This document shows, one piece after another, positions 1 to 30,722 of a stretch of 30,722 nucleotides of DNA; position 1 is the stretch's first letter, and every line of letters starts with the position of its first letter. The position numbers and the translations under genes are program-made. The notes under the pieces were generated by a model. The model was not told the DNA's origin. It saw only the letters and a program-made list of their open reading frames with translations, and ran no database searches. Source of the DNA: a virus; UHGV virus genome UHGV-0024034; one strand, written 5' to 3'.

Positions 1-2
1 GA

Positions 3-32
3 TAAAAAAGGGCCAGCCAATTGGCCAGCCCT
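3..32 (-). terminator. Rho-independent terminator, probably the original host rplS terminator now separated from the gene by the prophage
   Basis: On the minus strand: 10-bp stem (8 Watson-Crick plus 2 G-U), 4-nt loop AAUU, followed by a run of six U (plus-strand A-run at 4..9). Confidence 0.55.
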
Positions 33-63
33 TCTTAACAGGATGTCGCTTAAGCGAAATCTT

Positions 64-76
64 AGTTAAGACGCTC
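64..76. repeat. attL core, 13-bp direct repeat AGTTAAGACGCTC
   Basis: Identical 13-mer at 30647..30659. Its reverse complement encodes ...ERLN plus a TAA stop, the same C-terminal residues as the host gene at attR. Confidence 0.75.
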
Positions 77-157
77 CTATTAACACCCCACAGCGAACAA
101 ACACTTACCATATAAAACAACTAGTTAAAGTAATTTTTAATGCAGTGAATTGCAGTG

Positions 158-1207
158 TTATGCAACCTCTGCCGCCACATTGTCGCCAACATACAGCGAT
201 AACGGATTGAGGGTTACAGCTTGTTCAAGGTGGTCAGGAGCAAAGTGCGCATACTTCATTGTTTCTCGAATATTGGCATGTCCGAGAATTTTCTGCAGCA
301 CCAGTATATTCCCTCCGTTCATCATAAAATGCGCACCAAAAGTATGACGCAAAACGTGCGTCTTCTGCCCTTCCGTCAATTCAATATTCGTTAGTTTGAG
401 CATCTTTTTAAACTCCTGATAGCAGGGTTTAAACATTCTGCCTTGACGTACGGACAACTCGTCGTACAGCCATTTAGGAATAGGAACTGTGCGATTCTTC
501 TTACCTTTGGTTTTGGTGAACGTTAGTTTATATGGAGAAAGTTGAGGTCGGGTCAATCTCTCCGCTTCCCCCCATCGAGCGCCGGTTGCAAGGCACACCT
601 TAACAATCATGGTGAGGTCTTCTTTGCCGTATTGCTCGCAGGCTCGAAACAGCTCCGGGAGCTGAGACAAAGTTAGCCAGGACATTTCTTTCTCAGCTTC
701 TTTGAATACTCGGATCCCATCAAGTGGATTGGGTAGGCTCCACTCCCCTAACCGGCGGAGCTCATTAAACACTGCTTCTAGGTATTGTTGTTCGCGATTG
801 ACGGTTATAGGTTTGGCGATCCATTTCGAGGGGTCTTTATGATAACCATTGTCTATTTCACCACGTAATCGACGGTCACGATAATGAGCCCAGTCTTTCG
901 CGGTAAGGCGAGATGCAATCGGGTCGCCAAGTCCATTACATACGATTTGAAGCTTTGCAAATCTCGACTTACTGGCGACTAACGCTTGACCGTGCAAATT
1001 GTGCCAAAGCTGAATAATCTCGCTTAAGCGTCGGCGGTCTTCTTTCTTGCCGAGCCACGGCTTATCTTCACTCTCGCTTTTGGTAAATGCTTCAAATGCC
1101 TCGGCCTCACCTTTGGTATTGAACTGCCGACGTATACGCCGCCCTTCTCGACCATTTGGATAGAGTTCACACAACCATTTTCCACTTTTTTGTTTACTTA
1201 CAGTCAT
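158..1207 (-). CDS. int: Tyrosine integrase, P2 Int-like
   Basis: 349-aa ORF; N-terminal GRxGxRIRRxF and C-terminal HxLRHTFxxHFMMNGG...YAHFAP motifs typical of the P2 integrase family; adjacent to attL. Confidence 0.95.
   Translation of the reverse strand: MTVSKQKSGKWLCELYPNGREGRRIRRQFNTKGEAEAFEAFTKSESEDKPWLGKKEDRRRLSEIIQLWHNLHGQALVASKSRFAKLQIVCNGLGDPIASRLTAKDWAHYRDRRLRGEIDNGYHKDPSKWIAKPITVNREQQYLEAVFNELRRLGEWSLPNPLDGIRVFKEAEKEMSWLTLSQLPELFRACEQYGKEDLTMIVKVCLATGARWGEAERLTRPQLSPYKLTFTKTKGKKNRTVPIPKWLYDELSVRQGRMFKPCYQEFKKMLKLTNIELTEGQKTHVLRHTFGAHFMMNGGNILVLQKILGHANIRETMKYAHFAPDHLEQAVTLNPLSLYVGDNVAAEVA
163..190. repeat. attP arm repeat (candidate integrase arm-type site), copy 1
   Basis: CAACCTCTGCCGCCACATTGTCGCCAAC, about 24/28 identical to 30542..30569 in the same orientation; overlaps the int 3' end. 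Confidence 0.4.
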
Positions 1208-1231
1208 TGCGATACCGAGGCTAAAAGAAAA

Positions 1232-1570
1232 TTAATTACAAAGGGCTGTAGCGGCATCAATCACCGGTGAAATTGAAATTTTAACGCCGTCATACTCAGG
1301 GTCATCCTTCCATACGTCATCTAAGTTAGACCCCTCCAGCTTTCCTGATTTAACAGCATCTACCGCCATGCCATTCAGAGGATATCTATCATCAGTTTTG
1401 ATGTCATACACAAAAGCATAAGCACGGTTAACACATGATACCTTTGCCTTTTCAAAGGTTAGAGGCCACTTGTCACCATATGCAGCGCCGTCTATCTCTT
1501 TAAACTTCTCAGCGGCTATGGCTGAGGAAGAAAGTGCAATGCAGACTATCGCAAATATAAACTTTTTCAT
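1232..1570 (-). CDS. Small secreted protein (signal peptide, two Cys), accessory gene downstream of cI
   Basis: 112 aa; N-terminus MKKFIFAIVCIALSSSAIA is a typical Sec signal peptide; GGAG Shine-Dalgarno 5 nt before the ATG, only 9 bp after the cI stop; locally AT-richer than the structural genes. Confidence 0.6.
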   Translation of the reverse strand: MKKFIFAIVCIALSSSAIAAEKFKEIDGAAYGDKWPLTFEKAKVSCVNRAYAFVYDIKTDDRYPLNGMAVDAVKSGKLEGSNLDDVWKDDPEYDGVKISISPVIDAATALCN

Positions 1571-1579
1571 TACTGCTCC

Positions 1580-2425
1580 TTAAACATGCTTTTCCAAAGT
1601 AAAAATAACCGCACCTGATGGTGTGATATCTGAAATATTACATTCAAACTCAGCAGACTTATTTGATAACCTGACCTTTCCGCCTGGCAACCTGATTACG
1701 TCAAAAACATCGAGTGCGCCATCAATACCAATAAGCCAGCGACCATTTCCTATCTTCGAGTTAGAACTATCAACAAGCCAAGATGTGCTCACACCATCAA
1801 TAAACACTAAATCATCAGTATTTGATGGAACCATAGATATATCAGGAGTCCAGCGTCCGATATCTTTGAGTTCGCCAGCCTCGAGGCGGCACTTTCTAAT
1901 CGTTAAAGCATTTGCCGGTTCACCATCATTACTGTTACGCATCTGGCCTTTTCCGGTTGATAACCATTCTAACGATACGCCAGTATCAAGGGCGCAAGTG
2001 ACAACCACGTCACCGGGGAAAAAATCGCGTCTAACCCAAGTGCTTATAGTGCCGGAAGATATACCTAATAAATCTCCAAGCTCTTTTTGCAGAGTAAAAC
2101 CATACGCATCGAGAATCCGACGCAGAACCGCCCTCCCTCCATTTGCCATGATTTCATCATAGAGTTGCTTACCTTTAAGCTTAGTTTTCACCACTTCAAA
2201 TCTTGCATTTGCAAGCTCACCATTAATTAGCCATCGCAGGTCAGCTCCAGTATCAAGAGCACACTCAACGAAAACGTTGCTAGGGATTACGTTTCTAGCA
2301 AGCCAGCTACTCACGTTGTTTGCATGTATGCCAAGCCTTTCGGCTAGTTCCTTTTGCTGCTTAAAGCCGTATGCAGAAAGGACACGTTCCAATGCGGCAG
2401 ACGCATTAACATCATTTTTAGACAT
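1580..2425 (-). CDS. cI: CI-type immunity repressor (186 CI-like) with tandemly duplicated N-terminal HTH domain
   Basis: Two internal repeats (..VLSAYGFKQQKELAERLGIHANNVSSWLARNVIPSNVFVECALDTGADLRWL.. and ..ILDAYGFTLQKELGDLLGISSGTISTWVRRDFFPGDVVVTCALDTGVSLEWL..) resembling the 186 CI HTH domain, plus a C-terminal domain. Start taken at Met-64 of the ORF-track frame, because the upstream part of the ORF runs through the promoter region. Confidence 0.8.
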   Translation of the reverse strand: MSKNDVNASAALERVLSAYGFKQQKELAERLGIHANNVSSWLARNVIPSNVFVECALDTGADLRWLINGELANARFEVVKTKLKGKQLYDEIMANGGRAVLRRILDAYGFTLQKELGDLLGISSGTISTWVRRDFFPGDVVVTCALDTGVSLEWLSTGKGQMRNSNDGEPANALTIRKCRLEAGELKDIGRWTPDISMVPSNTDDLVFIDGVSTSWLVDSSNSKIGNGRWLIGIDGALDVFDVIRLPGGKVRLSNKSAEFECNISDITPSGAVIFTLEKHV

Positions 2426-2446
2426 ATGACACCAACAAGAATTTTG

Positions 2447-2475
2447 TTTACAACCAAAATTTAGCGATCTATATT
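2447..2475 (+). promoter_or_regulatory. Putative rightward early (lytic) promoter pR: -35 TTTACA (2447..2452), 17-bp spacer, -10 TATATT (2470..2475)
   Basis: Sigma70-like hexamers with canonical spacing in the cI-apl switch region; CI operators and the leftward cI promoter not resolved. Confidence 0.4.
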
Positions 2476-2538
2476 GGTGCTCACCGACCAAGATGCACAC
2501 CACTGCACTACATTTCAAACAACAGGAGATAATGCGAT

Positions 2539-2910
2539 ATGTCAGATGCAAAATCAATCTCGACGCACGACTCGCAAAACTCACAAAATCAAACTGTGCT
2601 GCTAGACCCAACACAGTTTGATGCCATCGTTACCGCCATGCTGCCAGCTCTACAGACAATGATTCGCTCCGCTATGTCAGACACGATGACTGTGAAAGAC
2701 TTCGCCGCTACTCGCGGTGTTAGCGAGCGTCTGGTCTGGCAATGGCTCGATGAGGGAGTCCTTCTCAAAGCTCCGACCAAAGACTTTTCCAACAAAGAGG
2801 AAGCTGCTAAACGAAGCCGAACCCTCGTAAATGTAAAAGCATGGCGCGATAAGCTGACTCAACAAGCGATTGATTGTCGCTACATCGACCAGCGCACCGC
2901 TCTTAACTGA
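2539..2910 (+). CDS. Apl/Cox-like excisionase and transcriptional regulator
   Basis: First rightward gene after the switch region; HTH-like segment TVKDFAATRGVSERLVWQWLDEGVL; AGGAG RBS about 10 nt upstream. Longer than 186 Apl, so the true start may be an internal Met. Confidence 0.55.
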   Translation: MSDAKSISTHDSQNSQNQTVLLDPTQFDAIVTAMLPALQTMIRSAMSDTMTVKDFAATRGVSERLVWQWLDEGVLLKAPTKDFSNKEEAAKRSRTLVNVKAWRDKLTQQAIDCRYIDQRTALN

Positions 2911-2942
2911 ATTTGATTATGCAAGTTAGAGGGAATTTAACC

Positions 2943-3452
2943 ATGTTTGATTTTCAGGTTTCCAAACATCCCCACTATGACGAAGCATGCCGCATTTTCG
3001 CACAGCGTCACAACATGGCGAAGCTGGCCGAGCGTGCAGGTATGAACGTTCAAACGTTACGTAACAAGCTCAACCCGGAACAGCCTCACCAGTTCACGCC
3101 GCCTGAATTGTGGCTGCTGACTGACCTGACCGAAGACTCAACCCTCATTGATGGTTTTTTAGCGCAGATTCACTGCCTACCATGCGTGCCGGTTAATGAG
3201 TTGGCTAAAGACAAATTGCAGTCTTATGTCATGCGCGCGATGCGTGAACTCGGCGAACTGGCGAGCGGCGCGGTATCTGATGAACGTCTGACCACTGCCC
3301 GTAAGCACAACATGATTGAAAGCGTTAACTCCGGCATTCGCATGTTGTCATTGTCGGCTCTGGCGCTGCATGCACGTCTGCAGACTAATCCAGCTATGTC
3401 GAGCGTGGTCGATACCATGAGCGGTATTGGCGCATCGTTTGGTCTGATTTGA
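2943..3452 (+). CDS. cII: CII-like lysogeny establishment regulator
   Basis: 169 aa from MFDFQVSKHPHYDEACRIF...; matches my memory of 186 CII in sequence and length; GAGGG RBS. The ORF-track start at 2913 is probably an overextension. Confidence 0.8.
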   Translation: MFDFQVSKHPHYDEACRIFAQRHNMAKLAERAGMNVQTLRNKLNPEQPHQFTPPELWLLTDLTEDSTLIDGFLAQIHCLPCVPVNELAKDKLQSYVMRAMRELGELASGAVSDERLTTARKHNMIESVNSGIRMLSLSALALHARLQTNPAMSSVVDTMSGIGASFGLI

Positions 3453-3453
3453 G

Positions 3454-3660
3454 GTGCGTATGCTGAAAAGTGAACCGTCATTCGCATCGCTGCTCGTTAA
3501 GCAAAGCCCCGGCATGCACTACGGCCACGGCTGGATCGCAGGTAAGGACGGCAAGCGCTGGCACCCGAGCCACTCGCAGGCTGATTTACTGGCTGGCCTC
3601 TCTACTCAAAAGCGGGGGGGATCATGGCTATCGAAGCTGTTTCCGCGACTGTTCCGCTAA
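3454..3660 (+). CDS. Hypothetical early protein (position of 186 fil/dhr-type genes)
   Basis: 68-aa ORF starting 2 nt after the cII stop with a GGTG RBS; no recognisable motif. Confidence 0.4.
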   Translation: MRMLKSEPSFASLLVKQSPGMHYGHGWIAGKDGKRWHPSHSQADLLAGLSTQKRGGSWLSKLFPRLFR

Positions 3661-3962
3661 AAGCGGGTGAACGTCTGGCCGGTCTCAATCATGTTGCCGA
3701 ATTGCGCGCGAGATATTGGGGCGATAGCTGGAAAGAGGTTGAACGTTTTGTCGATGATATGCGCGATAAACGTGACCCACAATTTGAAGAAAATAATCGG
3801 GCGCTGGCCGCTATTTTCTTTCTGGCAAAAATACCGGCGGCTCGTCATGAACTCGAATTAAGTGAGCTGACTACTGACGAGAAAAAGGCGCTTATTACAG
3901 CGATGAATCATTTTCGTGCAGTAGTGAGCTTATTTCCCAAACGGCTAACCATGCCGAATTAA
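3624..3962 (+). CDS. Hypothetical early protein
   Basis: 112-aa ORF; G-rich RBS before the ATG; overlaps the previous ORF by 37 nt. Confidence 0.45.
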   Translation: MAIEAVSATVPLKAGERLAGLNHVAELRARYWGDSWKEVERFVDDMRDKRDPQFEENNRALAAIFFLAKIPAARHELELSELTTDEKKALITAMNHFRAVVSLFPKRLTMPN

Positions 3963-4029
3963 TCCAAACAGAAATTTAATGGCGTAAACCCGCCGGGCAT
4001 CTTATTGCCCGAAAGCAGGAGAGTTAATT

Positions 4030-4257
4030 ATGCGTAATACCGAAATCCGTAGTTTTAACACTGATAGCGATGCGCTGGCCGTATTGCTGACCGATGCAAA
4101 AAAAGAAGAGCGTAAAGACCGCGCGCTCGCTGTTTCCATCCGCCTTGAGGCGCTGGCTATTCATATTACCAGAGAGGGTATGAGCGGCACCGAAGCTGCC
4201 GAACTGCTGCGCCGTGAAGCAACCCGCTTTGAGAATGAATCACAGGAGCTGCACTAA
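4030..4257 (+). CDS. Hypothetical early protein
   Basis: 75-aa ORF with AGGAG RBS; its stop overlaps the start of the next gene. Confidence 0.5.
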   Translation: MRNTEIRSFNTDSDALAVLLTDAKKEERKDRALAVSIRLEALAIHITREGMSGTEAAELLRREATRFENESQELH

Positions 4258-4478
4258 TGGCCGACGCAATGGATTTAGCACAACTGCGCGAGCAGGAAGA
4301 CCGCGAACGCCACATCAGCAACGCACGCACCCGTATCGCTGCACCTTCCCGTTTTCTTTGCGAGGAATGTGACACACCAATCCCGGAAGCTCGCCGCATT
4401 GCGATTCCGGGCGTGGCTTTTTGCGTAACCTGCCAGCAAATAGCAGAGCTAAAAAACAAACACTATCGGGGGGTATAA
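4257..4478 (+). CDS. TraR/DksA-family C4 zinc-finger protein
   Basis: 73 aa with CxxC-(17)-CxxC (CEECDTPIPEARRIAIPGVAFCVTC), the pattern found just upstream of gene A in P2-like phages. Confidence 0.7.
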   Translation: MADAMDLAQLREQEDRERHISNARTRIAAPSRFLCEECDTPIPEARRIAIPGVAFCVTCQQIAELKNKHYRGV

Positions 4479-4479
4479 A

Positions 4480-6702
4480 TTGGCTGTTCAATTCGCTTAT
4501 CCGTGGAACGTCCCACGGTCGGCAATCTCCAGCCCATACCTTACTTATGAGCAACAGCATCGCCGCGACCGTATGTTCGCGGCTTTGCTGCATGCAAAAA
4601 AGGTGCTTTCTCTCCAGCCCGACTGCGTGCGGTTAGATGTTTATCGCACTGCTGCGGTGCTGGAGCAAAATCAGGGTAGTCAACGAGCCAATGCATTTTT
4701 AATCAGCTTCTGCAAAAAGGCATTGCCGCGTCTTGAACTGGTCGCAAAAAAATACGAATGCGCTGGTATCAACAGCAAGGTATCAACCGCTGTTTTTGGA
4801 AGTCATTTTGATACTCAGCAAATGCAATATCTGTCGTCACGCATGGTTAATATGGTCGCCCAATATAACCGTCTCCCGGACATGTCGCGCGCTGATGTTG
4901 ACCTGTTGGCCGCTGATATTGCTAATTTCATTCGTGGTGAACTTGCCAACATTAATGACCACGGATTCGGCGAGCTTAAAACGCTGTACACCTGGTATAT
5001 TCGTGCTGGCTTTATTTCCCTCCAATTCAACGTTATCCCACCACATTGGGAGCGGGTTGAAAAAAAATATGTCGGTGCGGATGAAATCGCACCGGCTATC
5101 GCCAAAATGTTTAACGATGGGTGGTGGCGCGGTCGTTTGCGCCGTGTTGCAGCTACGTGGCGCGAACACCTGCAAATTGCAGTCGGCAACGTCAGTAAGA
5201 AAAAAAACACTTACGCGAGTAAAAACTGCGTGACTGACTGGCGTGAACAAAAGCGCCGCACTCGTGAATTTCTCAAAGGTCTGGATCTCGAAGACGAAGA
5301 CGGCAACCGTATCAGCCTAATTGAAAAATATGATGGCTCAGTTGCTAACCCTGCGATTCGCCGCTGTGAGCTCATGACCCGCATTCGTGGGTTTGAAAAC
5401 ATCTGTAATGAGCTCGGTTATGTCGGTGAGTTTTACACTCTAACCGCGCCGTCAAAATATCACGCCACGACTAAAGCCGGTTACCGTAACAGCAAATGGA
5501 GCGGTGCCAGCCCGGCTGACACGCAAAACTATCTAACCGGTATCTGGGCGCGTATCCGTGCCAAACTACATCGGGAAGATGTCCGTATTTTCGGTATTCG
5601 TGTCGCCGAGCCCCATCACGACGGCACTCCACACTGGCACATGCTGATGTTCATGCTGCCGGAAGATGTTGAATATGTTCGCTCCATCGTCCGTAAATAC
5701 GCATGGAAAGAAGACCGCCACGAACTGAAAAGCGATAAATCCAAAAAAGCACGTTTCCACGCCGAGTCCATTGACCCGGAGAAAGGCAGCGCAACCGGCT
5801 ATGTTGCTAAATACATTTCAAAAAATATCGACGGTTATGCTCTCGATGGTGAAACCGATGATGAAAGCGGTGAGCTGCTGAAAGAGACAGCCCCCGCCGT
5901 TTCAGCATGGGCTGCGCGCTGGCACATCCGTCAGTTTCAGTTTATTGGTGGTGCGCCGGTGACGGTTTACCGTGAGTTGCGTCGCCTCGCTGATACCGAA
6001 ACCGCGCACGGTCTGAGCGTTGAGTTTGCCGCCGTCCATGATGCCGCCGACGCTGGTGACTGGGCTGGTTATGTTAATGCTCAGGGTGGGCCGTTTGTCC
6101 GTCGCGATGATTTACAGGTGCGCACACTGTATGAACCGCGCACCGAGCTTAATCAGTACGGTGAGGAAACGGTATGTATTAAGGGGGTCTACGATTCCTC
6201 CATAGGTGCAGGAAGCCCGATTTTAACCCGGCTCACTCAGTGGAAGATTGTTCCGAAGCGTGCTGTTGATTTGGCCGTTGACCTTCAGGACGGCAAAGCC
6301 GTCCCTCGGAGTTCTGTCAATAACTGTACGGGAAGCGAAAGCGATCCACCGATACTGGATTTAACAAAACCACTGAGTCGGCGTGAAAGACGAGAATTGA
6401 CCAACCGACTCAGGAAGCAAAAGCCAGCAGCACGGCGAAAATTCATCCACGGAACGGATGAGCAAAACGCAGCTATAGCTAAAACTATCGATGAGATACA
6501 TCTGACAACCGGCATTAATATCAGCCGGGGCGAAGCCCTGCACCTGATGGCCGGTGGTAAAAGTTGTTTTGATGGTAAATGGCTACGCGGAACGGCCAAA
6601 GGAGAAATATTTTCCGCAGCACCATCGCATGAGGCTAAAGCTCGGAAAATCCTTAATCGTGTTGCGGCGATGGCTGAAGCATCAAAACCAATACATGAGT
6701 AA
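4480..6702 (+). CDS. A: Replication initiation endonuclease gpA (rolling-circle initiator)
   Basis: 740 aa; conserved EPHHDGTPHWHMLMF and GYVAKYISKNIDGYALDG motifs; N-terminus aligns with P2 gpA; apparent TTG start with a G-rich RBS. Confidence 0.95.
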   Translation: MAVQFAYPWNVPRSAISSPYLTYEQQHRRDRMFAALLHAKKVLSLQPDCVRLDVYRTAAVLEQNQGSQRANAFLISFCKKALPRLELVAKKYECAGINSKVSTAVFGSHFDTQQMQYLSSRMVNMVAQYNRLPDMSRADVDLLAADIANFIRGELANINDHGFGELKTLYTWYIRAGFISLQFNVIPPHWERVEKKYVGADEIAPAIAKMFNDGWWRGRLRRVAATWREHLQIAVGNVSKKKNTYASKNCVTDWREQKRRTREFLKGLDLEDEDGNRISLIEKYDGSVANPAIRRCELMTRIRGFENICNELGYVGEFYTLTAPSKYHATTKAGYRNSKWSGASPADTQNYLTGIWARIRAKLHREDVRIFGIRVAEPHHDGTPHWHMLMFMLPEDVEYVRSIVRKYAWKEDRHELKSDKSKKARFHAESIDPEKGSATGYVAKYISKNIDGYALDGETDDESGELLKETAPAVSAWAARWHIRQFQFIGGAPVTVYRELRRLADTETAHGLSVEFAAVHDAADAGDWAGYVNAQGGPFVRRDDLQVRTLYEPRTELNQYGEETVCIKGVYDSSIGAGSPILTRLTQWKIVPKRAVDLAVDLQDGKAVPRSSVNNCTGSESDPPILDLTKPLSRRERRELTNRLRKQKPAARRKFIHGTDEQNAAIAKTIDEIHLTTGINISRGEALHLMAGGKSCFDGKWLRGTAKGEIFSAAPSHEAKARKILNRVAAMAEASKPIHE

Positions 6703-6776
6703 TTCATATCCATATCATGCACATACAGCAATCGCTCTATTCGTTTTTTTTCTTCCCATCTTTTGCCAATACGTGC

Positions 6777-6796
6777 TACTGTATAAATATACAGTA
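6777..6796. promoter_or_regulatory. LexA box (SOS operator) TACTGTATAAATATACAGTA
   Basis: Perfect CTGT-N8-ACAG palindrome with an AT-rich core; -35-like TTGCCA at 6763..6768; about 20 bp upstream of the ORF at 6816. Confidence 0.8.
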
Positions 6797-6815
6797 ACCC
6801 TGTGGGAGGGATTTC

Positions 6816-6998
6816 ATGGTTGGCGAACATTTCAGCCGAACGCAGCAAAAGTGGGCTTGTGTGCAATTTATTGCCGAGGTATCTCTGATTGCAAACTGCA
6901 AGCCATCAGACTTAAAGCTCGCGCTCACTCTCATTGCAGACCTAGCAAACAGCGAAAATAACGAAACCGAAGATGATAATTTTTATAAGGCTGATTAG
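6816..6998 (+). CDS. Small protein in LexA-controlled operon; candidate Tum-like antirepressor N-terminal part
   Basis: 60-aa ORF with GGGAGGG RBS directly downstream of the LexA box; function inferred from context only. Confidence 0.45.
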   Translation: MVGEHFSRTQQKWACVQFIAEVSLIANCKPSDLKLALTLIADLANSENNETEDDNFYKAD

Positions 6999-7001
6999 AT
7001 T

Positions 7002-7235
7002 ATGAGAATCAATATCACGTTGGATAAAGAGCAAAAAATTAGTCAGGCAACATTGGATGCACTTGAGGCTGAACTGTACCGCAATCTTCAACCTATTTAC
7101 CCAAAGACTGCTATCCGAATTCGCAAGGGCTCCGCTAATGGCGTTGAACTAAGCGGTTTGAAACTGGACGAAGATAAAAAACGAGTAATGGAAATCATGC
7201 AGCAGGTATGGGAGGACGATAGCTGGCTGCATTAA
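7002..7235 (+). CDS. DinI-family protein
   Basis: 77 aa, MRINITLDK...LDALEAELYRNLQ...EIMQQVWEDDSWLH; same length and pattern as E. coli DinI as I recall it (MRI.V...DAL..EL.R...I.Q..WE..D.W). Confidence 0.75.
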   Translation: MRINITLDKEQKISQATLDALEAELYRNLQPIYPKTAIRIRKGSANGVELSGLKLDEDKKRVMEIMQQVWEDDSWLH

Positions 7236-7237
7236 CA

Positions 7238-7306
7238 AACGCCGCCGGTGCTGAAACTTGCTTTCAGTGCTGGCGGGGTTGAACAACTCGCACCGCGAGG
7301 CGCTAG
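7238..7306 (+). repeat. Hairpin-containing 69-bp repeat, copy 1 (15-bp stem 7242..7256 / 7262..7276)
   Basis: Direct repeat of 7643..7711 with about 9 mismatches; imperfect inverted repeat forms a stem with G-U pairs on the plus-strand RNA only; begins immediately after the stop codon of the DinI-like ORF. Confidence 0.6.
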
Positions 7307-7430
7307 TTCTTCCTCTCAAAGTTTCTCGATGTTTTATTGGTTACACACCAGTGATGAATGGGACGTTACCTTAGCGGGTTTTATAGTGGCGCTGTGGCAG
7401 CGCTAAATAAAATTCATTGAGGGCGATAAT

Positions 7431-7640
7431 ATGCATCGACTACCGGGCGAAATTCCGCAGCACAAAACTAAAAGCATCAAACTGATGGCCATCGTTCATC
7501 GTCTGCAGCAGATAATGGTCAATGAGAATTTGACACCCGCCGAGCTGGTCGGGTGTGCCGAAATAGTCAGGGATAATTACGGCAAGCTGGATAGCATCAG
7601 CAAGCCGACACATTACTCACCGCCACCACGTCGACCATAG
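7431..7640 (+). CDS. Hypothetical protein
   Basis: 69-aa ORF with GAGGG RBS, flanked on both sides by the hairpin repeats. Confidence 0.4.
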   Translation: MHRLPGEIPQHKTKSIKLMAIVHRLQQIMVNENLTPAELVGCAEIVRDNYGKLDSISKPTHYSPPPRRP

Positions 7641-7642
7641 AT

Positions 7643-7711
7643 AACGCCGCCGGAGCTGAAACTCGCTTTCAGGTCTGGCGGGGTTGAACAACGAGCTACG
7701 CGAGGCGTTAG
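7643..7711 (+). repeat. Hairpin-containing 69-bp repeat, copy 2 (stem 7647..7661 / 7667..7681)
   Basis: See copy 1; begins immediately after the stop codon of the ORF at 7431..7640. Confidence 0.6.
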
Positions 7712-7773
7712 CCGGTCATAGCGTCGCAAATACTTCAACCGTCTGCTGGTTAAATAATTCGAGGTTTTTGGAC

Positions 7774-7968
7774 ATGCAAAATCCCCTTTCATCGAAAAAT
7801 GACCCGTTTGCCGATTGGGCAAAGAATCTGACTTTAATGGCTTTAAATAACGACCTGAGCTCTCGCGAGGTGGAAAGCTACACCGCAAAAATGGTCGAGC
7901 AGGCCGGTAAAGATGAGCTATCAGTCGTTATCAAACACCTGTTAAATCACATCAGAATGCGCAAATAA
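7774..7968 (+). CDS. Hypothetical protein
   Basis: 64-aa ORF from an internal Met of the ORF-track entry 7684..7968, whose N-terminal part lies inside repeat copy 2; weak RBS. Confidence 0.35.
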   Translation: MQNPLSSKNDPFADWAKNLTLMALNNDLSSREVESYTAKMVEQAGKDELSVVIKHLLNHIRMRK

Positions 7969-7984
7969 GAGGAACTATATAAAT

Positions 7985-8086
7985 ATGTTATCTCTCGTTT
8001 ATGAAAATCCGTGGACGACGATTTTTCTGATGATTTTTGCCAGCATGTGCCTCAACAGTGTTATTGGCGCATTGCGCGGCCATTAA
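7985..8086 (+). CDS. 33-aa hydrophobic peptide (candidate small membrane protein)
   Basis: MLSLVYENPWTTIFLMIFASMCLNSVIGALRGH; AAGAGG RBS about 11 nt upstream; followed by a strong terminator. Below the 60-aa cut-off of the ORF track. Confidence 0.3.
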   Translation: MLSLVYENPWTTIFLMIFASMCLNSVIGALRGH

Positions 8087-8104
8087 TCGCGACAAAACCA
8101 GACT

Positions 8105-8134
8105 AAAACCGGCACCCTGAATGCCGGTTTTTTT
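8105..8134 (+). terminator. Rho-independent terminator
   Basis: Stem ACCGGCA/TGCCGGT (8108..8114 / 8122..8128), 7-nt loop, then a run of seven T; preceded by an A-run, so possibly bidirectional. Confidence 0.7.
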
Positions 8135-8294
8135 ATGCCATTTTTCCGCGAATTTCCCGTTTTTTAGTCGTGCATGCATTAGGTGCATGGTTTTGCATGC
8201 GTCAGTCTTGCCCGTTCTGTCCGTGCGCCGCCAGAGCTAGCGCGGATCCAGAGTTGTCATGCAACTGCATTAAAACCGCCCCATAAAGCGGGCA

Positions 8295-8313
8295 GGCGTG
8301 GCGGGGAAAGCAT
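8295..8313 (+). other. cos: cos site, 19-nt cohesive-end sequence GGCGTGGCGGGGAAAGCAT
   Basis: Exact match to the 186 cohesive end as I recall it (P2 differs at two positions); lies between the replication side and the packaging genes, as expected in a P2-type prophage. Confidence 0.7.
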
Positions 8314-8532
8314 TGCGCGCCAGCAGTGATGCATAATAATAAAAATTATCCTCTGAGCGCGTCGTGATGGCGCTGTCGTGGTCGCTGCTGGTTCGTTGGT
8401 GGTCGAGTGTGTTCGTGCGCGTGAGACGCATCTGATGCGTGATGGTGGTGTGCATGGAAAAGCCACCAGGAGCAGCGGCTTTACAGGAGTGGCAGGATTC
8501 AAACTGCTAATTATGTTTCTACTATGATTAAA

Positions 8533-9537
8533 CTAATTTACATGTATGTAGAGTTCACCGTCGCCAGACCAATCGGGACACTCTAAAACAAGCCCAAACT
8601 GCTTGAATATTTCATCAATGATTATTGTTATCTCCCGAAAATCACCAAAACCTGTAATGTGCTGGTCATTAAACTTCCCATAAAGATTCTGAAAAGCAAT
8701 GCCTAATTCTGATAATTGATATCTTATCTTTGAGTTGGATAGTGTAAGGGATAGCTTTGGATCGTATTCTTTAATATTGATGTTTAGAGAATGGACATAA
8801 CCCATCGCATAAGCATAAGAGTTGATGATTAGCCTGATACGTTTTTTTACTTCAAGATACATGTCATTCAGAGAAATATTACCGTACTTATAACCCCAGA
8901 TGAGTTTTTCAATCTCGTCAGATACTTCATTTACAACAGTGTCAAGATTCTCTAAAAATAAATCGATAGTTTCTTGAGGGGCAGACCCCGAAGACATGTA
9001 ATTAGCGAGATATTCAGACCATGCACGCGTGGCTGAGATAAGAAGCGCGCTACCATACTCGTTGACTGTAAAGTTTTGGGCTAAGCATGTTAGTAAGTTT
9101 TTTTCATGTACGTGCACTAATTCATGGTGAATGCGATGGATGACTGCGAGGTATCCTTCTTCTTTCAGTTTTAAGAAGCTACCATCATTGAAAAGCTCAA
9201 CAAAAAAATCAATCGATAGCACAAGGGTATATTCTTCACATAGCCCATCATTGCCAATTTTTGTTACTAACTGCCCGACGGCTGCGCCCTGTTTGCTATT
9301 GGTAAATGAACTAGGGGATTTGTGTTGGTAAGAGGATGTTACCTTTTGAAGAGCTTCACTGAAGTTATAGGAAACAATCACGCATTTTAATTTGGAGATA
9401 TCAAGATTGAGATTTTTTGTTAAAGCTCGGATAGCTTCTAGTGTGAAATTACCGATATTATTTGCTTCTTGCTCAGTAGCGAAACCTTCGAGGGTTATTT
9501 TAAAATCAGTTTCCAAAATATTAATCTCCGCGCCCAT
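8533..9537 (-). CDS. AT-rich orphan protein with HExxH motif; candidate anti-phage or abortive-infection effector
   Basis: 334-aa ORF, markedly AT-rich by eye relative to the GC-rich flanks; HELVHVHE at residues 138..145 (nt 9126..9103); no resemblance to P2/186 core proteins that I recognise; lies between cos and portal gene Q. Confidence 0.6.
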   Translation of the reverse strand: MGAEINILETDFKITLEGFATEQEANNIGNFTLEAIRALTKNLNLDISKLKCVIVSYNFSEALQKVTSSYQHKSPSSFTNSKQGAAVGQLVTKIGNDGLCEEYTLVLSIDFFVELFNDGSFLKLKEEGYLAVIHRIHHELVHVHEKNLLTCLAQNFTVNEYGSALLISATRAWSEYLANYMSSGSAPQETIDLFLENLDTVVNEVSDEIEKLIWGYKYGNISLNDMYLEVKKRIRLIINSYAYAMGYVHSLNINIKEYDPKLSLTLSNSKIRYQLSELGIAFQNLYGKFNDQHITGFGDFREITIIIDEIFKQFGLVLECPDWSGDGELYIHVN

Positions 9538-9555
9538 TGTTTTGATATTCGATGC

Positions 9556-9584
9556 ACTATAGCTTTCGCAGATTGCATCTTCAA
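9556..9584 (-). promoter_or_regulatory. Putative sigma70 promoter for the AT-rich gene: -35 TTGAAG (9584..9579), 17-bp spacer, -10 TATAGT (9561..9556)
   Basis: Hexamers with canonical spacing on the minus strand in the 77-bp gap between the Q stop and the ATG at 9537; no clear Shine-Dalgarno. Confidence 0.35.
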
Positions 9585-9614
9585 TAATGAGCGCAGAGAT
9601 TGTGGCGGCCTAAG

Positions 9615-10661
9615 TTATTCTGGGTTGTCGAGGGTGTACTCTTTGAATCTGATGACCTCCATGCCGAGCCAGTCATTTACCTCCCTGAACCTGTCCTGTA
9701 GCGGCGACAGCTCGTTGCGCACAAATACCTTTGCCACCTTCTCAACATCACCGAGTGAACCGATATTCTCGGGCTTGCCGCCCATGAGCTGGAACGGTAC
9801 GCGGTGCGCGTCCATCAGATCGGCGGCACTGGCCTTCTTGATGTTGAAAAAGTCATCCTTTGTGGCGACCTCGCTCAGTGGCACGATTTTGATGCCGTCC
9901 GGTTTTCCGCCGGGAGCGTAGAAAAACAGGTTCTTAAAGTTGCCGAGCCCTTTTGAGTTGCGCATCGCCTCGCGCAGCGATTCGACGTCGGTCGCGCTCT
10001 GCGCCGGGTCAGTCACATACATGATGTAGCCTGCGTGCGCGCCGTTCTGATAATACTTGCGGCGGAACAGCGTCGCGGATTCATTCAGCCAAGCGGAATT
10101 AAGCGCGCTGAGATATTCCGGCAGACCGTAAATCTCCTGATTAATGTCGGGCTCCAGCAGGTGAAACACGGTATCAGGCGCGAACTCGTGCGGCTGGGTG
10201 AAGTTTTCCACAAACCAGAAAATCGAATCGTCGACTCCGCGTCGGGTGTATTTGGCTGGCGAGGCCAGCAGTTTGATTAACTGGCCGGTGACGCTGTGGC
10301 GCTGCTCAAGAAAGGCGTTACCGAACACCAGATAATCGAGCGCAAAGCGGCTGAAATCCTGACGGGATAACAACGGGTGCGGAATGTAGGTGCTCGCGAG
10401 CACGTTACGCTTAACATAAATTGGCGAGCTGTGATGCACGGCAGAGCGCAGGCTCTTTGCCAGCCCTGAGAAGCTGACCGGCGGCTCGTACCATTTGCCG
10501 TTACTGATGCACTCGACGTAATCCAGAATGTCGCGCTTATCGAGTACCGGCACCGGCTCGCCGAAGGTGAACGCTGTCGTTTTTGGCGGTGCGCTGGCGG
10601 TCAGTTGTTGTGGTTTGCTGGCCTTTTGTGCGTTGGCTTTACGGGATTTTTGTTTACCCAT
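9615..10661 (-). CDS. Q: Portal protein gpQ
   Basis: 348 aa; long conserved blocks shared with P2 gpQ (FTFGEPVPVLDRRDILDYVEC, LPEYLSALNSAWLNESATLFRRKYY, FFNIKKASAADL). Confidence 0.95.
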   Translation of the reverse strand: MGKQKSRKANAQKASKPQQLTASAPPKTTAFTFGEPVPVLDKRDILDYVECISNGKWYEPPVSFSGLAKSLRSAVHHSSPIYVKRNVLASTYIPHPLLSRQDFSRFALDYLVFGNAFLEQRHSVTGQLIKLLASPAKYTRRGVDDSIFWFVENFTQPHEFAPDTVFHLLEPDINQEIYGLPEYLSALNSAWLNESATLFRRKYYQNGAHAGYIMYVTDPAQSATDVESLREAMRNSKGLGNFKNLFFYAPGGKPDGIKIVPLSEVATKDDFFNIKKASAADLMDAHRVPFQLMGGKPENIGSLGDVEKVAKVFVRNELSPLQDRFREVNDWLGMEVIRFKEYTLDNPE

Positions 10662-10662
10662 T

Positions 10663-12432
10663 TTAGTTGAACTCCAGAATAGATTTAGGCTGCATGCCGC
10701 TACCGGCAGAAAGCGGTTCGTTTAACAGGGCGTGCATGGTCGCCCATGCGATATCGGCGTGGCTGGCTTCCTCGGTGCGGCTGGCCTCATAGGTGGCGCA
10801 GCGCCCGCTGCTGGTCATGGTTTTGCGGATGGACATAAACGACTGCGTGACGTCGGTTGCTCCGGCGTCGTACTCCAGACAGCCACGGCGTATGGTGTCT
10901 TTCGCCTTGAGTACCATTGCGGTTTTCATTTCAGGTGTGTAACGGATGCCGCGTGCCGCCGGGTAAAATGAGCGCACCAGCTGGAACACGCCGAGACCGA
11001 GGCCGGTTGCGTCAATGCCGATGTATTCGACGTTGTATTTCTCGGTCAGCTTGCGGATGCCCTCTGCCTGTGCTGCAAAATCCATGCCCTTCCACTGGTG
11101 GCGCTCCAGCATGCGGAACTTGCCACCAGAGACCACCGGCGGCGCGAGCACGACGCACCCGGCACTGTCGCCGGTGTGTGACGGGTCGTAGCCAATCCAG
11201 ACAGGACGAGAGCCGAACGGATGGTCGGCGAACGGGGCAAAGTCCTCCCATTCCTCCATCACATCGACCATGCAGCGCTGCAGCTCCTCGAACGGGAATA
11301 CCGACGCTTTATCGTCGACAAACTCGCACATAAACAGGTTCTTAAAGTCCTCATCACTGTTTTCGCGTTTGAGCTGGTCGAGGTCGAACAGGGTGCAGCC
11401 ACCCGCAAGGGCGTCCTCAATGGTGACAATCTGCCGCCACTGGCCATCGTCGCAGAGCTGGCCACCGGCGAGCGCGCTGTGACTGATGTCGATTTCGATG
11501 CGGTCGGCAATCCGGCTGCGCCCCTTGTTGAACAGCTCGCCAGACCAGAAGGGGTAAGCGCCGTGCGCCAGCGTGGAAGGTGTCGAAAAATAGGTCGAGC
11601 GCAGGTGCTTTTGCGAGGCCATGCCCGAGGCGACTTTGCGCAGTTTCTGAAAATTCGGGATCCAGAATATTTCATCGACATACAGATCGCCGTTATGGCT
11701 CTGCGCGGTGTTGGAATTGGTACCGAGAAAAATCAGTTTTGCGCCGTTGTTACCGATGACAATCGGGTCGCCAGTCAGATCAACGTCGACCAGTCGCGCA
11801 AACTGGATGATGTATTCGCGGAACACGTAAGCCTGCGTTTTACTGGCTGATAAAAATATCTGGTTATGGCCGGTTTTGAGTGCGCGCAGCAGTGCCTCGC
11901 GGGAGAAATAGAATGTCGCGCCAATCTGGCGGGATTTGAGAATGTCACGAATACGGTGCTCCAGTCCTGCGCGGTACCACTGCAACTGGTACTCGAAAGA
12001 CTGGTCGAAAAATAATTCCTCTAGTTTATCGATAGCCTCGTCGCTGAAAAAATTCTTTTTCGGCTTTTTGCGCTCCCCTTTGTTGCGGTTGGCGACGTTG
12101 GGGTTAAGGTCGGCTTCGTTGCCGGTCTGGCTGTAGCGGTTGACTCGCGCCAACCGTTCAATCTGCCGTCCGAGCAGGTCAATCTCTTTGAAATCACCCC
12201 CTGTCTTTTGCGGCTTGGCGATGAGCTGAATCAGCCTGGCCTCAAGGCTGCTTTCAACGCGGGAAATCGGCGCGATGCCGTCCCAGCCGTCGCGCTGCTT
12301 CCAGCTCTGCACGGTCGGGCGCTTGACCTGCAGCATTTCGGCAATCTGTGGCACGGAAAAACCCTGCCAGTAAAGCAGCGATGCCTGCCGTCGCGGGTCA
12401 TGCAACAAGGTTGTATCGGTGGAAATGGTCAT
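10663..12432 (-). CDS. P: Terminase large (ATPase) subunit gpP
   Basis: 589 aa, same size and position as P2 gpP; its stop abuts the Q start. Confidence 0.9.
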   Translation of the reverse strand: MTISTDTTLLHDPRRQASLLYWQGFSVPQIAEMLQVKRPTVQSWKQRDGWDGIAPISRVESSLEARLIQLIAKPQKTGGDFKEIDLLGRQIERLARVNRYSQTGNEADLNPNVANRNKGERKKPKKNFFSDEAIDKLEELFFDQSFEYQLQWYRAGLEHRIRDILKSRQIGATFYFSREALLRALKTGHNQIFLSASKTQAYVFREYIIQFARLVDVDLTGDPIVIGNNGAKLIFLGTNSNTAQSHNGDLYVDEIFWIPNFQKLRKVASGMASQKHLRSTYFSTPSTLAHGAYPFWSGELFNKGRSRIADRIEIDISHSALAGGQLCDDGQWRQIVTIEDALAGGCTLFDLDQLKRENSDEDFKNLFMCEFVDDKASVFPFEELQRCMVDVMEEWEDFAPFADHPFGSRPVWIGYDPSHTGDSAGCVVLAPPVVSGGKFRMLERHQWKGMDFAAQAEGIRKLTEKYNVEYIGIDATGLGLGVFQLVRSFYPAARGIRYTPEMKTAMVLKAKDTIRRGCLEYDAGATDVTQSFMSIRKTMTSSGRCATYEASRTEEASHADIAWATMHALLNEPLSAGSGMQPKSILEFN

Positions 12433-12597
12433 TGATGCCTCGCCGTAGTGGATTCAGGGCAAGGCTACTTAATGGCCGTCAGTGATTCGCTAAGGTGCTG
12501 TTGTGTGGGCGGTTGTCCAGTCGTCATTAGTGGTCTGGCGTGTCCTGAGTCTGGAAACTGGCGGTGACCAGTAACCTCAACCTCAGGACTCCTGACA
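12433..12597. promoter_or_regulatory. Divergent late-promoter region between P and O
   Basis: Positional only (P and O diverge here as in P2); I could not confidently locate an Ogr-type TGT-N12-ACA element. Confidence 0.3.
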
Positions 12598-13452
12598 ATG
12601 GCAAAAAAAGTCTCAAAATTCTTTCGCATCGGCGTCGAGGGTGACACCTGCGACGGCCGCATTATCAGCGGCAACGATATTCAGGAAATGGCCGAATCGT
12701 TTGACCCTCGCGTCTACGGTTGCCGCATTAACCTTGAGCATATTCGCGGTCTCTTTCCTGATGGCGACTTCAAACGCTTAGGCGATGTGGTTGAACTGAA
12801 AGCTGAAATAATTGACGACGATTCTGCGCTTAACGGCAAATGGGCGTTGTTCGCCAGAATCACCCCAACCGACGACCTGATTGCTATGAATAAAAAATTG
12901 CAGAAGGTCTACACCTCAATGGAAATTCAGCCGAATTTTGCCAATACCGGCAAATGCTACCTCGTCGGCCTTGCTGTCACCGATGACCCGGCGAGCCTCG
13001 GCACTGAATACCTCGAATTCTGCCGCAACGCGAAGCACAACCCGCTGCAGCGCTTTAAGACCAACCCTGAAAACGTCTTTTCCGCTGCCACTCTGGCCGA
13101 GCTGGAGTTTGAAGACGTTCCCGACACGGTGCTCAACAGCCTGGCCGATAAGGTGAAAGCCATTTTCAGCCGTAAGCAGGTCAGCGACGATGCGCGCCTG
13201 AATGATGTGCATGAAGCGGTGACCACCGTCAGCGAACATGTGCAAACCAACCTGACAAAACAGGACGAGCGCCTTTCCGCTATGGAAACCGCGTTTGCCA
13301 CTTTCAAACAGGAACTGACCGGCAAGGTTGAAGAAACCAGCCAGGCATTTTCCGACCTGAAAACCACCCTCGATAAAACCGAAAGTTTCAGCCAGCCGCG
13401 ACGCACGAAAGCCAGCGGCGGTGGTGGCGATGAGCTGCTGACAGACTGCTGA
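12598..13452 (+). CDS. O: Capsid scaffolding protein gpO
   Basis: 284 aa; conserved N-terminal region similar to P2 gpO; AGGA RBS. Confidence 0.9.
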   Translation: MAKKVSKFFRIGVEGDTCDGRIISGNDIQEMAESFDPRVYGCRINLEHIRGLFPDGDFKRLGDVVELKAEIIDDDSALNGKWALFARITPTDDLIAMNKKLQKVYTSMEIQPNFANTGKCYLVGLAVTDDPASLGTEYLEFCRNAKHNPLQRFKTNPENVFSAATLAELEFEDVPDTVLNSLADKVKAIFSRKQVSDDARLNDVHEAVTTVSEHVQTNLTKQDERLSAMETAFATFKQELTGKVEETSQAFSDLKTTLDKTESFSQPRRTKASGGGGDELLTDC

Positions 13453-13528
13453 TAAACCGCAGACCAGAAACCGGGCGGCATCCCCGCCCGATGCAGTGAC
13501 TAACCGATAAATTCAAACAGGAAATACT

Positions 13529-14596
13529 ATGCGCCCGGATACCCGTTTTAAGTTCAATGCCTATCTGACCCGCGTCGCTGAGCTGAACGGCATCAGCACT
13601 GATGACGTCAGTAAAAAATTCACCGTCGAGCCGTCCGTCACGCAAACACTGATGAACAAAGTGCAGGAGTCATCCGCGTTTCTGCAGACGATTAATATTC
13701 TGCCGGTCGCAGAAATGAAGGGTGAGAAAATCGGCGTCGGTGTGACCGGTACTATCGCCAGCACGACCGACACCTCGGGCGATGATGAGCGTAAGACCGC
13801 CGACTTCACCGCGCTTGAGTCCAACAAGTACGAGTGCGACCAAATTAATTTTGACTTCCATCTGAAATATAAAACCCTCGACCTGTGGGCGCGTTTTCAG
13901 GACTTCCAGCGCCGCATCCGCGACGCCATTGTCAAACGTCAGGCACTGGATTTCATCATGGCCGGTTTTAACGGTACCACCCGCGCCGCCACCTCTGACC
14001 GCACCAAAAATCCGATGCTGCAGGATGTGGCCGTCGGCTGGCTGCAGAAATACCGCAATGAAGCCCCGACGCGCGTGATGAGCAACATCACCGACGCTGA
14101 CGGTAAGGTCGTTTCAGCAGTGATTCGTGTAGGTCGAAACGGCGACTATGAGAACCTCGACGCGCTGGTGATGGACGCCACCAACAACCTGATTGACGAG
14201 GTTTATCAGGATGACCCGAAACTCGTTGCCATCGTTGGCCGTAAGCTGCTGGCCGACAAATATTTCCCGCTGGTGAACAAGCCGCAGGAAAACAGCGAGG
14301 CGCTTGCGGCAGATATCATCATCAGCCAGAAGCGAATCGGCAACCTGCCTGCTGTGCGTGTGCCGTACTTCCCGGCGAATGCCGTGTTAGTGACCACGCT
14401 GGAAAACCTATCTATCTATTTCATGGATGAGAGTCACCGCCGCAGCATTGATGAAAACCCGAAAAAAGACCGCGTTGAAAACTACGAGTCGATGAATATC
14501 GACTATGTGGTCGAGGCGTATGCCGCCGGGTGCCTGCTGGAAAACATCACCCTGGGCGATTTCACCGCACCTGCAGCACCGGAAAGCGGAGCCTAA
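13529..14596 (+). CDS. N: Major capsid protein gpN
   Basis: 355 aa; position and sequence character of P2 gpN. Confidence 0.9.
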   Translation: MRPDTRFKFNAYLTRVAELNGISTDDVSKKFTVEPSVTQTLMNKVQESSAFLQTINILPVAEMKGEKIGVGVTGTIASTTDTSGDDERKTADFTALESNKYECDQINFDFHLKYKTLDLWARFQDFQRRIRDAIVKRQALDFIMAGFNGTTRAATSDRTKNPMLQDVAVGWLQKYRNEAPTRVMSNITDADGKVVSAVIRVGRNGDYENLDALVMDATNNLIDEVYQDDPKLVAIVGRKLLADKYFPLVNKPQENSEALAADIIISQKRIGNLPAVRVPYFPANAVLVTTLENLSIYFMDESHRRSIDENPKKDRVENYESMNIDYVVEAYAAGCLLENITLGDFTAPAAPESGA

Positions 14597-14599
14597 ACC

Positions 14600-15349
14600 A
14601 TGACGAGCCCCGCACAGCGTCACATGATGCGGGTCTCGGCCTCTCAAGCCGCGCAGCGGGAGCAAGCCCCGCTGCGCCATGCAACCGCCTATGAGCAGAT
14701 GCTGGTTAAGCTGGCCGATGACCGCCGCACGTTAAAAAACATCCGTTCAAACGAACGTAAAGCCGAGAAAAAGCGCGAGCTGCTGCCGTTCTATGCGCCG
14801 TGGGTCGCCGGTGTGCTGGCTGATGGCCGTGGTGCGCAGGATGACATTGTCATGACCGTCATGCTGTGGCGTCTCGATGCCGGTGATATCGCTGGCGCGC
14901 TGGAAATTGCCCCGTACGCGCTGAAATACGGCCTCACCTCTGACCACCGCCGCACAACACCTTACATGCTGGTTGAGGAAGTGGCGCTTGCTGCGCAGCG
15001 CCTGCGCGATGCCGGTGAGTCTGTCGACCTTTCCTGGCTGCAGACCACTATCGACCTGACCGACGGCGCTGACGTTCCCGATATGGTGCGCGCCCGTCTG
15101 CATAAGGTGACAGGCCTGACCCTGCGTGATGCCGGTATGAATGCAGAGGCGCTGGCGCAGTTTCAGCGCGCGATGCAGCTCGACCGCAATGCCGGTGTGC
15201 GCAAGGAGATTGAGCGACTGGAACGGGCATTGAAGCCAAAGCCAGAGGCCGCGCCCCGTAAAACGACTAAACCGCGCACGCGCAAACCTGCCAACAAACC
15301 GGCGGCAAAGCGCGGGCGTCCACCAAAGGCGGTAAAAACCGCCGGTTAA
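14600..15349 (+). CDS. M: Terminase small (endonuclease) subunit gpM
   Basis: 249 aa with a basic Lys/Arg/Pro-rich C-terminal tail; follows N as in P2. Confidence 0.85.
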   Translation: MTSPAQRHMMRVSASQAAQREQAPLRHATAYEQMLVKLADDRRTLKNIRSNERKAEKKRELLPFYAPWVAGVLADGRGAQDDIVMTVMLWRLDAGDIAGALEIAPYALKYGLTSDHRRTTPYMLVEEVALAAQRLRDAGESVDLSWLQTTIDLTDGADVPDMVRARLHKVTGLTLRDAGMNAEALAQFQRAMQLDRNAGVRKEIERLERALKPKPEAAPRKTTKPRTRKPANKPAAKRGRPPKAVKTAG

Positions 15350-15442
15350 CTGAACGCTCCCCGAGCCGGGCGGCACGCCGGTCAAAGCGGGTTTTGACCC
15401 TGACGGCGACCGGCGTCCACCGCCCAACCTAATGAGGTTGTC

Positions 15443-15952
15443 ATGACGACAGTAATACTGAATCAGCCCGACGAACCGCAGGACGTACCGGGCGTGGTGA
15501 TTCCCGCACCGGAGACGGGCGACGCAGTGATTAAAAACACGTTCTTTTTCCCTGATGTGGATCCGAAGCGGGTGCGCGAACTGATGCGCCTTGAGCAGAC
15601 GGTTTCCGATGCGCGCCTGCGCAACGCCATCAAGACCGGCATGGCGGAAACCAATGCGGAGCTTTACGACTACCGGCTGCGCCAGATTGCCGCAGGGTTT
15701 AAGACACTGGCCGACGTGCCTGACTCCGAGGAAATCGACGGCGAGAATGTGCGCGTTTTCCACTACCTCAGCGCCGTGACGGCGATGGCGACCGCCACCC
15801 TGTATGAGCGTTATCGCGGGGTTGAGGCCACGGGCAAGGGTGACAAAAAAGCCGACAGCGTCGAAACCACCATTGATGACCTGTGGCGGGATATGCGCTG
15901 GTCGGTCTCGCGTCTGCAGGACAAGCCGCGCTGCATCGTGGGTCAGCTCTGA
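15443..15952 (+). CDS. L: Head completion/stabilisation protein gpL
   Basis: 169 aa; size and position of P2 gpL. Confidence 0.85.
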   Translation: MTTVILNQPDEPQDVPGVVIPAPETGDAVIKNTFFFPDVDPKRVRELMRLEQTVSDARLRNAIKTGMAETNAELYDYRLRQIAAGFKTLADVPDSEEIDGENVRVFHYLSAVTAMATATLYERYRGVEATGKGDKKADSVETTIDDLWRDMRWSVSRLQDKPRCIVGQL

Positions 15953-16155
15953 TGAAAGTCTACGCGATGCAGGGCGACACCCTCGACGCGCTTTGCGCCC
16001 GGTATTACGGGCGCACTGAGGGCGTGGTCGAGACGGTGCTGCAGGCTAATCCCGGTCTGTCTGAGCTGGGCGTCATTCTGCCGCATGGCACGGCGATTGA
16101 CCTGCCCGACGTGGCATCGTCACCCGTAACAGAAACTATCAACCTTTGGGAGTAA
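15952..16155 (+). CDS. X: Tail protein gpX
   Basis: 67 aa from MKVYAMQGDTLDALCARYYGRTEGVVETVL..., near-identical in pattern to P2 gpX; ATGA overlap with the L stop. Confidence 0.85.
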   Translation: MKVYAMQGDTLDALCARYYGRTEGVVETVLQANPGLSELGVILPHGTAIDLPDVASSPVTETINLWE

Positions 16156-16158
16156 ACC

Positions 16159-16455
16159 ATGACAGAAGGGGAAAAAGGCGTCCTGTCACTGTTTGTGATT
16201 GGCGTGATGATTGTTGTCGGAAAAGTGCTGGCGGGTGGTGAGCCCATTACCCCGCGCCTGTTTATCGGCCGCATGCTGCTCGGCGGTTTTGTTTCAATGG
16301 TCGCCGGTGTTGTTCTGGTGCAGTTTCCAGATATGTCACTGCCTGCCGTTTGCGGGATTGGATCCATGCTCGGCATTGCAGGTTATCAGGTGGTGGAAAT
16401 CGCCATTCAGCGCCGCTTTAAGTCACAACAGGGGGATAGCGATGCCGGTCATTAA
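16159..16455 (+). CDS. Y: Holin gpY
   Basis: 98 aa with hydrophobic transmembrane segments; first gene of the lysis cassette. Confidence 0.8.
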   Translation: MTEGEKGVLSLFVIGVMIVVGKVLAGGEPITPRLFIGRMLLGGFVSMVAGVVLVQFPDMSLPAVCGIGSMLGIAGYQVVEIAIQRRFKSQQGDSDAGH

Positions 16456-16939
16456 TACTCACCAGAATATCGCCGCATTTCTGGACATGCTGGCCTATTC
16501 CGAAGGGACGGCGACGCATCCGCTGACGAAAAATCGTGGTTACGACGTCATTGTCACTGGCCTTGATGGCAAGCCGGAAATTTTCACCGACTACACCGAC
16601 CACCCTTTCGCACATGGCAGACCAGCGAAAGTGTTTAATCGACGCGGCGAAAAATCCACGGCATCAGGGCGTTACCAACAGCTTTATCTCTACTGGCCGC
16701 ATTATCAGAAACAACTCGCATTGCCTGATTTCAGCCCGTTGTCGCAGGACAAACTTGCGATTCAGTTAATCCGCGAACGCGGTGCCATTGAGGATATTAA
16801 GGCGGGGCGTATTGAGCGGGCAATTTCACGGTGCCGCAATATCTGGGCGTCGTTACCGGGTGCCGGTTACGGCCAACGTGAGCACAGCCTCGACAAACTG
16901 GTCACCGTATGGCGCACCGCTGGCGGGGTAATGGAATGA
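16442..16939 (+). CDS. K: Endolysin gpK
   Basis: 165 aa from MPVINTHQNIAAFLDMLAYSEGTA..., near-identical to P2 gpK as I recall it; GGGGGA RBS; the ORF-track start at 16211 is an overextension. Confidence 0.9.
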   Translation: MPVINTHQNIAAFLDMLAYSEGTATHPLTKNRGYDVIVTGLDGKPEIFTDYTDHPFAHGRPAKVFNRRGEKSTASGRYQQLYLYWPHYQKQLALPDFSPLSQDKLAIQLIRERGAIEDIKAGRIERAISRCRNIWASLPGAGYGQREHSLDKLVTVWRTAGGVME

Positions 16940-17349
16940 AAATCCTGATTACACTTCTGGTGCTGACTGTGCTCGGGATGTTGTGGTTGCGCCATGAGAA
17001 CGGCAATTTATCCCGCTCCTTTGAGACAGCAAACCGCGTCGCGAGCGAACAAAAGACGACGATTGGCATGCTGAAAAATCAGCTCAGTGTTGCCGGTCAG
17101 CTTGCCAGACGTAATGAATCTGCGCAGGTGGCACTGCGTGAACAGCTCGCAAAGGCCAGCGAGGAAGCCAGCCGCCGCGAGCAATCAATAACGAGGTTAC
17201 TTAATGAAAATGAAGCCTTTCGCCGCTGGTATAACGCTGCTTTACCTGATGTTGTGCGTCGGTTGCACATCCGCACCGCCTGCGCCAGCGCCGGTGATTG
17301 TGGTCAACGGATGCCCGAGAGTGAGCCTTTGCCCGATGCCGGGAAGTGA
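16936..17349 (+). CDS. lysB: LysB (Rz-like inner-membrane spanin)
   Basis: 137 aa with an N-terminal transmembrane helix and coiled-coil-like remainder; its start overlaps the K stop. Confidence 0.8.
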   Translation: MKILITLLVLTVLGMLWLRHENGNLSRSFETANRVASEQKTTIGMLKNQLSVAGQLARRNESAQVALREQLAKASEEASRREQSITRLLNENEAFRRWYNAALPDVVRRLHIRTACASAGDCGQRMPESEPLPDAGK

Positions 17350-17494
17350 CCCGAAAACCAATGGTGACCTGAGCGCAGATATCCGCCGCCTTGAGGGTGC
17401 GCTGATCGCCTGCGCGCTACAGGTCAAAACCGTCAAACACTGTCAGGATGAACTCGATGCAGAAGCACAAAAGCCTGCGCAAAGCGCTGATTAA
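17204..17494 (+). CDS. lysC: LysC (Rz1-like outer-membrane lipoprotein spanin), embedded in a different frame of lysB
   Basis: 96 aa with signal peptide and lipobox-like LCVGC, Pro-rich; arrangement as in P2 lysB/lysC. Confidence 0.65.
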   Translation: MKMKPFAAGITLLYLMLCVGCTSAPPAPAPVIVVNGCPRVSLCPMPGSDPKTNGDLSADIRRLEGALIACALQVKTVKHCQDELDAEAQKPAQSAD

Positions 17495-17924
17495 CGCCGT
17501 GCCGCAGCTCCGAAACAACCCCGATATGCTGCGCCTTTTTGCCGACAACGGCCATACCGATTCCAGACTGGCGAGCTCGCTGTCGTTTGAAAAGGTGTAC
17601 GTGCTTAACGTGGTGGTGACCGACTTCACCGGTGACCTTGATTTGATATTCGTGCCGGTGCAGGCGTGGCTGCGTGAACATCAGCCGGACATTATGACCA
17701 CCGACGACGGGCGGGAAAAAGGATTCACCTGGATTATTGATATCAATAACGACGATTCGCTCGATATCAGTATCAGCCTGAGGCTCACCGAGCGCACGCT
17801 CGTCAAAGAGGTCGACGGCGCGCTGCATGTCAGCTATGCCCCTGAGCCGCCGCTGCCTGAGCCGGTGACGCGCCCGGTCGAGCTGTACGTTAATGGCGAA
17901 CTGGTGAGTAAGTGGGATGAGTGA
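17457..17924 (+). CDS. R: Tail completion protein gpR
   Basis: 155 aa from MQKHKSLRKAL...; blocks shared with P2 gpR (NPDMLR, LSFEK, VTDFTGD, PEPVTRP, LYVNGELVSKWDE). Confidence 0.85.
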   Translation: MQKHKSLRKALINAVPQLRNNPDMLRLFADNGHTDSRLASSLSFEKVYVLNVVVTDFTGDLDLIFVPVQAWLREHQPDIMTTDDGREKGFTWIIDINNDDSLDISISLRLTERTLVKEVDGALHVSYAPEPPLPEPVTRPVELYVNGELVSKWDE

Positions 17925-18366
17925 GTTAACCGCACTGCAGGAACGCCTTGCCGGTCTGATTGCCAGCCTGTCACCGGCGGCGCGTCGGCAAATGGCGGCT
18001 GAGATTGCGAAAAGGCTGCGTACCAGTCAGCAACAGCGTATCAAGCGCCAGCAGGCACCAGACGGCACCCCGTATGCGGCACGAAAGCGCCAGCCGGTGA
18101 GGAGCAAGAAAGGTCGGATTAAACATGAAATGTTCGCCAAACTGCGCACCAGTCGCTTTATGAAAGCCAAAGGCAGCGACAGTGCGGCGGTGGTGGAGTT
18201 TACCGGCAAGGTGCAGCGCATGGCGCGGGTGCATCAGTACGGGCTCAAAGACAGACCAAACCGCAACAGCCGGGATGTGCAGTACGAGGCGCGCCCGTTA
18301 CTCGGTTTCACCCGCGACGATGAGCAGATGATTGAAGACGTCATTATCAGGCATCTCGGCAAATAA
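17917..18366 (+). CDS. S: Tail completion protein gpS
   Basis: 149 aa; size and position of P2 gpS. Confidence 0.85.
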   Translation: MSELTALQERLAGLIASLSPAARRQMAAEIAKRLRTSQQQRIKRQQAPDGTPYAARKRQPVRSKKGRIKHEMFAKLRTSRFMKAKGSDSAAVVEFTGKVQRMARVHQYGLKDRPNRNSRDVQYEARPLLGFTRDDEQMIEDVIIRHLGK

Positions 18367-18434
18367 ATATTGTGTGAACCACCACCGGAGCCGCGCGAAT
18401 TGGCGCGACTCCAGACCAGAGGCATCCTTGCACT

Positions 18435-19070
18435 ATGAATACGTTATACACGATACAGGAGCTCGCGCGTGCGATTCGCAACCTCATCCGCTCAGGTGTG
18501 GTGACTGAGGTTGATACCGTGCAGGGGCTGTGCCGCGTACAAAGCGGCGGGATCCAGACTACATGGCTGAACTGGCTGACCACCCGCGCCGGTCGTTCGC
18601 GGACGTGGTGGGCTCCCTCGGTCGGTGAGCAGGTTCTGCTGCTGGCAATCGGTGGCGAGCTTGATACCGCTTTCGTGCTGCCTGGAATTTTCTCCGACGA
18701 TAACCCCGCCCCCTCTGCCTCGGCGGATGCGTGGCATGTGGTTTTCCCTGATGGTGCGGTCATTGAGTACGAGCCCGAGACCGGCGCGCTGACGGTCAGC
18801 GGTATCAAAACTGCCGACGTGACGGCATCGGAGTCCATCACTGCAACCGTACCGCTGGTACTGGTGAAAGCCTCGACCAGTATCACCCTCGACACCCCGG
18901 AGGTAATTTGCACCAATAAGCTGACGACAGCGACGCTTGAGGTACAAAAAGGCGGCAAGATGAGCGGCAATATCGAACATACCGGCGGGTCACTGTCGTC
19001 TAATGGCAAGGTACTCCACACCCATAAACACCCGGGGGACAGCGGCGGGCAAACGGGGACACCGTTATGA
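18435..19070 (+). CDS. V: Baseplate spike protein gpV
   Basis: 211 aa, same length as P2 gpV. Confidence 0.85.
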   Translation: MNTLYTIQELARAIRNLIRSGVVTEVDTVQGLCRVQSGGIQTTWLNWLTTRAGRSRTWWAPSVGEQVLLLAIGGELDTAFVLPGIFSDDNPAPSASADAWHVVFPDGAVIEYEPETGALTVSGIKTADVTASESITATVPLVLVKASTSITLDTPEVICTNKLTTATLEVQKGGKMSGNIEHTGGSLSSNGKVLHTHKHPGDSGGQTGTPL

Positions 19071-19414
19071 CGGCGCGCTATCAGGGTATGAACCGAAATA
19101 CCGGCCTCGGCATCAGCGATACCGAGCATATCAGCCAGAGCATGCGCGATATTCTGCTGACGCCGGTCGGTTCGCGGGTAATGCGTCGAGAATATGGCTC
19201 GCTTCTGTCGGCGCTGATTGATATGCCGCAAAACCCGGCGCTCAGGCTGCAAATTATGGTGGCGTGCTATTCGGCTATCCAGAAGTGGGAGCCGCGCATC
19301 AGGCTTACCGCCATCAGCTTTGAGACCGGCGACGCTGGCGAAATGTATGTCGATATTACCGGGATGCGTACCGATACCGGTGCGTCAGTTTCAACCACTG
19401 TTTCACTGAGTTAA
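19067..19414 (+). CDS. W: Baseplate protein gpW
   Basis: 115 aa; position and size of P2 gpW. Confidence 0.85.
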   Translation: MTARYQGMNRNTGLGISDTEHISQSMRDILLTPVGSRVMRREYGSLLSALIDMPQNPALRLQIMVACYSAIQKWEPRIRLTAISFETGDAGEMYVDITGMRTDTGASVSTTVSLS

Positions 19415-19420
19415 ATCACT

Positions 19421-20329
19421 ATGGCAAACGTTGACCTGAGTCAGTTACCCGTTCCCGATGTGGTTGAGGAACTGGACTATGAAACCATCCTTGCGGAACG
19501 CAAAGCGATACTGATTTCGCTCTATCCCGAAGACCAGCAGGAGGCCATTGCCCGGACGCTCGCACTTGAGTCAGAGCCGATTGTTAAGCTGCTGCAGGAA
19601 AACGCCTACCGTGAAATTATCTGGCGTCAGCGGGTGAACGAAGCCGCGCAGGCGGTAACGCTGGCCTATTCTGCCGGTAACGACCTCGACGTCGTGGCCG
19701 GGAACAACAATACCGAGCGCCTGACCATCACCCCGGCGGATGACACTACCATCCCGCCGACGCCTGCCGTTATGGAATCAGATACTGACCTGCGACTGCG
19801 CACGCAACAAGCGTTTGAGGGCTTGAGTGTGGCGGGGCCGGTCGGAGCATATGAGTATCATGGTCGCAGTGCCGACGGGCGGGTCGCTGACGTTTCGGTC
19901 GCCAGTCCGTCGCCAGCCTGCGTGACGATTACTGTGCTATCACGTGAGGGCAACGGCACCGCCAGCCCTGATTTACTGGCGATTGTTGATAAAGCGCTGA
20001 ATGCCGAAGATGTGCGCCCGGTGGCTGACCGGGTGACCGTCCAGTCAGCCGAGATTGTGCCGTACCAAATTGACGCGACGCTCTACGTTTACCCCGGCCC
20101 CGAGTCTGAGCCCATCAGGCAGGCATCAGAACAAAAGCTGCAGAGTTACATCAGCGCGCAGCACCGCCTCGGGCGTGATATCCGTCTGTCGGCCATTTAC
20201 GCGGCGCTGCATGTTGAGGGGGTGCAGCGTGTCGAACTGGCATCACCGCAGGCCGACATTGTGCTGAGTAAGTCGCAGGCGTCGAATTGTACTGAGTACC
20301 AGATAACTATCGGGGGCTCGGATGAGTGA
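19421..20329 (+). CDS. J: Baseplate protein gpJ
   Basis: 302 aa, same length as P2 gpJ. Confidence 0.85.
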   Translation: MANVDLSQLPVPDVVEELDYETILAERKAILISLYPEDQQEAIARTLALESEPIVKLLQENAYREIIWRQRVNEAAQAVTLAYSAGNDLDVVAGNNNTERLTITPADDTTIPPTPAVMESDTDLRLRTQQAFEGLSVAGPVGAYEYHGRSADGRVADVSVASPSPACVTITVLSREGNGTASPDLLAIVDKALNAEDVRPVADRVTVQSAEIVPYQIDATLYVYPGPESEPIRQASEQKLQSYISAQHRLGRDIRLSAIYAALHVEGVQRVELASPQADIVLSKSQASNCTEYQITIGGSDE

Positions 20330-20930
20330 CCGGCTATTACCCGTTGGCTCGTCGCCGCTGGAGGTTGCCGCCGCCGCTGCGTTCTCTGAGATTCAGCGCG
20401 TGCCGGTACCGCTGCGCACCCTGTGGAACTGGCGCACCTGCCCGGTAAAGCTGCTGCCGTATCTGGCGTGGGCGCTGTCGGTCGACAGGTGGGATGAGAA
20501 ATGGCCGGAGGCGACAAAGCGCAACGTCTGCGCGTCCTCGTTTTTCGTCCATCAGCACAAAGGCACCATCAGCGCATTGCGTCGGGTCGTCGAGCCGCTC
20601 GGCTTTCTGATTGAGGTGCGCGAGTGGTGGCAACTCGACGAGGAGCCAGGCACATTCCGCCTCGTTGTTGGCGTCCTCGACAGCGGCATCACTGACGAAA
20701 TGTATCAGGAGCTTGAGCGCCTGATTGAAGACGCCAAACCGGCAAGTCGCCACCTGACCGGGCTGGCTATCAGTCTGAGCTCGACCGGCGAACTGTATGT
20801 CGGCGCGGGATGCTATCACGGCGACGCGCTGACTGTTTACCCCTACACCCCCGAGGAGATTGTCGTCGGCGGTGAATATTACCCGGCCTCGGCCATCCAT
20901 TTGATTGATAACCTGAGAGTGAACGCATGA
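20322..20930 (+). CDS. I: Baseplate/tail formation protein gpI
   Basis: 202 aa; position of P2 gpI. Confidence 0.8.
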
Positions 20931-21886
20931 CCGCAAAATATTTTGCCATTCTGACCAATCAGGGCGCGGCGCGGCTGGCGAACGCGGCGGCACTCGGTAC
21001 CAAACTCAACCTGACGCAGATGGCCGTCGGTGATGCGAATGGTACGTTGCCGACCCCTGACCCGGCGCAGACGAAGCTCATTAACCAGAAACGCATCGCG
21101 CCGCTGAACCTGCTGACCGTTGACCCGGCCAATACCAGTCAGATTATCGCGGAACAGATTATTCCCGAGAATGAAGGTGGTTTCTGGATCCGCGAGATTG
21201 GTCTCTATGACGATGATGGTATTCTGATTGCCGTGGCGAACTGTCCGGAGACCTACAAGCCACAACTGCAGGAGGGAAGCGGTCGCACGCAGACCATTCG
21301 CATGATTCTGGTTGTGTCGAGCACATCGGCAATCACCCTGAAAATCGACCCGGCAGTCGTGCTGGCAACGCGCCAGTATGTCGACGACAAGATTATCGAG
21401 GTGAAAGGATATGCTGATGACCTGATGAAAAAACATGTTGAGGCCGCCAATCCACACAAGCAGTACCCGTTAATCGCTAATGCTCTGAAAGAAATGGTTG
21501 ACGCGGGACTGGCCGGCGACGTTCTTAAAAACCTTGGTTTGGGAGAAGCGGCTAAAAGGAATGTAGGGACAGGGGCGAATCAGATACCTGATATGGGTAG
21601 CTTCACGCTTTCTGTTTCAGGTACTGGATATCAAAAATTACCATCTGGTTTTATTCTTCAGTGGGGCTCAATCGGCGCTCCAGGCATTGCACAGGATGTG
21701 GTAACCCATTTCCCGATTGCATTTCCGAACAGATGTCTGCGTGTTTTGGTCTCACAAGACTACACACCAGATAGCGGGGCTGTTGGTTATATTGCCTGTG
21801 CAGGTTTTAGTCCCGACCCGGTTAAATTTATATCCAGAGCCAGTACTCCAGGTCTCGGCGCTTCATTTTTAGCGTTAGGCTGTTAA
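20927..21886 (+). CDS. H: Tail fibre protein gpH (conserved N-terminal domain plus variable C-terminal receptor-binding part)
   Basis: 319 aa; N-terminus [20 protein letters not shown]... is the conserved P2 H-type N-terminal domain; the C-terminal third is AT-richer; contains the hix-like crossover site. Confidence 0.85.
21522..21547 (+). promoter_or_regulatory. Invertase crossover site, left (hix/gix-like) TTCTTAAAAACC-TT-GGTTTGGGAGAA
   Basis: 26-bp site resembling my memory of hixL (TTCTTGAAAACCAAGGTTTTTGATAA); the inner half plus core is repeated in inverted orientation at 23418..23432. Confidence 0.65.
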
Positions 21887-21907
21887 TTTAGCTATATGGA
21901 ATGAGAA

Positions 21908-22348
21908 ATGAATTATATATATTCCGCGACTACAAACTCTTTCTATCCGTTAGAGATGAAAGAGGATTACACTCAAGCTGACTCATGGCCAGATGATGCT
22001 GTTGAAGTTGACGAGCAGGTGTATATTGAGTTTTCCGGATTACCGCCGAAAGGAAAAATCCGTATCGCTGGAGAAAATGGTTTTCCTGCATGGTCTGAAA
22101 TTCCACCACCAACACATGAGGAACAGATTGCTGCAGCCGAACTGGAAAAGCAGCAATTGATTAATCAGGCCAACGATTATATGAACAGTAAACAATGGCC
22201 TGGTAAAGCGGCTATTGGTCGTCTGAAAGGTGAGGAACTGGCGCAATATAATTTGTGGCTGGATTATCTGGACGCACTGGAACTGGTCGATACTTCCGGT
22301 GCGCCAGATATTGAATGGCCTACGCCTCCGGCAGTTCAGGCCAGATGA
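21908..22348 (+). CDS. G: Tail fibre assembly chaperone gpG (Tfa)
   Basis: 146 aa; sits where the fibre assembly chaperone lies in P2; C-terminus ...WPTPPAVQA resembles that of the inverted partner. Confidence 0.8.
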   Translation: MNYIYSATTNSFYPLEMKEDYTQADSWPDDAVEVDEQVYIEFSGLPPKGKIRIAGENGFPAWSEIPPPTHEEQIAAAELEKQQLINQANDYMNSKQWPGKAAIGRLKGEELAQYNLWLDYLDALELVDTSGAPDIEWPTPPAVQAR

Positions 22349-22922
22349 CATCCGGCGCGGTGCTGGTATCTGTTGCCGTCACCGCGTCAATGTAATCCAG
22401 CACAGCGTTAAGGCGGGTTGTTTCTGCCTGCGTCAGTTTACGTCCGGCCTGCAATTTCAGCTGAATCAGACTGATGGAGGCCATTGCAGTATCAATCAGC
22501 GACTGGCGCTGTGCTTCTGCTGCATCTACTGCTGCGCCGTGCTGTGCCTCGGTATCCGTCACCCATTTCTCACCATCCCATTTATCGTATGGCGTTAACG
22601 GGGCGATAGTGGTTGTATTTTCAGGGTAATCACCCGGAGCTGTGATTTCTTTTGATTCTCCTGTTTCAGTGCTATATACCGTTTCACCACGGTGGTCTGG
22701 CACATATACCCATGAGTTAAAATCTGCAGAACGGCAGATTGCATAACCAGCTTTATATGAGTCAGGAGCATCTAAACAGGAGCATGCCGGAATGCCGACA
22801 CCCACAGCAAGATATTCAGTTGATGTGAAAATATATTCCCGTGTTTCACCATCATAGTTATAAACAGTAATATTTCCTGCTTGGGTGGCGATAAATTCGT
22901 TATTTAATACGGCGTAATCCAT
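22320..22922 (-). CDS. Alternative tail fibre assembly chaperone (Tfa'), inverted orientation
   Basis: 200 aa; C-terminus ...DVIWPELPEA; overlaps G tail-to-tail by 29 bp, as U/U' do in the Mu G segment. Confidence 0.75.
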   Translation of the reverse strand: MDYAVLNNEFIATQAGNITVYNYDGETREYIFTSTEYLAVGVGIPACSCLDAPDSYKAGYAICRSADFNSWVYVPDHRGETVYSTETGESKEITAPGDYPENTTTIAPLTPYDKWDGEKWVTDTEAQHGAAVDAAEAQRQSLIDTAMASISLIQLKLQAGRKLTQAETTRLNAVLDYIDAVTATDTSTAPDVIWPELPEA

Positions 22923-23430
22923 TATGCAGCCCTCACGATATACGCAAATGCCAGGTTCCGTGGTCTGGTTTCTTTAATTAAAGAGGAGGCATCAGGTGAA
23001 CTCACTGATTCAGCACCATTTCTTCCACCAGTGGTATAAGTAAAAACTCTTTCACTGTTAGACCAGTAATCCACACCAACTGTTTTTGCTGATGAAAAAA
23101 TGGTTTCATCAGATATAACCTGTTCTATTCCATACGGGATATTAGTAACTGACCCCACTTTTGTAGGTATTCCATGATTATGAGAAATTACTGCATGCTC
23201 TTGATTCGTTAATAAAGTACGACCGCTATCCACTCCACGCCCGTCATCCCAGCCACGAATAAACTCACCACGTAAATCAGGCAATTTATTTGTCGGATAA
23301 GCCTTTGCCAGTTCCGGGTATTCTTCAGCAGAAAAAGCGGCACCGTTGCATTTCAGCCAGCCTGTTGGCGGAGTGGCGGAAGGCCACGGAACAGGCACGC
23401 CAACGGGTAATGCCGAACCTTCTCCCAAAC
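22922..23430 (-). CDS. Alternative tail-fibre C-terminal cassette (Hv'), no promoter or start codon of its own
   Basis: Phage tail collar motif PTGWLKCNGAAFSAEEYPELAKAY...LPDLRGEFIRG; reading frame is continuous with the H constant region across the shared GGTTTGGGAGAAG repeat only after inversion. Confidence 0.75.
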
Positions 23431-23444
23431 CAACCTTTTAGAAA
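23419..23444 (+). promoter_or_regulatory. Invertase crossover site, right (hix-like) TTCTCCCAAACC-AA-CCTTTTAGAAAA
   Basis: Inner half-site is the exact reverse complement of the left site's inner half; outer half-site is degenerate. Confidence 0.6.
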
Positions 23445-23499
23445 ATGCAGATATTCCGTTCAGTTGGCATGATCCCGACTTTTTACCGGGTTATTTCTC

Positions 23500-23742
23500 A
23501 TGTTTATCGGTTATGTACGTGTATCAACAAATGACCAGAACACCGCATTACAGCGAAATGAACTGGAGTGCGCAGGATGCGAGCTGATTTTCGAAGATAA
23601 AATCAGCGGCAAAACATCAGACTGGCCGGGGCTAAAGAGGTTACTCAGAACCTTGTCAGAGGGCGATACGCTTGTGGTCTGGAAACTGGATCGCCTCGGG
23701 TATCTCAACGCTATACAAAAAATTTCCCGCATCCGTTGCTGA
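23500..23742 (+). pseudogene. Truncated serine DNA invertase (Hin/Gin/Pin/Cin family)
   Basis: MFIGYVRVSTNDQNTALQRN...VVWKLDRLG matches the invertase catalytic N-terminus through about residue 66, then diverges and stops at 80 aa; the C-terminal HTH domain is absent. Confidence 0.8.
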
Positions 23743-23840
23743 TGTCTCAATGTGTCAGACATCACCCAACACTGACAAATAGCCCCTCAACAGACCAGCC
23801 AGGACAATAACACTTGCCCACTAACCACGGAGTTAACCGG

Positions 23841-25019
23841 ATGAGTGATTTTCACCACGGCGTGCAGGTGCTTGAGATTAACGACGGCACCCGCGTCATT
23901 TCCACTGTTGCAACCGCAATCGTCGGCATGGTCTGTACAGCCAGCGATGCGGATGCGGCAACCTTTCCCCTCAACGAGCCGGTACTGATTACCAATGTGC
24001 AAAGCGCCATTGCGAAAGCCGGTAAAAAAGGCACGCTGGCCGCGTCCCTGCAGGCCATCGCCGACCAGTCAAAACCTGTCACAGTTGTCGTGCGTGTTGC
24101 CGAAGGTACCGGAGAAGACGCCGAAGCGCAGACCATTTCCAATATCATCGGCGGCACGGATGAGAGCGGTAAATATACCGGCATCAAGGCGCTGTTGACT
24201 GCCGAAGCAGTCACCGGCGTTAAGCCGCGCATTCTCGGCGTGCCGGGTCTCGATACCAAAGAGGTCGCAGTCGCACTTGCTTCGGTCTGTATCAGCCTGC
24301 GCGCCTTTGGCTATATCAGCGCATGGGGTTGTAAAACCATTTCCGAGGCGATGGCCTATCGCGAGAATTTCAGCCAGCGCGAGCTGATGGTCATCTGGCC
24401 TGATTTCCTTGCATGGGATACCACCACAAACGCCACCGCACCGGCATACGCAACTGCGCGCGCACTCGGCCTGCGTGCCTATATCGACCAGACCGTCGGC
24501 TGGCACAAAACCCTGTCTAACATCGGCGTGCAGGGTGTTACCGGCATCAGTGCGTCAGTGTTTTGGGATTTGCAGGCATCCGGCACCGATGCTGATCTGC
24601 TCAACGAGGCCGGGCTCACAACACTGGTGCGTAAGGATGGCTTCCGCTTTTGGGGTAACCGCACCTGCTCTGATGACCCGCTTTTCCTGTTTGAGAACTA
24701 CACCCGCACCGCGCAGGTGCTGGCCGACACGATGGCCGAGGCGCACATGTGGGCGGTCGATAAGCCCATCACCGCATCACTTATCCGTGACATTGTCGAC
24801 GGCATTAACGCCAAATTCCGCGAGCTGAAATCAAACGGCTACATCGTGGACGGTGAATGCTGGTTTGACGAGGAATCGAACGATAAGGAAACCCTCAAGG
24901 CAGGGAAACTGTATATCGACTACGACTATACACCGGTTCCACCACTGGAAAGCCTGACCCTGCGCCAGCGTATCACCGATAAATATCTGGTAAATCTGGC
25001 CGAATCGGTCAACAGCTAA
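23841..25019 (+). CDS. FI: Tail sheath protein FI
   Basis: 392 aa from MSDFHHGVQVLEINDGTRVIS...; near-collinear with P2 FI; the ORF-track start at 23814 is an overextension. Confidence 0.95.
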   Translation: MSDFHHGVQVLEINDGTRVISTVATAIVGMVCTASDADAATFPLNEPVLITNVQSAIAKAGKKGTLAASLQAIADQSKPVTVVVRVAEGTGEDAEAQTISNIIGGTDESGKYTGIKALLTAEAVTGVKPRILGVPGLDTKEVAVALASVCISLRAFGYISAWGCKTISEAMAYRENFSQRELMVIWPDFLAWDTTTNATAPAYATARALGLRAYIDQTVGWHKTLSNIGVQGVTGISASVFWDLQASGTDADLLNEAGLTTLVRKDGFRFWGNRTCSDDPLFLFENYTRTAQVLADTMAEAHMWAVDKPITASLIRDIVDGINAKFRELKSNGYIVDGECWFDEESNDKETLKAGKLYIDYDYTPVPPLESLTLRQRITDKYLVNLAESVNS

Positions 25020-25034
25020 GGAGCCTGAAACAAC

Positions 25035-25553
25035 ATGGCACTACCCCGCAAACTTAAATATCTGAACATGTTCAATGACGGCCTTAGCTACATGGGCGTT
25101 GTTGAATCCGTGACGCTGCCGAAGCTGACCCGCAAGCTCGAAAACTATCGCGGCGGCGGCATGAATGGCGCGGCGGCGATTGACCTTGGTCTCGACGATG
25201 ATGCGCTCACCGTCGAATGGTCTGTCGGTGGCCTGCCTGATGTGGCGCTGTGGGCGCAGTACGCCGCGCCGGGTGCTGACGCTGTGCCGTTGCGTTTTGC
25301 TGGCTCTTACCAACGTGACGACACTGGCGAAATCGTGGCGGTCGAGGTGGTCATGCGTGGCCGTCATAAAGAAATCGACGGCGGCGAGAATAAGCAGGGT
25401 GAAAACACCTCGACCAAACTGTCGACCGTATGCACCTATTACCGCCTCACGATTGATGGTAGCGACGTCATCGAAATCGATACCGTCAACATGGTTGAGA
25501 AGGTGAACGGCGTCGACCGTCTGGAACAGCACCGCCGCGCAATCGGGCTGTAA
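25035..25553 (+). CDS. FII: Tail tube protein FII
   Basis: 172 aa; position and sequence character of P2 FII. Confidence 0.9.
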   Translation: MALPRKLKYLNMFNDGLSYMGVVESVTLPKLTRKLENYRGGGMNGAAAIDLGLDDDALTVEWSVGGLPDVALWAQYAAPGADAVPLRFAGSYQRDDTGEIVAVEVVMRGRHKEIDGGENKQGENTSTKLSTVCTYYRLTIDGSDVIEIDTVNMVEKVNGVDRLEQHRRAIGL

Positions 25554-25616
25554 TTCCCTGACCGGTCAGCACTGCTGGCCGGTTATTAATCCCCATTCAG
25601 AGCAGAGAAAAACATC

Positions 25617-25952
25617 ATGGCAAAAGCACCACGTAAAACCGCTGAATTTGTTGATATGGCTGGCAATGAAATTGACACCGTAAACCCGAACGTCGTGACC
25701 CTCGACAAGCCGATTAAGCGCGCCGGTCAGACGATTGATAAAGTCACACTGATTGAGCCGAACGCCGGTACCCTGCGCGGTGTCAGTCTGGCAGCGGTGG
25801 CGCAGTCCGAAGTCGATGCGCTGATTAAGGTATTGCCACGCATGACCTACCCCGCGCTTACGGCGCAGGAGCTTACCGCAATGAACCTGCCCGATATGCT
25901 GTCGCTGGCCGCTAAGGTGATTGGTTTTTTGTCACCGGCTTCGGCGGAGTAG
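25617..25952 (+). CDS. E: Tail assembly chaperone gpE
   Basis: 111 aa; position as P2 gpE; slippery heptamer near its 3' end. Confidence 0.85.
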   Translation: MAKAPRKTAEFVDMAGNEIDTVNPNVVTLDKPIKRAGQTIDKVTLIEPNAGTLRGVSLAAVAQSEVDALIKVLPRMTYPALTAQELTAMNLPDMLSLAAKVIGFLSPASAE

Positions 25953-26104
25953 ATTTCCCGCCCGACCTGTCGACCGATGACCTGATGGCGGATATCGCGG
26001 TGATATTCCACTGGCCGCTATCAGAGCTCTATTCCCTGAGCCTGACCGAGCTCATCACATGGCGCGAAAAGGCGCTGCAGCGTAGCGGACACCACAATGA
26101 GTAA
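25617..26104 (+). CDS. E': gpE' produced by programmed -1 frameshift (E+E' fusion)
   Basis: The -1 frame after the TTTTTTG heptamer stays open to a TAA at 26102..26104 and encodes ...DIAVIFHWPLSELYSLSLTELITWREKALQRSGHHNE, resembling the P2 E' extension. Confidence 0.7.
25925..25931 (+). promoter_or_regulatory. Slippery heptamer T_TTT_TTG for the E/E' -1 frameshift
   Basis: Heptamer in the E frame (ggt ttt ttg) 21 nt before the E stop. Confidence 0.65.
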
Positions 26105-28541
26105 TAACCTGAGACTTGAGGTTTTGCTGAAAGCGGTCGACCAGGCGACCCGACCGCTTAAATCCATCCAGACCGCGAGTAAAACCCTGTCGGGCGATAT
26201 TCGCGAAACACAAAAAGGGCTGCGTGACCTGAATGGTCAGGCGTCAAAAATCGACGGCTTTCGTAAGGCCAGTGCGCAACTGGCCGTGACCAGTCAGGCG
26301 CTTGAGAAAGCGAAACGCGAAGCCGGTGAACTGGCCGTGCAGTTTAAAAACTCCACCAGTCCGACCCGCGCGCAGGCGCAGGCACTCGAAGCGGCAAAGC
26401 GTGCTGCCTCTGAGCTACAGACGAAGTACAACAATCTGAGAACGTCTGTACAGCGCCAGCGCTCCGAACTGATGCAGGCCGGTATTAATACCCGCACCCT
26501 TTCTGCCGATGAGCGTCGGCTCAAAACCTCCATCAGCGAAACGACGGCGCAGCTTAACCGCCAGCGTGAGGCACTGGCGCGCGTCAGTGCGCAGCAGGCG
26601 AAATTAGGCCGGGTGAAAGAGCGATATAAATCAGGCAAGGAGCTTGCCGGTAACATGGCCGCTGCAGGGGCTGCCGGGGTAGGTATCGCGACAGCGGGAA
26701 CGATGGCCGGGGTGAAATTACTGATGCCCGGTTATGACTTTGCGCAGAAAAATTCCGAGCTGCAGGCCGTGCTCGGGGTCGATAAGCAGTCGCCAGAAAT
26801 GGAGGCGCTACGCAAACAGGCACGCCAGCTCGGTGACAATACAGCCGCTTCTGCTGATGATGCAGCCAGTGCGCAGATTATTATCGCCAAAGGGGGCGGC
26901 GATGCGGCAGCCATTCAGGCGACGACACCGGTCACCCTCAATATGGCGCTTGCCAACCGTCGCACGATGGAAGAAAACGCCGCATTACTGATGGGGATGC
27001 GCTCTGCGTTTCAGCTTTCCAATGACAAGGTGGCGCACATTGGCGACGTTCTGTCGACGGTGATGAATAAAACTGCTGCCGATTTCGACGGGCTGAGCGA
27101 TGCGCTGACATACGCCGCGCCGGTGGCGAAAAATGCCGGTGTCAGCATTGAAGAAACTGCCGCAATGGTGGGCGCCCTGCATGACGCCAAAATCACCGGC
27201 TCGATGGCCGGCACCGGGAGCCGTGCGGTTTTAAGCCGCCTGCAGGCTCCGACCGGTAAAGCGTGGGATGCGCTTAAGGAGCTGGGTGTCAAAACTTCCG
27301 ACAGTAAAGGCAACACGCGCCCGATTTTTACCATCCTCAAGGAAATGCAGGCCAGTTTTGAGCGTAACAATCTCGGCACCGGTCAACAAGCCGAATACAT
27401 GAAAACGATATTCGGTGAGGAAGCCAGTTCGGCGGCGGCGGTGCTCATGACTGCCGCCTCAACCGGCAAACTTGACCAGCTAACCTCCACCCTGAAAGCC
27501 TCAGACGGAAAAACCGCAGAGCTTGTTAAAATTATGCAGGATAACTTAGGTGGCGACTTCAAAGAGTTTCAATCCGCTTATGAGGCCGTCGGTACCGACC
27601 TCTACGACCAGCAAGATAGCTCATTGCGTCAGCTAACTCAGACAGCAACACGGTATGTGCTAAAGCTTGATGACTGGATCAAAGACAACAAGGAGTTAGC
27701 GGAAACTATCGGCATCATCGCCGGTGGTGCGCTGGCGCTGATTGGTATCATCGGCGGCATTGGTCTCGTTGCGTGGCCGGTTGTCATGGGGATTAATGCC
27801 ATTATCGCCGCTGCTGGCGTGCTGGGTACGGTCTTTACTGTCGTCGGTAGTGCCATTGCGACAGCGCTCGGTGCGATTACCTGGCCGATAGTGGCCGTCG
27901 GTGCGGCGATTGTGGCGGGGGCGCTACTCATCCGTAAATATTGGGAGCCCATCAGCGCATTTTTCTCGGGAGTGATTGAGGGCATCATGAGTGCCTTTGC
28001 CCCAGTCGGGGAAATGTTCGCTCCACTGGCTCCCATTTTTGATGGTCTCGGCGAGAAACTGCGCGGCGTCTGGCAGTGGTTTAAAGACCTGATAGCACCG
28101 ATTAAGGCCACGCAGGAAACGCTTGATAGCTGCAAAAGTGTCGGCGTCATATTTGGTCAGGCACTGGCCTCTGCCTTGATGGCTCCGCTCAATGTTTTTA
28201 ACAAGCTGCGCAGCGGTGTCGACTGGCTTCTCGAAAAGCTCGGCATCATCAACAAAGAGTCGGACAGCCTCGACCAGACCGCCGCCAAAACCAATGCCGC
28301 CACACAGGGTAATTCCTACATCCCGGCAACCAGCACATATGGCGGCTATCAGGCTTATCAGCCAGTTACCGCACCGGCGGGGCGCTCTTACATTGACCAG
28401 AGCAAAAGCGAATACAACATCAATCTGCCGGGAGGTGTTGCGCCGGGGCATCAGCTTGACAGACAACTACGCGACACGCTCGAACAGATTGAGCGCGATA
28501 AACGCGCCCGCCAGCGTGCCAACATGACCCACGACTATTGA
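26097..28541 (+). CDS. T: Tail tape measure protein gpT
   Basis: 814 aa; coiled-coil-rich N-terminus and Gly/Ala-rich hydrophobic segments; P2 gpT is of similar size. Confidence 0.9.
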   Translation: MSNNLRLEVLLKAVDQATRPLKSIQTASKTLSGDIRETQKGLRDLNGQASKIDGFRKASAQLAVTSQALEKAKREAGELAVQFKNSTSPTRAQAQALEAAKRAASELQTKYNNLRTSVQRQRSELMQAGINTRTLSADERRLKTSISETTAQLNRQREALARVSAQQAKLGRVKERYKSGKELAGNMAAAGAAGVGIATAGTMAGVKLLMPGYDFAQKNSELQAVLGVDKQSPEMEALRKQARQLGDNTAASADDAASAQIIIAKGGGDAAAIQATTPVTLNMALANRRTMEENAALLMGMRSAFQLSNDKVAHIGDVLSTVMNKTAADFDGLSDALTYAAPVAKNAGVSIEETAAMVGALHDAKITGSMAGTGSRAVLSRLQAPTGKAWDALKELGVKTSDSKGNTRPIFTILKEMQASFERNNLGTGQQAEYMKTIFGEEASSAAAVLMTAASTGKLDQLTSTLKASDGKTAELVKIMQDNLGGDFKEFQSAYEAVGTDLYDQQDSSLRQLTQTATRYVLKLDDWIKDNKELAETIGIIAGGALALIGIIGGIGLVAWPVVMGINAIIAAAGVLGTVFTVVGSAIATALGAITWPIVAVGAAIVAGALLIRKYWEPISAFFSGVIEGIMSAFAPVGEMFAPLAPIFDGLGEKLRGVWQWFKDLIAPIKATQETLDSCKSVGVIFGQALASALMAPLNVFNKLRSGVDWLLEKLGIINKESDSLDQTAAKTNAATQGNSYIPATSTYGGYQAYQPVTAPAGRSYIDQSKSEYNINLPGGVAPGHQLDRQLRDTLEQIERDKRARQRANMTHDY

Positions 28542-28554
28542 GGGGGATTAAACG

Positions 28555-29040
28555 ATGATGCTTGCTCTCGGAATGTTTGTGTTTGAACTTCGCACCCTGC
28601 CTTACCAGTCGATGCAGCATTCGAAAGATTATCGCTGGGTGTCCAATGACCGGGTGGGTAAACCACCTGCCTATCAGTTTATTGGCGAGGGGGAAACCTC
28701 TATACAGCTTGCTGGTACGCTATACCCCGCTATCACTGGCGGTTGGATCTCACTTAAGGCTGTAGAGGTGATAGCCAATGAAGGCAGAGCGTGGCCGTTG
28801 ATAGAGGGAACCGGAAATATCCTCGGGATGTATATCGTCGATAAAGTATCGACTACACGCACCGAGTTTTTCAGTGATGGTGCGGCCAGAAAGATTGATT
28901 TCACGCTTTCGCTAAAACGGGTTGATGAATCGCTGACAGAGATGTTTGGTGACCTGAATAAACAGGCCAGTGAGCTTCTCGGCTCTGCCGGTAATTTGAC
29001 AGATAAACTGCAGGGTATGCCCGGAGGTTTCACTGCATGA
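28555..29040 (+). CDS. U: Tail protein gpU
   Basis: 161 aa; position and size of P2 gpU. Confidence 0.85.
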   Translation: MMLALGMFVFELRTLPYQSMQHSKDYRWVSNDRVGKPPAYQFIGEGETSIQLAGTLYPAITGGWISLKAVEVIANEGRAWPLIEGTGNILGMYIVDKVSTTRTEFFSDGAARKIDFTLSLKRVDESLTEMFGDLNKQASELLGSAGNLTDKLQGMPGGFTA

Positions 29041-30206
29041 TAACGGGGATGGCAATTGACGCCGGTGCCAGCCTTGCACCGGCTTTTATGCTGACGCTGA
29101 ACAGTCAGGACATTACCAGCAACTTCAGCGACCGGCTGATTTCTCTCACCATGACGGACAATAGGGGCTTTGAAGCTGACCAGCTCGACATTGAGCTCGA
29201 TGACACCGATGGGAAAGTCGAGTTACCCCTGCGCGGGGCAGTGCTGACGTTGTGGCTTGGCTGGCAGGGTTCGGCGCTGCTGAATAAGGGGGATTTTACG
29301 GTCGATGAGATTGAGCACCGGGGGGCTCCTGATACCCTGACCATCCGGGCGCGCAGCGCGGACTTTCGCGGCACGCTAAATTCCAGGCGTGAAGAGTCAT
29401 GGCACGACACCACCATCGGCGAACTGGTCAGTACCATCGCAAAGCGCAACAAACTGACGGCCAGCATTGCGGAATCGCTGAAAAAAATCCCGGTACCGCA
29501 TATCGACCAGTCGCAGGAATCCGACGCGGTATTTTTGAGTCGACTGGCTGACCGCAACGGGGCAACGGTATCGGTGAAGGCAGGGAAACTGTTGTTTCTG
29601 AAAGCCGGTAGTGCGATGACGGCCAGCGGCAAACCCGTCCCGCAAATGACGCTGACCCGCAGTGATGGTGACCGTCATCAGTTTGCCATTGCCGACCGTG
29701 GGGCTTATACCGGCGTCACTGCTAAATGGTTGCACACCAAAGACCCGAAGCCACAAAAGCAGAAAGTAACGCTGAAACGCAAGCCAAAAGAGAAGCACCT
29801 GCGCGCACTGGAACACCCAAAAGCAAAGCCGGTCAGCAAAAAGACAAAGGTCAAAAAAGAACAGGAAGCACGTGAGGGTGAGTACATGGCCGGTGAAGCC
29901 GATAACGTGCTGGCGCTGACGACAGTCTATGCCTCAAAGGCACAGGCGATGCGCGCCGCTCAGGCTAAGTGGGATAAACTGCAGCGAGGCGTTGCGGAGT
30001 TTTCAATCACACTGGCGCTAGGGCGAGCGGATTTATTTCCTGAGACGCCTGTACGCGTGTCAGGCTTTAAGCGCGTCATAGACGAGCAGGCATGGTTAAT
30101 CAGCAAGGTGACCCACAACCTCAATAATAACGGTTTCACGACGGGCTTAGAGCTTGAGGTTAAACTCTCCGATGTGGAGTACAGCTCAGAAGAAAATGAG
30201 GAGTGA
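29037..30206 (+). CDS. D: Tail protein gpD
   Basis: 389 aa with a basic Lys-rich internal segment; position of P2 gpD. Confidence 0.85.
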   Translation: MITGMAIDAGASLAPAFMLTLNSQDITSNFSDRLISLTMTDNRGFEADQLDIELDDTDGKVELPLRGAVLTLWLGWQGSALLNKGDFTVDEIEHRGAPDTLTIRARSADFRGTLNSRREESWHDTTIGELVSTIAKRNKLTASIAESLKKIPVPHIDQSQESDAVFLSRLADRNGATVSVKAGKLLFLKAGSAMTASGKPVPQMTLTRSDGDRHQFAIADRGAYTGVTAKWLHTKDPKPQKQKVTLKRKPKEKHLRALEHPKAKPVSKKTKVKKEQEAREGEYMAGEADNVLALTTVYASKAQAMRAAQAKWDKLQRGVAEFSITLALGRADLFPETPVRVSGFKRVIDEQAWLISKVTHNLNNNGFTTGLELEVKLSDVEYSSEENEE

Positions 30207-30281
30207 AAAAGCAAACCAAAACTTGCAAATGCAATTTTGAAGTTTATTATTCCCTCAGATACGCCAGCAGGGGAAATAATT

Positions 30282-30500
30282 ATGATGCACTGCCCGTTAT
30301 GCCAAAACGCCGCACATGCTCGCACTAGCCGGTACCTTAGCACCGAAACAAAAGAACGTTATCACCAGTGCCAGAACATAAATTGCGGATGTACATTTAT
30401 CACTTTTGAGACGCTATCAAGATTCATTGTGAAACCGGGTACTGTTGATCCTGCTCCGCCACACCCCATCAGAAACCAACAACAGCAACTTTGGCTTTGA
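30282..30500 (+). CDS. ogr: Late gene activator, Ogr/Delta (186 B) family zinc finger
   Basis: 72 aa from MMHCPLCQNAAHARTSRYLSTETKERYHQCQNINCGCTFITFETLSRFIVKPG, near-identical in pattern to P2 Ogr; the ORF-track start at 30237 is an overextension. Confidence 0.9.
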   Translation: MMHCPLCQNAAHARTSRYLSTETKERYHQCQNINCGCTFITFETLSRFIVKPGTVDPAPPHPIRNQQQQLWL

Positions 30501-30522
30501 ACCTGCTTCGGCAGGTTTTTTT
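30499..30522 (+). terminator. Rho-independent terminator after ogr
   Basis: Stem AACCTGC/GCAGGTT with TTCG loop, followed by a run of seven T. Confidence 0.75.
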
Positions 30523-30541
30523 ATATCTGTCGCCATCGCTC

Positions 30542-30569
30542 CAACCTCTGCCGCCAATTTGCCGCCACC
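30542..30569. repeat. attP arm repeat (candidate integrase arm-type site), copy 2
   Basis: CAACCTCTGCCGCCAATTTGCCGCCACC; see copy 1 at 163..190. Confidence 0.4.
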
Positions 30570-30572
30570 ACC

Positions 30573-30610
30573 AATAAAGAAGGGGTTAGCAATTCGCTAA
30601 CCCCTTGTTT
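30573..30610 (-). terminator. Phage-supplied replacement terminator for the host rplS transcript (hairpin is bidirectional)
   Basis: Perfect 9-bp stem GGGGTTAGC/GCTAACCCC with a 5-nt loop (30582..30604), flanked by T-rich tracts on both strands; lies about 40 nt downstream of the host gene stop on the minus strand. Confidence 0.6.
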
Positions 30611-30644
30611 CATAACACGCTTTGGATGTAGCGCGAATACGTTA

Positions 30645-30722
30645 TCAGTTAAGACGCTCTTTGATACGAGCAGCCTTACCAGTACGCTCACGCAGGTAGT
30701 ACAGTTTAGCTTTACGAACAGC
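30645..30722 (-). CDS. rplS: 50S ribosomal protein L19, 3' end (partial; runs off the window)
   Basis: Minus-strand translation ...AVRKAKLYYLRERTGKAARIKERLN* matches the E. coli L19 C-terminus as I recall it; codon usage typical of highly expressed genes. Confidence 0.75.
   Translation of the reverse strand, partial: AVRKAKLYYLRERTGKAARIKERLN
30647..30659. repeat. attR core, 13-bp direct repeat AGTTAAGACGCTC
   Basis: Identical to 64..76; overlaps the last four codons of the host gene. Confidence 0.75.

Follow-up and report, generated by a model that had tools for sequence, protein, structure and literature searches.

Positions 21522-23766 of UHGV-0024034, a viral sequence of 30,722 nucleotides that was analyzed whole (the window), probably form a Pin/Gin-family site-specific inversion switch within tail fiber gene H of a P2-like (Peduoviridae) Escherichia coli prophage, with its own invertase dead and the segment flipped in trans. 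Systems of this kind have been textbook material since the G segment of phage Mu and the C segment of phage P1; what the present case represents is the orphan state of such a system, flipped in trans. Judged from the sequences, the switch seems to depend on enzymes that other prophages supply, which we propose because its own invertase gene is broken, yet identical copies of the switch in related strains have been precisely flipped.

Open reading frames and Pfam matches, aligned to phage P2, give a P2-like tail module (V-W-J-I-H-G ... FI-FII-E-T-U-D) with an Ogr-type pF promoter, and phage vB_EcoM-613R3 matches 92% of the module's length at 95.7% identity. Conservation with P2 extends to the backbone and to the pF late promoter upstream of FI, whereas P2 itself has a 669-aa H protein without a crossover site and carries Z/fun, and no invertible segment, between G and FI. 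The alignment to P2 bears out the earlier note on this DNA in placing the segment in the Z/fun slot, with the G-equivalent gene on one side and pF and FI on the other. The features discussed below are collected in Table 1.

Table 1. Features of the inversion switch and its surroundings, in window coordinates
Feature	Position	Strand	Basis and remarks
Constant N-terminal part of H, up to the crossover	20927..21533	+	Pfam Phage_tail_fib, residues 1-150
Left 26-bp crossover site	21522..21547	+	TTCTTAAAAACC TT GGTTTGGGAGAA; core TT at 21534-21535; inside H
Invertible segment, 1,900 bp core to core	21534..23433		In-frame in-silico inversion; exact reverse complements in three clonal pairs
Cassette Hv1, H C-terminus expressed now (Gp53-like_C)	21536..21886	+	Pfam PF21882, H residues 237-319
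Hv1 tail fiber assembly chaperone, 146 aa	21908..22348	+	Pfam Caudo_TAP, E = 8e-38
Second chaperone, 200 aa, silent in the present orientation	22320..22922	-	Pfam Caudo_TAP, E = 5e-33; annotated tfaE in relatives
Cassette Hv2, alternative H C-terminus	22922..23431	-	Pfam Collar, in the reverse cassette at 22922-23428; lacks its own start codon upstream of the crossover
Right 26-bp crossover site	23420..23445	+	TTCTCCCAAACC AA CCTTTTAGAAAA; core AA at 23432-23433; just upstream of the invertase gene
Invertase remnant ORF, 80 aa	23500..23742	+	Resolvase over residues 3-67 only; codons 1-67 authentic, the rest out-of-frame read-through
Putative Fis-bound recombinational enhancer	23520..23590		Predicted from position only
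Ancestral invertase 3' end, kept in a different frame	23701..23783	+	Frame translation (..ISTLYKKFPASVADVSMCQTSPNTDK, then stop); alignable with the 3' ends of the invertase genes of PCN033 and pro483
Hairpin, 8-bp stem (23740-47 / 23757-64), 9-nt loop	23740..23764	+	-11.8 kcal/mol, z = -1.9
pF late-promoter activator (Ogr-type) binding region, by homology	23748..23776	+	P2 record annotation and alignment
Tail sheath gene FI, true start ATG at 23841	23841..25019	+	Alignment to the P2 and pro483 FI starts; Pfam on the homologue in L021

Both crossover sites are, by their sequence, intact and canonical. They are imperfect palindromes of about 26 bp that lie inverted to one another and have the same 2-bp core (AA on one strand reads TT on the other), as in the Gin, Hin, Cin, and Pin systems. 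Only two copies of the 12-mer GGTTTGGGAGAA are present in the window, at 21536-21547 (+) and 23420-23431 (-), with 0.09 expected by chance, and the inverted repeat reaches 21 nt at 90% (21528-21548 / 23419-23439); the identical bases that these short repeats have in common number only 15. No third crossover site was found in the window, and a shufflon-like arrangement, of the multi-site kind known from Rci, Min of p15B, and the three-site EPEC P2-like locus, was rejected on that ground. The repeats are conserved in relatives, phage pro483 and the PCN033 prophage among them, where the same 26-bp site architecture stands beside intact invertases, in keeping with the structural part of the earlier proposal.

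Between the cores the GC content is 46.4%, compared to 54-57% in the flanks, and the Pfam matches give the contents that had been read from the open reading frames at the outset: the H C-terminus and its chaperone, then, reversed, a second chaperone and a second C-terminal cassette. The two chaperone genes are convergent. A G-L-G-E reading frame had been claimed to survive the crossover, and it does, since inversion in silico at the core dinucleotides (21534-35 / 23432-33) retains ...KNLGLGE... in frame and yields a 372-aa H. Fused H proteins of both kinds are found in databases; the exact 319-aa H protein of the window is present on 5 public contigs, and fusions of the constant part to Hv2-type cassettes occur in E. 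coli, for example in P0028 (372 aa, 86% identity, 100% coverage). The constant part is 98.9-99.6% identical in all carriers of the deletion allele described below, and divergence begins past the site. A constant N-terminus outside, opposed C-termini with their own chaperones inside, and both fusions in frame make up the cassette arrangement of Mu S/S', P1 S, and e14 Stf. The two inverted 26-bp sites, the Pfam contents, and the in-frame inversion together uphold the first description of the region as an invertible tail fiber host-range segment of the Gin/Cin/Pin type.

Mu G/Gin and P1 C/Cin have in common with this segment a constant N-terminus outside, two C-termini and chaperones inside, 26-bp sites with a 2-bp core, and a serine invertase encoded beside one site. 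They differ in phage family, segment size (3 kb for Mu G and 4.2 kb for P1 C), and cassette sequences, and their invertases are intact. The P segment of e14, a defective prophage of E. coli K-12, is also similar. Its published repeats are TTGGTTTGGGAGAAGG and CCTTCTCCCAAACCAA (PMC12529663, NAR 2025); positions 21534-21549 agree with the published inverted repeat at 15 of 16 bases, and positions 23418-23433 match CCTTCTCCCAAACCAA at all 16. The 26-bp site architecture is shared as well, as is the cassette set, two tips (Gp53-like and Collar) and a Caudo_TAP chaperone for each, and e14-like loci are 94.9-97.9% identical in nucleotide sequence to the window's segment. In e14, however, the segment is fused to a lambdoid side-tail-fiber remnant, and here to gene H in what appears to be a complete P2-like myovirus; e14 has kept pinE, whereas the adjacent invertase is internally deleted here.

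The invertase gene had been called truncated in the earlier note. It is indeed defective, with an 80-aa open reading frame that matches Resolvase only over residues 3-67, but the lesion is an internal, out-of-frame deletion rather than a 3' truncation. Alignment of the remnant to intact invertase genes, a check suggested with that claim, places the junction at 23700/23701 and shows that, measured against the genes of PCN033 and JX21CE33, about 308-310 nt have been lost at a GGG(C) microhomology. The loss takes away codons 68 to about 170, and the original 3' end, ..ISTLYKKFPAS.., is still encoded in another frame, so that the promoter-proximal 200 nt of the gene and its last codons remain. Of a complete serine invertase, with its active-site Ser domain, E-helix, and C-terminal HTH, the deletion has removed the remainder of the catalytic domain and the larger part of the DNA-binding domain. 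Intact invertases of 192-197 aa, in contrast, occupy the same slot in Escherichia phage pro483, the PCN033 prophage, and the P2-like prophages of EPEC E2348/69; the gene order there, I-H-tfa / tfa'-H' / invertase / FI, is that of the window. Both orientations of one segment are seen in PCN033-type genomes, and for the EPEC P2-like prophages phase variation by inversion has been shown experimentally (PMC4272514).

The deletion junction is identical in 35 of 5,426 complete E. coli genomes, which carry it in one piece at 97.5-99.7% identity, and no undeleted allele comes nearer than 89.4%; these sequences indicate that the whole deletion-allele lineage descends from one deletion. The junction is also found on 12 viral or metagenome contigs, and a search of GTDB species representatives with the junction 29-mer gave no match; the allele is known from E. 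coli genomes and from these unassigned viral or metagenome contigs only. In some carriers the remnant has a further 4-bp insertion or 1-bp deletion, which shows that its coding function is decaying.

A hairpin had been reported at the truncation point. The stem is 8 bp long and lies 40 nt downstream of the junction, where it overlaps the P2-type pF activator region; 9 of 200 shuffled sequences fold as well, and an A-to-G change at 23764 abolishes the outer base pair in 4/4 other deletion-allele loci aligned. Lacking a T-run, with a z of -1.9 and at that distance and overlap, it was rejected as a terminator or deletion scar and is probably not meaningful.

From the dead invertase it had been concluded that the switch was probably locked unless an invertase was supplied in trans. 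The first half of that statement finds no support in relatives: the 35 complete genomes share the deletion allele in both orientations, with at least 16 oriented like the window and 12 opposite (the orientation of 5283 and EC15 was assigned by annotation). Cassette content among the carriers is highly mosaic, so that distant carriers may in part differ in orientation through imported segments rather than through inversion in situ. We therefore dropped such differences as proof of inversion and used clonal pairs instead. Between CH423 and CH425, a segment of 1,867 bp is an exact reverse complement, with 0 mismatches in 7,295 bp of flanks; the same is true of 1,871 bp between EC12 and EC15 (0 mismatches in 5,524 bp) and of 1,544 bp between 2779 and 5283 (0 mismatches in 5,855 bp). 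All three pairs have sites identical to those of the window, and the inversion is bounded by the core dinucleotides, so that clonal isolates with identical 26-bp sites and an identical dead invertase have been precisely inverted, in line with the proviso about supply in trans. The remnant of CH423 and CH425 is additionally frameshifted at codon 44 and so cannot be the inverting enzyme.

These pairs also bear on two ways of explaining the orientations without an invertase. Segments, or the deletion allele itself, might have been imported from other prophages by homologous recombination, with no site-specific inversion after the deletion. The segments are in fact mosaic; they diverge much more strongly (70-95%) than do the flanks (97.5-99.7%), and they are often nearer to e14-like elements than to sister prophages. 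Import would bring differences, however, and the clonal pairs are identical save for the exact reverse complement between the cores; moreover, variation begins and ends at the 26-bp sites, and there is no undeleted allele above 89.4% identity to serve as a partner for spreading the deletion. We consider this explanation very unlikely. RecA-dependent recombination between the short inverted repeats, with their 15 identical bases, could also flip the segment and would leave a product indistinguishable by sequence, and the 2779 lineage, in which a flip is seen, has no detected PinE/Gin-type homologue on its chromosome. The 15 bp shared nevertheless fall short of RecA's minimal efficient processing segment, a much higher rate is implied by three independent flips in shallow clonal groups among only 35 genomes, and the 2779 lineage does have an additional match to the pinR core, a pinQ/R-type sequence. 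A RecA route is thus hardly credible.

Site-specific inversion by an enzyme acting in trans accounts for these observations as follows. An ancestor would have lost its own invertase through the internal deletion, and serine invertases of co-resident elements, either PinE-type or PinQ/PinR of Qin/Rac-like prophages, would flip the segment. Such an enzyme would cleave at the cores and rotate the 1,900-bp segment, replacing the Gp53-like tip and the 146-aa Tfa with the silent Collar-domain tip and the 200-aa TfaE-like protein, and this swap of tip and chaperone would change receptor specificity. With its own invertase destroyed and its sites intact, the switch would be without autonomous activity but would not be fossilized. 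PinE, PinQ, and PinR all invert the e14 P segment, and PinQ and PinR come from other prophages (PMC12529663). According to the citations in PMC12529663 and PMC4272514, both Hin and Fin, the latter from the Fels-2 prophage, act on the Salmonella H segment, so that there is a precedent for the flipping of a segment by a prophage invertase encoded elsewhere in the genome; as cited there, the target keeps its own invertase, Hin, whereas here it has been lost.

Other candidate invertases are common in the hosts of this lineage. Counted as matching places rather than as intact genes, PinE/Gin-type or PinQ/R-type candidates are present on the chromosomes of 33 of the 35 carriers, and roughly half of E. 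coli genomes, or more, contain candidate invertase genes. The pinR of CH423 is intact, with no crossover-like site adjoining it; e14 is absent at icd in this strain, the pinH adjoining ypjA is a 168-nt fragment, and a further PinE/Gin-type match implied by the place counts was not located. No serine invertase was found in the first 50 kb of pEC15-2 (colicin/virulence plasmid-like, with cvaC, iro, and iss) or in the first 50 kb of pMB9272_1 (IncI1). Among the carriers, AST217 and ESBLEC_MG48 have no candidate invertase on the chromosome, and such hosts would suit a fossil switch, in which the segment of the window's host would stay fixed in the Gp53-like orientation for want of a compatible invertase, the other cassette and its chaperone being silent, decaying relics. 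The dead invertase in cis is compatible with this, as is the orientation of the closest copies of the window's exact segment, all of which are oriented like it (L021 with 99.8% identity; for the Hv1-tfa part, L016 and L022). Against freezing, both sites are intact and identical to those of copies that did flip, both silent open reading frames are uninterrupted and match their Pfam families, and candidate invertases are present in most carriers and in a large share of E. coli genomes; a fossil switch appears unlikely. The evidence against locking comes from relatives, the window's own host being represented by its prophage sequence, and it favors flipping in trans to that extent.

What is left of the invertase gene may itself contribute to inversion. 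Fis-bound enhancers lie in the promoter-proximal part of gin and cin, as well as in hin, and dependence on Fis and the enhancer has been demonstrated for Mu G and P1 C; such an enhancer has two Fis sites. For hin, it measures 65 bp, at a distance of about 100 bp from hixL (PMC3798978). In the window, 67 bp separate the right core from the ATG and 267 bp separate it from the deletion junction; since the deletion begins only there, the stretch equivalent in position to the hin enhancer (about 23520-23590) is retained, and by this analogy the remnant may serve as a cis-acting enhancer.

The most far-reaching view, which we offer tentatively and regard as somewhat unlikely, is that a P2-like lineage gave up its own invertase for good and kept a working switch, with the 5' remnant retained as a cis-acting enhancer and flipping controlled by PinQ, PinR, or PinE of the host's cryptic prophages, themselves induced by phage attack. 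For annotation, a pseudogenized invertase beside an invertible segment should not be equated with a frozen switch. The orientation of the segment, and hence the predicted receptor-binding protein of the induced phage, can vary among isolates of one clone. The clonal pairs add evidence, natural and at the level of sequence, that the Pin-family switch of one prophage is serviced in trans by others, for which the action of PinQ and PinR on e14 is the recent experimental case, and the lineage offers a tractable system for asking whether the 5' fragment of an invertase gene is kept as an enhancer. If the far-reaching view were true, the choice of tail fiber would be set by the state and the prophage content of the cell that the phage leaves.

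The window is a P2-like (Peduoviridae) prophage with an integrase, a 186-type CI repressor, replication gene A, and capsid and lysis genes, and its tail module runs V-W-J-I-H and then FI-FII-E-T-U-D. Its late region is 95.7% identical to that of Escherichia phage vB_EcoM-613R3 over 92% of the length, all close relatives bearing an organism name are E. coli, and an identical 319-aa H protein, in the same local gene order, is found on a 30,680-bp ENA metagenome scaffold and an NCBI assembly contig. The domain order of the repressor ORF suggests that the DNA-binding module of a 186-type CI was duplicated internally. The 334-aa ORF occupies the variable cargo spot where P2 has old/tin; with no match in Pfam or PADLOC, it is a possible moron or defense gene.

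Features of the prophage and its invertible segment, in window coordinates
Feature	Position	Strand	Description
DUF2511 signal-peptide protein gene	1232-1570	-	Small cargo gene between int and cI
Repressor ORF	1580-2614	-	Two tandem Phage_CI_repr HTH domains, then one Phage_CI_C (Pfam)
DinI-like protein gene	7002-7235	+	Small cargo gene downstream of gene A
334-aa ORF	8533-9537	-	37.5% GC (window mean, 52.7%); directly upstream of portal gene Q
Left 26-bp site	21522-21547		TTCTTAAAAACC-TT-GGTTTGGGAGAA; within H
Segment element 1			H C-terminus, Gp53-like_C (Pfam)
Segment element 2			146-aa chaperone, Caudo_TAP (Pfam)
Segment element 3			200-aa chaperone, Caudo_TAP (Pfam), convergent
Segment element 4			Collar-domain cassette (Pfam), without its own start codon
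Full right site	23420-23445		TTCTCCCAAACC-AA-CCTTTTAGAAAA
Hairpin	23740-23764		Beyond the deletion junction

Flanked by the G-equivalent gene and the pF promoter, the tail-fiber module occupies the P2 Z/fun slot, as the earlier note proposed, and has a GC content of 46%, compared to 54 to 57% in the flanks. A repeat search and Pfam bear out the hix-like sites and the four-element content claimed for the segment. The inner half of the left site has an inverted copy at 23420-23431, giving only two copies in the window, against a chance expectation of 0.09; the inverted repeat of the two sites is 21 nt at full extent, and a search across the window found no third crossover site. In silico inversion of 21534-23433 maintained the frame through ...KNLGLGE..., as had been predicted, with a 372-aa H as the product. 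Fusions of the constant part of H to a Collar domain are known in E. coli, e.g., a 372-aa protein with 86% identity at full coverage. Sites of this architecture (TT/AA cores; right outer half C[G/C]TTTnnGAAAA) also adjoin the full-length invertases of phage pro483, the PCN033 prophage, and an e14-like element, and the right site is therefore canonical rather than degenerate. The kind of system is known, as is its position in P2-like phages; relatives with the invertase intact include pro483 and PCN033. In EPEC, experiments have demonstrated phase variation at P2-like prophage loci (PMC4272514).

The invertase had been described as truncated, and the Resolvase match of the 80-aa remnant ORF is indeed confined to residues 3 to 67 (Pfam), but the 3' end of the gene is retained in another frame: translation in the next frame from 23690 contains GISTLYKKFPAS, the C-terminus conserved among Pin-family invertases. 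Split alignment to the intact PCN033 and JX21CE33 genes put the ends of the deletion at positions 199-201 and 510 of the gene, an internal, out-of-frame loss of about 308 to 310 nt with GGG(C) microhomology and a junction at 23700/23701. The hairpin assigned to the truncation point lies 40 nt beyond this junction and is incidental. It is statistically unremarkable (z = -1.9), has no T-run, loses its outer pair in relatives, and overlaps the 3' end of the old invertase ORF and a stretch homologous to the annotated pF activator-binding site of P2.

The same junction is present in a single piece, at 97.5 to 99.7% identity, in 35 of 5,426 complete E. coli genomes. It is also found in E. coli 40EC, VG888-46E9, and PER07-33, in phage 613R3, and in six IMG/VR and six metagenome contigs. 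Since the closest undeleted allele is only 89.4% identical, one deletion event is ancestral to the whole allele lineage. We add that the lesion is an internal deletion fixed in a recognizable lineage. Alignment of 23446-23840 with relatives separated three remnant sub-alleles, having no indel (the window and EC12), a 1-bp deletion (40EC and CH423), or a 4-bp ATCA insertion (VG888, PER07-33, and 613R3). The two indels map within 23610-23630, on the downstream side of the predicted enhancer, and such later changes in sub-lineages are as expected for a dead gene.

In this family, invertase dimers bind both sites, and the invertasome is nucleated by an enhancer of 65 bp, occupied by Fis, that lies about 100 bp from one of them. 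The DNA is then cut at the 2-bp cores, and the subunits rotate by 180 degrees, which turns the segment around (PMC3798978). Because the deletion starts 267 bp from the right core, the equivalent enhancer position (about 23520-23590, predicted from position) would be retained within the 5' 200 nt of the invertase gene. That every carrier keeps this 5' fragment fits selection for a cis element but is no proof of it. As the segment now lies, H has the Gp53-like tip at its end, with the 146-aa chaperone of that tip next in line; inversion would instead give H the Collar-domain tip, whose translation would be coupled to that of the 200-aa chaperone through a TAATG overlap at 22922. The expressed Gp53-like tip (21536-21886) belongs to a cassette family shared with the C-terminus of e14 StfE2, and StfE2, made by inversion, is reported to block T2 adsorption (PMC12529663).

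Compared to window 21534-23433, carrier loci L001-L022 have flanks 97.5 to 99.7% identical and cassettes between the sites only 70 to 95% identical. These cassettes often resemble e14-like elements more closely than those of sister prophages, and similarity breaks exactly at the 26-bp sites, a pattern suggesting that co-resident elements exchange cassettes at the crossover sites. Two metagenome contigs, L017 (ERZ808028 contig, 1-2450) and L018, have the deletion remnant to the right of the segment, while on the left the constant part of H is replaced by the 5' region of an e14-type invertase, inverted and bearing an e14-type outer half-site, TTTTCATAAACG; this arrangement reflects either an assembly chimera formed across the shared sites or a genuine exchange between elements at the crossover sites.

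The switch had been considered probably locked, a view that the carriers do not support. Orientation, scored by the identity of the chaperone adjoining the remnant (from annotation for EC15 and 5283), is like that of the window in at least 16 carriers and opposite in 12. Because cassette content is mosaic across distant carriers, we used clonal pairs as evidence of inversion: CH423 and CH425 from one hospital (chromosomes of 4,740,904 and 4,740,899 bp; segment, 1,867 bp; flanks, 2,889 and 4,406 bp), EC12 and EC15, urine isolates from Hangzhou (1,871 bp; 1,617 and 3,907 bp), and 2779 and 5283, blood isolates from Houston (1,544 bp; 1,944 and 3,911 bp), all with no flank mismatches. In each pair the segments are exact reverse complements between the core dinucleotides, and the 26-bp sites of all six loci are identical to those of the window. 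Repeats of ≤21 nt cannot mis-orient an assembly, and the inversions are therefore real; they postdate the deletion. The CH423 and CH425 remnants have an additional frameshift at codon 44, so the remnant cannot be the flipping enzyme. In the 2779/FDAARGOS_1280/98210 lineage (L035 and L036), both cassettes are annotated gp53-like, with chaperones of 396 and 444 nt, and its two states may differ less in receptor type than those of the window.

The e14 P segment is inverted by PinE, PinQ, and PinR, the latter two acting from other prophages, and its published repeats are TTGGTTTGGGAGAAGG and CCTTCTCCCAAACCAA (PMC12529663); the window matches them at 15/16 and 16/16 bases. In CH423, e14 is absent from icd and pinH is only a fragment, and an intact 196-aa pinR lies in a Rac-like prophage; its identity of about 40% to Pin-type invertases is in line with the reported 38% identity to PinE (PMC12529663). 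The remnant sequence served to bring the 35 carriers to the top of the ranking, a reverse-complemented probe was added, and matching places were counted per chromosome, a basis that is no proof of gene intactness. Such chromosomal counts indicated a PinQ/R-type gene and no PinE/Gin-type homologue in the 2779 lineage, PinE/Gin-type homologue(s) and no PinQ/R-type gene in the EC12 lineage, and both types in CH423; AST217 and ESBLEC_MG48 were the only carriers (2/35) with neither. Invertase genes of these types are common in E. coli: among the 5,426 genomes, pinE has a blastn match in 4,825 (≥80% of its length in 1,994), and the pinQ/R core is present in about half, counts that likewise do not establish intact genes. 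The proviso that an invertase might be supplied in trans agrees with the precise inversion in relatives that have identical sites and a dead invertase, and we add that, as these relatives show, the switch evidently still works in trans in nature.
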